Origin: an uncultured Thermoplasmata archaeon
Lineage (GTDB): Archaea; Thermoplasmatota; Thermoplasmata; RBG-16-68-12
Length of the DNA: 64,000 nt
Assembly (NCBI GenBank): GCA_963768855.1
Contig: CAVYJM010000006.1
Span: 512,001-576,000 of the forward strand
Direction of reading: 5' to 3'
A program made the position numbers and the translations under genes. Position 1 is the first letter of the stretch; each line of letters opens with the position of its first letter. Below the pieces are notes generated by a model. It was not told the DNA's origin. It saw only the letters and a list, made by a program, of their open reading frames with translations, and ran no database searches. Positions 1 to 64,000 of this stretch are shown piece by piece.

Positions 1-163
1 CGGCGCGCTTCGCGGCTCGTTCGCGGGTTCCATCGCGGCTCTCCCCATCGACGATCAGGATCTCATACTCTGCGCGGGGCAGGGTCTGCCGCTCGAACTG
101 GGAGAGGAACGCATCGATCCCCTTCGCCTCCTGGTAGGTCGGCACGACGACGGAGACCTTCAT
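1..163 (-). CDS. Glycosyltransferase family 2 (N-terminal part; runs off window start)
   Basis: Manual translation MKVSVVVPTYQEAKGIDAFLSQF...EILIVDGESRDGT is a typical GT2 N-terminus. ATG overlaps the upstream stop (ATGA). Not in the ORF track. Confidence 0.85.
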   Translation of the reverse strand, partial: MKVSVVVPTYQEAKGIDAFLSQFERQTLPRAEYEILIVDGESRDGTRERAAKRA

Positions 164-1464
164 GCGGCCGCCTCCAGTTCCCGCGCGAGGCCGAGCGCCC
201 GCAGGATGACCTGGTCCGTGTTGATGTAGTCGAACTGTCCGAAGCGGCCGAGCAGCCGGAGCCCGATCCGCGCCGCGTAGGCCTCCACGACATCGAGGTT
301 CTTGCGGTGCGCGCGGTCGAAGACCACGTAGGCGTAGCGCGTGCGCGCGACGCGGGAGATGAGGATCTCGGACCTCTTGAACACGCCCAGGTGATCCGCG
401 CGCTCGACGACGTGCTCGATCAGATCCTCATCCGGCGCAGACCAGACCGGGTCGCCGACGTCGCATGTGATCTCGGCCATCGCGGAGCTCGCGCCCGCCG
501 GGGCCACCCGATCCGAGAAGTTGCTCGGGAACGAGATTCGGTTGAACTTGCCGTCGGCGGGCGTGGGGAAGTAGACCCAGCTGAAGTCGTTCAGGTCGGG
601 CCGGTCGAAGCCGACCATCACGGTCACGAGGGACCGGTGGACGAGGGCGGCTCCCGCGGCCCGCACCTCCTTGGGCGCGTCCTCCAGGGCCGCGACGAGT
701 TCGGGGATCGGGATCGTGGCGACGAGGCCCTCATACTCCTTCTCGTCGTGGCCATCGGAGACGACCCACGTTCCCCCCTTCTTGCGGATCGACGTCACCC
801 GGAATTGGGGACGGACCTTCGGGACTTGGGGCAGGAGGCCCCGGATCAGGCTCTCCACCCCGCCTTCGCGGGGGTACAGGAAATGGAGCTGGTGGGTGTA
901 CCCCTCCGTCGGGATGCCGAGGCTCGACTTGATCACGTCCTCGAGCGGCGGGTCGGGAACTCGGCCCTCGACCCACTCGATGCCCATGTCCGCGGCGGGC
1001 GTCTTCCAGATCTTCTCGTTGTACGGGAGGAGGTAGCACTCCGTGATGCCGCGGCCGAACCGGTGGTACATCCACTCGCGGAAGTTCGTCGGCTTCGGGG
1101 CGGAGCCCGTCGCCCGCGCGACGTATGCCTCGATGTAGCCGAGGACGCAACGCAGGTTGTCCTCGGCGGGGAGCTCGGAGAGGCCGTTCTCGAAGGGATA
1201 CTTGACGTACCGACCCTTGTAGAAGACCTTCGTGTTCCGCCGCCGGCGGGAGACGTTCGGGCCGAGGAGACCCTCGTAGAACGCCATCGCCTCCGCGTTA
1301 CGGGAGAACAAGATGTGCGATCCGTGCGGATCGAAGGTGAAGCCCTCCGTCGTCAGGCTGCGGCAGAGCCCGCCGGGCCGGTCGTCCTGCTCGAGGACCT
1401 CGGCGTCTCGAAGCCGCGACGCGAGGACGAGCCCGGAGAGCCCGCCTCCGAGGATCCCGATCAC
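160..1464 (-). CDS. FAD-dependent oxidoreductase, UDP-galactopyranose mutase/protoporphyrinogen oxidase-like
   Basis: GxGxxG (GGGLSG), GSHILFS, YPFENG, PYNEKIW and GRFGQFDY motifs; lies between two glycosyltransferases. Confidence 0.8.
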   Translation of the reverse strand: MIGILGGGLSGLVLASRLRDAEVLEQDDRPGGLCRSLTTEGFTFDPHGSHILFSRNAEAMAFYEGLLGPNVSRRRRNTKVFYKGRYVKYPFENGLSELPAEDNLRCVLGYIEAYVARATGSAPKPTNFREWMYHRFGRGITECYLLPYNEKIWKTPAADMGIEWVEGRVPDPPLEDVIKSSLGIPTEGYTHQLHFLYPREGGVESLIRGLLPQVPKVRPQFRVTSIRKKGGTWVVSDGHDEKEYEGLVATIPIPELVAALEDAPKEVRAAGAALVHRSLVTVMVGFDRPDLNDFSWVYFPTPADGKFNRISFPSNFSDRVAPAGASSAMAEITCDVGDPVWSAPDEDLIEHVVERADHLGVFKRSEILISRVARTRYAYVVFDRAHRKNLDVVEAYAARIGLRLLGRFGQFDYINTDQVILRALGLARELEAAA

Positions 1465-1506
1465 GGCGGCTCCAGAAGGGGCCGGTGTATTAAGCTCTAC
1501 CCCGGC

Positions 1507-2652
1507 TCACGCCGTCAGGAGGCGTTCGTACAGGTGCTCGAGGCGACGCGTGCACTTTGCGACGGAGAAGGGGAGCGCGCTCTCCCGCGCCGCGTCCCGC
1601 ATCGCGTCGCGGTGGGCGAGGCACTGGAGGATGGCGTCCGCGCATCCCGCCACGTCGTTCGGGTCGAACAGGAAACCGTTCTCCCCCTCGTGGACGAACT
1701 CGGGGATCGCGCGGAAGTTCGCGCCTGCGACGGGCCGCCCGGCCGCGAGCGCCTCGAGGATGACGAGGCCCTGCGTCTCGAACTTGGAGGCGATCGCGAA
1801 GGCGTCGGCGGCCGCGTAGTACTTCGGCAGGTCCGCGTCGGGAACAAAGCCCGTGAAGATCACGTCTCCGGAGAGATCCATGTGCCGCACGAGCTCGTAG
1901 TACCGCTCGAGGTACGGGCCTGAGCCGACGACGAGCAGCTTCGTGTCCGGGTTTGCCTCCTTGATGCGCGGGAACGCGTGGATCAGCGTGTGCAGGTTCT
2001 TCTCCGGCGCGACGCGGCCCACGTGGAGGATGACGTCGCTGCCGTTGAGCCCCCACTTGGTCCGGATGCTCCGCCCCGAGACCGCGGGGGAGAAGCGGTC
2101 CGGGTCCACGCCGGTCGGGATGACGTCCGTGATGGCGGCCTCGGGCGAGAGCTCGAGGATTTCGTTCAAGATCGCGCGGCTCGGGACCACGACGCCCGTC
2201 GACTTCCTCAGGAAGACCCGGAGGTAGAGGCGCAGCCCGCGTTCGAGCATGTGGAGATTGATGCCGAAGGGCGAGTAGAACGGGAGCGTGTCCTGGATCA
2301 TCGTGTGGAAGGTCTGGACGCTCGGGATCTTCGCCTGCCAGGAGGCCCAAAGGCCCTTGATCCCGACCGTGCCGACGCCATGGATGTGGATCACGTCGAT
2401 GCCGAGTTCCTTGACCTGGTCCACCTCGCGGCCCGGGAACATCGCGAGCCGGTAGCCGGGATAGTGGCGGAGCTCGTGGGCGCGCACGAAGATCGTGTTC
2501 CGCTCGCGTTTCACGTGGCGCCTCGGATCCGCGGGGGCGAACACAACGACCTCGTGGCCGTCCGCCTCGAGCTGGTGGCGGGTCGTCAGGACGGACGTCA
2601 CCACGCCGTCGATCGTGGGCAGGTAGCTGTCCGTGAACAGCGCGATCTTCAC
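1507..2652 (-). CDS. Glycosyltransferase family 4 (GT-B)
   Basis: VKIALFTDSYLPTIDGV start, GRVAPEKN and ETQGLVILEA motifs. GTG start overlaps the thiD stop. Confidence 0.9.
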   Translation of the reverse strand: MKIALFTDSYLPTIDGVVTSVLTTRHQLEADGHEVVVFAPADPRRHVKRERNTIFVRAHELRHYPGYRLAMFPGREVDQVKELGIDVIHIHGVGTVGIKGLWASWQAKIPSVQTFHTMIQDTLPFYSPFGINLHMLERGLRLYLRVFLRKSTGVVVPSRAILNEILELSPEAAITDVIPTGVDPDRFSPAVSGRSIRTKWGLNGSDVILHVGRVAPEKNLHTLIHAFPRIKEANPDTKLLVVGSGPYLERYYELVRHMDLSGDVIFTGFVPDADLPKYYAAADAFAIASKFETQGLVILEALAAGRPVAGANFRAIPEFVHEGENGFLFDPNDVAGCADAILQCLAHRDAMRDAARESALPFSVAKCTRRLEHLYERLLTA

Positions 2653-3923
2653 GGGAGGCCTCCGCGCACGAGACGGCGGGCCTTCCTCAGGACCCGCTCC
2701 GGATCTTCGCCGAGGACTCGAATCGTCGTTCCACTGCCTCCGTTCCTCGCGTCCACGAGGACGTCCGGCGCCGTCCCCGCCTCCACGATCTCGCGCTCCA
2801 TCCAGCCCGCCCCGACCGTCCTGCCCGGACCACGGTGGCGGCCCAGGGTCACGATCCCGAGGCGCCGGTAGAGGAGCCGGTTGGCATTTTTGGGCGGGTA
2901 CTTTAAGGTTGCCGAGGCGCGGAGGGTCGGGTTGACATGGAGGACCGCAAGCATCGCCGAGGCGGTGTCGGCCCGCGCACCGAACTCCGCGGAGCGGGAC
3001 CGTTCCCTCCATGCGCAGAGGTCGGCGGCCGCCATCGCGCCAGGGAGCGCGAACACCAGTTCCGTGCCTTCCCGGGGCTTGAGGCGCGGCGGGATGGCTC
3101 TTGACAATGCGGGTCCGACGCGGGTCACCTCAAGCCACACCGCGTAGCGGTCGGGCTGGACGTGGGAGTTGATGATCTCGACGCCGCGGCCCGCGCGGTA
3201 GGACTCGAGGAAGCCCGAGGCGACCCGCCGCCGCGCGGATTCCACGGCCCTCCCCAGCCGCTGGCCCTGGGCCAGGTACGCCGCGACTGAGGCGGCGAGC
3301 GTGCAGCCGGCGCCGTGCAGTTCCTTCGGGTAGCGGAAGCTCCTCAGCCGCCGGACGCTCCGGCCGTCGTAGAGCACGTCGACGAGCTCGCCGGCCACGT
3401 GTCCTCCCTTGACGAGGACTGCGCGGGGGCCGAGGCTGTGGAGCCGGCGGGCGGCCTTCTCCATGTCCTCGAGCCCGCGGACTGGGAAGCCTGCGAGGCG
3501 CTCCGCCTCCGGACGGTTGGGAGTGAGGAGATCCGCCCGGGGGAGGAGCCGTCTCACGAGGGCATCCTTGAAATCGTCCCGTTCGAGGCGCGCGCCCACC
3601 GTCGCGACCATGACCGGGTCCACGACGAGCGGGAAGCCCTTGCCTCGCAGCTCGTCCGCGACCGTCTCGACGATCTCCGCGGAGTACAGCATCCCCGTCT
3701 TCGCGCCCCGCACCTCAAAGTCGTCGAGCACCGCGCGGAGTTGCGCTCGGATCTCCGCAGGCGGGAGAGGGAAGATGGACGTCACGGCCCGCGTGTTCTG
3801 CGCCGTGACGCACGTGATCACGGACGTCCCGTGGACCCCGACCGCCGCGAACGACTTGAGGTCCGCCTGGATCCCGGCGCCGCCGCCGGAATCGCTGCCG
3901 GCAATCGTCAGGGCGGTCTTCAT
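2649..3923 (-). CDS. thiD: Hydroxymethylpyrimidine/phosphomethylpyrimidine kinase with C-terminal ThiN-like domain
   Basis: TIAGSDSGGGAGIQADLK, DPVMVAT, KGGH and HGAGC motifs; C-terminal extension resembles ThiN. Confidence 0.9.
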   Translation of the reverse strand: MKTALTIAGSDSGGGAGIQADLKSFAAVGVHGTSVITCVTAQNTRAVTSIFPLPPAEIRAQLRAVLDDFEVRGAKTGMLYSAEIVETVADELRGKGFPLVVDPVMVATVGARLERDDFKDALVRRLLPRADLLTPNRPEAERLAGFPVRGLEDMEKAARRLHSLGPRAVLVKGGHVAGELVDVLYDGRSVRRLRSFRYPKELHGAGCTLAASVAAYLAQGQRLGRAVESARRRVASGFLESYRAGRGVEIINSHVQPDRYAVWLEVTRVGPALSRAIPPRLKPREGTELVFALPGAMAAADLCAWRERSRSAEFGARADTASAMLAVLHVNPTLRASATLKYPPKNANRLLYRRLGIVTLGRHRGPGRTVGAGWMEREIVEAGTAPDVLVDARNGGSGTTIRVLGEDPERVLRKARRLVRGGLP

Positions 3924-4030
3924 CACCGCGACGATGAGGCAGCTCCGCTTAAGGATGCCGCCGCGGGTCGCCTCGTCTCCGAGGCACGCGGCCGTATCGT
4001 TAAATAGAACGTGGCTCATCCGAACGTCTC

Positions 4031-4411
4031 ATGCGGGCGCGGAGCGGCCACATCAAGTTCGACAAGAAGGTGAAATGGAAGAACCTCGTGCCCGCCTTCA
4101 AGCCGATGTTCCTCAAGTTCCTCGAGGAGACGCAGCAGCTCCCCGAAGACATGGAGAGCGTCGAGGTCCTCGTTGAGGAGAACCTGCGCGACCTGCGTCT
4201 CAACCGGAAACCCGAGGGTTACAACCGCGAGAGCGCGATGCGGCTCATCTTCCCGATTTCGAACGACGTCGAGTTCTATATCTATGGCCGCGGGAAGACC
4301 GTGGAGGTCGCGCGCGTGACGGAGCAGGTGAGCCACGTGCTGCAGAAGTACCGCCTCAAGCACACGATCGAGTGGGACAAGCTGCGCCTCTTCGCGGACA
4401 AGAAGGAATGA
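4031..4411 (+). CDS. Hypothetical protein (126 aa)
   Basis: Strong coding-like codon usage; TATA-like GTTAAATA at about 3999-4006. Confidence 0.75.
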   Translation: MRARSGHIKFDKKVKWKNLVPAFKPMFLKFLEETQQLPEDMESVEVLVEENLRDLRLNRKPEGYNRESAMRLIFPISNDVEFYIYGRGKTVEVARVTEQVSHVLQKYRLKHTIEWDKLRLFADKKE

Positions 4412-4424
4412 GCGGGCGGCGGTC

Positions 4425-4982
4425 CTAGCCTTCGAGGCGGACGGATTCGACGGTCGTGTATTCGGGGCCCTGCGGCTGCAGGACGCTCTTCTTGAGCCGG
4501 ATCTCCTCGACCCGGACCCGCGCAAACTCCTGGCTCGACCGCTCTTCGAGGATCTGCCGGACCCGATCCAGGCCGCGGGGTATCCGGACCCGGGCCAGAG
4601 TCACGTGAGGCGACCACGCTCGGTGTTCGACCTCGAAGCCCAGGGCCTCGAGGTTCGCGTTCAGCGACTTGGCCATCTTCCCGAGGGCCTCGGCTCCCTC
4701 GACGCCCACCCAGATCACGTTCGGCCGCGCAGGGTTCGGGAAGGCTCCCATCCCGCGGACGCGGAGGTCCAGCGGCCCGACTCCAACACTGGCCTCCCGC
4801 ATCGCGGAGACGATCTCCGGGACGAGCCCCTCCTCCGTGTCGCCCAAGAACTTGAGCGTGAGGTGGAGGTGGTCCGGGGAGATGAGCTTCAGCTCGCGGC
4901 TCGCCGAACGCAGGTCCTGCACGAGGGCCTCGATGGGCGGCAGCGTGGGGAGGTCCGCGGAGATGAACGCGCGGAAGCGCAG
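4425..4982 (-). CDS. thpR: RNA 2',3'-cyclic phosphodiesterase / 2'-5' RNA ligase (2H family)
   Basis: Two HxT motifs (HLTLKF, HVTLAR) and FRAFIS N-terminus. Start uncertain (CTG at 4982 or GTG at 5015). Confidence 0.9.
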   Translation of the reverse strand: MRFRAFISADLPTLPPIEALVQDLRSASRELKLISPDHLHLTLKFLGDTEEGLVPEIVSAMREASVGVGPLDLRVRGMGAFPNPARPNVIWVGVEGAEALGKMAKSLNANLEALGFEVEHRAWSPHVTLARVRIPRGLDRVRQILEERSSQEFARVRVEEIRLKKSVLQPQGPEYTTVESVRLEG

Positions 4983-4984
4983 GC

Positions 4985-5452
4985 CTACGCACCTCCCGGG
5001 ATCGCGGCCCCGCACGACGGGCAGGCCCCCGCTTTCGTACTCCGAGGGATCGCCCCCCCGCACGCGGGGCAGCGCGGCGCGGTCGCGGCAACGAACCGTC
5101 CCCGCTTGTCGACCTCACCCTCGAAATGGCCTTCCCGGATCGCGGTCCGGAGGATCTTCGCCGCGTCCGCCTCGGAGACTTCCAGTTGCGCGCCGAGTGC
5201 CTTCCCGTCCGTGACGCCCGCCTCCTCCGCAAGCTTGGCCGCGTGGGCGAGCGCGAGGTCCCGCGCATACAGCTGTCGCCAGTAGCGGAGGAACAGGAGC
5301 CCGGGGACGAAGAACAACGCCGCGCACAGCCCGGCGGCGCTCGCCTCGAAGAGCCGGGAGAGGACGATCGCCACGACCATCAGGACGGCGGCAGCCCCCG
5401 AGGCCCAGAGGCAGAACAGCGTCAGGATGCGATACAGGCGGACCCGCCGCAC
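4985..5452 (-). CDS. Membrane protein with HTH-like middle and C-terminal zinc ribbon
   Basis: Two hydrophobic segments, then a helical region, then CPACG...CPSCG. Confidence 0.7.
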   Translation of the reverse strand: MRRVRLYRILTLFCLWASGAAAVLMVVAIVLSRLFEASAAGLCAALFFVPGLLFLRYWRQLYARDLALAHAAKLAEEAGVTDGKALGAQLEVSEADAAKILRTAIREGHFEGEVDKRGRFVAATAPRCPACGGAIPRSTKAGACPSCGAAIPGGA

Positions 5453-5465
5453 GCGCTGCCCTCCC

Positions 5466-6149
5466 TCAGTCGGAGACCAGGGTCCCGTGGAACGGTCTCC
5501 CCAGGATCGCGGCCTCTAGAGCCTCGAGGTCCCGGCCGCGGACGACGCTGAGGGGGATGCGGTCCCGGGCGAGGACGCGCGCGGCGACCGGGTCGAACAC
5601 GACGCTCGGGCCCGCGGCGCGGTGGCCTTCGCCCGCGAGCCGGACCAGGTCCTCGAACCCGATCCGTTTCAGGAGCCGCGCGTCCGTGTGCTTACGGGGG
5701 TCGGCCGTGTACACGCCGTCGACGGACGTCGCGTTCACGATGCGGGCTGCGCCCACGACGCGAGCGAGGGAGGCGCTGACGCGGTCCGTGGTGTGGCCTG
5801 GCCGCGTGCCCGCCATGAGGACGATTGGATAGCGTCGCGCGAGGCGAGCCGCCCCCGCGTAGGATCGCGCAGGCTCGCGATTGGCCTGGCCTTTCAGCGC
5901 CGCTCCCAGGAGCCGCGCGTTCATGCGCGTAATCCCGATGCCGAGCTCGTCGAGGCGCCGCTCCGGGATCCCCAGAGCACGCCCCGTCTCGATGTAGTAC
6001 CGCGCGATTCGCCCACCGCCCGTTACCGCGAACAGTCTCACGTGGCGGGATGCCGCGCGGAGCAGGCGAGTGAGGTCCGTGAGATAGCGTTCGTCGTCTT
6101 CGTCCGGCACGAGGACGGAACCACCGAGGGAGACGACGACTTTCTCCAT
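5466..6149 (-). CDS. pyrH: UMP kinase
   Basis: VVSLGGSV, VTGGGRIAR, PGHTTD and ATSVDGVYTADP motifs of archaeal PyrH. Confidence 0.95.
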   Translation of the reverse strand: MEKVVVSLGGSVLVPDEDDERYLTDLTRLLRAASRHVRLFAVTGGGRIARYYIETGRALGIPERRLDELGIGITRMNARLLGAALKGQANREPARSYAGAARLARRYPIVLMAGTRPGHTTDRVSASLARVVGAARIVNATSVDGVYTADPRKHTDARLLKRIGFEDLVRLAGEGHRAAGPSVVFDPVAARVLARDRIPLSVVRGRDLEALEAAILGRPFHGTLVSD

Positions 6150-6273
6150 GCAACTCGCATCCCGCGCGAAGGGCGCTGGACGATAAAAAGTGTTCGACGA
6201 TGACGCGGTCGCCGCGGCGCCTCGCGTCCCCTCGGGAACTGCTTTATAGCGCAAGCACGGTTGGGTCGGTGAA

Positions 6274-7503
6274 ATGGCCGAAATGTCGGATATGGACAAG
6301 TACAAGTTCCGTCGCGCCCTCGAGCAGATCGAGCAGGCGCAAGGCCGGGGCACGGAGCTCGTCAGCGTCTACATCCCGCCGAACCGGCCCATCTTCGACG
6401 TCACGAACTACCTGCGCGGGGAAGTCTCCCAGTCGTCCAACATCAAGAGCGCGAGCACGCGCAAGCACGTGCAGCAGGCGATCGAGTCGTGCGTCTCCCG
6501 CATCAAGGGGTATCGCATGCCGCCGGCGAACGGCCTCGTCGTCTTCGCCGGGCACAAGCAGATCGGGGCAGACCAGACCGAGATGGTCGCGTTCGTCCTC
6601 GAGCCGCCGGAAGCCGTTCAGTCCTTCCTCTACCGGTGCGACTCCAAGTTCTACACGGAGCCGCTCCACGAGATGATGATGGAGAAGGACGTCTACGGCC
6701 TCGTCGTCATCGACCGCTCCGAGGCGACGGTGGGGCTCCTCCGGGGAAAGCGGATCGAGGTCCTGAAGAACATGCAGTCCCTCGTCCCCTCGAAGCACCG
6801 GATGGGCGGCCAGAGCGCGCGCCGCTTCGAGCGCCTCATCGAGATCGCGGCCCACGAGTGGTACGAGAAGGTCGCGAACGTGATGGCGGATGCGTTCCTG
6901 AGCCGGCCCGAGATGAAGGGCATCCTGATCGGCGGCCCGGGCTACACGAAGGAGTACTTCGCGACGCAGGACTTCCTCCACCACGAGCTGAAGAAGAAGA
7001 TCCTCGAGCCGTTCCTCGACACCGGGTACACGGACGAGTACGGCCTGCGGGAGCTCGTCGAGAAGGCCCGGACCGTCCTCTCCGATCTGGACCTCATGCG
7101 GGAGAAGACCCTCGTGCAGAAGCTCCTCGATGAGATCCGGAAGGAGGAGGGCGGTCTCGCGGCGTACGGTGAGGACCAGGTCCGCCACGCGCTCGAGCTC
7201 GGCGCCGTGGACACGCTCCTGGTCTCCGAGGGCATCCGGAAGCTGCGCCTCAAGCTCAAGTGCGCGAACGGGGACTGGGAAGGCGAGAGGACCGTGGCCG
7301 ACGAGGCCGCGATCCCCAAGTGCCCCCAGGACGGCGGGGTGCTCACTGTGGTCGAAAAGAGGGACATCATCGAGGAATTCAGCACCCTCGCGGGCCAGTC
7401 CGGGACGAAGGTCGAGCTCATCTCCAAGGAATCCGAGGAAGGGGTGCTGTTCCTCCGCGCGTTCGGCGGGATGGCCGCGATCCTGCGTTACCGGGTGACG
7501 TGA
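6274..7503 (+). CDS. prf1: Peptide chain release factor aRF1
   Basis: NIKS and GGQS motifs; terminal FGGMAAILRY. Confidence 0.97.
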   Translation: MAEMSDMDKYKFRRALEQIEQAQGRGTELVSVYIPPNRPIFDVTNYLRGEVSQSSNIKSASTRKHVQQAIESCVSRIKGYRMPPANGLVVFAGHKQIGADQTEMVAFVLEPPEAVQSFLYRCDSKFYTEPLHEMMMEKDVYGLVVIDRSEATVGLLRGKRIEVLKNMQSLVPSKHRMGGQSARRFERLIEIAAHEWYEKVANVMADAFLSRPEMKGILIGGPGYTKEYFATQDFLHHELKKKILEPFLDTGYTDEYGLRELVEKARTVLSDLDLMREKTLVQKLLDEIRKEEGGLAAYGEDQVRHALELGAVDTLLVSEGIRKLRLKLKCANGDWEGERTVADEAAIPKCPQDGGVLTVVEKRDIIEEFSTLAGQSGTKVELISKESEEGVLFLRAFGGMAAILRYRVT

Positions 7504-9218
7504 TGCTCGGCGATCCGTGGGCGGACCTCAAGGGCCGCGCGGAGGCCGTCCGAAGCGCGATCGAGTCCCAGCTCGGGGTCCACGAGCACGGGGACCTCGT
7601 CGAGGCCCCGGAGGACAAGGGGCTCTTCTCCCTCGCCATGTTCCCGTTCGCGAAGGAGCTTCACAGGCCGCCGCAGGATCTCGCCCGGCAGTCCGCAGTC
7701 CTCCCGGTCCCCGCCCCCTTCGGGCCGCTCCAGGCCGTCGGCGGCTACGTGAACTTCGTCGCGAACCCGAGCGCGTTCGCGGCCCACGTCCTGGAGTCGG
7801 TGGCATCCGCCGGTGCGGCGTACGGATCTTCGCCGCCCTCTTCGACGAGGATCCTCCTCGAGCACACGAGCACGAACCCGACGGGACCACTCCACGTGGG
7901 CCGCGCGCGGAACCCGATCTTCGCGGACGCCCTCGGCCGGCTGCTCAAAATGGCGGGATTCCAGGTCACCCGCGAGTACCTCGTCAACGACGTCGGCCGG
8001 CAGATGGTCGTGCAGTACTGGGGGACGAAGCACCTGACGCCCGCCGAGGTCGGCCTGCCGGACGTCGACAAGCCGGACTACCGCTACCTCAAGTACTACC
8101 AGAAAGCCACCACGATCTTCGAGACGGATGCCCAGGCCAAGTCGGACGTCGCGGAGATGATCCAGCGCTTCGAGCGCGGGGACGTCGCACTCACGAAGGA
8201 GGTCCGGAAGGTCGCGGAGGAAATCCTGTCGGGGATCCTCCAGTCCCTCGACCGGATCGGCGTGGGCTTCGACACCTTCTTCTGGGAGAGCGACGCGATC
8301 CTCGACGGGAGCGTCCAGAAGGTTATCGACCGCCTCATGCCTCTGGGCCGCGAGGAGGACGGCGCGCATTACCTGGACCTGTCCCCGTTCGGCCTCGAGG
8401 GCGACGCGGCGAAGTACGTCTTCGTCCGCAAGGACGGCACGTCCCTTTACACGACGCGCGACATCGCCTACCACCTGGACAAGATGAGGCGTTGCGACGT
8501 CGCGATCAACGTCCTCGGAGAGGACCAGAAGCTGACCTTCCTGCGTCTCAAGGCGGCCTTCCAGCTCATGGGGATCGACTGGGCCCCGGAGACCGTGTTC
8601 TACGCGTTCGTGAGCCTCCCGGAGGGGAAGATGTCGACCCGCAAGGGTCGCGTCGTGAACCTCGACGACTTGATCGACGAGGCCGTGGAGCTCGCGTACG
8701 CGGAGGTCTCGAAGCGCCGCGAGGATCTGACCGAGTCCCGGAAGCGGGAGATCGCCGAGTTCGTGGGTATCGGATCGGTGCGGTACAACATCGTGCGCGT
8801 CCAGGCGGAGAAGCGGATCGTGTTCAAGTGGGAGGAGGCCCTCAACTTCGAGGGGAACTCTGCTCCCTTCCTCCAATACGCACACGCCCGCGCGTGCAGC
8901 ATCCTGGACAAGGCGGGGGCACGGACGAAAGGGGACGCACAACTCCTCGTGCATCCGCAGGAGCAGGTCCTCCTGCGGCGGATCGCCCGGTTCCCTTCCG
9001 AGGTCCGGGATGCCGCGACGAGCCGCCGCGTCCATGCGGTGGCCACGTACGCAGCGGATGCCGCGGCCCGGTTCAACCAGTTCTACCGGGACTGCCCCGT
9101 GCTCACGGCGGAGACCCCGGCGCTCCGCGCGGCGCGCCTCGATCTCGTGGCGGCTTTCCAGGTCGTCCTCCAGAACGCCCTCGAGGGGCTCGGGCTCCGG
9201 GCTCCGCGAGAAATGTGA
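7503..9218 (+). CDS. argS: Arginine--tRNA ligase
   Basis: EHTSTNPTGPLHVGRARN, KMSTRKG and YLQYAHAR-like (FLQYAHAR) motifs. ATG overlaps the prf1 stop (TGATG). Confidence 0.96.
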   Translation: MLGDPWADLKGRAEAVRSAIESQLGVHEHGDLVEAPEDKGLFSLAMFPFAKELHRPPQDLARQSAVLPVPAPFGPLQAVGGYVNFVANPSAFAAHVLESVASAGAAYGSSPPSSTRILLEHTSTNPTGPLHVGRARNPIFADALGRLLKMAGFQVTREYLVNDVGRQMVVQYWGTKHLTPAEVGLPDVDKPDYRYLKYYQKATTIFETDAQAKSDVAEMIQRFERGDVALTKEVRKVAEEILSGILQSLDRIGVGFDTFFWESDAILDGSVQKVIDRLMPLGREEDGAHYLDLSPFGLEGDAAKYVFVRKDGTSLYTTRDIAYHLDKMRRCDVAINVLGEDQKLTFLRLKAAFQLMGIDWAPETVFYAFVSLPEGKMSTRKGRVVNLDDLIDEAVELAYAEVSKRREDLTESRKREIAEFVGIGSVRYNIVRVQAEKRIVFKWEEALNFEGNSAPFLQYAHARACSILDKAGARTKGDAQLLVHPQEQVLLRRIARFPSEVRDAATSRRVHAVATYAADAAARFNQFYRDCPVLTAETPALRAARLDLVAAFQVVLQNALEGLGLRAPREM

Positions 9219-9250
9219 AAAAGGGGAAAACAAAAGGGAAAAGGGAAGAG
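9219..9250 (-). terminator. Oligo-pyrimidine/U-rich archaeal terminator of the surface-protein gene
   Basis: Minus strand reads CTCTTCCCTTTTCCCTTTTGTTTTCCCCTTTT just after the stop at 9259. Confidence 0.6.
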
Positions 9251-9258
9251 ACGCACCT

Positions 9259-12200
9259 TCAAAGGCGCTTCTTCTCTTCCTTGGCTTCCTTCTCCTTCCG
9301 GGGCTTCTCTCTGCCGCCCTCGTCCCTGCCGCCCTTGCTACGGCGGAACCGAGGCTGCCAGTCGCCAGCCTTCACCTTGCGCCGGTAGTACATCGCGAAG
9401 ATGACGACGCCGAACACGGCCAGCACACTGACGACGATCGCGAGGTTCACCCAACCGGGCTGGTTCACGACGATTTCCTGGGCCGCCGTGTTCTCGGACG
9501 TGATCCAAGTGTACGGCTCCTTGCTGTCCGCCACCAGGATCGTGAGGGTCTTGTTGCCTTGCCCGACGACGGTCACCGTGATCTTCATGGTCCCGGTGCT
9601 GCCGGAGGTCAGGTTGGTCAGGGCGTTGCCGTTCTTGTCCGTCAACGACCACGTCGTCGACAGATCGGTCTTCTGCGTTCCGGTGCCCTCCGTTACCTTC
9701 ACGTATAGCTCGTTCGCAGCGCCGTGGTTCGCCTTGTTCGTCACGTTCAACGTGACCGTGATTGTCTGTCCGCTCTCCGGGTTCGTGTTGTCGATTTTCA
9801 CGGAGTCCACGACGATGGCCAGGTCGGGGTGCAGCTTCGGGTCGATCTGCACGCTGATGTTCTGCGAGAGCGTCCCGTTGTTCGGTTTGTTCGACCCGAA
9901 TCCCGTGTCTCTGACGGTGAGGACGACCGCGTAGCTCAGGTTCCATTCGTTCCATCCGAACGTGATGTTCATTCCGTAGAGCGGGCGGGTGGTTCCCTGC
10001 ATCCCGATGACCGGCCCGGGGATCGTCCAGGTGAAGTTGAGGGCCGAGAGCTTGTCGTAGTTGTCCGTCGTCGTGGACGCGTTGAACGTATAGTTCCGCA
10101 GCTCCGTCAGGGTCGAGGTCGGGGAGTACTCGTTCGTCGGGTCCAGGATTGTGAAACCCGGGGCGGGTGCCTGCGTGTCGTTCACAGTCATCGTCATTGT
10201 CGCGTTCGTGACGCCCGGCAAGCCGACCGCATCCGTCACGTTCAGGGTGACGTTGAAATTGCCCGGCTGGTTGAACGTCCAGTTCACGATCCGTCCCGTG
10301 GCGTCGACGACATGGTCGCCGTTGAAGTCCCAGGCGTACCCGGAGTTCGGAATCACGTTCGCCTTGCCCACATACGCCAGATCCGAGGACAGGCCGCCGT
10401 CGAAGCGGATGATCGTGCCCTGGTTCATCTGCAGGCTGCGCCCCACTGCGGACCCGCTGCCCGTCACGTTCGTCTTGAAGTCGGGCGTCGGGGGCGAACC
10501 GTCGGCCCAGATCGTGATCTCCCGATAGCTGACGTTCCCTCCGGAGCCGACCGCGGTGAGGTTCACGATATACGGCCCGGCGAGCGGGAACGAGAAGCTC
10601 GGCTGAATCCCGTACCGCACGTTGTTCGGCGGGTTCGGGATGCTCGAGCCGTTCGCCAGGAAGCGCCACGTGAAGTTGTCCCGCGTGGAGTCGTTCGAGG
10701 GCGGGTTCGAGGTCTCCGCCGCGCTGAAGGAGATGTCGGTGTTGCTCGCGACGAAGGCCTGGTAGTTCTGGTACGTCGAATTGACGACCGAGAACTTGCC
10801 GCTCGGCCCGATGACCTTGGCCCGGGCGATGCCCACGGTCGACTGCTGGAGGACCATCCGGATCGCCTGTCCGGTCGTGCTCGGATCGATCGTGATGTCC
10901 GTGTAGTTGTAGGTCGCGATCGCCGAGGGGTTCGGCAGGATCGTATCCGAGACCATCTCATAGTCCACGGGGAGCTCCACTAGGTATGTCACGTTGTGGT
11001 AGACCGTGGTGTTCGTGTCCGGGTAGACCGTCACGTTGAGGTAGTCGTTGGGTTGCCCGTACCTGATCCACGCGGTCGACTTCAGCTGGTACGTGGCCGA
11101 GCTGTTGATCCAGACGCGCTCGCCGGGCGTGTTGATGCTGTTGCTCACGGAGACCGAGTACGACGCGGCGCTCGAGATGAAGGACTTGCCGTTCAGAAGG
11201 AGGAACGCGTCCGTCGTGACGTACAGGGGGCCGTTGCGCAAGAGCCACGCTTGGAAGGCCGCGACATCGCCGGCGCTCACCGTGCCGGCGCCCGCCCCGG
11301 TCCCCAGCGTGTAGTTGATCTGCTGGCGCAGGTCCCGGAGTCCCGCCGGCTGGAGGCCGGCGAGCATGCTGTCTGGGTTCAGGGTGAGGTTGCGATACAC
11401 GGTGAAGTTGTTCCAGTCCCTCGCCCCGAAGGCGACCGTGATGTGGTCGAGCTCCTGGGGGGAGGCCTGCAGCGTGACGTCCTTCGGGTTCGTCGTGGGG
11501 ATCGTGACCGACTGCTCGTCGGCCGTGTAGCCGTTCGCGTCGACGATCATCTGGTAGGTCCCCGGGGGCGCGCTGAAACTGAACAGGCTCCCGTTCACGA
11601 ACGCCGGGATGAGTTTCGACCCGCTGGACTTCGAGGCCGACGGACTGTAGAGCCAGCCCGTGAGGCCAGTCGAGACGAACTGTCCGTCTGCGTTCAACGC
11701 GTGCCCGACGATGGACACTCCGGCGGTCAGGGTGATCGAGACGGTCGTGGGTCCGGAGACCGTGATCGTCTGCGTGACGTCGTACAGCTCGTATCCGTTC
11801 GCCGAGACGCGGACGTCAAAGGAGCCCGTCCATAGGTTGGCGAGGCTCTGGCCGGTCGTCTTGTTCGTCGTGTTCGTGAAGATCAGCGCGGAGTACGGCG
11901 TGGAGAGACGCGCGGAGTCGTAGACGGAGATACTGGCGCCGCCGATCGGCGTGGCCCCGTTCGAGACCGCGAAAGTCACGACGCCTGTGCTCGCGGGCTG
12001 CGCGTCGAGGCAGACGTTCGCGGTCGCCGTCGTGCTCCCGTCGAAGCGGAAGGGCGAGACCTGCGGTGCGAGGGGCGTGTTGTTGCTGTAGTACCCCGAC
12101 TTCGTGACGGAGATCGTGTAACTCGATGCGGGCGGTGCGAAGGTGTAGACCCCTGCTCCATCCGTCGTCGTGGTGAGGGATGGGAGCATGCCGTTCGCAT

Positions 12201-12378
12201 CATTCAGGGTCACCGTGGCTCCCGCAAGGTAGATGGGCGTCGGTCCGCACTGACTCACCAGGCCGGTGATCTGCGCACTGGAGGCCTGGGCTCTCGCGGG
12301 GAGCAGCGCCATCGCGCTCAGGACGAGCGCTAGGAGCATGAGCACGGCCGCGATTCCTCGGTGACCACGGGGGTTCAT
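9259..12378 (-). CDS. Large secreted, membrane-anchored beta-sandwich protein (carboxypeptidase-regulatory-like, PKD and CARDB-like domains)
   Basis: Signal peptide, Thr/Asn/Ser-rich, PKD motifs (FDGGLSSD...YAWDFNGD; PGNFNVTLNVTD), C-terminal TM helix and basic tail. Confidence 0.85.
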   Translation of the reverse strand: MNPRGHRGIAAVLMLLALVLSAMALLPARAQASSAQITGLVSQCGPTPIYLAGATVTLNDANGMLPSLTTTTDGAGVYTFAPPASSYTISVTKSGYYSNNTPLAPQVSPFRFDGSTTATANVCLDAQPASTGVVTFAVSNGATPIGGASISVYDSARLSTPYSALIFTNTTNKTTGQSLANLWTGSFDVRVSANGYELYDVTQTITVSGPTTVSITLTAGVSIVGHALNADGQFVSTGLTGWLYSPSASKSSGSKLIPAFVNGSLFSFSAPPGTYQMIVDANGYTADEQSVTIPTTNPKDVTLQASPQELDHITVAFGARDWNNFTVYRNLTLNPDSMLAGLQPAGLRDLRQQINYTLGTGAGAGTVSAGDVAAFQAWLLRNGPLYVTTDAFLLLNGKSFISSAASYSVSVSNSINTPGERVWINSSATYQLKSTAWIRYGQPNDYLNVTVYPDTNTTVYHNVTYLVELPVDYEMVSDTILPNPSAIATYNYTDITIDPSTTGQAIRMVLQQSTVGIARAKVIGPSGKFSVVNSTYQNYQAFVASNTDISFSAAETSNPPSNDSTRDNFTWRFLANGSSIPNPPNNVRYGIQPSFSFPLAGPYIVNLTAVGSGGNVSYREITIWADGSPPTPDFKTNVTGSGSAVGRSLQMNQGTIIRFDGGLSSDLAYVGKANVIPNSGYAWDFNGDHVVDATGRIVNWTFNQPGNFNVTLNVTDAVGLPGVTNATMTMTVNDTQAPAPGFTILDPTNEYSPTSTLTELRNYTFNASTTTDNYDKLSALNFTWTIPGPVIGMQGTTRPLYGMNITFGWNEWNLSYAVVLTVRDTGFGSNKPNNGTLSQNISVQIDPKLHPDLAIVVDSVKIDNTNPESGQTITVTLNVTNKANHGAANELYVKVTEGTGTQKTDLSTTWSLTDKNGNALTNLTSGSTGTMKITVTVVGQGNKTLTILVADSKEPYTWITSENTAAQEIVVNQPGWVNLAIVVSVLAVFGVVIFAMYYRRKVKAGDWQPRFRRSKGGRDEGGREKPRKEKEAKEEKKRL

Positions 12379-12618
12379 CCGGTTTCTCTCCTATTCAGCA
12401 CTTCATTCCGCTCCCTCCCGAGCCGTCGGGCGGGCGCGGAGGATGCGGCGAATTGAGTGGGGGTATTTAAGAGTGCTGGAATCACACCGGTTGCTCTCCT
12501 TTTGGTACGGCTTTGGAACTCGCCGGGTTTCCTCCCGTTCCGGCACCACCGCGAGGACTCCGCCTGCGTCGTTCGGATGATCTCGTCTCCAGACGAAAGT
12601 TCCTTGGTCCGCGCCCGC

Positions 12619-13896
12619 ATGCGGCGCGCGTTGGCATCGGACTACGTGCTGGTTGCGGCGACCGTCATCTTCGTGGCCACGTACGTGCTCATCTCGATGC
12701 GCAACCTGGGTCGCTTCCCTCTCGACCGGCCCGCGGTCGCCCTCCTGGGGGGCGCCCTCATGCTGGTCGCGGGGATCCTGACGCCCGCCCAGGCGATCGG
12801 CGCGATCAACCTCGACGTGATCCTGCTCCTTGTCGGCATGATGCTCCTCGTCTCCGGGCTCGATGTCTGTGGATTCTTCGATCTCGTGTCAACGTGGATC
12901 GCGCGACACGCGAAGAGCCAGCTGTCGTTCCTCGCAGGGCTCATGGTCGCCGCGGCGTTCCTGTCCGCCCTCGTGCTGAATGATGCGATCGCGCTCCTCA
13001 TGGCTCCCATCGTCGTGCGTAGCGCCCGGTCGCTCAAGGTGCGCCCGGTGCCCTACCTCGTCGCCCTTGCGCTCGCCGCGAACATCGGGAGCGTGGCCAC
13101 GGAGATCGGGAATCCCCAGAACGCGTACATCGCGATCGCGTCGGGCATCCCCTTCCTCGAGTTCACGGCCACCTTGCTCCCGGTCATGCTCGTCTGCCTC
13201 GGACTTTCGATCGGGATCGTCTGGCTCGCCTTCCGCAAGGATCTCGCCGCGCCCCTCTCCCGCGGGGCCGCACTCCCTCCGATCCGGCTCCAGCGGAACG
13301 GGCTCACGGTCACCCTGGGGATCGGCCTGGGCGTGGTGGCCGGGTTCTTCCTCTCGACGCCGCCGTGGCTTCCCCTCATCGCGATTGCCGGCGGCGCCTT
13401 CGTCCTCTTCTTCCTCCCGTTCGTCTCGACGACGAGCGCGCGCCTCCTGGTCGCCAAGGTGGACTGGACGATCGTCCTCTTCTTCGTCGGCCTCTTCGTC
13501 CTCCTCGAGGGCGTCCAGGTGTCGGGCCTCTCCGCCGGGATCCAGTCGGGGTTCACGATGGCTTTCGGTGGCCAGACCGGCGGCCTCGGATGGCTCACCG
13601 GCCTGTCCGCGCTTCTCTCGAACCTCATCAGCAACGTCCCCGCGGTCCTCCTGCTCGCGCAGGTCGTCCAGGGCGCCGGGGGCTCCCACCTGCTCTGGCT
13701 CGCCCTCGCCTCGAGCTCCACCCTTGCGGGGAACGCGACGATCCTCGGAGCCGCCTGCAACGTGATCGTGGTGCAGATCGCGAACCGCGAGGGCGTCGAG
13801 GTCTCCATGAAGGAATTCGTGAAGGCGGGGCTCCCCGTGACCCTGGCCACCCTCGCCGTCTCCACGCTCCTCCTGGCCCTCTTCGTGCCCGCATGA
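12619..13896 (+). CDS. ArsB/NhaD/SLC13-family anion permease
   Basis: Many TM helices; NIGSVATEIGNPQN, SNLISNVP and LAGNATILGAACN motifs. Start may be 12631. Confidence 0.85.
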   Translation: MRRALASDYVLVAATVIFVATYVLISMRNLGRFPLDRPAVALLGGALMLVAGILTPAQAIGAINLDVILLLVGMMLLVSGLDVCGFFDLVSTWIARHAKSQLSFLAGLMVAAAFLSALVLNDAIALLMAPIVVRSARSLKVRPVPYLVALALAANIGSVATEIGNPQNAYIAIASGIPFLEFTATLLPVMLVCLGLSIGIVWLAFRKDLAAPLSRGAALPPIRLQRNGLTVTLGIGLGVVAGFFLSTPPWLPLIAIAGGAFVLFFLPFVSTTSARLLVAKVDWTIVLFFVGLFVLLEGVQVSGLSAGIQSGFTMAFGGQTGGLGWLTGLSALLSNLISNVPAVLLLAQVVQGAGGSHLLWLALASSSTLAGNATILGAACNVIVVQIANREGVEVSMKEFVKAGLPVTLATLAVSTLLLALFVPA

Positions 13897-13941
13897 GGCT
13901 CCTCCGAGGCTTTATCCCTCATCCCGCCGCTCCGTGTCCGG

Positions 13942-14610
13942 ATGGTCCGAGAGCCCGACTTCCGTCCGGAGCGGACGCGCCTGGTGGACGACCTCTTGCG
14001 CGTGCGGGACATCCGCAGCGCCGCGGTGCGGGACGCGTTCCTCCGGGTGCCCCGGGAGGCGTTCGTGCCGGAGGAGCACCGCCAGGACGCGTACGAGGAC
14101 GTGCCGCTCCCGATCGGGGAGGGTCAGACCATCTCCGCTCCTTCCATGATCGCGATCATGCTGGAGGAAGCCGCTCTCCGAGAAGGGGAGCATGTGCTCG
14201 AGATTGGGACGGGGTCCGGCTACCATGCGGCCCTCCTGGCGTGTCTCGTCGGGGCCGAGAACGTGGTCACGATCGAGCGGATTCCCCGCCTAGCGGCCTG
14301 GGGCGGCTCCAACCTGGCACGCGCGGGGTTCGGCGGCGTGAGCGTGGTCACGGGAGACGGGAGCCTCGGGTATCCCCCGCGCGCCCCCTACGACGCGATC
14401 CTGGCGACGGCCGGGGCGCCCCGGCTGCCCGCCGCATGGACGACCCAGCTCACGGATTGCGGCCGCATCCTGGCTCCGGTGGGCGATTCGAGGTACACGC
14501 AAGACCTCCTCATCGCGCGGCGACGGGCCGACGGAGGCCTGGACATCCGTCGCGGCACCCCGTGCGCGTTCGTTCCACTGATCGGGGAGCAGGCGTGGTC
14601 CGGTGCCTGA
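13942..14610 (+). CDS. pcm: Protein-L-isoaspartate O-methyltransferase
   Basis: VPREAFVP, GQTISAP, VLEIGTGSGYHAA and PYDAILATAGA motifs. Confidence 0.95.
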   Translation: MVREPDFRPERTRLVDDLLRVRDIRSAAVRDAFLRVPREAFVPEEHRQDAYEDVPLPIGEGQTISAPSMIAIMLEEAALREGEHVLEIGTGSGYHAALLACLVGAENVVTIERIPRLAAWGGSNLARAGFGGVSVVTGDGSLGYPPRAPYDAILATAGAPRLPAAWTTQLTDCGRILAPVGDSRYTQDLLIARRRADGGLDIRRGTPCAFVPLIGEQAWSGA

Positions 14611-14611
14611 G

Positions 14612-14971
14612 TCACAGCACCGCAGGCGGGTGGCTCCACGCCTCGTCCGGGAGCGTCTGGTAGAGCTGGTCCTCGGTCGGGGCCGCTTCTCCGCGGGTAA
14701 GACGTTCCAGCACCTTCTCGTCGAGCTGCCAGTAGAAGATGCGCCAGTGGCGGCCGTCCAGGAGCGGCACGGTCTCCCAGTAGCTGTGCAGGATGCCGGC
14801 CTCCTGGAGGGCATAGAGGAGCTTGCGGTCCTGCGGCTCCACGGCGTTATCGATGATCGTGTCCTCGAACCCGAAGTAGTTCATCACGATGCGCGCTTCC
14901 TCGAGCGCCTCATCGGGGGCGCGTGCGAGTCGCTTCTCAATCCCGGCTGCAAGCTTCCTGACGGTGATCAT
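14612..14971 (-). CDS. Conserved Thermoplasmata-type winged-helix-like protein (DUF6015-like)
   Basis: VMNYFGFEDTIIDN...DRKLLY.LQEAGIL...WRIFYW resembles a family recalled from Thermoplasmata. TATA-like TATTAAT at about 15016-15022. Confidence 0.65.
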   Translation of the reverse strand: MITVRKLAAGIEKRLARAPDEALEEARIVMNYFGFEDTIIDNAVEPQDRKLLYALQEAGILHSYWETVPLLDGRHWRIFYWQLDEKVLERLTRGEAAPTEDQLYQTLPDEAWSHPPAVL

Positions 14972-15171
14972 TTCCCCTCGCTCAAGTTCTTCAGTGTCTA
15001 TTGCGGTTCCGTCGATATTAATAGTTGGCCCGGAAGCACGGAGCGTGCCTAACGGTACCGCGCAATCGGGCTCCTCGGCGCCCCTTTCGGTACTACGATT
15101 ATCGATAGCGACTTTCGAGGACTGAGGCTTAAGTAGTCACTCGGGCGTGTTTTCCAGGCGAGGAGACCTGC

Positions 15172-15333
15172 ATGAAGCGCAAGTCCGGAAAAGCGATGGT
15201 GGACTTTGACAAGAAGGTCAGTGTCATCCATTTCAACGTCGGCTCGGGGTACCTGACGTACCTCGAGGAGGAGACGCCCGATGGCGCTCCGCGGCTGAAG
15301 TCCATCACGATCCCGAAGGACGAGACGGACTGA
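15172..15333 (+). CDS. Small hypothetical protein (53 aa), missing from ORF track
   Basis: MKRKSGKAMVDFDKKVSVIHFNVGSGYLTYLEEETPDGAPRLKSITIPKDETD; AGGAGA RBS and TTAAGTA TATA-like box upstream. Confidence 0.65.
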   Translation: MKRKSGKAMVDFDKKVSVIHFNVGSGYLTYLEEETPDGAPRLKSITIPKDETD

Positions 15334-15372
15334 GTGCGAACCTTTTATCGACACGTAGCGGTTCCTCCAGCG

Positions 15373-15729
15373 ATGGCGTTCCCTCCCGAGGATGAGGTCC
15401 CCGTGGAGGAGGCCCCACCCGTCCGCCCCGAGCTCCGGCTCATCGAGGCCTCGGACGCTCGGGAGCGGCGGTGCGCGGATTGCGGCAAGCCGAGCGCGAC
15501 CTGGAAACCCGTCCACCGCAAGGGGGTGGCCGTCATCCTCTGCGCCGAGTGCGCGGCGAGGCCGCAGCCCGAGGAGGGCGGCTGCCCCCAGTGCGGCGCG
15601 CGGCTCGGCCCCCGCGACACCTTCTGCGGCCGTTGCGGCACGCGGATCGAATACGAGTGCCCGCAGTGCGGCGGCGCCCTCGATCTCGAGGACGCCTTCT
15701 GCGGGAAGTGCGGGACGCGGCTGGGCTGA
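15373..15729 (+). CDS. Multi-zinc-ribbon protein
   Basis: Six CxxC pairs; TATA-like CTTTTAT about 25 nt upstream of the ATG at 15373. Confidence 0.75.
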   Translation: MAFPPEDEVPVEEAPPVRPELRLIEASDARERRCADCGKPSATWKPVHRKGVAVILCAECAARPQPEEGGCPQCGARLGPRDTFCGRCGTRIEYECPQCGGALDLEDAFCGKCGTRLG

Positions 15730-15739
15730 AGCGGAGAAG

Positions 15740-15811
15740 TGGACCGGGTGGGATTTGAACCCACGGCTTCCGCCTTGCGAAGGCGGCGATCTTCCGCTGA
15801 TCTACCGGCCC
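15740..15811 (-). tRNA. tRNA-Ala(CGC)
   Basis: GGGCCGG/CCGGTCC acceptor stem with the G3:U70 Ala identity pair, CCGCC-TTCGCAA-GGCGG anticodon arm, GTTCAAATC T-loop; no CCA encoded. Confidence 0.97.
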
Positions 15812-15928
15812 AGCGAGGCGCCACAAAGGGCCGGTCCGCAAATAGGTTTCGCTCCCGTCGGACCTCCAGTGAGACGAGGGGCCAAGGGTCTAATAGCGCC
15901 CTCGCCTAACGCGCCCCCGAAGGCCATT

Positions 15929-17164
15929 ATGGTCCTGCGAATCTACAACACCCGCTCCCGGCGCAAGGAGCCCTTCGAGCCACGCGAGGGCCGTCAGGTT
16001 CGCATGTACGTGTGCGGACCGACGACATACGATTACAGCCACCTCGGCCACGCGAAGTCCTACGTGAGCTTCGACACGGTCCGCCGGTACCTCGAGTCCC
16101 TCAATTACCGCGTCACCCTGGTCCAGAACTTTACGGACATCGAGGAGGTCATCATCCGCCGCGCGGCCCAGGCGGGGAAGCCACCCCTCGACTACGCGCA
16201 GTTCTACATCGACGCGTTCCTCGAGGACATGCGCGCGCTGAACGTCTCCGCCGCGACGCACTACCCCAAGGTCTCCGAACACATCCTCGAGATCCAGACG
16301 CTCATCGCCCTCCTGGTCGACCGGGGCTTCGCATACCCGGTCGACGGCGACGTGTACTTTCGCACGCGCAAGGCGAAGCGATCCTTCGGGATCCTCACCC
16401 ACCAGAGATTCGAGGACGTCGTCGTGGATCCGCTCCCGCCCGGGAGCAAGCGGGAGGACCCGCTCGACTTCGCCCTCTGGAAGGCGTCCAAGGAGGGTGA
16501 GCCCGCGTGGCCCAGCCCCTGGGGTGACGGCCGTCCGGGGTGGCACGTCGAGTGCAACGCGATGGCGTTCAAGTATCTTGGAGCGCCGCTCGACATCCAC
16601 GGGGGAGGCTCGGACCTCAAGTTCCCGCACCACGAGAGCGAAGCGATGATCTGCGAGGGCGCCTGGGGCGTCGAGTGGACGCGGACCTGGATGCACAACG
16701 GCTTCCTGACGCTCGAGCAGGACAAGATGTCCAAGAGCCTCGGCAACTTCGTCACGATCCGCTCGGTCCTCGCCGAGTATCCTGGCGAGGTCGTGCGGCT
16801 CTGCCTGCTGAAGGCCCACTACCGTGAGGACGTCGAGTACGACAAAGACTGCTTCCACCGCACCCACGAGGAGTATGATGCGATGCGCGCCGCGATCCGC
16901 GTCGCCTCGGCCGCGCACGGCGCCGGGACGGATGGAGAGGTCGCGGCGCTCCTGGAGACGACACGGGTCGGCTTCCTCGCTGCGATGGACGACGACTTCA
17001 ACACACCCGATGCGGTCTATCGCCTCATGCAGATGACCGAGGCCCTCGCGCAGCTCGATGCAGTCTCTGTCGACGAGGGCCGGAGGATCGTCGCGCTCTA
17101 CCGGGAACTCGGTCACATCTTGGGCCTGTTCTCCGACCTGCGCCCGGATCCGCGCTCGGCGTGA
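15929..17164 (+). CDS. cysS: Cysteine--tRNA ligase
   Basis: YVCGPT, HLGHA, GRPGWHVEC, FPHHESE and KMSKSLGN motifs. Confidence 0.96.
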   Translation: MVLRIYNTRSRRKEPFEPREGRQVRMYVCGPTTYDYSHLGHAKSYVSFDTVRRYLESLNYRVTLVQNFTDIEEVIIRRAAQAGKPPLDYAQFYIDAFLEDMRALNVSAATHYPKVSEHILEIQTLIALLVDRGFAYPVDGDVYFRTRKAKRSFGILTHQRFEDVVVDPLPPGSKREDPLDFALWKASKEGEPAWPSPWGDGRPGWHVECNAMAFKYLGAPLDIHGGGSDLKFPHHESEAMICEGAWGVEWTRTWMHNGFLTLEQDKMSKSLGNFVTIRSVLAEYPGEVVRLCLLKAHYREDVEYDKDCFHRTHEEYDAMRAAIRVASAAHGAGTDGEVAALLETTRVGFLAAMDDDFNTPDAVYRLMQMTEALAQLDAVSVDEGRRIVALYRELGHILGLFSDLRPDPRSA

Positions 17165-17252
17165 GCCCGGCTCCTTCTCCCGAGGCAGAGGCCGACCCCA
17201 AAACCCTTTTATGAATGGCCCGCATCAGCGCGTACCCCGCGGGAGATCCCTC

Positions 17253-17642
17253 ATGGCTGAGTTCAAGGCGATCATCGCCGACACGAAGAGCGGCAAGACG
17301 TACAAGCACGACATCACGGGCCACTACGCGAACGCGCTCGTGGGGAAGAAGATCGGCGACGAGGTCGATGGCCTGTATGTCGGCCTGCCGGGATACAAGC
17401 TCCAGGTAACGGGCGGGAGCGACAAGGACGGATTCCCCATGCGTTCGGACCTGCCGGGCCCGCGGCGCAAGCGCCTCCTCGTGAGCGGGGGCGTGGGCTT
17501 CCACCCCCCGAGGCCGGGCATGCGCAAGAAGAAGACCGTGCGCGGGAACACGATCTCCCCGGACATCCTTCAGCTCAACCTGAAGATCGTCCTGCGCGGC
17601 CCCAAGTCGATCGAGGACGCGTGGAAGGAGCAGGCGCGATGA
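17253..17642 (+). CDS. rps6e: 30S ribosomal protein S6e
   Basis: IGDEVDG...[17 protein letters not shown]...KTVRGN. Confidence 0.96.
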
Positions 17643-18871
17643 AAGTCCCGGGCCAGCCGGAGGTCAACATCGGCGTCGTCGGTCATGTGGACCATGGCAA
17701 GTCGACCCTGACGGAACGGCTGACCGGGGAACGCACCGACCGACATTCCGAGGAGATCAAGCGCGGCATCTCGATCCGCCTCGGCTATGCCGACATGGCG
17801 ATCTACAAGTGTCCCCAGTGCGAGGAGCCCGTGTGCTATTCGACCACGGAGGCGTGCAAGATTCACAACGTCAAAGGACAGCTCCTCCGCATCGTCTCCT
17901 TCGTGGACTCGCCGGGCCACGAGACGCTCATGGCGACGATGCTGAGCGGCGCGGCGCTCATGGACGGCGCGCTCCTCGTGATCGCCGCGAACGAGAAGTG
18001 CCCCCAGCCCCAGACGAAGGAGCACCTCATGGCCCTGGGGATCATCGGCGTGGACAAGATCATCATCGTCCAGAACAAGATCGACATCGTCGACCCGAAG
18101 CAGGCGGAGGAGAACTACCGCCAGATCGAGGCGTTCGTCAAGGGGACCGTGGCGGAGAAGGCGCCGATCCTTCCCGTGAGCGCCCACCACGAGGTCAACC
18201 TGGACGTCCTCCTCATGCTCCTCTACCAGACGATTCCGCCGCGGCCTCACGACGAGATGAAGCCTCCGAAGATGTACGTCGCCCGGTCGTTCGACATCAA
18301 CCAGCCGGGCATCCTGCCGGAGAAGATCGTGGGCGGCGTCCTCGGTGGCAGCCTCATGCAGGGCCGCCTCCGAGTGGGGGACGAGATCGAAATCTCCCCC
18401 GGGCGGCAGGTGACGCTCGGCAACAAGACCGAGTGGAAGAACATCACGACCGAGGTGCGGAGCCTCCACTCGGGCGGCGCCCCGCGCAAGGAGGCCCGCC
18501 CGGGCGGCCTCATCGCGATTGGCACGAACCTGGATCCCGTCTTGACGAAGGCGGACGGCCTCGTCGGGCGGGTCGTCGGGAAGCCCGGCACCCTCCCTGA
18601 GATCGTGGCCAAGATGTCCGTCGAGGTGCACCTCCTGGAGCGCGTGGTCGGGACGGAGGAAGAGTTGAGCGTGGAGGGCATCAAGACCTCCGAGCCGCTG
18701 ATGATCTCCGTGGGCACGGCGACCACCGTGGGCGTCGTGACGTCCGCGCGGGAGAGCTTCGCGGACATGACCCTGAAGATCCCTGTCGTTGCTGATCCGG
18801 GCCAGCGGGTCGCGGTCTCCCGCCGGATCGGGGGCAAGTGGCGGCTCATCGGCTACGGCGTGATTCGCTGA
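17639..18871 (+). CDS. eif2g: Translation initiation factor aIF2 subunit gamma
   Basis: [34 protein letters not shown] and WRLIGYG motifs. Confidence 0.97.
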
Positions 18872-18937
18872 TATCGGATTCGAATACCACCCGTGATAGG
18901 CGGGGCGGCTCCCTTAAGAGCGCCCACGCGCACGCAG

Positions 18938-19234
18938 ATGCAGAAGGCGGGTAGAGATAGGTCGGCTCTCCGTGGCAGACGCATCGTCGTCCTGCTCTGG
19001 AATCAGACCTTGGAGGCCGCGCTCGACAGGAATACCCGGAAGGGATTGCCTGCCCGCCTTCCGAACCCTAACCTGCTGGAAACCACGCCCCGCGACGAAG
19101 AGTCATCTCCGGGTCCTTTGCTGACATTGTGGCGCGCTTACCGTCCCGCCGTTCTTCGTTTCGAGCTTAGGTCCTTATCCCGGCACACGAATGCGGGAGG
19201 GGCGATGTCGTGGCCCGTATCTCGGAGAACATGA
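18938..19234 (+). CDS. Possible hypothetical protein (98 aa)
   Basis: CTTAAG TATA-like box about 20 nt upstream; stop overlaps the next ATG. No recognisable motif. Confidence 0.3.
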   Translation: MQKAGRDRSALRGRRIVVLLWNQTLEAALDRNTRKGLPARLPNPNLLETTPRDEESSPGPLLTLWRAYRPAVLRFELRSLSRHTNAGGAMSWPVSRRT

Positions 19235-19314
19235 AGTACGTCACTCTTTTCCTCGTGCTGAGCGTCGTCGCGTCGCTCCTCCTGTTCATCCCCGGCTGGC
19301 TCTTCCCTCCCTGA
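19231..19314 (+). CDS. Small single-pass membrane peptide (27 aa)
   Basis: MKYVTLFLVLSVVASLLLFIPGWLFPP; GGAGA RBS; ATGA overlap with the preceding ORF. Confidence 0.5.
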   Translation: MKYVTLFLVLSVVASLLLFIPGWLFPP

Positions 19315-19461
19315 GGGACGAGCGACCCGTCCCAGCACCGCCCTTATGGCTGCTCGCGGCCGACGGGGCAGGGCACCGTCGCCTCGTTCGCCGTGCCGCT
19401 CGTTGGCCCCGTCCCCGGGCCCTCCCCCGGCCGTCAGGTCTCAGGTGTCGCGTCTTTTCCA

Positions 19462-19476
19462 GGGGGGGGGGGGGGG
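19462..19476. repeat. G15 homopolymer
   Basis: 15 consecutive G read directly. Confidence 0.9.
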
Positions 19477-19662
19477 TAGAATCTAGGTTGGATGGCTTCT
19501 GTCCCAACTTTGCACCGCACTTTGTGGGGTTCCGCGTAGTAGAACGGGAAAACGGGAGGACTTCAAGCACGCTCGCACGGCAACGGGGTCGAGCTTGGTT
19601 TGCAGTTCTCTGGACTGCGGTCGATATCGAGAAATAAGGACTGATCCCTTGGCCAGCCGCCC

Positions 19663-20697
19663 ATGCGTGTCCTCCATCGGGATCCGCGGACCGGGGAGAT
19701 CAAGCTCCGGGTCGAGAACGCGGACGACCTCTGGCACCTGAGCAACCTCGTGCAGCCGGGAGATCAGGTGCGCGCCTCGACGTACCGCCGCGAGGAATCG
19801 AAAACGGACAAGATCCGCCCCGAGAAGGCGGAGAAGGTCCGCGTCACGATCACCCTGCGCGTCGAGAAGACGGAGTTCCAGGCGTTCTCGGACCGCCTTC
19901 GCATCAGCGGGGTGATCGTCGAAGCGCCGCAGGACCTCGGGCGGCATCACACGCTGAACGTCGCGGTCGATGACGTCCTCTCGATCATCAAGACGTGGAA
20001 ACGCCACGAGCTGCAGCGGATCGACGAGGCCGTGGCCGCGACGCAGAAACCGCTCGTCACGTTCCTGAGCCTGGACGACGAGGAGGCCCTCGTGGCGCAG
20101 CTCCGCCAGTACGGTGTGCAGGAGCTCGCGACGATCCACGCGCCGGGCCACGGCAAGATGTTCGACACGGGGGACGCCGTGACCGCGTATTTTGAAGACA
20201 TCCTTGAGAAGCTGAAGACAACCCCGCTCGGCGAGGCGCTCGTCCTCGTGGGCCCGGGTTTTACGAGGGAGGGCTTCCTGTCCTTCCTCCAGGCCCATGA
20301 TCCCGCCCTCGCGACGAAGGTCCACATGCAGGGCACCTCCCAGCCCGGGATGCGGGGGATCCAAGAGGCCTTGCGGTCCGGGATGGGGACAAAGCTCTTC
20401 GCGGACAGCCGCGTCGCCCTCGAGACCCGGCTCGTGGAGAAGGTCCTCGAAGGGATCGCGACGAACCGCCCCGTCGCATACGGCCGCAAGGAGGTCGAGG
20501 AGGCAATCGAGGCGGGTGCGGCGGAGACACTCCTCGTGAGCGACTCCGCCGTTCGCGACCTCGGGATCGAGCGGATGATGCACGACGCGGAATCCGCCCG
20601 GGGGACCGTGGTCCTCGTGAGCCCGCATCACGAGGCGGGCGCGAAGCTCGAGGGACTCGGAGGAATCGCGGCCCTGCTGCGGTTCCCGATCCGGTGA
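19663..20697 (+). CDS. pelA: Pelota/Dom34 ribosome rescue factor
   Basis: DDLWHLSNLVQPGD, RLRISGVI, HHTLNV and GLGGIAALLRF motifs. Confidence 0.96.
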   Translation: MRVLHRDPRTGEIKLRVENADDLWHLSNLVQPGDQVRASTYRREESKTDKIRPEKAEKVRVTITLRVEKTEFQAFSDRLRISGVIVEAPQDLGRHHTLNVAVDDVLSIIKTWKRHELQRIDEAVAATQKPLVTFLSLDDEEALVAQLRQYGVQELATIHAPGHGKMFDTGDAVTAYFEDILEKLKTTPLGEALVLVGPGFTREGFLSFLQAHDPALATKVHMQGTSQPGMRGIQEALRSGMGTKLFADSRVALETRLVEKVLEGIATNRPVAYGRKEVEEAIEAGAAETLLVSDSAVRDLGIERMMHDAESARGTVVLVSPHHEAGAKLEGLGGIAALLRFPIR

Positions 20698-20779
20698 GTT
20701 AGCGGCCTGTCGGATCGCGTCTCCCTTCGATCGGGAACGCGAACGGGGCGTAAACCGGGTCGCCTTCTCGCCAGGTCGG

Positions 20780-21151
20780 TCAGGGACTCCTCGTGTCGAC
20801 GACACAGAAAAGATTGCCCTCGGGGTCCGCGAGAACGATGAAGTCCTCCCCAGGCTCGCGCGCTTGGTAGAGCGTAGCGCCGAGGCGGAGCAGCCGCTCG
20901 ACCTCTCCCTCCGGGTCCTCGGTGTACAGGTCGAGATGCAACCGGCCTCGCAGGGGCTCCATCTGGTCGATGGACACGTTGGGCCCTCGCCCGCTGGGGT
21001 CCTTGAGGACGATGAACTCATCCCCTGGGGCCGGTGGGTTCCGCGGAGCGTAGCCAAGCGCCTCCTGCCAGAACGCCATCATCCGAGAGAAGTCCTTGCA
21101 GTCGATGACGATGGATCCGACACGAACCTTGCCCTTCTCCATGACATCCAT
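20780..21151 (-). CDS. VOC/glyoxalase-like protein
   Basis: SIVIDC...FWQEALGY...RLHLDL...LADPEGNLFCV. Confidence 0.88.
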   Translation of the reverse strand: MDVMEKGKVRVGSIVIDCKDFSRMMAFWQEALGYAPRNPPAPGDEFIVLKDPSGRGPNVSIDQMEPLRGRLHLDLYTEDPEGEVERLLRLGATLYQAREPGEDFIVLADPEGNLFCVVDTRSP

Positions 21152-21271
21152 GACTCGGCGATTGGGCGATAAACTTGCCTCGTTCAGCCGAGGGCCCGCT
21201 TCCCTCCGATCGTCCGGTAGAGCGTCCTGGGGACCGCGCTCTCCCCTTCCCTGTCTCCCGGTCGACCGCAG

Positions 21272-21844
21272 TCAGGCGCGCCCGTGCGACTCGCCTTTCA
21301 CCGTCGCTGCGGCAACCAGGTGCGCGACCCGCAGCGGCTCCGGGAGCGCACCCCGGACCGTCGTGAGGGTGATCCCTTCCAAAATCTCGGCGCGGGTCGC
21401 CCCCACGTACGTCACGCGCAAGGGCGTGTGGCGCGTGGTGACCTCCTCGATCCGGTGATCTTTGATGAGGGCCCATCGCTCCTCCCAGTCGTCGAACTTC
21501 CGGCGCAGGGCGGCCCGGATCGCGTCCAGGTCCGGCGCGCGGCGGGTCACGGTCACGACGGGAACATCGAGCTCCTCGTGGAGGGCGTCCAGGTCAATCA
21601 CGTTGAACCCGCCGACCGCGATGCCGTTCAGGAAGACCATTCGCAATCCTTCGCGGTACCGCGAGGTGCGGATCATCCCCAGGATGCGCTCCGTCGCGTC
21701 CCGCCCGTCGACGTGAGCGCGGCCCATGAGGACTCCCTCGATGTACGAGGGCGCCTGGACCGCGACCCCGACGAGGGGGACCTCGTCGTCTCCAAAGTGG
21801 AACGGGCCATCGTCGATCCCGAGGAATCGGGACTTGGATTTCAT
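21272..21844 (-). CDS. DUF99-family (endonuclease V-like) protein
   Basis: LGIDDGPF, VDGRDAT, GGFNVID and LPEPLRVAH motifs. Confidence 0.85.
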   Translation of the reverse strand: MKSKSRFLGIDDGPFHFGDDEVPLVGVAVQAPSYIEGVLMGRAHVDGRDATERILGMIRTSRYREGLRMVFLNGIAVGGFNVIDLDALHEELDVPVVTVTRRAPDLDAIRAALRRKFDDWEERWALIKDHRIEEVTTRHTPLRVTYVGATRAEILEGITLTTVRGALPEPLRVAHLVAAATVKGESHGRA

Positions 21845-21847
21845 CGC

Positions 21848-22201
21848 TCACACGAGCTTCAGGTGGCCGGTGACTTGGTCGACGACCTCGTTGGGCCCTG
21901 GCCCCACGGCCAGGCAGGTGACCGTACCGGGTGGGAGTTCCGTCAGCCCGGCGTCTTCGACGAGGGCCGTCGTCAGTCCGAGGGAACGGGCCTTGTTCTG
22001 GAGCAGGTGGAGCTCATGGAGGTCCGCCGCCTTGACGACGACCTTCTTCTGGCCTTCGTCGTACCAGTCCGAGAAGGCTTTGCGGTGCCTCGCCTTGGCG
22101 TCGAGCGCCGCCATGACCGCAGCGTGCGCGACCTGAACGGCGAGCTTCCCGCGGGACAGCTCGAGGTCCGCCCGGACCGCCACAACGAGCTTGTGTCTCA
22201 T
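21848..22201 (-). CDS. pth2: Peptidyl-tRNA hydrolase Pth2
   Basis: GKLAVQVAHA, GQKKVVVK, DAGLTEL and GPGP...VTGHLKL motifs. Confidence 0.96.
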   Translation of the reverse strand: MRHKLVVAVRADLELSRGKLAVQVAHAAVMAALDAKARHRKAFSDWYDEGQKKVVVKAADLHELHLLQNKARSLGLTTALVEDAGLTELPPGTVTCLAVGPGPNEVVDQVTGHLKLV

Positions 22202-22209
22202 TCCGCTCA

Positions 22210-22842
22210 TCATCCGTACAGCTCCGTCGCGCGCTCCTCCTCCAGCTTCCGGAGCTCCGTCTCGACACGCTTCAGGTCCGCTTTCGCCTCGTCCCGTTTC
22301 TGCTCGTAGTGGGACCGTGCGTCCGCCGAGTGGAGCTGCATCCGGCGCTCAAGGTCCTTGACCGTGCGGCGGAGCCGTTCGCGCTCCTCCGCGAGGGCTT
22401 CGAGCTTCATTCGGATCCGGTGGTCCTTCTCGTCATCCGTCAGGAGGGACTCCGGTCCCGCTTTCGGCATGCGGGTCAGGGCGGGATGCAGCCGCGCCAT
22501 CCACGGATACGCGCCGCGCCACCAGCCCACGACGAAGAACAGGACGCTGAGCCCGACCAGCCCGGAGGCGATGTACGGAGTCTGTACGTAGCCGAGCCCC
22601 GTCGACTCGTTCACTCCGAGGGAGTTGAGGAGGAATCCCCAGAGCACGGTGACCGCGATGGAGAGGACGATTCCGAGGGTGAGCCGATACAGGAGGTCGT
22701 ATTCCCGGTCGAGTTCTCCGCGCCTCGGGTAGAGGACGTTCACGAGGAGGAGCCCGGGGACGACAAAGGTGAGGAGGATGGCCCCGAGGACGCGCAGGAC
22801 CCCGAGGAATCCGAGCAGGGCGTCGGTTAGGGCGTCGGCCAC
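22210..22842 (-). CDS. DUF1616-like membrane protein with C-terminal coiled coil
   Basis: Three TM segments with VPG...LYPR..ELD...RLTLGIVLSIA; heptad-rich charged tail. Confidence 0.7.
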   Translation of the reverse strand: MADALTDALLGFLGVLRVLGAILLTFVVPGLLLVNVLYPRRGELDREYDLLYRLTLGIVLSIAVTVLWGFLLNSLGVNESTGLGYVQTPYIASGLVGLSVLFFVVGWWRGAYPWMARLHPALTRMPKAGPESLLTDDEKDHRIRMKLEALAEERERLRRTVKDLERRMQLHSADARSHYEQKRDEAKADLKRVETELRKLEEERATELYG

Positions 22843-22952
22843 CGCAATCGGCGAGCCTCCGGAGTCTATTTGAAGGTTGTGCGGCGCTCGCTCCTTCCCG
22901 GAAAGTCTTTCCTCTCCGCGGCCTATGCACGCGTGTTCCCAGGGGGAATCGC

Positions 22953-23669
22953 GTGGAGAGGACCCGGATCAAGACCTACATACGCGGCTTCGATGAGGCG
23001 GTCGGAGGCGGACTGCCGGAAGGGTACGTCGTCCTCATCTCCGGGGCCCCGGGCACGATGAAGTCGTCGCTCGCCTTCTCGATCCTCTACCAGAACGCGC
23101 TCCGAGAGGGCAAGCGGGGCGCCTACTTCACCCTCGAGCAGAGCAAGGACCTGCTCCTGGAGCACATGGCCTCCATGGGGATGGCGGACGACAAGGCGTG
23201 GGAGAACCTCGTCATGATGGACATGGGGAACATCCGCAAGAACCTCAACTACCTCCAGGGCCGTGGCACGTGGCTCGAGCTCTTCAAGATGTACTGCAAC
23301 AACGTGATGAAGTCGGAGAAGATCTCCTGCCTCGTCGTCGATTCGCTGGACGTGCTCGAGACGATGGCGAAGATGCAGGACCGGCGGTCCGACCTGTATT
23401 TCCTGTTCGAATGGCTCCGCGACCTGGGGCCGCTGACCCTCCTCCTCTCCGAGCAGCCCCTTGAGACGGGCGGCGGCCGCCAGCCGGACGAGGCCTACCT
23501 CGCGGACGGGATCATCCAGCTCGAGATGCACGCCGCCTCGGACCTCTTCGTCCAGCGCCGTGTGCGGGTCGCGAAGCTGCGCGCGACGAGACACAACACG
23601 GGCTACTACGCCCTGACCTACGAGGACGGCGGGTTCGAGGTCGCCCGGGCCGTCTCGGGCTCCGGCTGA
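22953..23669 (+). CDS. Single-domain KaiC/RAD55-like RecA-superfamily ATPase
   Basis: TYIRGFD...GGLP, Walker A GAPGTMKS, Walker B LVVDSL, ADGIIQL and KLR arginine-finger motif. Confidence 0.9.
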   Translation: MERTRIKTYIRGFDEAVGGGLPEGYVVLISGAPGTMKSSLAFSILYQNALREGKRGAYFTLEQSKDLLLEHMASMGMADDKAWENLVMMDMGNIRKNLNYLQGRGTWLELFKMYCNNVMKSEKISCLVVDSLDVLETMAKMQDRRSDLYFLFEWLRDLGPLTLLLSEQPLETGGGRQPDEAYLADGIIQLEMHAASDLFVQRRVRVAKLRATRHNTGYYALTYEDGGFEVARAVSGSG

Positions 23670-23781
23670 GCGGCGAACGTATCCTCCGAGAGAACGGGAC
23701 CGAAGGACTTTATACCCGGCCCGTCGGATACGAAAGAGACCCGTCGGGCTACCCTGCGGGTTCCACGAGACCGCAGACCCC

Positions 23782-26700
23782 ATGCAGGACCTAGAAGAGA
23801 GCGAGCGCCGATTCCGCCTGGCACTCTCCCAGGCACCGGTGATCGCATGGACCACGGATGTCGATCTGAGGTTCACCTGGGGCGTTGGAACGGCCCTCGC
23901 CGATGTTCAACTCGACGCGAAGATTTTCGCCCACCAGAGGGTCGCGGACTTCTTCCCGGGCGAAGGGCCGTCCGCGCCCGTCGAACAGCATCGTCGCGCC
24001 CTGGCCGGCGAATCCGTCCGGTACGAGTTCGAGTGGATGGGGCGCTGGTTCGACGTCCATCTCGAGCCCCTGCGGGACGCGGATGGCGTAATCGTCGGCG
24101 TCATCGGGATGGCGCTCGATCTCACCGAGCGCAGGAAGGCGGAGGAGGCCCTCCGTCTCAGCGAGGACCGCTTCGTCCTCCTCGGCCGCGCCACGAGCGA
24201 CATGGCTTGGGACTGGGACCTGGAGACGGACAGCATCTGGAGGAACGAGAACCTCCAGATCATCTTCGGCTACTCCGCGGAGGACATGGAGCCGGCGGGG
24301 AGCTGGTGGGAGCTCCGGATGCATCCCGACGACCGCGGACGGGTCATGAAGAGCCTCCGGGAAGCGATCGCCGGAGAGGGCTCCTTCTGGAGCGAAGAGT
24401 ACCGCTGGCAGCGGAAGGATGGTAGCTACGCCGTCATCCTGGACCGGGGCTACGTGATCCGCGACGAGCAAGGCACGCCCGTGCGGATGATTGGCTCCAC
24501 GATGGACATCACGAAGCACCGGCGCGAGGAGAAGATCCGCGAGGCAATCTACAAGATCTCTGAGGCGGGGGCGACCGCGAAGGACCTGCCCGCCTTCTAT
24601 GCGGAGGTCCACAAGATCGTGGGCCAGCTCATGCCCGCGCAGAACTTCTATATCGCGCTCCATGATCCGAATACCGATCTCCTGAGCTTCCCCTACTTCT
24701 TGGACGAGCAGGAGGAGCCCCCCGAATCGTACAAGGCGGGTCGCGGCCTCACGGAATACGTCCTGCGCTCGGGGAAGCCGTTCTACGCCTCGACGGAAGG
24801 CTACGAGCGACTCGTGGCCACCGGCGAGGTCGTCCGCGTCGGTCCGATGTCGATCGACTGGGTCGGCGTCCCTCTCGTGGCGAAGGGGAAGACGCTCGGC
24901 GCTCTCGTCCTCCAGACGTACGCCGAAGGCGTTCGGTATGGCGAGGAGGAGCGGGACGTGCTCAGCTTCGTCTCCGAGCAGATCGCGATGGCGATCGAAC
25001 GCAAGCGCGCCGAGGAATCGCTCCGCGACGAGGAGGGCCGCTACCGCCTCCTTTTTGAGTCCAACCCGACCCCCATGTGGGTCTATGACCTCGAGGACCT
25101 CCGGTTCCTTGCCGTGAACGACATGGCGGTCGAGCACTACGGCTACTCGCGGGAGGAGTTCCTCTCGATGACGATTAAGGACATCCGTCTCCCCGAGGAT
25201 GTCGAGGCCCTCGTCGCCTCCGTCATGGGGCCTCGCCAAGTCATCGAGCACTCCGGCGTCTGGAGGCACCGCACGAAAGATGGCCGGTTGATCGACGTCG
25301 AGATCACTTCCCACACCCTGGAGTTCTCCGGTCGGCGCGCCGTCCTCGTGATGGCCAACGACATCACGAAACGCAAGCACGACCAGGAGGCCCTCGTGGC
25401 CGCCGAAGGGAAGTACCGAGGCCTCGTCGAGCAATCCCTCGTCGGCACCTACATCATCCAAGGCGACCGGTTCGTCTATGTCAATCCGAAGCTCGCGGAC
25501 ATCTTCGGCTACACCCCCGACGAGGTCGTCCGCTCGAAGGTGGTCGCGGATCTCGTGGCCCCGGAGGACCGGGCCAAGGTCCTCGAGAACATCCGGACTC
25601 GGCTCGAAAGGGAGACGAAGAGCCTGCAGTATCGCTTCCAGGGAGTCCGCAAGGACGGTTCGCGGATTGCGGTCGAAGTCCACGGGAGCGAGGTGGAGTT
25701 CAACGGAGCCCCTGCGATCATCGGGTCGCTCCTGGATATCACGCAGCGGGAACAGGCCGAAGACCGGCTTCGCCGGTCCGAGACGCGGTTCCGGACCCTG
25801 TTCGAGGCCGCCGCCGATGCGATTCTGCTCGTCAACGCGAAGGGAACCATCCTCGACGCAAACCCGACCGCAGGATTGATCGTGGAGAAGGAACGGGAGT
25901 TCCTCCTTGGAGCGAACCTGGAAGACTTCCTCATGCCGGAGGACCTCGAGCGTGCCCGCGCGTACCTGCGCCGGTGCTTCAAGGGAAACTCGCCCCCGGA
26001 GCGGTTCGAGGTCGCGATTGCGCTCCCCCGGGGAGTCCGGAAGTCCCTGGCCGTCCGCTCGCAGCTGGTCTCCGAGCCCGGTTCCGACCCCTACGTGGAG
26101 ATGATCGTCCGCGACGTCACGGAGCAGATCGAGATGCAGAGACGCCTGCTGGCCAGCGAACGCCTCGCGTCCGTCGGCCAGATGGCCGCCTACATCGCGC
26201 ACGAGATCAACACGCCTCTCGCGAACATCTCCCTGCTCGCCGCCGCGAGCAAACGGAGGACCCAGGACCCCGAGGTGCGCGAGCGCCTCGAGAAGATCGA
26301 CGCGCAGCGCCGGCAGGCGGCGTCCATCATCGCGGACCTCTTGGGCTTCTCCAAGCACCGGGACATCGAACCGGTCGAGGTCGATCTCCGGACCATCCTG
26401 GTGACTGCCGTCGACCAGATCGAGCCCTACCGCTCCCCCAATGTCGTGCTCGTCCAGGACTACGGCGAGACTCCGGTCCCAGCCTACGTGGACCCCCTCC
26501 AGATCCAGGAGGTCTTCGTGAACCTCTTGCGGAACGCCTTCGAGGCGACGACCCGCGGGTCGGTCACCGTCCGGCTCGAGGCCCGGAGTGGCTACCGCAT
26601 CGTGACCGTGACGGACACGGGCCCTGGCATCCCGGCGGAGGTGCAGGGACGCCTCTTCCAGCCATTCGTCACGACGAAGCGGAACAAGGGCGGGACGGGG

Positions 26701-26820
26701 CTGGGGCTCGCGGTCTGCCGGAACATCCTGGCAGCCCACGGAGGCGAAATTCATTTCACCACGACCCCCGGTAAAGGGACCACGTTCACGGTCGTGCTTC
26801 CCCAGAGGGAGAACCCATGA
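23782..26820 (+). CDS. Cytoplasmic multi-PAS/GAF sensor histidine kinase
   Basis: About five PAS/PAC repeats plus a GAF; H-box HEINTPL, N-box NLLRNA, DTGPGI, FVTTK and GTGLGL; no TM segment. Confidence 0.95.
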   Translation: MQDLEESERRFRLALSQAPVIAWTTDVDLRFTWGVGTALADVQLDAKIFAHQRVADFFPGEGPSAPVEQHRRALAGESVRYEFEWMGRWFDVHLEPLRDADGVIVGVIGMALDLTERRKAEEALRLSEDRFVLLGRATSDMAWDWDLETDSIWRNENLQIIFGYSAEDMEPAGSWWELRMHPDDRGRVMKSLREAIAGEGSFWSEEYRWQRKDGSYAVILDRGYVIRDEQGTPVRMIGSTMDITKHRREEKIREAIYKISEAGATAKDLPAFYAEVHKIVGQLMPAQNFYIALHDPNTDLLSFPYFLDEQEEPPESYKAGRGLTEYVLRSGKPFYASTEGYERLVATGEVVRVGPMSIDWVGVPLVAKGKTLGALVLQTYAEGVRYGEEERDVLSFVSEQIAMAIERKRAEESLRDEEGRYRLLFESNPTPMWVYDLEDLRFLAVNDMAVEHYGYSREEFLSMTIKDIRLPEDVEALVASVMGPRQVIEHSGVWRHRTKDGRLIDVEITSHTLEFSGRRAVLVMANDITKRKHDQEALVAAEGKYRGLVEQSLVGTYIIQGDRFVYVNPKLADIFGYTPDEVVRSKVVADLVAPEDRAKVLENIRTRLERETKSLQYRFQGVRKDGSRIAVEVHGSEVEFNGAPAIIGSLLDITQREQAEDRLRRSETRFRTLFEAAADAILLVNAKGTILDANPTAGLIVEKEREFLLGANLEDFLMPEDLERARAYLRRCFKGNSPPERFEVAIALPRGVRKSLAVRSQLVSEPGSDPYVEMIVRDVTEQIEMQRRLLASERLASVGQMAAYIAHEINTPLANISLLAAASKRRTQDPEVRERLEKIDAQRRQAASIIADLLGFSKHRDIEPVEVDLRTILVTAVDQIEPYRSPNVVLVQDYGETPVPAYVDPLQIQEVFVNLLRNAFEATTRGSVTVRLEARSGYRIVTVTDTGPGIPAEVQGRLFQPFVTTKRNKGGTGLGLAVCRNILAAHGGEIHFTTTPGKGTTFTVVLPQRENP

Positions 26821-27887
26821 AGATCCTGATCGCCGACGACGACCCGACGCTGCGTTCGGAGCTCGCCGAGCTCCTCCGAGCGGACGGGCATGACGTGTAC
26901 GTCGCTGCAGATGGCGGTGAGGCGCTCGAGCAGCTTCAGGCGGACGCGTTCGAGATCGCGCTGCTGGACCTCGTGATGCCGCGCGCGACCGGCCTCGAGA
27001 TCCTGCACCGCCTCCAAGTCATCCGGCCCGACACCGCGGTGGTCATGATCACCGGGCATGGCTCGGTCGATGTCGCGGTGGAAGCGATGAAGGGAGGTGC
27101 GGTCGACTTCGTCGTGAAGCCCTTCGAGATCGAGGCCCTCCAGCGAATCCTGCAGTCCGTCCAGGACGAGCGGCAGGCACGGGAGATGATCACCCAGCCC
27201 GCCCAGGGGCCCCAGGCGGTGCAGTCGATCCTCGAGGATGCCGCGCGCCGCAAATCCCTCCTGGCCGTGTTGGGACCCGAGGCGGCCCCGCCGAAGGGGG
27301 CCGTCCGCATCCTTCGGCTCGACGACGAGCCGAAGCCTCCGAACGTGTTCACGGCCTCCCAGCTTTATCAGCTCAACGCCGCGATCGAGGACCATGTGTC
27401 CAAGACGGAGGCCCCGGTGGTCTACGCCGCCGAGCTGAAGCGCCTGGAAGACCTCCACGGCCGCGCCGACCTCGAGGCCTGGGTGCGCCACGTCAGCGGA
27501 CGATGCGAAGCCCGGGGCGGCACCTTGGTCGTCAAGGACCTCTCGCCGGAGGTCGTGTCCGACCTCGAGGCAGGGTTCGGCGTGGCCCACACGGAACCGG
27601 GACTGCAGGGGATGCTCGAGTCCCTCGCGAACCCGATCCGGCGGGCCATCGTGTCATTCGTCTTTTCCTCCGGTCCCGTGTCCTATTCATCCATCCTGAA
27701 GATGAACTTCGTCGACTCGTCGTCGAAGCTCTCCTTCCACCTCCAGAAGCTCCAAACGGACAGCCTCCTGACGAAGGCCGAGGGGGGCGCCTACGTCCTG
27801 ACGGAGGAGGGCCGGCAGGCTTGGCGCGTCGTCCGTGCCCTCGGGAACGAACGGCGTCGCCCGCCCCTCCTCTTCGACTCCCGCTAG
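26817..27887 (+). CDS. Response regulator: REC + central domain (DUF835-like?) + C-terminal ArsR-like wHTH
   Basis: ILIADDD, LLDLVMP, ITGHG and VKPF receiver motifs; C-terminal LANPIRRAIV...SSKLSFHLQKL...YVLTEEG. Confidence 0.88.
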   Translation: MKILIADDDPTLRSELAELLRADGHDVYVAADGGEALEQLQADAFEIALLDLVMPRATGLEILHRLQVIRPDTAVVMITGHGSVDVAVEAMKGGAVDFVVKPFEIEALQRILQSVQDERQAREMITQPAQGPQAVQSILEDAARRKSLLAVLGPEAAPPKGAVRILRLDDEPKPPNVFTASQLYQLNAAIEDHVSKTEAPVVYAAELKRLEDLHGRADLEAWVRHVSGRCEARGGTLVVKDLSPEVVSDLEAGFGVAHTEPGLQGMLESLANPIRRAIVSFVFSSGPVSYSSILKMNFVDSSSKLSFHLQKLQTDSLLTKAEGGAYVLTEEGRQAWRVVRALGNERRRPPLLFDSR

Positions 27888-27981
27888 ACCCCGGTTCTCT
27901 CTGTCAAACGCTCTCAACCAAGGCCTATAAAAGCTCCCGGCCGCATCGAAGTTCCCCGTGCAGGATGTGGTGTCTCTGCCG

Positions 27982-28368
27982 TTGACCGGGAATCTCCCGA
28001 AGTGCCGCCTTCTCATCGTCGACGACGACGAGGGCATGAGGGAGAACCTCGCGGAGCTGTTCGAGTCCGTGGGCTACTCGGTCCGCACCGCCGCGAACGC
28101 GCCCGAGGCGCTCGAGATTCTCGATGCGAACGACGTGGACATACTGCTGACCGACTACAAGATGCCCGGTCCGACCGGCGTGGAGCTGATCGAGAAGGCC
28201 CGGAACCGCCAGCCGGGCCTGCGCGCGGTCCTGATGACCGCGTTCGGAGACAGTTTCACGGAGATCGAGAGCGCCCGCCGAGGGGCCGCCGGATACCTGA
28301 AGAAGCCGTTCGAAGCGGACCAAGTCGTCGCCTTCGTGGAGAAGATCCTGGCGTTGCGGGGGGATTGA
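27982..28368 (+). CDS. Stand-alone receiver (REC) protein
   Basis: LIVDDD, LTDYKMP, MTAFG and KKPF motifs; own TATA box CTATAAAA near 27924-27931. Start uncertain (27958-27982). Confidence 0.9.
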   Translation: MTGNLPKCRLLIVDDDEGMRENLAELFESVGYSVRTAANAPEALEILDANDVDILLTDYKMPGPTGVELIEKARNRQPGLRAVLMTAFGDSFTEIESARRGAAGYLKKPFEADQVVAFVEKILALRGD

Positions 28369-28387
28369 GCGCGTGCAAGCCCTGGCA

Positions 28388-28726
28388 ATGAGCCAAACCG
28401 TGATGGACCCGTACAGCGCCCGGATCCTGTTGGGGACCTGCGAGAGCGCAGTCTCGGCCCTGGACCTGAGCCATCGCTTCGGGATCCCGATCGCCGCGTG
28501 CTACCGCCGCATCCGCCAGCTCGAACACCTCGGCCTCGTCTACTGCGAACGCGCGTTGCCCTCCCGGAACGGGAAGGGCCTCCAGCTCTTCCGGTCGCGG
28601 TTGAAGTCCGTCCGGGTGAGCCTCGAGGAAGGTCGCTTGAAGGCGAGCATCGTGATCGACGACGGCGCGCAGCCCCTCGCCTCGGAGCAGGTCATCAACC
28701 TGACCGAGACGCCTCTGAACCCCTAG
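28388..28726 (+). CDS. Winged-helix (ArsR/HTH_20-like) transcription regulator
   Basis: DPYSARIL...SALDLS...IPIAACYRRIRQL...GLV pattern. Confidence 0.8.
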   Translation: MSQTVMDPYSARILLGTCESAVSALDLSHRFGIPIAACYRRIRQLEHLGLVYCERALPSRNGKGLQLFRSRLKSVRVSLEEGRLKASIVIDDGAQPLASEQVINLTETPLNP

Positions 28727-29540
28727 GTGGGACGGCCGCGGCCCGGGGCACGTTTCTGTCCCGGGCCCGTTCGAGCTGATCCGCCGTCACGAATCCCCGG
28801 TCCAGCGCGAGCGCGCGGAGGGCGGTGTACGCGAACTCGGCCAGGGGCTCTAGGTTCACGACGTCCTCGAGGTTGTACGCGACGAGGGTCTCGAGCGCAT
28901 CGTCGTTCCCCGCTTCGTATTCGCCCCACAGACGGATCGCGTCGAATCCGCTCATTCCCGCCGTCTCGTCGCTGCGCTCGATGCCGAGGCGGCGCTCGAT
29001 CTTCTTCAGCCCTCCCCAGTACCCGAGCCTGTGCAGGGGATTCATCAGGTCGAGGTGGAGCTGGTCGAGCCGCAGGCGCGGGAAGGCGCGCCGCAGGAAG
29101 GGCACGTCGAACCGCATCCCGTTGAACGTGACGAGCAGCTGCGCCTCGTCCAGGGCTTCGGCCAGCTCCTCGAGGTTGACTCCCTTGATGAAGGACCGCT
29201 TGCGGCGGCCGTCGTACACGCCCACCACAGTGACCGCGTCCCGGCCGATGTCGAGTCCCGTGGTCTCGATGTCTAGGTACGCGACGCGGCTCCGGAACTC
29301 GGGCCACGCCCGCCAATGCTCCCGCGTCGGGAGGCGGCGGGTGAAGTACCGGTAGCGCCCGCGGCGCAGCGCTTCTTCGGATCGTCCGATCTCCTCCTCG
29401 AGGGTCGCCCGGAGATGCGGGGGTAGCGCGGACACCCTCTCCGTCCCGATGTCGTCCCAGGAACTGAGGCCCAGTTGCCAGAGCCGTTCCTCCGTCCGGT
29501 ACCCGACCCCGGGGACGTGGACGAAGGTCTGGCGCAGCAT
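28695..29540 (-). CDS. YprB/RNase H-like DEDD exonuclease with N-terminal HhH-like segment
   Basis: YLDIETTG, TFNGMRFDVPFL, GGLKKIE and YNLEDV motifs. Confidence 0.88.
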   Translation of the reverse strand: MLRQTFVHVPGVGYRTEERLWQLGLSSWDDIGTERVSALPPHLRATLEEEIGRSEEALRRGRYRYFTRRLPTREHWRAWPEFRSRVAYLDIETTGLDIGRDAVTVVGVYDGRRKRSFIKGVNLEELAEALDEAQLLVTFNGMRFDVPFLRRAFPRLRLDQLHLDLMNPLHRLGYWGGLKKIERRLGIERSDETAGMSGFDAIRLWGEYEAGNDDALETLVAYNLEDVVNLEPLAEFAYTALRALALDRGFVTADQLERARDRNVPRAAAVPPRGSEASRSG

Positions 29541-29634
29541 CGCTCCGGGCGGAGTGGGAGGCAGGGCATAGCCGTTGCGGCCGGGTGCGCGAAGCGCTCG
29601 CAAAGCCCTTTACCGTGGGCCCCCATGGCCGCGC

Positions 29635-31590
29635 GTGTTCGAGCTGACGGCCCGGGATGGTCTGGCCCGCCAGGGGGTCCTCGAGACGCGCCACGGCCGG
29701 GTCGCGACCCCGGCGCTCCTCCCTGTCGTGAACCCGAACCATCCGATCGTGTCGCCGAAGGACCTCGCCGTCCGCTTCGGCGCCGAGATTCTGATCACGA
29801 ACGCCTACATCCTGGGAAAGGGCGCCCTGCGGGAGCCTGTCCTCCGCCAGGGCGTGCACGGATTGCTCGACTTCCCCCGCGTCATCATGACGGACTCCGG
29901 GGCCTTCCAGTCCCACGTCTACGGGGACGTCGAGGTCACGAACCCCGAGGTCATCGGGTTCCAGCGGGCCATCGGCTCCGACCTGGGGACGATGCTCGAC
30001 CCGTTCTCCGAACCGGAGCATCCGCTCGCCCGCGCCCAGGCCGACGTCGACGAGACGATCGCCCGGGCGAAGGAGGCCGTCGCCCTGCGCGGGGAGATGG
30101 ATCTCGTCGGCGCGGTCCAGGGAGGCCTCCACGAGCCGTTGCGGGAGCGCTGCGCACGCGAGGTCTCCTCGCTGGACATCGCGGTGGCCGCAATCGGCGG
30201 CGTGGTCCCCCTCATGGAATCGTACCGCTTCCGGGACCTGGTCCGCGTGATCCTCGCCTCGAAGAAAGGGCTCGACCCCTCGAAGCCCGTGCACCTGTTC
30301 GGCGCGGGACACCCCCTCGTGTTCCCCCTCGCAGCCCTCCTGGGATGCGACCTGTTCGATTCTGCGGCCTACGCGAAGTACGCCCGGGACGGACGCATGC
30401 TGTTCGCGGACGGCACGCGGCACGCTTCGGAGGTCCGGGAGAGCGGCTGCGCGTGTCCAGTCTGCGCAGCGCACCCCATGGCCGAGATCGCGAAGGACGA
30501 GGTCCTCCTCGCGGAGCACAACCTGCACGTCTCCTTCGCCGCGGTCCGCGAGGTCCGCCGGGCCATCGGCGCAGGGGAGATCTGGGAACTCGCGGAACGG
30601 CGGGCCCGCGCGCACCCCGCCCTCCTCGACGCGATGCGGGAGCTGCGCCGCCACAACGACTTCCTCGAGGAGTCCGAGCCGCTGTCCAGGCCTGGCGCAA
30701 TGTACTACGTGGGCCCGGAGACCGCGCACCGCCCGGTCCTGCACCGGTACCGGCGCCGACTCGAGGAACGCTATGCGACGCCGCCGGCGCGAGGTCTCCT
30801 CGTGCTTCCGGAAGGGCCCCGACCCTATGGGGAGCGGTACCGCGGCATCGTCGAGCGGGCCCTCTCCGCCGCGGATGTTCATCCCGTGGTCAAGTCCGTC
30901 TGGGGGCCCGTGCCGATCGAGCTGGACGCCGTCTGGCCTCTGTCCCAGTCGATCATTCCCGACACCCTGGATCCCGAAGCCCTGGAGGCCGCGGAGGTGT
31001 TCTTCCGCCAGTGGGCCGCGGGAGCCGGATACGGTTTCGGCGTGCTGTGGGAAGGGGACGCAACCCTCGGGGAGCTCCGCGCCCGAGCGCCCGGTCCTCG
31101 GTCCGTCGAGTGGAACCTGCTGCGTGTGCGAGCGACGGCCGATTTCCAGTTCGGGCGGGGCGCCGCCGAGACCCTCCTCCGCGGTCCGCTTTCGTTCGTG
31201 GTTTCGAAGAACACGGGCAAGGTCCGCAACGTGTTGGCCGACGGCCAGCACATCCTGTCCCTGCGCGCGGAGGACGGCTTGTTCACGCTGAAGGCCGCGG
31301 GCGCGGTGCGGCTCCACGCCGCTTTCCCGTCCCCGCGCCTCCGGGTCGTCGCCCACCCGGACGCAATCCCTTTCCTCCGAGACGGGAAGAACCTGTTCGC
31401 GAAGTTCGTAAAGGAGGCCGACCCGGGGATCCGGCCCGGCGACGAGGTCCTCGTCGTGTCCCCCGAGGACGAGCTGGGCGCGGTCGCGCGTGCGGCGATG
31501 AACCGCCGCGAGATGCTCGCCTTCAAGCGCGGCGTCGCCGCCTTCGTCCGCGAGGGCGTGCCGCCTCCGCCGTCCGCTCCGCCACGCTGA
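29635..31590 (+). CDS. tgtA: Archaeosine tRNA-guanine(15) transglycosylase with PUA domain
   Basis: MTDSGAFQ, HLFGAGHP, GCDLFDSAAY and CACPVC motifs; C-terminal PUA domain. Confidence 0.95.
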   Translation: MFELTARDGLARQGVLETRHGRVATPALLPVVNPNHPIVSPKDLAVRFGAEILITNAYILGKGALREPVLRQGVHGLLDFPRVIMTDSGAFQSHVYGDVEVTNPEVIGFQRAIGSDLGTMLDPFSEPEHPLARAQADVDETIARAKEAVALRGEMDLVGAVQGGLHEPLRERCAREVSSLDIAVAAIGGVVPLMESYRFRDLVRVILASKKGLDPSKPVHLFGAGHPLVFPLAALLGCDLFDSAAYAKYARDGRMLFADGTRHASEVRESGCACPVCAAHPMAEIAKDEVLLAEHNLHVSFAAVREVRRAIGAGEIWELAERRARAHPALLDAMRELRRHNDFLEESEPLSRPGAMYYVGPETAHRPVLHRYRRRLEERYATPPARGLLVLPEGPRPYGERYRGIVERALSAADVHPVVKSVWGPVPIELDAVWPLSQSIIPDTLDPEALEAAEVFFRQWAAGAGYGFGVLWEGDATLGELRARAPGPRSVEWNLLRVRATADFQFGRGAAETLLRGPLSFVVSKNTGKVRNVLADGQHILSLRAEDGLFTLKAAGAVRLHAAFPSPRLRVVAHPDAIPFLRDGKNLFAKFVKEADPGIRPGDEVLVVSPEDELGAVARAAMNRREMLAFKRGVAAFVREGVPPPPSAPPR

Positions 31591-31780
31591 CGCATGCGAG
31601 GTAGTCGTCGAGCGTGTGGAGGAGGGACATCGGGGCGTCCGCCGTCGCCGTCGCGAAGATTGTCGTCCCCTTGCGGCGCGTCCGGATGTACCCCTGGTCG
31701 TCCAGGGAGACGGACTCGGCGACGGCCTTTGCGAGGGCGGCGTCCGGGTAGGTCAGCGTGACCGTCGCGCGGGACTTCAT
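31523..31780 (-). CDS. pcc1: KEOPS complex subunit Pcc1
   Basis: 85-aa protein with the AESVSLDD...SLLHTLDDYL pattern; located among tRNA-modification genes. Confidence 0.75.
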   Translation of the reverse strand: MKSRATVTLTYPDAALAKAVAESVSLDDQGYIRTRRKGTTIFATATADAPMSLLHTLDDYLACVSVAERTAEAARPRGRRRRRRA

Positions 31781-31784
31781 GGGA

Positions 31785-31857
31785 TAGCCCCGGGCAGATT
31801 CGAACTGCCGTCGCGGGTTCCAAAGACCCGAATGCTTGACCACTACACCACGGGGCT
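31785..31857 (-). tRNA. tRNA-Gln(TTG)
   Basis: AGCCCCG/CGGGGCT acceptor stem with A1-U72, CGGGT-CTTTGGA-ACCCG anticodon arm, GTTCGAATC T-loop. Confidence 0.97.
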
Positions 31858-33141
31858 GCGGGCGTGCATTTCCTCGGGCGTATAAAGCCCATCCGTCACG
31901 ACGTGCCCGAAGAGGTCCGTCGCGCGCGCAGCATCGATCCGCACCCGGACGAATTCGCCCAGGGGCGCGTCCTCGTGAATCACGACCTGCCGGTAGTCCG
32001 CCGTCCGCGCGAGGACGGTCCCCTCCTTTCCCATCTCCGTCACCAGGACGTCCACCTCATCCCCCACGAGGGCCTGGTGGATCTCGCGGGCGATCGCGAA
32101 GCGGAGGGACGTGAGCCTCCGTGAGCGGTACTTCACCCGCCATCCCACGACTGGGTCGGGCATCGAGGCCGCAGGCGTTCCCGGACGGGCCGAGAAACGC
32201 GTGACGTTCACGATGTCCGGACGGACACGGCGCATCAGGTCCATCGTGGCCTCGAACTGGTCCTCGGTCTCCCCCGGGAAGCCGACGATCGCATCCGTGG
32301 AGAGGGTCAGTGCGGGGAAGGCCCGCCGGAACGCGGCCACGATCGCCTCGAACTCCGCGACCGAGTACTCGCGCCGCATGCTCGCGAGGACCTCGTCGTC
32401 TCCGCTCTGGACCGGCAGGTGCAGGAACTTGAAGACCTTCTCGGAACGGTACGCGTCGACCAGATCCTCGGCGATCGGGAGGACCGTGAGTGGATCGGCC
32501 ATGCCGACTCGGACGCGGAACTCCCCCGGGACCGCGTCGATCGCGCGTAGCAGGTCGGCAAGGTTCGACCCGCTGTCCCGTCCGTAGGCTCCCGTGTCTT
32601 GCCCGGTGAGCTTGATCTCCCTGGCGCCGCGGTCCACCTCCCTCCGGACGCGCGCGACGAGGTCGTCGACGGGATAGGACGTCACGGAGCCGCGGGCAAC
32701 CCGCGTGATGCAGTACGTGCAGCGGCCCGCGCATCCCTGCGCGATGGGGACGATGGCGTCCCGCCATCCGAGCGCCTGCGCCTCCGCGTCCGCCGCGCGG
32801 TCCGCGCAGGCGGTGCCCTCCCCGAGGAGGCTCACGATCTGCGTCCACTTCCGCGGCGGGAGCAGCTTGGCGCGAGGCACGAGCGCGCGGACGCGCTCCC
32901 GCTGCGCCGCCGCCATGCAGCCCGCGACGACGAGCGGCCCGTCGTGCGACGCGAGCTCCTTCATCCGACGGACCATCTTCCGTTCTGTGGCCTCGATGAC
33001 CGTGCAGGTCACGAGGACGTGGGCGTCGGCCTCGGCCTCCGAACGCGTGAGGGTGTGGCCGTTCGCGGCGAGGGCCTCCTGCATGAGCCGGGCCTCGCCG
33101 TAGTTCTGCGTGCAGCCGTACGCCTCGACGTACACCTTCAC
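31843..33141 (-). CDS. mtaB: tRNA t6A37 methylthiotransferase (MiaB-like radical SAM, UPF0004 and TRAM domains)
   Basis: YGCTQN, CTVI, GCMA, CAGRCTYC and FLHLPVQSG motifs; C-terminal TRAM domain. Confidence 0.92.
   Translation of the reverse strand: MKVYVEAYGCTQNYGEARLMQEALAANGHTLTRSEAEADAHVLVTCTVIEATERKMVRRMKELASHDGPLVVAGCMAAAQRERVRALVPRAKLLPPRKWTQIVSLLGEGTACADRAADAEAQALGWRDAIVPIAQGCAGRCTYCITRVARGSVTSYPVDDLVARVRREVDRGAREIKLTGQDTGAYGRDSGSNLADLLRAIDAVPGEFRVRVGMADPLTVLPIAEDLVDAYRSEKVFKFLHLPVQSGDDEVLASMRREYSVAEFEAIVAAFRRAFPALTLSTDAIVGFPGETEDQFEATMDLMRRVRPDIVNVTRFSARPGTPAASMPDPVVGWRVKYRSRRLTSLRFAIAREIHQALVGDEVDVLVTEMGKEGTVLARTADYRQVVIHEDAPLGEFVRVRIDAARATDLFGHVVTDGLYTPEEMHARSPVV
31880..31887 (-). 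promoter_or_regulatory. TATA box of tRNA-Gln inside the mtaB 3' end
   Basis: Minus-strand CTTTATA about 25 nt upstream of the tRNA 5' end. Confidence 0.6.
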
Positions 33142-33249
33142 GAGCCGCTCGAACGCGAGATGGGTATTTTTCCCTTGGGCCGCGACCTCAAGCCGCGTCC
33201 GGATTCGGTACACAACCCTTATCCCCGAGCCGGATGTTCCCGGCCTATC

Positions 33250-33501
33250 ATGACCTACCAAGGTCAGCCGGAGGAGATGCCCCCGCCCCCGCCGCCTCGC
33301 CCCGCGTCGGGCGAGCTGCGCGACCGGGCGAAGGCCGCGAAGCTGCGGCACAAGGCGGCCAAGGCGAAACTGAAGGCCCACACGCTCAAGGAGCGCGCGT
33401 TGCGTCTCGAGGACAAGGCGTCGTCCTGGGAGAACCGCGCGGATGAACTCGACGGCGTTACGCGGGCCCCGCCGACTCCACCCCTACCGCCGGACGAGTG
33501 A
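33250..33501 (+). CDS. Small coiled-coil protein with proline-rich ends (83 aa)
   Basis: MTYQGQPEEMPPPPPP...helix...PPTPPLPPDE; TATA-like CCTTATC upstream. Confidence 0.65.
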   Translation: MTYQGQPEEMPPPPPPRPASGELRDRAKAAKLRHKAAKAKLKAHTLKERALRLEDKASSWENRADELDGVTRAPPTPPLPPDE

Positions 33502-33719
33502 CCAGCGGTCCGTGGGCGGGGATCGAAAGGTTGGGCCGCAGGGCGTAGCCCCGGGATGCGATTTGGTTTACATATTCGGTTTCAAGATACAGCGAGAGCA
33601 CCGGGCTCTGCGTCTTCGTGAGTTTGCACATGCCCATCCCGCGGAACACATGGGGCGACGGGACACTTGAACTTATGTCAAGCCGAAGGTTCATTCCGGA
33701 CCGCCGGCTGTCCCGGCGC

Positions 33720-34379
33720 ATGCCCCGCCGCCGTGACCCGAACTGGGCCGCCATCGACGCGCCGCTCGCGGACTACATCGACGCCCTCGCGAACCGCGGA
33801 GGCGACGTGCTCGCCGGGGTCGAGGAGGTCGGCCTCCGCGACGACTGGCCGATCGTCGGGGCGGCAGAGGGCAGCTTCCTCCATATCCTCGCGAAGAGTC
33901 TGGGGGCGCGTCGCATCCTCGAGCTCGGCACGGCGATCGGCTACTCGGGGACGTGGCTCGCCCGGGCGTTGTCGCCGGACGGCGAGCTAATCACGGTCGA
34001 GGCCGACCCGGAGACCGCCCAGATCGCCGCCGCGAACCTCGAGAAGACGGGCGTGAAGGACCGCGTGACGATCCTCGTGGGCCCGGCCCAGGAGGTCGTG
34101 GAGGATCTCGAGGGGCCTTTTGACCTGATCTTCGTCGACATCAACAAGGATGGCTACCCGGAGATCCTCGAGCCCTGCATCCAACGGCTACGGGTGGGCG
34201 GCCTGCTCGTGACGGACAATGTCCTGTGGAAGGGCGCGGTGGCGGACCCGAAGGACCGCTCCCGGGACACCGCGGCGATCCGCACCTACAACGAGCGCCT
34301 CGCCCGGGACCCGCGGATGCTCGCGGTGATCCTCCCGCTCCGGGACGGCGTCTCGGTCGCCCTGAAGCTCTGGGCGTGA
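33720..34379 (+). CDS. Class I SAM O-methyltransferase (CCoAOMT/Methyltransf_3-like)
   Basis: LELGTAIGYS, FDLIFVDINK and DNVLWKG motifs. Confidence 0.92.
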   Translation: MPRRRDPNWAAIDAPLADYIDALANRGGDVLAGVEEVGLRDDWPIVGAAEGSFLHILAKSLGARRILELGTAIGYSGTWLARALSPDGELITVEADPETAQIAAANLEKTGVKDRVTILVGPAQEVVEDLEGPFDLIFVDINKDGYPEILEPCIQRLRVGGLLVTDNVLWKGAVADPKDRSRDTAAIRTYNERLARDPRMLAVILPLRDGVSVALKLWA

Positions 34380-34421
34380 TGCGGCGAGGATTCATATCGA
34401 GCCGGTCCCTCTCCCCGATTC

Positions 34422-35717
34422 GTGGTACGCAAGCGCCCCCGCGAGCACCTCTTCGTCGAGACGGACGGACAGGTGTACCTGGTCCGCGACCACGGCAAGC
34501 TCCGCTTCCCGCGCAAGGGAGATCGTCTCGCCTTCCGGACGCTCCCCGGTGCCCGGATGGACTTCCCGGAGGACGTCGTCCACAAAGTGAAGCCGGTCCT
34601 CGACTACCACCCGGAGGAGTGGTACCAGCGGGACGAGATCTTCGACCGCGACGACGTCGACGGCCTCGTGAAGCGCGCGATCTATGCGACGATGATTCGG
34701 TGCGTCTCGGAGGTCGTGATCTCGAAGGGGACGCGGGTCCTCCTGGTCAAGGCGGTCCGCGGCTTCTCCAAAGGGCACTGGAACCTCCCGGGCGGGTTCA
34801 TGGACTACGGCGAGGGCCCCGAGGCGGGCGTGCTCCGCGAGGCGGAGGAGGAGACCGGCGCCCCCGTCGTGCTCGACGGTCCACTCAACATCTACACGTC
34901 CGGGTTCCCCGGGAAGCCGTCGTACACGCTGGGGTTCCTGTTCAAGGGCCATGTGGCCTCGGAGGCCTTCCACGTCAAGCCGGACGAGATCGAGCGCGTG
35001 GATTGGTACACCGTGGACAAGGCCCTCACGCTCACGCGCAATCCCTTCGCGAAGTGGGGCCTCGTCGACTTCTTCCTCCAGTCTCCGGAGGCGAGGCGGG
35101 CGCTCCACGTGAGGCGCCACGGGCTCTCGGACGGGACGGATCGGGTCCTGAAGCCGACCGTGTTCCTCGACCGGGATGGCGTGATCAACCGCGGCCGCAA
35201 GGGGTACGTCCGGACCCCTGACTCCTTCGAGTTCCTCCCCGGCGCGATCGAGGGGATGCGGACCCTCCAGGCCGCGGGGTGGCGCATGGTCGTGGTCACG
35301 AACCAGGACATGATGGGCTGGAAGCTCGTCCCGGAGCGCCAGCTCCGGCGTATCCACGAACGGATGCTCGCGGGCCTCCGGAAAGAGGGCGTCCACATCG
35401 CGGAGATCTACTACTGTCCCCATCACGTGCTCTCGGATTGTGCCTGCCGCAAGCCCCGGCCGGGCATGCTACTCGCCGCGGCCCGCGACCTCGGCGTGAA
35501 CCCCCGGAACGCGTGGATGATCGGGGACAAGGTCCTCGACGTGGAACTCGGCCGGGCTTTCGGATGCCGCACGGCGTGGGTCGGACCGAAGGAGTGGCGC
35601 GCTCGGTTCCGAGAGGCGATGCGGCCCTGGCACCCCGATGTCGTGGCGGACGACCTTCGGCAGGCCGCGAAGAAGATCGCGACCGCCGGGTCGTCTCCGC
35701 GACCCAATCACCGCTGA
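34422..35717 (+). CDS. NUDIX hydrolase fused to HAD-IIIA (GmhB/HisB-like) phosphatase
   Basis: Nudix box GGFMDYGEGPEAGVLREAEEETG; DRDGVIN, VTNQ, CPH...CACRKP and GDK motifs. Confidence 0.88.
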   Translation: MVRKRPREHLFVETDGQVYLVRDHGKLRFPRKGDRLAFRTLPGARMDFPEDVVHKVKPVLDYHPEEWYQRDEIFDRDDVDGLVKRAIYATMIRCVSEVVISKGTRVLLVKAVRGFSKGHWNLPGGFMDYGEGPEAGVLREAEEETGAPVVLDGPLNIYTSGFPGKPSYTLGFLFKGHVASEAFHVKPDEIERVDWYTVDKALTLTRNPFAKWGLVDFFLQSPEARRALHVRRHGLSDGTDRVLKPTVFLDRDGVINRGRKGYVRTPDSFEFLPGAIEGMRTLQAAGWRMVVVTNQDMMGWKLVPERQLRRIHERMLAGLRKEGVHIAEIYYCPHHVLSDCACRKPRPGMLLAAARDLGVNPRNAWMIGDKVLDVELGRAFGCRTAWVGPKEWRARFREAMRPWHPDVVADDLRQAAKKIATAGSSPRPNHR

Positions 35718-35879
35718 GTCAGGCCAGGTCGCCCCGCACTTCGGGCAAGGGACCGCGGAACTCAAGCATTTCCCGCAGCCAGGTCGAATGGCAGGTGGGA
35801 AAACTCTTGCGGGCCGAGCTCCGCTCGCCCGCAAACTCTTATCCTCTGGGCTCCTTGCGGCCTCCCGCGGGTGAACGCG

Positions 35880-37376
35880 ATGGTCCAGGAATACGGCCTC
35901 TTCTTCAACGGGAAATGGCACAAGTCCGAGGGGAAGCGATTCGAGACCCGGAATCCCGCGACCGGGGAGGTCCTCGCGACCTTCCCGCTGGCCACCCCGA
36001 TCGAGGTCGCGGCCGCGATCAAGTCCGCGAAGGGCGCGTTCGAGGCGTGGCGCAAGACGCCGGCCCCCCGCCGCGGGGACCTCCTGCTCGAGGCCGCGAC
36101 GGTCATGAAGCGGAAGAAGGAGGAGCTGGGCCGCGTCGTGACCTCCGAGATGGGGAAGGTCATCGCGGAGGGCCGCGGCGACGTCCAGGAGGCGATCGAC
36201 TTCTACACTTACGCCGCGGGCGAGGGCCGCCGCATGTTCGGCGAGACGGTCCCTTCGGAGCTCCCGAACAAGATGTGCATGACCGTCCGGCTCCCGGTGG
36301 GTCCGGTCGGCCTCATCACTCCCTGGAACTTCCCCGTCGCGATTCCAGGATGGAAAAGCGGGGCCGCCCTGATCGCGGGTTGCCCGATCGTGTTCAAGCC
36401 CTCTTCCCTCACGCCGCTGTGCGGGGCGAAGTTCGTGGAGTGCCTCGACGAGGCGGGTTTCCCGCCCGGGGTCGTCAACATGCTCACGGGGAGCGGATCC
36501 GTCGTGGGCGACGGCATCGTGGCCCACCCCGACATCCGTGCCGTCTCCTTCACGGGCGGCGTGGACACGGGGAGGCACGTATACGAGAGCGCGGCGAAGA
36601 AGATGATCAAGGTCGGGCTCGAACTCGGCGGGAAGAACGCGATCATCGCGATGGACGACGCGAACCTCGAGCTCCTCCTCGACGGCGTCCTGTTCGGGGC
36701 CTTCGGGACGGCCGGGCAGCGGTGCACCGCAACGTCCCGCCTCATCGTGCACGAGAAGATCTACGACCGTGTCGTCGGCGATCTGGTCGAACGCGCCTCG
36801 CGCCTCAAAGTGGGCAACCCGATCGACGAGAGGACGGACATGGGGCCCGTGGCCTCCGGTGACCAGGAAAAGAAGGTCCTCGAGTACATCGCCATCGGGA
36901 AGAAGGAAGGCGGCACGCTCCTGACCGGCGGCCAGAAACTCACCGGCGGGCCGTTTGCGAAAGGCTTCTTCGTCCAGCCCACGATCTTCGCGGTCGACCG
37001 AGACAGCCGCCTCGCCCAGGAGGAGATCTTCGGGCCCGTGCTCAGTGTGATCAAGGCGAAGGGCTACGAGGACGCCGTCGCCATCGCGAACTCGGTGAAG
37101 TACGGCCTCAGCTCGTCGATCTACACGAACGACCTCCGGTGGGCCTTCCGGGCGATGCAGGATCTCGAGGCCGGGATTACGTACGTGAACGCGCCGACGA
37201 TCGGCGCGGAGGTCCAGCTGCCCTTCGGCGGGACGAAGGAGACGGGTCCCACCGACACTCGGGAAGCGGGGACGACCGCGCTCGAGGAATTCACATACTG
37301 GAAGACCATCTACGTGGACTACTCGGGACGGCTGCAGAAGGCGCAGATCGACACGGCCCGCCTCGCGGGCGGGTAG
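35880..37376 (+). CDS. Aldehyde dehydrogenase
   Basis: TPWNFP, FTGG, LELGGKN, GQRCTA and EEIFGPV motifs. Confidence 0.95.
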   Translation: MVQEYGLFFNGKWHKSEGKRFETRNPATGEVLATFPLATPIEVAAAIKSAKGAFEAWRKTPAPRRGDLLLEAATVMKRKKEELGRVVTSEMGKVIAEGRGDVQEAIDFYTYAAGEGRRMFGETVPSELPNKMCMTVRLPVGPVGLITPWNFPVAIPGWKSGAALIAGCPIVFKPSSLTPLCGAKFVECLDEAGFPPGVVNMLTGSGSVVGDGIVAHPDIRAVSFTGGVDTGRHVYESAAKKMIKVGLELGGKNAIIAMDDANLELLLDGVLFGAFGTAGQRCTATSRLIVHEKIYDRVVGDLVERASRLKVGNPIDERTDMGPVASGDQEKKVLEYIAIGKKEGGTLLTGGQKLTGGPFAKGFFVQPTIFAVDRDSRLAQEEIFGPVLSVIKAKGYEDAVAIANSVKYGLSSSIYTNDLRWAFRAMQDLEAGITYVNAPTIGAEVQLPFGGTKETGPTDTREAGTTALEEFTYWKTIYVDYSGRLQKAQIDTARLAGG

Positions 37377-37412
37377 CCGCGGCGGATCCGCAGACCGGCA
37401 CGGGCGGTCGGA

Positions 37413-37781
37413 TCACCGCTTCGCCCGCTCTCCCGTGGGACGCTCCCTGTCAGTCCGGAACTCGTAGTCGCGGACCACGCGGCACATCTCGATACGGTAG
37501 GGGTCGTAGAACTCCTCGCGACCCTTCCGCTAGGCCCCGAGGTGTTCCGGTTCGCGCCTCCGCGCTTCCAACGACTTCTCGTCCGCGAAGCGGGCGATGT
37601 CGAGGACCTCCCCGTCCTCGCTGGTGTACTCCTTCAGCGAGATGAAGCCGGGCCACGGGTCCACGAGCTCGTGCATCCGCTCGGAGGTGCGCCGGTACGC
37701 CCTCGCGTCTGTGCCCTTCCGGAGGTGGAGGTCGAAGATTACGATGACTTCCTTCGGGTCCTTGACGCGGCGGTAGGGCAC
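37413..37781 (-). pseudogene. ABM-family monooxygenase-like gene interrupted by an in-frame TAG at 37530-37532
   Basis: PGFISLKEY...HLGA*RKGREEFYDPYRIE: ABM-like sequence continues in frame past the amber to TGA at 37413. Confidence 0.7.
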
Positions 37782-37859
37782 CTTCCCTCGCTCCCGGGCC
37801 ATTCAGCCCGGACCCGGCAGACGCCGGACGGCTCAAGACCCTTTGCCGGATGGCGGGGT

Positions 37860-39278
37860 TCAGCCGCCCCCGGCGCCCACGAGGTCCTTGCTCGGCGCCG
37901 TCAGGTGCTTCGGGTCGAGGATCTTCGCGGCTTCCTCAGCGCTCAGGAGCCCTTTCTCGACGACGATCTGCCTCACGGACTTGCCCGTGCGGCCCGCCTC
38001 CTTCGCGATCTCCGCGGCCTTCTCGTACCCAATAATCGGGTTGAGCTTGGTGGCGATCGCGGGGCTCGACTCCGCATACTGCAGTAGTAGGTCCACGTTC
38101 GCCGTGATTCCGTCGATGCACTTGTGCGAGAAGACCTTCGCCACGTTCGACAGGAGCTCGATGTTCTGCTGAAGGCGGTGCGACATGACGGGCATCATCG
38201 TGCACAGGTCGAGGTTCGAGTGGGTGTTGGCCACCGCGATGGCCTCGTCGTTGCCGATGGCGGTGACCGCGACCTGCATGACCGCCTCCGGGATGACCGG
38301 GTTCACCTTCCCGGGCATGATGGACGAGCCCGGCTGGACCGCGGGCAAGTTGATTTCCCGCAGGCCCGTGTGCGGCCCTGACGACAGCCAGCGCAGATCG
38401 TTGGCGATCTTCAGCATCGAGATCGCCACCGTCCGAATCGCACCGCTCGCTTCAACGAGGGAGTCCTGGGCCATCTGGGCCTCGAAGTGGTTGTCGGCCA
38501 CGCGGAATTTCGCATTCGTCGCGCCACCGATCTTCTCGACGACCCGGCCGGGGAAGTCGGGATGGCTGTTGATTCCGGTGCCGACCGCGGTCCCGCCGAT
38601 CGCGAGCTCCGTGAGGGACGCCCGCGACGCAGTCACCCGGCGGATGCCGTGGTCGATCTGGGACTGGTACCCGGAGAACTCCTGCCCCAGGCGAATCGGG
38701 GTCGCGTCCATCAGATGAGTGCGCCCGGACTTGACCACGGGGTCGAACTCCTTCGCCTTGCGCGCGAGGCTCTCCTCGAGCTCGCGCAGCGCGGGGAGCA
38801 GGTCCTGGTCGATTGCGATCACGGCGGCCACGTGGATCGCGGTCGGGATGACATCGTTCGAGGACTGGCCCATGTTCACGTGGTCGTTCGGGTGAACCGC
38901 TCCCTTCTCTCCGAGCGGGGTGCCCAGCATCTCGTTCGCGCGGTTCGCGATGACCTCGTTCGCGTTCATGTTCGTCGAGGTGCCGCTCCCGGTCTGGTAG
39001 ATGTCGAGGGGGAACTGGTCATCCAGCTTCCCGTCCATGACTTCCTGGCACGCCTGGACGATTGCCTTGCCGATCTTCGATTCCAGGAGGCCCAGCTCCA
39101 TGTTCGTCTGCGCGGACGCCAGCTTGATCAGGCCGATGGAATAGATGAACCGCCGGCCGAAGCGGATCCCGCTGATGGGGAAGTTTTCGATCGCGCGCTG
39201 TGTCTGGGCTCCCCAGTACGCTGTCTTGGGGACCTTCAGCTCTCCCAGGAAGTCCTTCTCGGTGCGAAACTCCGTCAT
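37860..39278 (-). CDS. fumC: Class II fumarate hydratase (fumarase/aspartase family)
   Basis: GAQTQR, QTGSGTSTNMN, SSNDVIPT, GRTHLMDA and GSSIMPGKVNP motifs. Confidence 0.93.
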   Translation of the reverse strand: MTEFRTEKDFLGELKVPKTAYWGAQTQRAIENFPISGIRFGRRFIYSIGLIKLASAQTNMELGLLESKIGKAIVQACQEVMDGKLDDQFPLDIYQTGSGTSTNMNANEVIANRANEMLGTPLGEKGAVHPNDHVNMGQSSNDVIPTAIHVAAVIAIDQDLLPALRELEESLARKAKEFDPVVKSGRTHLMDATPIRLGQEFSGYQSQIDHGIRRVTASRASLTELAIGGTAVGTGINSHPDFPGRVVEKIGGATNAKFRVADNHFEAQMAQDSLVEASGAIRTVAISMLKIANDLRWLSSGPHTGLREINLPAVQPGSSIMPGKVNPVIPEAVMQVAVTAIGNDEAIAVANTHSNLDLCTMMPVMSHRLQQNIELLSNVAKVFSHKCIDGITANVDLLLQYAESSPAIATKLNPIIGYEKAAEIAKEAGRTGKSVRQIVVEKGLLSAEEAAKILDPKHLTAPSKDLVGAGGG

Positions 39279-39407
39279 GACGAGCCCCGTCTCGCCGACA
39301 GTGGGCACTCCGTATTAATCTTGCCCACCTACGATGGGAAATATGTATTGCACGGGGCGAACGTTCATCTCGCCCGCGGCCGCACCCGGACCCGAAGGTG
39401 GCGCGGT

Positions 39408-40250
39408 TTGCGCGTGATATCCACAGACAAAGTGCGCGAGACGGTCCGGGACCTGTACAAGGAGGCCTGCGTCGTGATCAACCCGGAACTCAAAGCGGCG
39501 TTCGCGGAGGCCGCGAAGGCGGAGCCTTCGACTCAGGGCCGCGAGATCCTGACGATGCTCGTCGAGAACTCGGAGCTCGCGCAGCGCGAGAACCTTCCGA
39601 TGTGCCAGGACACCGGGATCGCCATCGTGTTTCTCGAGCTCGGCGAGGAGGTCCGCTTCGACAAGCCGGGCTTGCTCGCGGCCGTGAACCAGGGCGTCCG
39701 CGAAGCGTGGAAGGAGCAGTACCTGCGCGCCTCGCTCGTGAAGGACCCGCTGCGGCGGGGGAACACGGGCGACAACACGCCCGCGATGGTCCACCTCGAC
39801 CTCGTTCCGGGAGATCGGCTCAAGATCGTCGTCGGAGCGAAGGGCACGGGGGCGGAGAACATGTCCAAGACGAAGATTATGAGCCCCTCCGCCGGGGTCG
39901 AGGGCGCGAAGCAGTTCCTGCTCGAGACCGTCAAGGCCGCAGGACCGAACGCTTGCCCCCCGCTCGTCCTCGGGATGGGCATCGGCGGCAACTTCGAGGA
40001 AGTCACCCTCCTCGCGAAGAAAGCCCTCTACCGGCCCCTCGGGTCGCCGAACCTGGACCCGTATTACGCTGACCTCGAGAAGGAATGGCTCGCGGCCGTG
40101 AACCGACTCGGCGTGGGCCCGCAGGGACTCGGGGGCGGCACGACCGCCCTCGCCCTGCACATCGAGGCGAAATCGTGCCACATCGGCGCCCTGCCCGTCG
40201 CGGTGAACATCGACTGCCACGCGCACCGCCACAAGGAGGCGGTCCTGTGA
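39408..40250 (+). CDS. Fe-S class I fumarate hydratase / tartrate dehydratase alpha subunit
   Basis: PMCQDTG, NACPP, GPQGLGG and CHAHR motifs; TTG start. Confidence 0.92.
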   Translation: MRVISTDKVRETVRDLYKEACVVINPELKAAFAEAAKAEPSTQGREILTMLVENSELAQRENLPMCQDTGIAIVFLELGEEVRFDKPGLLAAVNQGVREAWKEQYLRASLVKDPLRRGNTGDNTPAMVHLDLVPGDRLKIVVGAKGTGAENMSKTKIMSPSAGVEGAKQFLLETVKAAGPNACPPLVLGMGIGGNFEEVTLLAKKALYRPLGSPNLDPYYADLEKEWLAAVNRLGVGPQGLGGGTTALALHIEAKSCHIGALPVAVNIDCHAHRHKEAVL

Positions 40251-40816
40251 GCGACGTCGTGAACCTCCGCCCGCCTCTGAAGGACGCGGATGTGGCGGGA
40301 CTCAAGGTCGGGGACCGCGTGGCGATCACCGGGCTTATGTTCGGCGCCCGCGACTCGGCGCACAAGAAGATGGTCGAGCTCCTGGACCAAGGCAAGCCCC
40401 TCCCCGTGGACCTCCGCGGCCATATCCTCTACTACGTCGGACCGACGCCTGCGCCGCCCGGTCGGGCGATCGGCGCCGCGGGACCGACGACCTCCCTGCG
40501 CATGGACGCCTACGCGCCCCGGATGTACGAGTACGGCGTCAAGGCGACCGTGGGCAAGGGCAGCCGCAACCAGGCGGTGATCGACAGCCTGGTGAAGCAC
40601 AAGGCCGTCTACTTGATCGCGGTGGGTGGCCTCGGGGCGACCCTGTCGCAGCGGATCAAGTCCGCGAAGGTCATCGCTTACCCCGAGCTCGGCACGGAAG
40701 CCCTCTGGGAGTTCAAGGTCGAGGACTTCCCGGCCATCGTCGCGAACGATTCGCGAGGGCGGGACGTCTTCAAGGAAGGGCAAGAGATCTGGGCCAAGAA
40801 GCTCGCCGTCGCCTGA
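40247..40816 (+). CDS. Fe-S class I fumarate hydratase / tartrate dehydratase beta subunit
   Basis: ARDSAHKK, GPTTSLRM and VGKG motifs. Confidence 0.92.
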   Translation: MSDVVNLRPPLKDADVAGLKVGDRVAITGLMFGARDSAHKKMVELLDQGKPLPVDLRGHILYYVGPTPAPPGRAIGAAGPTTSLRMDAYAPRMYEYGVKATVGKGSRNQAVIDSLVKHKAVYLIAVGGLGATLSQRIKSAKVIAYPELGTEALWEFKVEDFPAIVANDSRGRDVFKEGQEIWAKKLAVA

Positions 40817-40876
40817 CACCCGTCCATGGACGGGGAGGGGCCGGCGAATCGGCCCGGGCCTGCACGCTTCTGAACA

Positions 40877-40900
40877 CTTGTCACTCGAGAGTATGACAAG
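40877..40900. promoter_or_regulatory. Inverted repeat CTTGTCA-N10-TGACAAG upstream of the tfb TATA box
   Basis: Perfect 7-bp arms; the core recurs at 46005-46024. Confidence 0.6.
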
Positions 40901-40906
40901 CCCTCT

Positions 40907-40921
40907 TATAATCCCGTTATA
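40907..40921. promoter_or_regulatory. TATAAT-N3-GTTATA overlapping the tfb TATA box
   Basis: One mismatch from the perfect palindrome at the sufB promoter. Confidence 0.5.
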
Positions 40922-40943
40922 TTAGCGTCACTCACACCAGGAA

Positions 40944-41939
40944 GTGGGGGAAGCAAGCGTGCCCAGTGCAACGCGGGTGGATTCGGTGGTCGACGAGGAT
41001 CGGATCTGCCCTGAGTGCAAGAGCGATCACCTTGTGCTAGACTACACGCGCGGCGAACTCGTCTGCGATTCCTGCGGTCTGGTGATCCGGGATAGCACGA
41101 TCGACGAGGGCCCCGAGTGGTCCGCGTACTCCGTGGAGGAGAACGACCGGCTCGCGCGCACCGGCGCGCCGCGCAGCTACGTCGCGGGCTCGTCCGGATT
41201 GACCACGGTCATCCCCTTGGCGAACAAGGACGCGCGGGGGAACACAATCCCGCTCCGCGAGCGGGAGAAGTTCTACCGCATGCGGAAGCTCCAGCGCCAC
41301 TCGGGTCACTCCCGGCCCGGCGAGCGCAGCCTGCCCGAGACGATCCGCGCGCTCGACCGCGTCGCGTCCCTGATGGGCCTCCCGCGCCCCGTGAAGGACG
41401 AGGCCGGATTCATCTGCAAGAAGGCGCTCGAGAAGGGCCTCGTCCGCGGACGCTCCATCGAGGGAATTGTCGCCGCCGCCGTCTACGCGGCGTGCCGGAT
41501 CGACGGCGTGCCTCGGACCCTGGACGAGCTCCAGCAGGTCACCGGCGTCCGGAAGAAGTCGATCGGGAAGGCCTACGGCGCCCTCCTGCGCACCCTGACC
41601 CTGCGGGTGCCCCCGTCCCACCCGACGGACTACGTGAGCCGGTTCTGCTCCAAACTCGGGCTGAGCAACAGCGTGCAGACGGAAGCCCTGAAGATCCTGA
41701 AGGAGCTCGAGAAGGTCGACAGCTCGATGTCGCTCTCGCCGGCGGGGACCGCCGCGGCCGCGATCTACCTCGCCTCCCTCTCCTGCGGCGAGCGAAGACC
41801 GCAGAAGGCAATCGCGAAGGTCGCCGGCGTCAGCGAGGTCACCCTCAGGAACCGCTTCCAGTTCATGGAGGATTTCATGCAGCAGCTCACGTTGCCACGC
41901 GGTCGCGCGCCAAAGGTTGCCACGCCGGGCTCACCCTGA
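40944..41939 (+). CDS. tfb: Transcription initiation factor IIB (probably a paralog)
   Basis: Zn ribbon CPEC...CDSC, GPEW, two cyclin repeats and VSEVTLRNR. Confidence 0.94.
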   Translation: MGEASVPSATRVDSVVDEDRICPECKSDHLVLDYTRGELVCDSCGLVIRDSTIDEGPEWSAYSVEENDRLARTGAPRSYVAGSSGLTTVIPLANKDARGNTIPLREREKFYRMRKLQRHSGHSRPGERSLPETIRALDRVASLMGLPRPVKDEAGFICKKALEKGLVRGRSIEGIVAAAVYAACRIDGVPRTLDELQQVTGVRKKSIGKAYGALLRTLTLRVPPSHPTDYVSRFCSKLGLSNSVQTEALKILKELEKVDSSMSLSPAGTAAAAIYLASLSCGERRPQKAIAKVAGVSEVTLRNRFQFMEDFMQQLTLPRGRAPKVATPGSP

Positions 41940-42172
41940 CCGACCCGGGCCTCCATGGGGGCCGCGGCCCCGTTCTGTTTTCAACGCATGGAAATGTGAC
42001 AAAAGCTTTGTAAGGCGCGGCCATCTGTGTCAAGCCCAGGGACGAGTGCAAACGATGGTGAGGCTGGCCTCGCATCGAACCGGGCTCACACTCGAATCGT
42101 TCAAGAACCCCTCGCCCCATCGCCGACCGACGGCGGCAGGCCGTCGCACCGTGTCTCGAGCGTCGTGATCAG

Positions 42173-44158
42173 ATGAGCGCGAAGCCCCTCAGAATGAATG
42201 ACCTCTCTTGGATGATCGGTGGTCCCCAAGGGAGCGGCGTCGACTCCTCAGCGAACGCCTTCGCGCGCGCCTGCGCCCATGCGGGTCTCAACATCTTCGG
42301 GAAGCGGGAGTACTACTCGAACATCAAGGGGGAGCACTCGTACTTCACGGTGCGGGCCTCCGCCGGGACCGTCCGGTCCCACACCGACGACATCCACCTG
42401 CTGGCGACGTTCGATGCCGAGACGGCGTTCCGGCACGTCCGCGAGGTCGTGGACGACGGTGCGATCATCTATGATCCGGCCCTGGGGAAGACGAAGGTAT
42501 CGGACATCCCGACGATCGAGCACCGCCTGGCGGGCGAGCTCAAGACGTACCTGATCTCCCGCGGCGTCGGCGAGAGCCTCGACGACTTGTTCACGTCCGC
42601 GAAGCAGCGCGGCGTCACCCTCATCCCGATTCCCTACAGCGGCCTACTCGAGCAGATCGCCGACGAGTTCAACGTCGATGCGCTGAGCAAGATCACTCGG
42701 ATGGTCAACATGCTCGCGGTCGGCGCCTCCCTCGGTGTAGTCGGGCTCGACTTCGACTACGCGGTACGGTCTCTCAACGACGTGTTCCGCGGGAAGAAGT
42801 CCACGGTCGACATGAACGCCTCGGGAGCCCGCAAGGCCTACGACCTCGGAAAGACGCTCGCCCCGGACTTCCGGTACCGCCTGCAGACCCTTCCGCGCAA
42901 GGAGCCACGGCTCTTCCTCTCGGGCAGCCAAGCGGGCGCGCTCGGCAAGCTCTACGGCGGGCTCCGCGTGCAGACGTACTACCCGATTACCCCCGCTTCC
43001 GACGAGAGCGAGTTCCTGGAGGCCAACGAGGTCCTGGACCTCGACGGCCGGAGCATCCCCGAGGCCGAGGACTCGAAGTTCGTGACGGAGAAGGGCGCCT
43101 CGGTCCTCGTCGTGCAGACGGAGGACGAGATCGCGGCGATCACGATGGCGATCGGCGCCGCCCTGACGGGCGCAAGGGCCGCGACGGCGACCTCCGGTCC
43201 GGGGTTCTGCCTGATGATGGAAGGCATCGGGTACGCGTCGATCAACGAGATCCCGGTCGTCATCACGCTCTACCAACGCGCCGGACCCAGCACGGGGATG
43301 CCGACCCGGCACGAGCAGGGCGACCTGCGCTTCGCGCTCCACGCGGGCCACGGCGACAGCCCCCGCATCATCCTGGCCTCGGGCGACTTCGAGGAGATGA
43401 TCCGCGACGGCCTGCTCTCCTTCAACTACGCGGAGCGCTACCAGATGCCCGTGATCCACATGGTGGACAAGGCCCTCGCCAACAACAGCGGCACGGTCGC
43501 GGTCCCCGACCTGACGGACCTCCGGATCGACCGCGGGCGGATGGTCGTGGACGGGAACGGATACGGGCCCGAGCACCCCTACCACCGCTTCGAGCTCGGC
43601 GACAACCCGGTCTCCCCACGTGCGGTCATCGGCCAGCACGGCACCCTGTTCTGGAATACAGGCGACGAGCACGACGAGACGGGCCATATCACGGAGGACC
43701 CCGTCTTGCGCGACATGATGATGGAGAAGCGGGAGGCGAAGCTGCAGCTCGCGAACCAGGAGATCCCGGACTCCGTCAAGTTCCATTACTTCGGCCCGAA
43801 GGACGCCCAGACGGTCCTCGTGAGCTGGGGCTCGACGAAGGGCCCGATCCTTGACGCCCTGGATCAGCTCCTCGCGGCGAAGGAGTCCGTCGGGTTCCTG
43901 CAGCTCCGTCTCCTGAACCCCTTCCCCACGGAGGCCGTCCTGGCCCATCTGGCGAAGGCGAAGCACCGCGTCGACATCGAGATGAACTTCAGCGCGCAAC
44001 TCGGCGGACTGATCCGCGAGCGCACGGGCATCGCGCCGACCCACCTCGTCCTGAAGTACAACGGCCGCCCGATGTCGAACAACGAGGTCCACGACGCGGT
44101 CAGGGCGATCATCCGCAATCAGGCTCCTCCCAGGACGGTGCTAACCCATGGCGCTTGA
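42173..44158 (+). CDS. korA: 2-oxoacid:ferredoxin oxidoreductase alpha subunit (gamma+alpha fusion)
   Basis: [28 protein letters not shown] and [11 protein letters not shown] motifs. Substrate not determinable. Confidence 0.93.
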
Positions 44159-45134
44159 ACAGGTGCTGAAGGCCCAGGACTTCGCCACGGAGGTCCACAA
44201 CGACTGGTGCCCCGGATGCGGGGACTTCGGCATCCTCCGGACGATCCAGATGGCCCTCGCGGAGCTGAAGGTCGATCCCTACCGCGTTGCGATGGTCTCC
44301 GGGATCGGATGCTCCGCGAAGACGGTCCACTACATCAAGACGTACGGGGTCCACACCCTCCATGGTCGCGTCCTGCCCGTCGCGCAGGGCATCAAGCTCG
44401 CCAACCCGAACCTCGAGGTTGTCGCCGTCGGAGGCGACGGGGACGGCATGGGCATTGGCGGTGCGCACTTCGTCAACGCGGGGCGGCGGAACCTCGACAT
44501 GCTCTACGTCCTGTTCGACAACGGCGTGTACGGGCTCACGAAGGGACAGGCCTCGCCCACCCTCAAGCTCGGCGTCCAGACGAAGTCCCTCGCGCACCCG
44601 AACATCAACGAGGCCGTGAACCCGATCTGGCTCGCCCTCGCGGCCGGCGCGACGTGGGTCGGGCGCGGGTACTCCTATGACGTGAAGCACCTGAAGGACC
44701 TGATCGTCCAGGGGATCCGCCACAAGGGCTACGCCTTTCTTGACGTGCTCCAGCCCTGCCCGACGTACAACGACATCAACACGAAGGAGTGGTATGGCGG
44801 CGAGGACCGGGCGGATCAGAACGGCGGGAGGGCGCTCCCGCGGGTCTACAAGCTCGACACGGAGGCGTTCGACCCGGTCGTCCACGACCCGACGGAGATC
44901 GAGGACAAGGCAAAGCAGGCGCTTGCGAAGGCCCTCGAGTGGGGCGACCGCATCCCGATCGGCGTGTTCTACAACAACGAGCACATCCCCGACCTGGGGG
45001 AGCGGATCCGCCAGCGCATCCCGACGTACTATGAGAGGACGCCGGCGGAGCAGCGCATCGCGGGCCCGAACGGCGAACCCCTGACGGACATCAGCAAGCT
45101 CTTCGCGCGGCTCACCGTCCCGCCCTCGGCGTGA
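44148..45134 (+). CDS. korB: 2-oxoacid:ferredoxin oxidoreductase beta subunit
   Basis: [19 protein letters not shown]...[10 protein letters not shown] and QPCPTYN motifs. Confidence 0.94.
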
Positions 45135-45957
45135 CGCGGGCCGCAAGCCCCTCGATCAACCGGGGTCGGAGGTTCGTCCGCTTCCCCATCTCCCAGATGC
45201 GTTCCGCCATCTGCTCCATGGCCGAGGCGATCGCGGGGTCGTCGGTCCAGATGGCGATGTCCTCCCCACGGAAGCCCGAGTCGTCGTCGGGGATCGGGTG
45301 GCTCATCAGGAACTGCTGGCCGTCCACTCCATGGCGGCAGACCGGGGTGAAGAAGTCGATGTGGCGGATCTCGGAGTAGCGGCTGAGGGAGCGGACTTCG
45401 GTCTCGTTGTCCGGATTCGTGAAGAACGCGAATTTCACCGTCACGCCGAGGGCCGCTTTCGCCTCGAGCTCCTGCCCGAGCCCGCGCAGGATCCGCGCGG
45501 GGCTGTGCATCGATCCGATCGCGATGATCTCGGTCTCCGCGTGCTCATACATCTCGACGAGCCTGTCGCGGACATTGCGGCGCCCGTAGATGGCCTCGAA
45601 CCGGCCCGGTCGGTCGGGCAGCTCGAGGGGAGTGACCGAGAACTCCCGCGCGAGGGTCTCCGCATTCGACGTGAGCTGGAGCGCCTTCTGGCGATAGTCC
45701 GCCGCGAGCGTCTTCAAGTAGCTCGAGAAGGGCACGGCCTTGTACCGGACCGGCTTCTCGGGAAGGATCTGGACGAGGCCTTTCCCGTGGAGCTGCTGCA
45801 TCGTCGTGTAGATGCGGGTGCGGGGCACGCGGGAGAGCGCGGGGATCTGGCTGGCCGTTGCGGTCCCTAGGTCGAGGAGCGCGAGGTAGACCCGGGCCTG
45901 GTATTCGGTGAGCCCAAATCCCTTCAGCTTCTGGAGGCGATCCTGATTGATCGGCGT
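45112..45957 (-). CDS. TrmB-family transcriptional regulator
   Basis: [14 protein letters not shown]...VPRTRIY..M..L..KGLV; C-terminal PLD-like domain. Start uncertain. Confidence 0.9.
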
Positions 45958-46004
45958 GCGCGACCCCTCCGGGGCGTCTGGATGCCGACCGCTCCTTAAA
46001 AGAC

Positions 46005-46024
46005 TGTCACTCCTGCCGGTGACA
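46005..46024. promoter_or_regulatory. Inverted repeat TGTCAC-N8-GTGACA between divergent trmB and the FAD oxidoreductase gene
   Basis: Perfect 6-bp arms next to the trmB TATA box (TTTTAA, minus strand). Confidence 0.6.
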
Positions 46025-46103
46025 CCAAACCCTCGTCCGCCGCAGGAAAGGGCTTTACCGCGAGGCGGACTCACCGAAGGCCGATGCATGGGGTCCGGCT
46101 CCC

Positions 46104-47693
46104 GTGATCGCGACTCCGCCTCGCGACCTCGTCCGCGCCTTGCGAGGCGCCCTCGGGGAGGGATGCGTCTTCGACGACGACGCCTCCCTCCGGGAATTCT
46201 CCATGGACGCGAGCCCTTGCCTCGTGCCACCCCTGGCCGTCGTGCGTCCCCGATCCGAGGCCCAGGTCGTGGCGATCGTACAGGAGTGCGCCCGCCGCGG
46301 CGTGTCCCTCACCCCACGCGCCGCGGGGACCTCCCTCTCGGGCGCGGCGATCGGGCCCGGCGTCGTTTTGGACACGTCGCGCCTCGCTTCGATCCGCGAG
46401 TTCGCCCCCTCGGAGGACTGGGTGCGGGTCGAGCCCGGCGTGCCCCTGGCCGACCTGAACGCGTTCCTCGCCGAGCGGGGCCACCGGTTCCCACTCGAGC
46501 CAGGAAGTCGAGAGTGGTGCCGGATCGGCGGGATGGTGGGCCACAACGCTTCCGGATACCAGAGCGTGAAGTACGGCCAGACCCGCGACTACGTCCTCGC
46601 TCTGCGAGTCGTCCTCGCTGACGGGACGCTGCTCGACGCGCGGGATGTTCCGGTGGACGGCGAGGAATGGCACCGCCTCGTTGCACGGGTACCCGCGTTG
46701 GAGACCGTCCGCCGCATCCTCGGGGACCACCGAGAGGCGATCCTCGCATCCCGCCGCGCGGTGACCAAACACTCCTGCGGGTACGGGCTCGCGCACCTCG
46801 TGGAGGGCCTCGACGCGGGGCGGTTCCCGCTTGCCGATCTCTTCGTCGGGAGCGAGGGCACACTCGGCGTGGTCACGGAGGCCACCTTGCGCGTCCTGCT
46901 CCGCCCGCCTCGAACCGTCACCTGCCTCCTCTACCTGGACGCGCTCGAAGACATGGGCCGGCTCGTGCAGGGCCTCCTTCCCCTGGGGCCCAGCGCGATC
47001 GAGGGGATCGACGGGGACTCCCTTGACGTCCTCGGCCGCGAGGCGTATGGAATCCCTGCGGCCGCGCGGGCCATGGTCCTCGTGGAGTTCGACGCGGGAG
47101 ACCTCGACGCCCTTGCGACGCAGGTCGTCCGGGAGATTGGAGCCCGCTATCGTCTGAGCGCGCCCGCCGAGGCCGCGACGGACCCCGCGCGCCAGGCCGC
47201 GGTCTGGAAGGCGCGGCGCTCCCTGTTCCCCACGCTCCTGCGCCGCCCCGGGAGCCGCCGGCCCTGGGGCTTCGTCGAGGACCCAATCGTCCCGCGGGAC
47301 CGGGTGGCCGAGTTCATCCTCTTCCTCACCGAGCTGACTCGCAAGTACGGGACCGTGGCGGGGATCTACGGCCACCTCGGGGACGGGAACACCCATTACC
47401 GCCCCGTCTTCGACCCGATGGACCCGGACGACCTCGAGAAGATGCGCGCCCTGCGTAAGGAGTTCGACGACGCGGTCCTGGACCGGTTCCATGGGCTTCC
47501 CTCAGGAGAGCACGGGATCGGCCGCATCCGTGCGGACGTCCTCCGGCGGATATGGGGCCCCGAGGTGTACGAGGCGATGCGGGGCATCAAGGACGCCCTG
47601 GATCCCCGCGACCTCCTGAATCCCGGGGTCCTGTTCTCGACCTCGGAGTGGTGGGAGACGTGGGGGGGCCTCGAAGCGCGTGAACCGTTGTGA
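46104..47693 (+). CDS. FAD-linked oxidoreductase (GlcD/D-lactate dehydrogenase-like)
   Basis: PRAAGTSLSG, IGGMVGHNASG, GSEGTLG, GHLGDGNTH, SGEHGIG and LNPG motifs. Confidence 0.92.
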   Translation: MIATPPRDLVRALRGALGEGCVFDDDASLREFSMDASPCLVPPLAVVRPRSEAQVVAIVQECARRGVSLTPRAAGTSLSGAAIGPGVVLDTSRLASIREFAPSEDWVRVEPGVPLADLNAFLAERGHRFPLEPGSREWCRIGGMVGHNASGYQSVKYGQTRDYVLALRVVLADGTLLDARDVPVDGEEWHRLVARVPALETVRRILGDHREAILASRRAVTKHSCGYGLAHLVEGLDAGRFPLADLFVGSEGTLGVVTEATLRVLLRPPRTVTCLLYLDALEDMGRLVQGLLPLGPSAIEGIDGDSLDVLGREAYGIPAAARAMVLVEFDAGDLDALATQVVREIGARYRLSAPAEAATDPARQAAVWKARRSLFPTLLRRPGSRRPWGFVEDPIVPRDRVAEFILFLTELTRKYGTVAGIYGHLGDGNTHYRPVFDPMDPDDLEKMRALRKEFDDAVLDRFHGLPSGEHGIGRIRADVLRRIWGPEVYEAMRGIKDALDPRDLLNPGVLFSTSEWWETWGGLEAREPL

Positions 47694-47796
47694 AGGACCC
47701 GCACCGAATGTTTAAGCCCCGGACCGCGTGGCAAGGATTAAGAAGCACACCGGTTTACGCGTCCCGTCGCACCCCGGTGAGGCGGAGGAATCGACC

Positions 47797-48462
47797 ATGA
47801 TCCAGCGGGCGGAGCAGTCCAACATCGTCGGCCTCCGGTCGAGGGACTTCCTCAAATGGGTCGACGAGAACATCGACGCTCCCCTCAAGCGGGGCCCCGG
47901 CGGCGCGATGGTCAAGAGGATGAAGGAGGGCCTCGTCGGGGAGTTCTTCAACTGGGCCAAGCGGAACTCGACGTGGCCGCTGCACTTCGGGATCATGTGC
48001 TGCGCGATCGAGATGGCCGCAACCTCGGACCCGCGCTACGACGTGGAGCGGTTCGGCGTCATCTACCGCAGCTCCCCGCGGCAGTGCGACGTGCTCCTGC
48101 TCAACGGTCCGATCTCCCTGAAGCTCCGCCCCGCGGTGCGCCGCCTCTATGAACAGATGGCGGACCCGAAGTGGGTGATCGCGATGGGGGAGTGCACGAT
48201 CTGCGGCGGACCCTACTACGACTCGTACAGCATCGTGAAGGGCTCGTACACGTTCGTCCCGACAGACGTCTTCATCCCGGGCTGCCCGGTGCGGCCTGAG
48301 GCCTTGATCGACGGGTTTCTCAAGCTCAGCGCGAAGATCAAGGCGGAACGGACCGGCTGGATCAAGACGAAGAAGGGGCGGCTCGTGAGCTCCCGTGAGG
48401 GCGAGCTGATGGACCTGCGTGAAGGAGACTACACCTATGAAGTCCCCCAAGTCCGACACTGA
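47797..48462 (+). CDS. nuoB: Complex I-like subunit B
   Basis: MCCAIEM, ERFG...SPRQCD, YEQMADPKWVIAMG and PGCP motifs. Confidence 0.93.
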   Translation: MIQRAEQSNIVGLRSRDFLKWVDENIDAPLKRGPGGAMVKRMKEGLVGEFFNWAKRNSTWPLHFGIMCCAIEMAATSDPRYDVERFGVIYRSSPRQCDVLLLNGPISLKLRPAVRRLYEQMADPKWVIAMGECTICGGPYYDSYSIVKGSYTFVPTDVFIPGCPVRPEALIDGFLKLSAKIKAERTGWIKTKKGRLVSSREGELMDLREGDYTYEVPQVRH

Positions 48463-49294
48463 CCTGACGCAGGTCCGTCCGACGTCGACGATCGGCGGCA
48501 TCTTCCGCCCGTTGAGCACGGCGATCAAGGCCACCCTCGTCACCCTGCCCATCGTCAACAAGCTCGTCCCGGGCGGGCGCAAGCCCGTGACCCATCTCTA
48601 CCCCTACCAGAAGGTCGACCTGCCCCAGGCCTTCCGCGGGCAGCACAGCATCGACTGGTACAAGTGCATCGGCTGCGAGCTGTGCGCGAAAGTCTGTCCG
48701 AACGAGTGCATCTACTTCGAGTTCCACGAGGTCGACAAGGACGACCCGTACCTCCATCCGAGCCGCGCGATGCTCGACGAGATGAAGAAGATCATCCGCC
48801 GGCCCGCCGTGGACATCGGTCACTGCCTCTTCTGCGGGAACTGCATGGAGTACTGCCCGACGGACGCCTGGAACTTCACCCAGGAGTTCGAGCACGCAGA
48901 CTACGCGCGTGAGGACCTGTATTATCGCTCCGAGGAGCTCCGGATGCCCGACGCGGTCTCCGACAAGGAGACCGTCCTGATTAACCGGATGGGGGAGCAC
49001 CCGATCGTCGAGGCGGACGTCTGCATCGGGTGCCGCAAGTGCGAGCGCGAATGCCCGACGCGGTGCATCGACATGCTCGACGGCCCGAACGACCGGAAGG
49101 GCAAGCCCATCGTCGTCCCCGAGTTTGACTACACGAAGTGCATCGGCTGCCAGCAGTGCGTCGACGTCTGCCCGGTGGACTGCCTCTACATGGAGGAGAT
49201 CGGCTACAAGGACCTTCAGGGCTTCTACCACATCAACAAGCAGGGCGAGGTCAAGTTGCTCGAGGAGCAGACGGAAGAGGCCTTGGCCAAGTGA
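48437..49294 (+). CDS. nuoI: Complex I-like subunit I with an extra 2x[4Fe-4S] domain
   Basis: THLYP...FRGQH start; four CxxCxxCxxxCP motifs. Confidence 0.88.
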   Translation: MKSPKSDTDLTQVRPTSTIGGIFRPLSTAIKATLVTLPIVNKLVPGGRKPVTHLYPYQKVDLPQAFRGQHSIDWYKCIGCELCAKVCPNECIYFEFHEVDKDDPYLHPSRAMLDEMKKIIRRPAVDIGHCLFCGNCMEYCPTDAWNFTQEFEHADYAREDLYYRSEELRMPDAVSDKETVLINRMGEHPIVEADVCIGCRKCERECPTRCIDMLDGPNDRKGKPIVVPEFDYTKCIGCQQCVDVCPVDCLYMEEIGYKDLQGFYHINKQGEVKLLEEQTEEALAK

Positions 49295-49300
49295 AATCCC

Positions 49301-49318
49301 CGGAATAGGACTATTCCG
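49301..49318. promoter_or_regulatory. Palindrome CGGAATAG-GA-CTATTCCG upstream of the methionine synthase genes
   Basis: Perfect 8-bp arms, about 15 nt upstream of TATA-like CTTTTAT. Confidence 0.5.
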
Positions 49319-49399
49319 TCCGGAATGTGAACCTTTTATCCTGCCCTTCTTTTCGTCCGGCCGAAAGGCTCCGTGTCGGAGAGCCTTTGAGGACGCGCA

Positions 49400-50377
49400 A
49401 TGCCGCAGACGACCGTGGTCGGGACGTATCCCCGGATCGGGGACTCGTACGAGGAGCAGGGGCTGCGACGGACGATCGCCCGCTTCGACAAGGGCGAGGC
49501 GACCGAAGCGGACGTCCAGGCGGCGGAGGGGGAGGTCGTCGAAGCCGTCCTGCGGGAGCAGCAGGCGGCCGGGATCGACATCCTCACGGATGGCCAGGTC
49601 TCCTGGTACGACAGTCAGAGCCACATCGCGCGCCGGCTCTCGGGCGTGGAGATCGGCGGGCTCGTCCGGTACTTCGACACGAATACGTACTACCGACAGC
49701 CGATTGTGACCGGCCCGGTCCGCTGGACCTCGCCCATCCTCGTCGACGAGTGGCGGTTCGCGCAGGAGGCCTCCCGCTCCCCGGTCAAGGCGGTTCTCAC
49801 GGGGCCCGTGACCCTTGCGAACCTGGCGCTTGACCGGCACTACAGGAAGAAACGCGCCCTGGCGCGGGACCTCGCCAGGGCCCTGGCCGAGGAAATCGCC
49901 GCGCTGCGGGCCGCCGGCGTCCGATACCTCCAGGTGGACGAGCCGATCCTGACGCGGCGGCCCGAGGACCTCTCCCTCGTCCGGGAGACGTTCAGTCTGC
50001 TTGCGGCCGCCAAGGGGACCGCGGAACTGTGCCTGGCCACCTACTTCGGGGACGTCGCGAAGATCTACCGCGACCTCGTGAAGCTCCCGGCGGACGTCCT
50101 GGGGTTGGACCTCGTCCAGGGGGCCAAGACGTGGTCCCAGATCGCGACGCACGGCTCGGACAAGCCGCTCGTCCTCGGCGTGGTCGATGCGCGGAACACG
50201 AAGCTGGAGGACCCGAAGGCGGTGGCCGCCCGCGTGCGCGGGATACGGCACTCCGTCGATCTGGAACGCTGCTACCTGTCCCCGTCGAACGGGCTCGAGT
50301 TCCTGCCGCGGGCTGCCGCGCGGGAGAAGCTGGCCCGTCTCGCCCGGACCGCGGAGCTGGTCGGAGGGAACGCATGA
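49400..50377 (+). CDS. Cobalamin-independent methionine synthase, N-terminal half (split MetE)
   Basis: GTYPRIG, DGQVSWYD and FDTNTYYR motifs; lacks Zn ligands (PSNGL). Confidence 0.85.
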   Translation: MPQTTVVGTYPRIGDSYEEQGLRRTIARFDKGEATEADVQAAEGEVVEAVLREQQAAGIDILTDGQVSWYDSQSHIARRLSGVEIGGLVRYFDTNTYYRQPIVTGPVRWTSPILVDEWRFAQEASRSPVKAVLTGPVTLANLALDRHYRKKRALARDLARALAEEIAALRAAGVRYLQVDEPILTRRPEDLSLVRETFSLLAAAKGTAELCLATYFGDVAKIYRDLVKLPADVLGLDLVQGAKTWSQIATHGSDKPLVLGVVDARNTKLEDPKAVAARVRGIRHSVDLERCYLSPSNGLEFLPRAAAREKLARLARTAELVGGNA

Positions 50378-51345
50378 CCGCGCTCCAGACGACCACGGTC
50401 GGCTCCCTCCCCAAGCCCGACTACCTGCTCCACGCCCGCGCCAAGGCGGCCAAGGGCGGCCTCAAGCGCGGGGAACTCCGCGCGCTCGAGGAGAGGGCCA
50501 CGGAGGACTGGATCCGTTTCCAGGAGGACATCGGGATTGACATCCTGGTCGACGGGGAGCAGTACCGCGGGGACATGGCCACGTACTTCGCGGAGAACCT
50601 CGAGGGGATGGAGGTCTCGGGGCTCGTCCGGTCCTACGGGAATCGGTACTACAAGAAGCCCGTCATCGTCGGGGAGCTCGCGCGGGCGAAAGCGATCAGC
50701 GTGGGCTGGTTCCGGTTCGCCCAGAAGCGGACGCAGAAGCCGGTGAAGGGGATGATCACCGGGCCGTACACGATGATGGACTGGTCCTTCGACGAACACT
50801 ACGACTCGCGGGAGGAGGCCGCGTTGGCCTTTGCGCGGCTCCTGCACGAGGAGGCCCGCGATCTCGAGGCGGCGGGGGCCGCGATCATCCAGGTCGATGA
50901 ACCCGCCCTGGCGACGCGGTCCGACGAGCTGCCGCTCGTGGTCAAGGCCGTCGGGATCGTGACCAAAGGTCTCCAGGCGAAGACGATCCTGCACACCTGC
51001 TACGGGAACTATGAGGACATCTACAGCTACTTCAACCGCCTCCCGGTGGACCAGCTCGACCTGGAGATGTCCAACTCGAGCCTGGACCTCCTCGACCGCT
51101 TCCGCCGCGATCCGCTCAAGAAGGAGATCGCGTTCGGCGTGGTCGACGTCCACAGCCACGTCGTCGAGACGAAGGCCCAGGTCGTCGAGCGCATCGAGAA
51201 GGCCCTGCGGATCTTCGACCCTCAGAAGCTCTACATCGATCCGGATTGCGGACTGAAGACCCGGTCGGTCGATGAGGCGAAGGCGAAGCTCGAGGTCATG
51301 GTCCGCGCGGTACACGCCGTGAAGGCGGAACACGGGATCGCGTGA
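50374..51345 (+). CDS. metE: Cobalamin-independent methionine synthase, catalytic half
   Basis: VGSLPKP, DGEQYR, QVDEPA, HTC and PDCGLKTR motifs. Confidence 0.92.
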   Translation: MTALQTTTVGSLPKPDYLLHARAKAAKGGLKRGELRALEERATEDWIRFQEDIGIDILVDGEQYRGDMATYFAENLEGMEVSGLVRSYGNRYYKKPVIVGELARAKAISVGWFRFAQKRTQKPVKGMITGPYTMMDWSFDEHYDSREEAALAFARLLHEEARDLEAAGAAIIQVDEPALATRSDELPLVVKAVGIVTKGLQAKTILHTCYGNYEDIYSYFNRLPVDQLDLEMSNSSLDLLDRFRRDPLKKEIAFGVVDVHSHVVETKAQVVERIEKALRIFDPQKLYIDPDCGLKTRSVDEAKAKLEVMVRAVHAVKAEHGIA

Positions 51346-51403
51346 GGCCCGCGGGCATAGGCTCATAGTCTTCGGATGCCCTAACGGTCGGTGGAGGAAC
51401 GGG

Positions 51404-51859
51404 ATGGAAGGGCCAGTCGACCTCCGGATGCAGCCCTACGCGCCGGCACGCCTGTTCACGATCGACGAGGCGAGCCTGCTCCTGCCGCGGCTCACGGAGA
51501 TCTTCCGACGGATGGACCCCAAGCTAGCTCGACTGCGGGAGATTCAGGACTTGGTCGAGGACGCCGAGGCCTACTGGCACTCCACGGGCGAAGGCATGCC
51601 TCCCGAAGAGCGCTCGGTCCATGACGGCCTGGTGAAGCAGGCGGCCGAGGCCCGGGCGGCCGTCGAGGCAGAGGTCCGCCTGGTCCAGGCAATCGGCTGC
51701 GAGCTCAAGGATCCCCCGCAGGGCCTCGTGGACTTCCCGTCGACGATCGAGGGGAACGTTGCCTATCTCTGCTGGCAGCGGGGGGAAGGCTCCATCGGCT
51801 TCTGGCATACCCTGGAGAGCGGTTTTGCGGGCCGCCGTCCGCTGAAAGCGGGGCCGTAG
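51404..51859 (+). CDS. DUF2203-family protein
   Basis: FTIDEA..LLP...ELKD...GLVDFP...YLCWQRGE..I.FWH..E.GFAGR. Confidence 0.88.
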   Translation: MEGPVDLRMQPYAPARLFTIDEASLLLPRLTEIFRRMDPKLARLREIQDLVEDAEAYWHSTGEGMPPEERSVHDGLVKQAAEARAAVEAEVRLVQAIGCELKDPPQGLVDFPSTIEGNVAYLCWQRGEGSIGFWHTLESGFAGRRPLKAGP

Positions 51860-51912
51860 ACGGAACGTTCATATCCCGCCACCTCGTAAGTCAGGATGCG
51901 CGGGGAACCTCC

Positions 51913-52221
51913 ATGCCGACGAAGGATGAAGTCATCACGGTCCTGAAGAAGTGCTACGACCCCGAGATCCCGATCAACATCTACGACCTGGGGCTCGTGT
52001 ACAACATCGACATCAACGAGGCCAATGGCAAGATCGATGTCAAGATGACCCTGACCGCCCCGGGCTGTCCCGCATCCGCCTACATGGGCGCGGACGTGAA
52101 GCGGAAGATCGAGCAGCTCCCCGGCGTGAAAGAGGCCAGCGTGAACATCGTGTGGGAGCCGCCCTGGACCCCCGAGATGATGTCGGAATCCGCGAAGAAG
52201 CAGTTCGGCTGGGGCCTGTGA
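51913..52221 (+). CDS. DUF59/SufT-like Fe-S assembly protein
   Basis: YDPEIPINIYDLGLVY, TLTAPGCP and VWEPPWTP motifs. Confidence 0.92.
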   Translation: MPTKDEVITVLKKCYDPEIPINIYDLGLVYNIDINEANGKIDVKMTLTAPGCPASAYMGADVKRKIEQLPGVKEASVNIVWEPPWTPEMMSESAKKQFGWGL

Positions 52222-52331
52222 TTTCCTCCATGAAAGCGGGTCCGGCGAACGCCGCTGCAGCGAAGCGCGAAGGTTGATATCCCCTCCAGGGTATCCCAGC
52301 CCACCGTTGGCTCCTCGGGTGGCCCGATCCT

Positions 52332-52850
52332 TTGAGCGTGAAGCGTGCGAGCGAGGCGGATTCCCTGCAGCAGGCGCTCGGCGCGGTGCTCGAAGGTCTC
52401 GCATTCTATGAGCTCGCCCAGGCCGTCTCGGCCGACACGCGCGTGAAGGTGACGTTCGAGGATCTCGGCCGGCGCAAGGCCGCTCAGCTCAAGAGGCTGG
52501 AGCAGGTCGCGGGACCGACGGCCCGGGACGGCGCGTTCTACCCGAGCCTCTATCCTCTCGACGCGGTCTCCAAGGCCGAGTGCTACGTGTGCGGCCACGT
52601 CGTCGAGACGCGGGACATGCCGAACCAGTGCCCCAAGTGCGGCACGGCGCGCTACACGTTCGAGAAGGAGATTGCCCTGACGAAGGCGTGGGAGATCGCC
52701 GCGGAGACGTCGCGCAAGTCGGCGGACCTTTTCCGCGCCCTCGCGGACAAGAGCCAGGGGAAGGCTCGGGACCTGCTCGACGCCCTCTCCAAGGAGGACC
52801 AGGCCCTGGCGGCCGAGGCGGGGAAGGAGCTCACGGAGCTCCGCAGTTGA
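52332..52850 (+). CDS. Ferritin/rubrerythrin-like helical protein with an internal rubredoxin-like CxxC pair
   Basis: Helical halves flanking CYVCG...CPKCG; ExxH motifs absent. Confidence 0.65.
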   Translation: MSVKRASEADSLQQALGAVLEGLAFYELAQAVSADTRVKVTFEDLGRRKAAQLKRLEQVAGPTARDGAFYPSLYPLDAVSKAECYVCGHVVETRDMPNQCPKCGTARYTFEKEIALTKAWEIAAETSRKSADLFRALADKSQGKARDLLDALSKEDQALAAEAGKELTELRS

Positions 52851-52866
52851 TGGGGACGGTGGGTTG

Positions 52867-54030
52867 ATGCCTCGGCTCGCGAAGATGCCTCCCATTGAGG
52901 AACACGTGCACGCGTGCACGATGTGCGGTTACTGCGTCCCCGTCTGCCCTGCGTATCAGGAGGCGGGCTGGGAGGGCGCGTCTCCGCGCGGCCGCGTGTT
53001 CGCCCTCCGCCAGTACGATCTCCGCGGCCCGCTCGACCGCCTGCTCCGCCGGCACGTCACGCCCGGCGAGGACTTCGCCGCGAGCTCCTGGGAGTGCACC
53101 GGGTGCGGCGCCTGTGAGGAGGTCTGCCCCGTCGACATCCCCTTCGACACGCTCTGGGACGACGTGAAGGGCTGGATGGTGGAGTCCGGGCACGGACGGA
53201 AGCAGCTCGAACCGTACCTGCTCAACGTGCAGGAGAGCCACAACATCTACGGGAAGGACCCGAAGGAGCGCGCGGCCTGGCTCCCGCCCGACGCGGTGCA
53301 GTCCGAGTCGCCCGAGGTCGTGTTCTGGGTGGGCTGCGTCGCGAGCTACGAGAAGCAGCAGATCGCCCGCGCGGTGATCAAGATCCTGAACACGGCCAAG
53401 GTGACGTACAGGGTCCTAGGGCCCGAGGAGTGGTGCTCCGGGGCACCGCTGGCCCGGATGGGCTACCGCCAGGAGGTCGAGAAGCGGCTCATGCCTCACA
53501 ACCTCGAGGCCGTCGCCCGCACGGGCGCCAAGGCGCTCGTCACGGCCTGCGCGGAGTGCTACCGCGCGTTCGCCCGGGACTACAAGGGGTGGGGCGGCAA
53601 CGCACCCTTCAGCGTATACCACATCTCCCACTTCCTCGAGAAGCTCGTGAGCGAGAAGCGCATCGCGTTCGCGAAGTCGCTCCCGCAGAAGATCGCCTTC
53701 CACGATGCCTGCCACATGAGCCGCGTGTGCGACGCGTTCGAGCCACCGCGGCAGGCGCTGAAGTTCATCAAGGACCTCAAGGTCCTCGAGATGGTCCCGA
53801 ACCGCGAGGACGCCCTCTGTTCGGGAGGCGGGGGCGGCTTCCCCGACGTGTATCCGGATCAGGCCGCGAACGTCGGCTCGCGCCGGCTCGAGGACGCGGT
53901 CGGGACCGGCGCGACCGCCCTCGTCACGACCTGCCCGCATGCGGAGCGCCACTTCGAGAAGGTGGCGAAGCAGCGCAATATGCAGATCAGCATCGTGGAC
54001 CTGGCCGAGATGGTGGCCCAGGCGCTCTGA
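52867..54030 (+). CDS. Fe-S oxidoreductase with 2x[4Fe-4S] and two CCG domains (GlcF/HdrD-like)
   Basis: CTMCGYCVPVCP, CTGCGACEEVCP, WCSG, TACAEC, HDACH, LCSGGGG and TTCPH motifs. Confidence 0.9.
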   Translation: MPRLAKMPPIEEHVHACTMCGYCVPVCPAYQEAGWEGASPRGRVFALRQYDLRGPLDRLLRRHVTPGEDFAASSWECTGCGACEEVCPVDIPFDTLWDDVKGWMVESGHGRKQLEPYLLNVQESHNIYGKDPKERAAWLPPDAVQSESPEVVFWVGCVASYEKQQIARAVIKILNTAKVTYRVLGPEEWCSGAPLARMGYRQEVEKRLMPHNLEAVARTGAKALVTACAECYRAFARDYKGWGGNAPFSVYHISHFLEKLVSEKRIAFAKSLPQKIAFHDACHMSRVCDAFEPPRQALKFIKDLKVLEMVPNREDALCSGGGGGFPDVYPDQAANVGSRRLEDAVGTGATALVTTCPHAERHFEKVAKQRNMQISIVDLAEMVAQAL

Positions 54031-54069
54031 CAGCCGCGTCGCCGCCGGCCGCTCTCCCGCGTCGCCCTC

Positions 54070-54414
54070 TCAGATCGTGAAGCTCAGACCGCACGAGCAC
54101 GAGTGCTTCGCGTTCGGATTCGTGATCTTGAACTGCCCGCCGAGGAGGTCCTCCTCGTAGTCCAGCGTGGCGCCGTGGAGGTAGACCAGGCTCTTCGGGT
54201 CGACGAAGACCTTCGCATCCTCTGCGGCGATGATCACGTCCGTGGCCCGCGGGGTCTCCGCCAGGTCCATCCGGTACTGCATCCCGCTGCACCCGCCTGC
54301 GATGATCCGCAGACGCAGCGCGGCGTCGGGCCGGCTCTCCTTCTGCCGCAGATACCGGATGCGCCGGACCGCGTTGGAGGTCACGATCACGTTGGAGGAT
54401 TCCTGCGGGGCCAT
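54070..54414 (-). CDS. A-type Fe-S carrier (IscA/ErpA/HesB)
   Basis: [11 protein letters not shown] and [14 protein letters not shown] motifs. Confidence 0.95.
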
Positions 54415-54529
54415 CACGGAGCTCGCTTCCCGCGGTTCGAACACCGGGGCACGACTTAAGGCTTCCTCCCGTAATTCCGCCGGAAGACCGGACTCCGGGC
54501 GCGTTTTCGGAGTCGCGACCAAAGGTATA

Positions 54530-54544
54530 TATAACATCGTTATA
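54530..54544. promoter_or_regulatory. Perfect palindrome TATAAC-N3-GTTATA at the sufB TATA box
   Basis: Overlaps GGTATATA at 54524-54531, in the divergent iscA/sufB intergenic region. Confidence 0.65.
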
Positions 54545-54580
54545 CTTGGAGAACTGCTCCCCGTTCCGAGGGGGTGCACC

Positions 54581-56032
<1,452 letters not shown>

Positions 56033-56062
56033 AGGCCGATCCGGTCCCGCGGGAGGCCCGCT

Positions 56063-56851
56063 ATGGCTCTGCTTGAGATCCGTAACCTGCATGCGCGCAT
56101 CGCGAACAAGGACATCCTCCGCGGCATCGACATCACCGTGGAGTCCGGCGAGGTCCACGCGATCATGGGCCCGAACGGCTCCGGCAAGACGACCCTGGCC
56201 CAGGTCCTTGCGGGACGGCCTGGCTACGAGGTGCTCTCCGGGGATATCCTCTTCGAAGGGAAGAATCTCCTCGCCATGAAGCCCGAGGACCGCGCGCGGG
56301 AAGGCATCTTCATGGCGTTCCAGTACCCCGTCGAGATCCCGGGCGTCGGGAACGCGTACTTCCTGAAGGCCGCCGTGAACGCGGTGCGCAAGCACCGCGG
56401 CCTCCCGGAGCTCGATGCGATGGAGTTCCTGAGCCTGATCGAGGACAAGATGAAGCTTCTCGGCCTCGACGATAGCTACATGAAGCGCGGGCTCAACGAG
56501 GGCTTCTCCGGCGGCGAGAAGAAGCGGAACGAGATCTTCCAGATGGCCGTCCTGGAGCCGCGCCTCGCCGTCCTGGACGAGACGGATTCCGGCCTGGACA
56601 TCGACGCGCTCCGCGTCGTCGCGAACGGCGTGAACTCGATGCGGAACAAGGAGCGCGGCATGCTCGTCATCACGCACTATGCGCGCCTGCTCCACTACAT
56701 CGTGCCCGACTACGTCCACGTGCTGGCGGGCGGCCGCATCGTGAAGAGCGGCGGCAAGGAGCTCGCCGAGGAACTCGAGAAGACCGGGTATGCCGGCCTA
56801 GGGATCGAGGAAAGTCCGCATGCGCCGACCCCCGCCGCGGTGGGCCACTGA
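56063..56851 (+). CDS. sufC: Fe-S assembly ATPase SufC
   Basis: GPNGSGKTT, FSGGEKKRNE and DETDSGLD motifs. Confidence 0.97.
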   Translation: MALLEIRNLHARIANKDILRGIDITVESGEVHAIMGPNGSGKTTLAQVLAGRPGYEVLSGDILFEGKNLLAMKPEDRAREGIFMAFQYPVEIPGVGNAYFLKAAVNAVRKHRGLPELDAMEFLSLIEDKMKLLGLDDSYMKRGLNEGFSGGEKKRNEIFQMAVLEPRLAVLDETDSGLDIDALRVVANGVNSMRNKERGMLVITHYARLLHYIVPDYVHVLAGGRIVKSGGKELAEELEKTGYAGLGIEESPHAPTPAAVGH

Positions 56852-56867
56852 GCCCGGAGGCGCTACC

Positions 56868-58214
56868 GTGGCCGTGACCGTGAGCCTGACAGACCCGTAC
56901 GTCGCGGAGTTCCAGTCCTTCGCGAAGGCGTCGGATGCGACGGAGCCCGAGTGGCTCCGCAAGCTTCGCAGGGCGGCGATCACGAGCTTCGAGAAGACGG
57001 GATTCCCGACCCTCAAGAACGAGGACTGGAAGCACACGAACCTCGCTCCGGTCGCCCGCACCCCCTTCCGCTTCGAACCCCGGGCCGAGCCGGCCCGGAT
57101 CCCGGGCGACCTCATCGAGGCCTACACCTTCGGCGTCCTGAAGTGCAGCCAGCTCGTGTTCGTGAACGGGAATTTCGCGCCCAAGCTGTCATACCTCCGC
57201 TGGCTTCCCGAGGGCGTTCGGGTGCGGAGCCTCCAGGAGATCCTCCACTTCGATTCCTCGGCGCTCGAGCGGGAGCTGGGGAAGCACGCGGCGTTCGACA
57301 AGAACCCCTTCACGGCGCTCAACACGGCCTTCCTGCAGGACGGCGCATTCGTCCACGTCCCGCGAGGCCGGATCGTGGAAGAGCCCATCCATCTCCTGTA
57401 CGTGTCCACGTCCCGGGATCCCGCGGCGGTCTCGTACCCGCGCAACCTGGTTGTGATGGAGGACGAGAGCCAGGCCACGGTCATCGAATCCTACGTGGGG
57501 CTGGACAAGGGAGCCTACTTCACGAACGCGGTCACGGAGATTCGCGTGGGGAACGGCGCCCTGGTCGACCACTACAAGATCCAGCGGGAGAGCGAGGCAG
57601 CCTACCACTTCTCCAACACGGGCGTCCTCCAGGGTCGCGGGAGCACGATGACCTCGACCTCCTTCAACCTCGGAGGCGGCCTCGTCCGGAACGACACGAG
57701 CGCCCTCTTCTCCGACCAGGGCGGGAACCTCGCGCTGAACGGACTCTATTTCCTGCACGGCGCGCAGCACTGCGACAACCACACCTTCATCGATCACGCC
57801 ACGCCGAACTGCACGAGCCTCGAGATGTTCAAGGGGATCCTCGACGGGCGGTCGCGGGGCATCTTCTACGGGAAGGTCCTGGTCCGGAGGGACGCGCAGA
57901 AGACGAACGCCCGCCAGACGAACAAGAACCTGCTCCTCTCGCGGGAGGCCTTCGCGGACTCCACCCCCGGCCTCGAGATCCTCGCGGACGACGTGAAGTG
58001 CGCCCACGGCTCCACGGTCGGGCAGCTTGACGAGAACGCGATCTTCTACCTGCGGTCCCGCGGCATCGACGAGGAGGGGGCCCGTACCCTCCTGACGTAC
58101 GCGTTCGCGGCAGAGATCATCAACCAGGTCAAGGTCGCGTCCATGCGGATCAAGCTCGACCAGCTCGTGCTCTCCCGGCTCCCCGGCAGCGACGTGATCC
58201 AAGAGGCCTTATGA
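56868..58214 (+). CDS. sufD: Fe-S assembly protein SufD
   Basis: ADDVKCAHGSTVGQLD...FYLRSRGI; beta-helix repeats. Confidence 0.95.
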   Translation: MAVTVSLTDPYVAEFQSFAKASDATEPEWLRKLRRAAITSFEKTGFPTLKNEDWKHTNLAPVARTPFRFEPRAEPARIPGDLIEAYTFGVLKCSQLVFVNGNFAPKLSYLRWLPEGVRVRSLQEILHFDSSALERELGKHAAFDKNPFTALNTAFLQDGAFVHVPRGRIVEEPIHLLYVSTSRDPAAVSYPRNLVVMEDESQATVIESYVGLDKGAYFTNAVTEIRVGNGALVDHYKIQRESEAAYHFSNTGVLQGRGSTMTSTSFNLGGGLVRNDTSALFSDQGGNLALNGLYFLHGAQHCDNHTFIDHATPNCTSLEMFKGILDGRSRGIFYGKVLVRRDAQKTNARQTNKNLLLSREAFADSTPGLEILADDVKCAHGSTVGQLDENAIFYLRSRGIDEEGARTLLTYAFAAEIINQVKVASMRIKLDQLVLSRLPGSDVIQEAL

Positions 58215-58270
58215 GCCCCCGTTCCCTGCCGGTGCCGTCGGACGCATACCTCACCCCGGAGGAGGCCTGA
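58211..58270 (+). other. 19-codon micro-ORF bridging sufD and sufU
   Basis: MSPRSLPVPSDAYLTPEEA; ATGA overlap with the sufD stop and TGATG overlap with the sufU start. Confidence 0.45.
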
Positions 58271-58722
58271 TGCCGGACCTGCGAGAGCTCTACCAGGAAG
58301 TGATCCTGGACCACACGAAGAACCCGCGGAACTTCCACGCGCTCGCGGAGGCGACCGCGAAGGCGGTGGGCAACAACCCCCTCTGCGGGGACCGCGTGAC
58401 CGTCTACCTGAAGATGGAGGGAGACCGGATCGTCGATGCGAGCTTCGAGGGCCAAGGCTGCGCGATCTCCAAGTCGTCCGCCTCCCTGATGACCGAAGCG
58501 GTCAAGGGCCACACGAGGCCCGAGGCGGAGGCTCTGTATGACAAGTTCCACGAGATGATCACGGGCAAGCCGGAAGGCTCGGTCGGCCCCGAGGCGCTCG
58601 GCAAGCTCGCCGTGTTCCAGGGCGTGAGCGAGTTTCCCCTCCGGGTCAAGTGCGCGAGCCTCGCGTGGCACACGCTCCGGTCCGCGCTCGAATCGAAGGA
58701 GGGCGTCGTCACCCTCGAATGA
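58270..58722 (+). CDS. sufU: SufU (long type, with insertion)
   Basis: YQEVILDH, NPLCGD, GCAISKSSAS and RVKCA motifs. Confidence 0.93.
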   Translation: MPDLRELYQEVILDHTKNPRNFHALAEATAKAVGNNPLCGDRVTVYLKMEGDRIVDASFEGQGCAISKSSASLMTEAVKGHTRPEAEALYDKFHEMITGKPEGSVGPEALGKLAVFQGVSEFPLRVKCASLAWHTLRSALESKEGVVTLE

Positions 58723-58774
58723 ACACGACATCAAGGTTCAAGTAGGCAGGGTCGCATCGAGACGGGTTGAGTCC

Positions 58775-60025
58775 ATGGCGCATGCCGCAAAGGTCCTCCT
58801 GAACGTCCCGGACATCAAGAAGGACTTCCCGATCCTCCATCGCAAGATGCGGGACAAGCCCCTCACGTACCTCGACAGCACGGCGACCTCGCAGAAGCCG
58901 CAGCAGGTCATCGACGCCGTCGTCGACTTCTACTCGCGGTACAACGCGAACGTCCACCGGGCGATCTACGAGCTCGGCGAGGAGGCCACGCGCGCATACG
59001 AGGGCGCTCGGGAGCGGATCGCGGAGTTCATCGGTGCGAAGGACCCCATGGAGATCGCCTTCACGAAATCCACGACGGAGTCCCTCAACCTCGTCGCGTA
59101 CGGCTACGGGCTGAAGAGCGGGCGCCTCAAGGAAGGCGACGAGATCCTGGGCACGGTCCTCGAGCACCACTCCAACCACGTGCCCTGGCACTTCGTCCGG
59201 GACCTGAAGGGCGTCGCGCTGAAGTACGTCGACGTGGACGACGAAGGCCATCTCCGCATGGAGCAGTACGACGACCTGATCACGAAGCGCACGAAGATCG
59301 TCACGGTCGCGCACGTGTCGAACGTCTTGGGCACGATCAGCGACGTGAAGGAGATCGCGAGGCGCGCGCACGAAGTCGGTGCCGTGTGCGTCGTCGATGC
59401 GGCGCAGAGCGTGCCCCACATGCCGGTCGACGTCCGCGCGCTCGACTGCGACTTCTTCGCCTTCAGCGGGCACAAGATGCTCGGGCCCACCGGCATCGGC
59501 ATCCTCTACGGCAAGAAGGAGATGCTCGAGGTCACCGAGCCTCTCCTCGGCGGTGGGGAGATGATCAGCGAGGTCCACCTGGGGTCCGCGAAATGGAACG
59601 ACGTGCCCTACAAGTTCGAGGGCGGCACGCCGAACATCGCCGGCGCGATCGGCCTCGGGGCCGCGGTCGACTACCTCGCGAAGCTCGGCATGCCCGCCGT
59701 GCGGCAGCACGAGATGGAGCTGACGGCGTACGCGCTCAAGGAGCTCGCGGCCGTCGAGGGCCTGCGGACCTACGGGCCGAAGTCCGTCGCGGAGCGGGGC
59801 GGCGTCGTCTCCTTCACGATGGAGAAGGCCCACCCGCACGACATCGCGTCCATCCTTGACGTCGAGGGCGTCTGCATCCGCTCGGGGCACCACTGCGCCC
59901 AGCCCCTCATGGACCGCTACGATCTCGCCGCGACCGCCCGGGCTTCCTTTTACGTATACAACGACGTCGAGGACGTGGACCGCCTCGTGGTGGCCCTCCA
60001 GAAGGTCAATGAGGTGTTCGGCTAG
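58775..60025 (+). CDS. sufS: Class II cysteine desulfurase
   Basis: YLDSTATSQKP, FSGHKMLGPTGIG and RSGHHCAQP motifs. Confidence 0.96.
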   Translation: MAHAAKVLLNVPDIKKDFPILHRKMRDKPLTYLDSTATSQKPQQVIDAVVDFYSRYNANVHRAIYELGEEATRAYEGARERIAEFIGAKDPMEIAFTKSTTESLNLVAYGYGLKSGRLKEGDEILGTVLEHHSNHVPWHFVRDLKGVALKYVDVDDEGHLRMEQYDDLITKRTKIVTVAHVSNVLGTISDVKEIARRAHEVGAVCVVDAAQSVPHMPVDVRALDCDFFAFSGHKMLGPTGIGILYGKKEMLEVTEPLLGGGEMISEVHLGSAKWNDVPYKFEGGTPNIAGAIGLGAAVDYLAKLGMPAVRQHEMELTAYALKELAAVEGLRTYGPKSVAERGGVVSFTMEKAHPHDIASILDVEGVCIRSGHHCAQPLMDRYDLAATARASFYVYNDVEDVDRLVVALQKVNEVFG

Positions 60026-60421
60026 ATGGCACCCGGCCCGGGGCCGTACCAGGCCCAGATCCTCGACCACTACAAGCACCCGCACAACCGCGGCGTGCTG
60101 GAGTCCGCGACCCACACGTCCCGCGAAGCGAACCCCCTGTGCGGGGACGAGATCGTCCTCGCGCTCCGCGTCGACGGGACGGGCCGGATCGAGGACGCCC
60201 GCTTCGAGGGCGAGGGCTGCGCGATTAGCATGGCGAGCGCCTCCCTGCTGACGGACGCACTCAAGGGGAAGACGCTCGAGGAGGCGCGGGCCCTGGACCG
60301 GCCCACGGTGCTCGGCTCCCTGGGCGTCCCCCTGAGCGCGGTGCGGGAGCAATGCGCCCTGCTGCCCCTGCGAGCCTTGCAGGCCGCCCTGGCCCCGCCC
60401 GTGCCGGCGCAAGGGCATTAA
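60026..60421 (+). CDS. Second U-type protein (short IscU/NifU-like)
   Basis: ILDHYKHP, NPLCGD, GCAISMASAS and REQCALL motifs; no long insertion. Confidence 0.9.
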   Translation: MAPGPGPYQAQILDHYKHPHNRGVLESATHTSREANPLCGDEIVLALRVDGTGRIEDARFEGEGCAISMASASLLTDALKGKTLEEARALDRPTVLGSLGVPLSAVREQCALLPLRALQAALAPPVPAQGH

Positions 60422-60449
60422 ACCTCGGCCGGTTGGCCCCCCTGGCACC

Positions 60450-61379
60450 ATGGCTCCGACCCGATCCGAACCGAAGGCGTCGAACGTGTGCGACCTGATC
60501 GGCCGCACGCCCCTCCTGCGCTTGGACCGGATCTGGCAGGACGTCATCCCCGGCGTCGAGCTCTACGCGAAGGCGGAGTGGGACAACCCGGGCGGGAGCG
60601 TGAAGGACCGCGCCGTGCTCTACATGCTCCGGGACGCGGAGAAGCGCGGCCTCACCCCGAAGTGGACCCTCCTCGACGCCACGTCGGGGAACACGGGGAT
60701 CGCGCTGGCGATGCTGGGAGCTGCTGAGGGCTTCCACGTCACCCTGTGCGTCCCCAAGAACCTCAGCACGGAGCGCCGACGAATCCTGCGTGCGTTCGGG
60801 GCCGATCTCGTGTTCACCCCGGCCACGGAGGGCACGGACGGCGCACAGCGCGTCGCCCGGTCCATGGCGGACTCCGCCCCGGACCGGTACTGGTACTTCG
60901 ACCAGTACAACAACGAGGCGAACTGGCGCGCGCACTTCGAGACGACCGGTCCGGAGATCTACGAGCAGACGGGGGGACGCATCACACACTTTGTCGCCTG
61001 CCTCGGCACGACCGGAACGTTCGTCGGCGCGGGCAAGTTCCTGCGGAGCAAGCTCCCGTCCATCCAGCTCGTGGCCGTGCAGCCGGACAGCCCGTTCCAC
61101 GGCATCGAGGGCGTGAAGCACCTCGAGACCGCGAAGGTCCCGGGGATCTGGGAGGCGGGGCTCCCGGACCAGACGATGACCGTGGCCACGGAGGATGCCC
61201 AGGCCGCGGCTCGCCGGATCGCGCGGGAGGAGGGCTACCTCGTTGGCACCTCGAGCGGCGCCGCCCTGGACGCTGGGCTGCGGCTCGCGGAGCGGATCCG
61301 GGACGGGGTCGTCGTGATGGTCTTCCCCGATGCGGGCGACAAGTACCTCGGGGACCGTTACTGGGAGGAGGCGATCTGA
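60450..61379 (+). CDS. cysM: PLP-dependent cysteine synthase, CysM type
   Basis: KAEWDNPGGSVKDR, ATSGNTG, GTTGT, GIEGVKHL and GTSSGA motifs. Confidence 0.92.
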   Translation: MAPTRSEPKASNVCDLIGRTPLLRLDRIWQDVIPGVELYAKAEWDNPGGSVKDRAVLYMLRDAEKRGLTPKWTLLDATSGNTGIALAMLGAAEGFHVTLCVPKNLSTERRRILRAFGADLVFTPATEGTDGAQRVARSMADSAPDRYWYFDQYNNEANWRAHFETTGPEIYEQTGGRITHFVACLGTTGTFVGAGKFLRSKLPSIQLVAVQPDSPFHGIEGVKHLETAKVPGIWEAGLPDQTMTVATEDAQAAARRIAREEGYLVGTSSGAALDAGLRLAERIRDGVVVMVFPDAGDKYLGDRYWEEAI

Positions 61380-61795
61380 TCGTCACGCTCACCCGCGCGC
61401 ACATCGAGGCGATTGGGGCTCACGCCCGCGAGACGTATCCGGAGGAGTGCTGCGGCTTCCTCCTGGGACCTCCGACGGAGCCGAGGACGGTGGCCTCGTT
61501 GCGGCGCGCCACGAACGTGGCCGAGACGAACCGGGCACGGCGGTACGTGATCGACCCGCGCGAGACCCTCGCGGTCGAGAAGGACCTGTCCGGAACCGGC
61601 GCGGAGATCCTCGGCTTCTACCACAGCCACCCAGACCATCCTGCGGAGCCCTCCGAGTTCGACCGCTCGCACGCGTGGCCATGGTATTCGTACGTCATCC
61701 TGAGCATCGTCGAGCGGGAGCCTGCGGACCTGCGCGCGTGGACGCTGGACGGGGACACGTCGACCTTTCGGTCCGAGTCCCTCTCCATCCCGTGA
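61376..61795 (+). CDS. JAMM/MPN+ metallopeptidase (Mec-like)
   Basis: PEECCGFLLG and GFYHSHPDHPAEPSEFD (E...HxH...S..D). No ATG/GTG/TTG start found; CTG proposed. Confidence 0.92.
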   Translation: MIVTLTRAHIEAIGAHARETYPEECCGFLLGPPTEPRTVASLRRATNVAETNRARRYVIDPRETLAVEKDLSGTGAEILGFYHSHPDHPAEPSEFDRSHAWPWYSYVILSIVEREPADLRAWTLDGDTSTFRSESLSIP

Positions 61796-61798
61796 GGT

Positions 61799-62422
61799 TC
61801 ATGCGGGCGGGTCGGGAACCGCGGCGGGCGCTTGCGGCTCGGTCCTCGACATGAGGAATCCGCCGAAGGCGATTTCCCACAGGAGGACTGGATAGGCGAT
61901 CATTCGCTCCATGCCGCCGAAACCGATGCCCGCATACTGTCCTGCGACGAAGAGGACGAGGGCCACGAGGCCGACGAGGCCAAGCACCGCGGAGATGTAG
62001 CGGATCGGCGGCGGGGTCCGAAGGGAGATCAGGATCGCTACGAGGCCGCCGAAGAAGAACGAAACGAAGGCGAAGACCGCGTGGGGCGCGCCCGTGGTCT
62101 CCGGGAAGAGGCCGACCCCGATGGGCCCGATCCCCGCCAGGGCGAAGGGGAGCGTGATCCAGAGCCTCTTGTGCGTGCGGTGGTAGAGGTAGGCGGCCGC
62201 CAACGTGAGGATTCCGAGAAGCGCCACGGAGACGTTGAAGAGGAGGGCGGTCGAGTCGACGCCAAGGTCGCTGATCGCGTTCGTCGAGATGCTGTAGTTC
62301 GGGCGCATGCCCTCGGCGACGAGCATCGCGAGGACGAACTGCAACGATCCGAGGAAGAAGAGGAAGCCCGCGAGTGTCCGGTCGTCGGTACGCATGCCGC
62401 CGCCCATCCATCCGTCGGCCAT
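61799..62422 (-). CDS. DUF998-family membrane protein
   Basis: YSISTNAISDLG, GVGLFPE, H..FA and GGMER...YP motifs; multiple TM segments. Confidence 0.8.
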   Translation of the reverse strand: MADGWMGGGMRTDDRTLAGFLFFLGSLQFVLAMLVAEGMRPNYSISTNAISDLGVDSTALLFNVSVALLGILTLAAAYLYHRTHKRLWITLPFALAGIGPIGVGLFPETTGAPHAVFAFVSFFFGGLVAILISLRTPPPIRYISAVLGLVGLVALVLFVAGQYAGIGFGGMERMIAYPVLLWEIAFGGFLMSRTEPQAPAAVPDPPA

Positions 62423-62574
62423 AATCGTTTTCCCCGAATGGGATGAGAACCCCGGTAACCCGGGGGCCTATTCCGATGGGCGCTAGCCGTTGCGTGAATC
62501 CCCTTATAGATGTCGTCCCTCCCGTAGGGCGGCGGCGGAAGACCTAAGTAGAACAGCGGTGTGAGAGAGATTCC

Positions 62575-64000
62575 ATGGGCGCGAAGATCAAGGTCCTCAT
62601 CCCCACGCCGCTCCGTGCGTACGCGGCGAACCAGGACACGATCGAGCTCCAGGCCGAGGACGTCCGGGAGGCGCTCGGCACGCTCGTCGGCAAGTACGAA
62701 GCGCTGCGCCGCCACCTCTACACGGACGAAGGCCATCTCCGCAACTTCGTCAACGTCTACCTGAACGAGGAGGACATCCGCTACCTGCAACGGGAGGCCA
62801 CCCCGCTCAAGGACGGCGACACGATCTCGATCGTCCCGAGCATCGCAGGCGGGTCGAACTCCGTTCTGGAGTCCGTCGCATCGCGGCGCAAGGACATCCT
62901 GACCCCCGCGGAGATCAAGCGCTACTCGCGCCACCTCATCCTTCCAGACGTCGGGATGGCGGGGCAGCTCAGGCTCAAACAGTCCTCGGCGCTCGTCGTC
63001 GGCGCAGGCGGCCTCGGCAACCCCTTGCTGCAGTACCTCGGCGCTGCCGGCGTCGGGCGGATTGGGATCGTTGACTTCGACACGATTGACGTCACGAATC
63101 TGCAGCGCCAGGTGATGTACGGCACGAAGGACATCGGGCGGAAGAAGCTCGAGGTCGCGAAGGAGCGCGTGCAGGCGATCAACCCGAACGTGGACGTGCA
63201 GACGTACGAGGAGCGGCTCACCTCGGAGAACGTGCTCGGGATCCTGAAGGACTACGACGTCGTGATCGACGGGACGGACAACTTCCCGACTCGCTACCTG
63301 GTGAACGACGCGTCCGTCCTCCTGGGCAAGCCGAACGTCTACGGCTCCATCTTCCGGTTCGAGGGCCAGGCCAGCGTCTTCTGGGCCTCGAAGGGCCCGT
63401 GCTACCGCTGCCTCTATGCTGAACCGCCACCGCCGGGGCTCGTGCCTTCCTGTGCGGAAGGCGGCGTCCTCGGCGTCCTGCCGGGCATCATCGGTTCAAT
63501 CCAGGCGGTCGAGGCGATCAAGGTCCTCCTGGGCAAGGGCGACACCCTGGTCGGGCGGCTCCTCGTCTTCGACGCGCTGAAGATGAAGTTCCGGGAGCTC
63601 AAGCTCCGCAAGAACCCGGACTGCCCGATCTGCGGGACCCACCCGACGATCAAGGAGCTGATCGACTACGAGGAGTTCTGCGGCCTGAATGCCCCGAGCG
63701 AGCAGGTGAGCGAGGAGTTCCAGATCACGCCCGAAGAGCTCAAGGCGAAGCTGGACGACGGCGGGAACGTCGTCCTGCTCGACGTCCGCGAGCCGCTCGA
63801 GTGGGAGATCAGCCGCCTCGACGGCGCGATCCTCATGCCCGTCGGCCAGGTGCCCGGGCGCGTGAGCGAGCTCAGCACCGCGGACGAGATCGTCGTGTAC
63901 TGCAAGAGCGGCATGCGCTCCGCGCGGATCACGAACTTCCTCCGGGAACTGGGCTTCCGCAAGGTGAAGAACCTCGCGGGCGGGATCGACGAGTGGGCCG
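62575..64000 (+). CDS. Ubiquitin-like sulfur carrier (CysO/MoaD) :: E1-like adenylyltransferase :: rhodanese fusion (MoeZ-like), truncated by window end
   Basis: Manual translation: UBL ending SIAGG at aa 93 (62853), then RYSRH, GAGGLG, CYRC, PSCAEGG, CPIC, and rhodanese DVRE...YCKSGMRS. Not in the ORF track (no stop). Confidence 0.93.
   Translation, partial: MGAKIKVLIPTPLRAYAANQDTIELQAEDVREALGTLVGKYEALRRHLYTDEGHLRNFVNVYLNEEDIRYLQREATPLKDGDTISIVPSIAGGSNSVLESVASRRKDILTPAEIKRYSRHLILPDVGMAGQLRLKQSSALVVGAGGLGNPLLQYLGAAGVGRIGIVDFDTIDVTNLQRQVMYGTKDIGRKKLEVAKERVQAINPNVDVQTYEERLTSENVLGILKDYDVVIDGTDNFPTRYLVNDASVLLGKPNVYGSIFRFEGQASVFWASKGPCYRCLYAEPPPPGLVPSCAEGGVLGVLPGIIGSIQAVEAIKVLLGKGDTLVGRLLVFDALKMKFRELKLRKNPDCPICGTHPTIKELIDYEEFCGLNAPSEQVSEEFQITPEELKAKLDDGGNVVLLDVREPLEWEISRLDGAILMPVGQVPGRVSELSTADEIVVYCKSGMRSARITNFLRELGFRKVKNLAGGIDEWA

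Follow-up and report, generated by a model that had tools for sequence, protein, structure and literature searches.

Gene content and order of the locus

The 3' end of the window, by which we mean the whole 64,000-nucleotide stretch of DNA analyzed here, carries plus-strand genes for a CysM-like cysteine synthase, a JAMM zinc peptidase and a protein that joins a CysO-like carrier, an E1 enzyme and a rhodanese in a single chain (Table 1). A profile search revealed a sufB-C-D-U-S-U' row 5' of cysM on the same strand, an order that recurs in relatives (L006, L007 and the contigs of P0060 and P0005), where the short sufU' (PF01592) also keeps its position directly 5' of cysM. In these relatives, the suf-cysM-JAB-fusion genes lie contiguously on one strand. 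Here, the interval between the JAMM gene and the fusion holds a minus-strand DUF998 gene, which splits the operon in this genome, is absent from relatives at 80 to 92% identity, and lies outside the cysM-JAMM-fusion system. The order given in the initial annotation (sufS-U, then cysM, JAMM and fusion) thus holds, except that the fusion does not directly follow the JAMM gene. No free carrier gene was found in the cysM-JAB cluster.

Table 1. Features of the cluster, in window coordinates
Feature	Coordinates	Strand	Profile match
sufS cysteine desulfurase	58775..60025	+	TIGR01979, 593 bits vs cutoff of 475
Short second SufU/IscU-like gene (sufU')	60026..60421	+	TIGR01994, 106.8 bits, residues 8-90
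CysM-like PLP cysteine synthase, 309 aa	60450..61379	+	PF00291, E 1.9e-65
JAMM/MPN+ zinc peptidase, ~139 aa	61376..61795	+	Prok-JAB, E 2e-27
DUF998 membrane protein	61799..62422	-	PF06197, E 9.9e-20
CysO-like beta-grasp carrier domain, residues 1-93, end SIAGG	62575..62853	+	PF02597, E 3.5e-12
Linker, residues 94-116; predicted scissile bond G93-S94	62854..62922	+	
E1 (MoeB/ThiF) adenylation domain, residues 117-372	62923..63690	+	PF00899, E 1.9e-84
Rhodanese domain, residues 385-475	63727..64000	+	PF00581, E 9.4e-22

The host is archaeal, as initially annotated: its small-subunit rRNA matches the archaeal model best (1493.6 bits), and the best homologues carry the name Thermoplasmata archaeon. 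In this 93.6%-complete genome, no serine acetyltransferase was found, CysE having no match above the cutoff.

The fusion protein is 485 aa long. The window cuts off its last 10 residues, and the gene, which ends 32 nt beyond the window, was read at full length from L001:1501-2958. Pfam places ThiS at residues 7 to 93, ThiF at 117 to 351, and rhodanese at 385 to 475; these domains and the invariant motifs described below bear out the annotation of a ubiquitin-like::E1::rhodanese protein with Gly-Gly at residues 92 and 93 and an intact E1 and rhodanese. CysO proteins are the closest solved relatives of the carrier domain, which can be aligned over its full length with 4n6e_B (7.5e-14) and M. tuberculosis CysO 3dwg_C (2.4e-13), their C-terminal GG aligning with G92-G93. 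Across 29 fused proteins, G92 and G93, the E1 GxGxxG motif (143-148) and C293, and the rhodanese active-site C443 with R448 are invariant, and the E1 CxxC pairs 276/279 and 350/353 are conserved in at least 90%. The structure model has three confident domains (mean pLDDT, 87.8), with disorder (pLDDT <50) limited to residues 91 to 106, and the E1 fold resembles those of MoeB 1jw9_B (TM by target, 0.95) and Uba4 6yub. Scores against NCBIfam were below the cutoffs for MoeB PRK07411 (509.8 against 633) and MoeZ PRK07878 (506 against 647) and above those for MoeB PRK08762 (465.6 against 449) and the PRK05690 subfamily (299.6 against 266).

CysM is a clear PALP-family cysteine-synthase relative. It is not an equivalog under the NCBI rule, scoring 347.6 against a cutoff of 394.2 for TIGR01138 cysM and 316 against 344 for the cysKM subfamily. 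Among solved structures, it is closest to E. coli CysM 2bht (1.1e-73), with M. tuberculosis CysM 3dwg_A at 3.8e-51.

The JAMM residues E24, H83, S84, H85, S93, and D96 are intact and invariant across 14 orthologues. The JAMM reading frame overlaps the end of cysM and opens at 61376 with CTG, not a canonical start; at this place L006 and L047 have GTG, which overlaps the cysM stop. The next in-frame GTG would remove the catalytic Glu24; the 37 N-terminal codons are open and keep the family motif YPEECCGFLLG. In a relative at 92% identity, the JAB was called as a truncated 101-aa gene.

Spread of the fusion and its split relatives

Single proteins that contain ThiS, ThiF, and rhodanese make up more than 120 clusters at 90% identity, drawn from NCBI, ENA, JGI, and Logan assemblies, and dozens of named genomes carry the same fused frame. 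A lost stop or frameshift might be suspected in a metagenome-assembled draft with 7.7% contamination; because the fused frame recurs in more than 120 clusters of independent assemblies from four sources, chance and an assembly or sequencing artifact are effectively ruled out. That similar fusions exist in some bacteria was correct and understated: relatives are found at 50 to 66% identity, and the layout is common in soil bacteria of the Acidobacteriota, Gemmatimonadota, Chloroflexota, and others. Among the arrangements, cysM-JAB-carrier occurs most often, both in archaea and in several bacterial phyla.

We surveyed 70 loci, 37 of them fused and 33 split, and counted at least 16 switches between the two states on the E1 tree. 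Five split carriers stop at GG and the rest carry GG plus a short tail of 1 to 6 aa (e.g., V, C, AA, or NKPGR). With orthologues split at this point and the state repeatedly switched, the form that works is most likely the free carrier ending in GG. The GG is invariant down to 40% identity and the linker behind it varies in sequence and length (3 to about 25 aa), so that in sequence the junction looks like a processing site.

A JAB gene lies within 4 kb in 50 of the 65 loci with a tailed or fused carrier and in none of the five whose carrier ends exactly at GG, an association that loses significance after correction for kinship, which leaves at most four independent pairs. JAB genes were present somewhere in all 10 genomes tested, fused or split, so their presence or absence does not discriminate the two states. 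Pseudomonas protein P0186 unites JAB, ubiquitin-like domain, E1, and rhodanese in a single chain.

A predicted route to cysteine and its alternatives

We modeled the JAMM peptidase with carrier residues 1 to 116 and zinc in three runs, with three controls. The pair reached an ipSAE of 0.89 in the three runs (best control, 0.00), a score that may be a memory of the solved PfJAMM1-SAMP2 complex (5lda); PfJAMM1 resembles the JAMM peptidase in sequence (E 2e-14). Of 80 solved complexes, 58 reach the ipSAE mark, as do 2 of 110 mismatched pairs. At least 90% of contacts were common to the runs, and the partner pLDDT was at least 82. In the model, residues 87 to 97 contact the JAMM active site, G92 and G93 touch JAMM residues 56 to 59, 83, 93, 95, and 96 at the zinc site, and the G93-S94 bond and linker residues 94 to 97 lie within the active site.

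We consider it probable, at roughly 65%, that the locus encodes a protein-thiocarboxylate route to cysteine of the CysO/CysM/Mec+/MoeZR type in which the E1-rhodanese is translated with its own carrier as the N-terminal domain. The JAMM peptidase would cut G93-S94 and free a 93-residue carrier ending in Gly-Gly. Judging from intact motifs and family chemistry, the E1 domain would adenylate the carrier's C-terminal glycine, and a persulfide on rhodanese Cys443 would turn it into a thiocarboxylate. By analogy with the Mec+ pathway, CysM would add this thiocarboxylate to the aminoacrylate formed from O-phosphoserine; an S-to-N acyl shift would follow, and the JAMM peptidase would then act again to hydrolyze the carrier-cysteine adduct, yielding cysteine and recycled carrier. 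These CysM substrates are predicted from gene linkage and from the lack of a CysE match above the cutoff. Points that speak against the route are the noncanonical JAMM start, the DUF998 gene between JAMM and the fusion, and a CysM that is closer to the E. coli enzyme than to that of M. tuberculosis and falls below the NCBIfam cysM and cysKM cutoffs. The initial annotation had proposed the same sequence (JAMM cleavage after GG, thiocarboxylation by the fusion partner, and use by CysM), and the comparative and modeling evidence supports it.

It is unlikely, if less so than the other alternatives below, that the carrier is used in this way but is freed by the genome's second JAB (C10:157039-157344), some other protease, or self-processing, with the neighboring JAMM acting only as a Mec+-type adduct hydrolase or being inactive here. 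The CTG in place of the GTG start and the truncated call in the 92%-identical relative point in that direction, as does the protease that cuts MoaX, which was not identified (PMC4326299). Moreover, JAB adjacency tracks CysM (45 of 46 CysM-bearing loci) more than the fused state (29 of 37 fused and 21 of 33 split loci), and eight of the fused loci lack one within 4 kb. Against this stand the open JAMM N terminus with its motif, the complex model that places the G93-S94 bond and residues 94 to 97 in the active site, the single-chain JAB fusion, and the tail-trimming JAMM enzymes QbsD and HcyD.

The carrier might instead serve an acceptor outside cysteine synthesis, such as molybdopterin, tRNA thiolation, homocysteine, or another thio-metabolite, with CysM an ordinary sulfide- or thiosulfate-dependent synthase that shares only its regulation. 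About a third of the loci (24/70) have no CysM near the carrier-E1-rhodanese, the CysM here is closest to that of E. coli, and the two CxxC motifs kept in the E1 mark MoeB and MoeBR (PMC3227635). Nevertheless, we find this improbable: the genes most often occur as cysM-JAB-carrier, in archaea as in several bacterial phyla, the best solved relatives of the carrier are CysO proteins, and for other tasks the genome has another, rhodanese-less E1 adjoining a ThiI-like gene as well as four free ThiS/MoaD-family genes.

Those free genes also bear on a reading that we judge to be very improbable, in which the N-terminal beta-grasp is never cut but stays on the E1 for good, for docking or regulation, the true carriers being the free ThiS/MoaD proteins. 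Ubl-ThiF fusions are indeed described in thiamine-type operons that also have free ThiS, and a different role was suggested for them (Iyer, Burroughs, and Aravind 2006, PMC1779556). In the present family, however, the GG is invariant exactly at the domain end before a variable, disordered linker, orthologues split precisely at GG or at GG plus a short tail with repeated switching, and the cysM-JAB cluster has no free carrier gene.

Returning to the thiocarboxylate route, the conserved position behind the SUF genes invites the speculation that its cysteine feeds SufS for iron-sulfur cluster assembly and, equally speculatively, that carrier-bound sulfur is less oxidation sensitive than free sulfide. 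If SufS were the sulfur donor to the rhodanese, the flow of sulfur from cysteine to cysteine would be circular. A further and doubtful extension would make the fusion a control device that fixes carrier and E1 at 1:1 and keeps the carrier inert until its zinc-dependent release, with the JAMM peptidase gating an oxidation-resistant cysteine supply, cotranscribed with SUF and feeding it; the released carrier might be conjugated to proteins by its own E1. On that view, selection on gating would lie behind the 16 or more switches and the JAB::Ubl::E1::rhodanese form.

The suggestion that the system moonlights in sampylation finds no support. Sampylation profiles scored below their NCBIfam cutoffs (SAMP1, 50.5 against 60; UbaA, 344.4 against 450; desampylase, 104.8 against 130), and the separate E1, the second JAB, and the free ThiS/MoaD genes could serve protein conjugation.

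Comparison with known systems

The closest characterized counterpart is the protein-thiocarboxylate cysteine synthesis of M. tuberculosis by CysO/CysM/Mec+ (Rv1335, Rv1336, and Rv1334) and MoeZR (PMC3227635), with which the locus shares four predicted activities: a GG-ended beta-grasp carrier, an E1-rhodanese, a PLP cysteine synthase, and a JAMM hydrolase. The beta-grasp fold ends in Gly-Gly, the E1 bears a C-terminal rhodanese with its active-site cysteine, and the hydrolase has the E...HxH...S..D motif (with CTG, not GTG, at the start position). The carrier is not a free protein with a C-terminal GG; its GG is internal (92-93 of 485), with linker and E1 behind it, so that a free carrier would need proteolysis. 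Unlike in M. tuberculosis, the carrier precedes the E1 in the same chain, so a cleavage step would be needed before the first turnover. The E1 gene lies in the cluster here and elsewhere in the genome in M. tuberculosis; the CysM here is nearer that of E. coli, the E1 retains two CxxC motifs (MoeBR-like), and the host is an archaeon in which the cluster is attached to the end of a SUF operon.

Bacterial operons of ThiS/MoaD, JAB, E1-rhodanese, and cysteine synthase were described by Iyer, Burroughs, and Aravind (2006; PMC1779556, Table 1, row 4c) and have the same gene set and predicted link between sulfur carrier and cysteine synthesis, but in that account the carrier has a gene of its own. 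The computations here indicate a fused form, how often it occurs, and that the genes have repeatedly joined and separated.

The archaeal SAMP/UbaA/HvJAMM1 system (PMC4443979) and the PfJAMM1-SAMP2 structure (PDB 5lda) likewise combine an archaeal beta-grasp protein, E1, and JAMM; our locus differs from the former in its scores below the SAMP1, UbaA, and desampylase cutoffs and in the presence of a separate rhodanese-less E1 and free ThiS/MoaD genes. Uba4/MOCS3, whose structure 6yub_A is the best match of the E1-rhodanese part (E 1.2e-37), shares the adenylation-then-persulfide chemistry, whereas its partner Urm1 stands as a protein of its own, in a pathway for tRNA thiolation and urmylation.

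JAMM trimming of sulfur carrier tails is established chemistry: in QbsD/QbsE (thioquinolobactin) and HcyD/HcyS (Wolinella homocysteine synthesis), the JAMM enzyme removes the post-GG residues before the E1 acts. Many of the split orthologues here, with their 1- to 6-residue tails behind GG, resemble these carriers, while the "tail" of the fused protein is a 392-residue enzyme. The M. tuberculosis MoaD-MoaE fusion MoaX, active only once cut after Gly-Gly at Gly82/Ser83 (PMC4326299), is also a fused sulfur carrier with a Gly-Ser junction, but its partner is a sulfur-accepting synthase subunit, not an E1, and no JAMM gene adjoins it.

Should these steps be confirmed, making cysteine on a ubiquitin-like carrier would be no peculiarity of actinobacteria but widespread in soil bacteria and Thermoplasmata archaea. 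A common form of the pathway would then depend, from the outset, on deubiquitinase-like cleavage of a carrier-E1 polyprotein, which would give ubiquitin-precursor processing a simple prokaryotic parallel. The recurring SUF link hints at cysteine supply for oxidative conditions. The layout itself is real and conserved, and it is probably a common variant of a known cysteine pathway rather than a new system.

Gene row and fused reading frame

The source draft genome (2.87 Mb; 93.6% complete, 7.7% contamination), in which the window spans G000:C6:512001-576000, carries, 7 kb downstream of the window, an SSU rRNA gene that is best fit by the archaeal model (1493.6 bits), and the nearest homologues are named "Thermoplasmata archaeon." The open reading frames of the initial annotation were confirmed, but a DUF998 membrane-protein gene on the opposite strand and a CTG at the JAMM start had been overlooked. 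The row ends in a gene, here called the fusion, in which a ThiS/CysO-like carrier ending in SIAGG (Gly92-Gly93) is joined to an E1 and a rhodanese. In relatives of 80 to 92% identity, sufBCD-sufU-sufS-sufU'-cysM-JAB-fusion is contiguous on one strand, with 12 to 186 nt between JAB and fusion and no DUF998 gene.

Features of the gene row in the window
Feature	Position	Strand	Remark
sufB, sufC, sufD, sufU, sufS, then a second short SufU/IscU-like gene		+	Head of row
CysM-like PLP enzyme	60450-61379	+	
JAMM peptidase	61376-61795 (frame)	+	
DUF998 membrane-protein gene	61799-62422	-	Between JAMM and fusion
Fusion gene	62575 to 32 nt beyond window end	+	485 residues; ThiS 7-93, ThiF 117-351, rhodanese 385-475

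Several local features accompany this layout. With DUF998 inserted, the fusion gene is preceded by a 152-nt upstream region of its own, in which a TATA-like CTTATAGA occurs at about 62503-62510. Two different SufU/IscU-like genes (58270-58722 and 60026-60421) flank sufS, and the second, short one lies directly 5' of cysM, a position kept in relatives. In 12 loci, which represent both archaeal clades, Acidobacteriota, Chloroflexota, and Ruminococcus, SufS is encoded no more than 4 kb from the carrier cluster. The JAMM start position is CTG (within ATCTGATC, window 61373-61381); the GTG found there in two close relatives (L006 and L047) overlaps the cysM stop. Translation from the next in-frame GTG would yield 101 aa and omit the catalytic Glu24, and the JAB of a 92%-identical relative has been called at this same length. 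The CTG is possibly a non-canonical start, a site of re-initiation after the cysM stop, or the mark of a crippled gene.

A stop codon after Gly-Gly would have separated the carrier from its E1, and we addressed this with independent assemblies. A search of 5.8 billion proteins returned at least 120 clusters at 76 to 92% identity from NCBI, ENA, JGI, and Logan assemblies, each with all three Pfam domains on a single chain, which rules out an artefactual fusion and bears out the uninterrupted frame. The expectation that similar fusions occur in some bacteria was also correct: fused relatives at 50 to 66% identity are common in Acidobacteriota, Gemmatimonadota, Chloroflexota, Elusimicrobiota, and Bacillota.

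The Gly-Gly junction in fused and split orthologues

By sequence comparison and structure prediction, the junction has the features of a processing site. All 29 fused proteins compared, with identities as low as 40%, have G92 and G93, which are followed by a segment of 3 to about 25 residues that is not conserved in sequence; conservation restarts at the RYSRH motif of the E1. In the AlphaFold2 model of the fusion (mean pLDDT, 87.8; pTM, 0.71), only residues 91-106 fall below a pLDDT of 50.

We surveyed 70 loci in which a carrier adjoins an E1; a 301-genome sample of the phylum supplied 20 of them, and genomes of named species supplied the others. The two are fused in 37 loci and split in 33. 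Five split carriers stop at GG, and the others carry tails, mostly of 1 to 6 residues (V, C, D, AA, IA, NKPGR, and others). The tree of the E1-rhodanese part requires at least 16 switches between the fused and split states, and several fused/split pairs are sisters. Since orthologues are often split exactly at GG and the switches recur, the free, GG-ended carrier is the common functional form, and from these sequences the fusion appears to be the longest in a series of C-terminal extensions that need removal.

Two loci of other genomes have unusual junctions. In L037 (8367-8789; genome G191), the carrier gene extends about 50 residues past GG to a second SIAGG motif and a stop, followed by a separate E1 gene; by its sequence, this carrier looks intermediate between the short-tailed and fused forms. 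In L030 (9130-9240 on the minus strand; genome G108, family f16), an in-frame TGA follows the carrier's final GGA; the E1 then reads on in that frame and lacks any ATG, GTG, or TTG ahead of the conserved HYSRH motif. The TGA may be a sequencing error, a recent nonsense mutation, or a stop that is read through or followed by re-initiation.

JAMM as candidate maturing protease

The initial annotation proposed that JAMM cuts after Gly-Gly and that the carrier, thiocarboxylated by its own fusion partner, is then used by CysM to make cysteine. Comparative and modelling evidence supports such a route. The window JAMM retains E24, H83, S84, H85, S93, and D96, each invariant among 14 orthologues. We modelled it with carrier residues 1-116 and zinc in three runs, all of which scored 0.89, against 0.00 for the best of three controls; 58 of 80 solved complexes attain this mark, as do 2 of 110 mismatched pairs. 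At least 90% of contacts are shared between the runs, and the partner pLDDT is at least 82. The interface includes linker residues 94-97, and G92 and G93 contact JAMM residues 56-59, 83, 93, 95, and 96. Because a complex of like kind, PfJAMM1-SAMP2, has already been solved (5lda), the model pass is to be read as likeness to that complex, not as proof of binding.

Of the 65 loci with a tailed or fused carrier, 50 have a JAB gene within 4 kb, as against none of the five whose carrier ends exactly at GG, a raw difference that is not significant, as at most four independent pairs were available (median p, 0.5). Adjacency tracks CysM even more closely (45/46 loci with CysM versus 5/24 without), which fits the role of Mec+, the Mycobacterium tuberculosis JAMM hydrolase that releases cysteine from its carrier adduct. 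Presence or absence of JAB is uninformative on the fused and split states, since JAB genes occur in each of the 10 genomes tested. One 619-aa Pseudomonas sp. protein (P0186) combines JAB, carrier, E1, and rhodanese in a single chain and is possibly a fully self-processing polyprotein.

Partner enzymes, origin, and known systems

The remaining parts appear intact. The E1 retains GxGxxG, C293, and the two CxxC pairs, and the rhodanese retains C443 and R448; the fold matches Uba4 (6yub; E value, 1.2e-37) and MoeB (TM by target, 0.95). For the carrier, the best solved relatives are two CysO proteins, which align with it from end to end. CysM is a clear cysteine-synthase relative under the NCBIfam cysM cut-off, closer to Escherichia coli CysM (1.1e-73) than to that of M. 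tuberculosis (3.8e-51), and has one paralogue in the genome (43% identity). O-phosphoserine is favoured over O-acetylserine as its predicted substrate because no serine acetyltransferase (CysE) scored above cut-off in the 93.6%-complete genome.

The suggestion that the system might moonlight in sampylation, though possible, was set aside for want of any pointer to conjugation by this system. Its parts score under the NCBIfam cut-offs for SAMP1, UbaA, and desampylase, and the genome also encodes a second JAB and four free ThiS/MoaD proteins, besides a second E1 that lacks a rhodanese and adjoins a ThiI-like gene. This E1 (344 aa; source-genome locus L002, G000:C6:329249-329980), located between SHMT-like and ThiI-like PP-loop genes, probably serves as the general E1, acting in tRNA thiolation and on the free ThiS/MoaD proteins.

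In an unrooted quick tree, the window E1 falls in an all-archaeal clade of 18 sequences (SH-aLRT, 95), 17 from Thermoplasmatota and one from Nitrososphaerota; those of its class-mates (family f3) make up another archaeal group, placed close to Gemmatimonadota with weaker support. The window gene clusters with genes from other classes in the phylum and apart from its own class-mates, which suggests transfer or paralogy within the phylum. On the bacterial origin that phylogeny was meant to check, the tree makes transfer between bacteria and archaea likely, but, being unrooted, it does not fix the direction, and a bacterial origin of the archaeal genes is plausible.

Our full-text literature search, outside which most subscription journals lie, returned no paper with a cleavage assay of a carrier-E1 fusion; in MoaX, a fusion-made sulfur carrier needs a cut after Gly-Gly (PMC4326299). 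The unfused bacterial operon of ThiS/MoaD, JAB, E1-rhodanese, and cysteine synthase was described in 2006 (PMC1779556, Table 1 row 4c), and Ubl-E1 fusions of Thaumarchaeota were recorded in 2010 (PMC2948915). The layout is common and a variant of a known cysteine pathway, with chemistry, here proposed from genes and models, as in the CysO/CysM/Mec+/MoeZR system of M. tuberculosis (PMC3227635).
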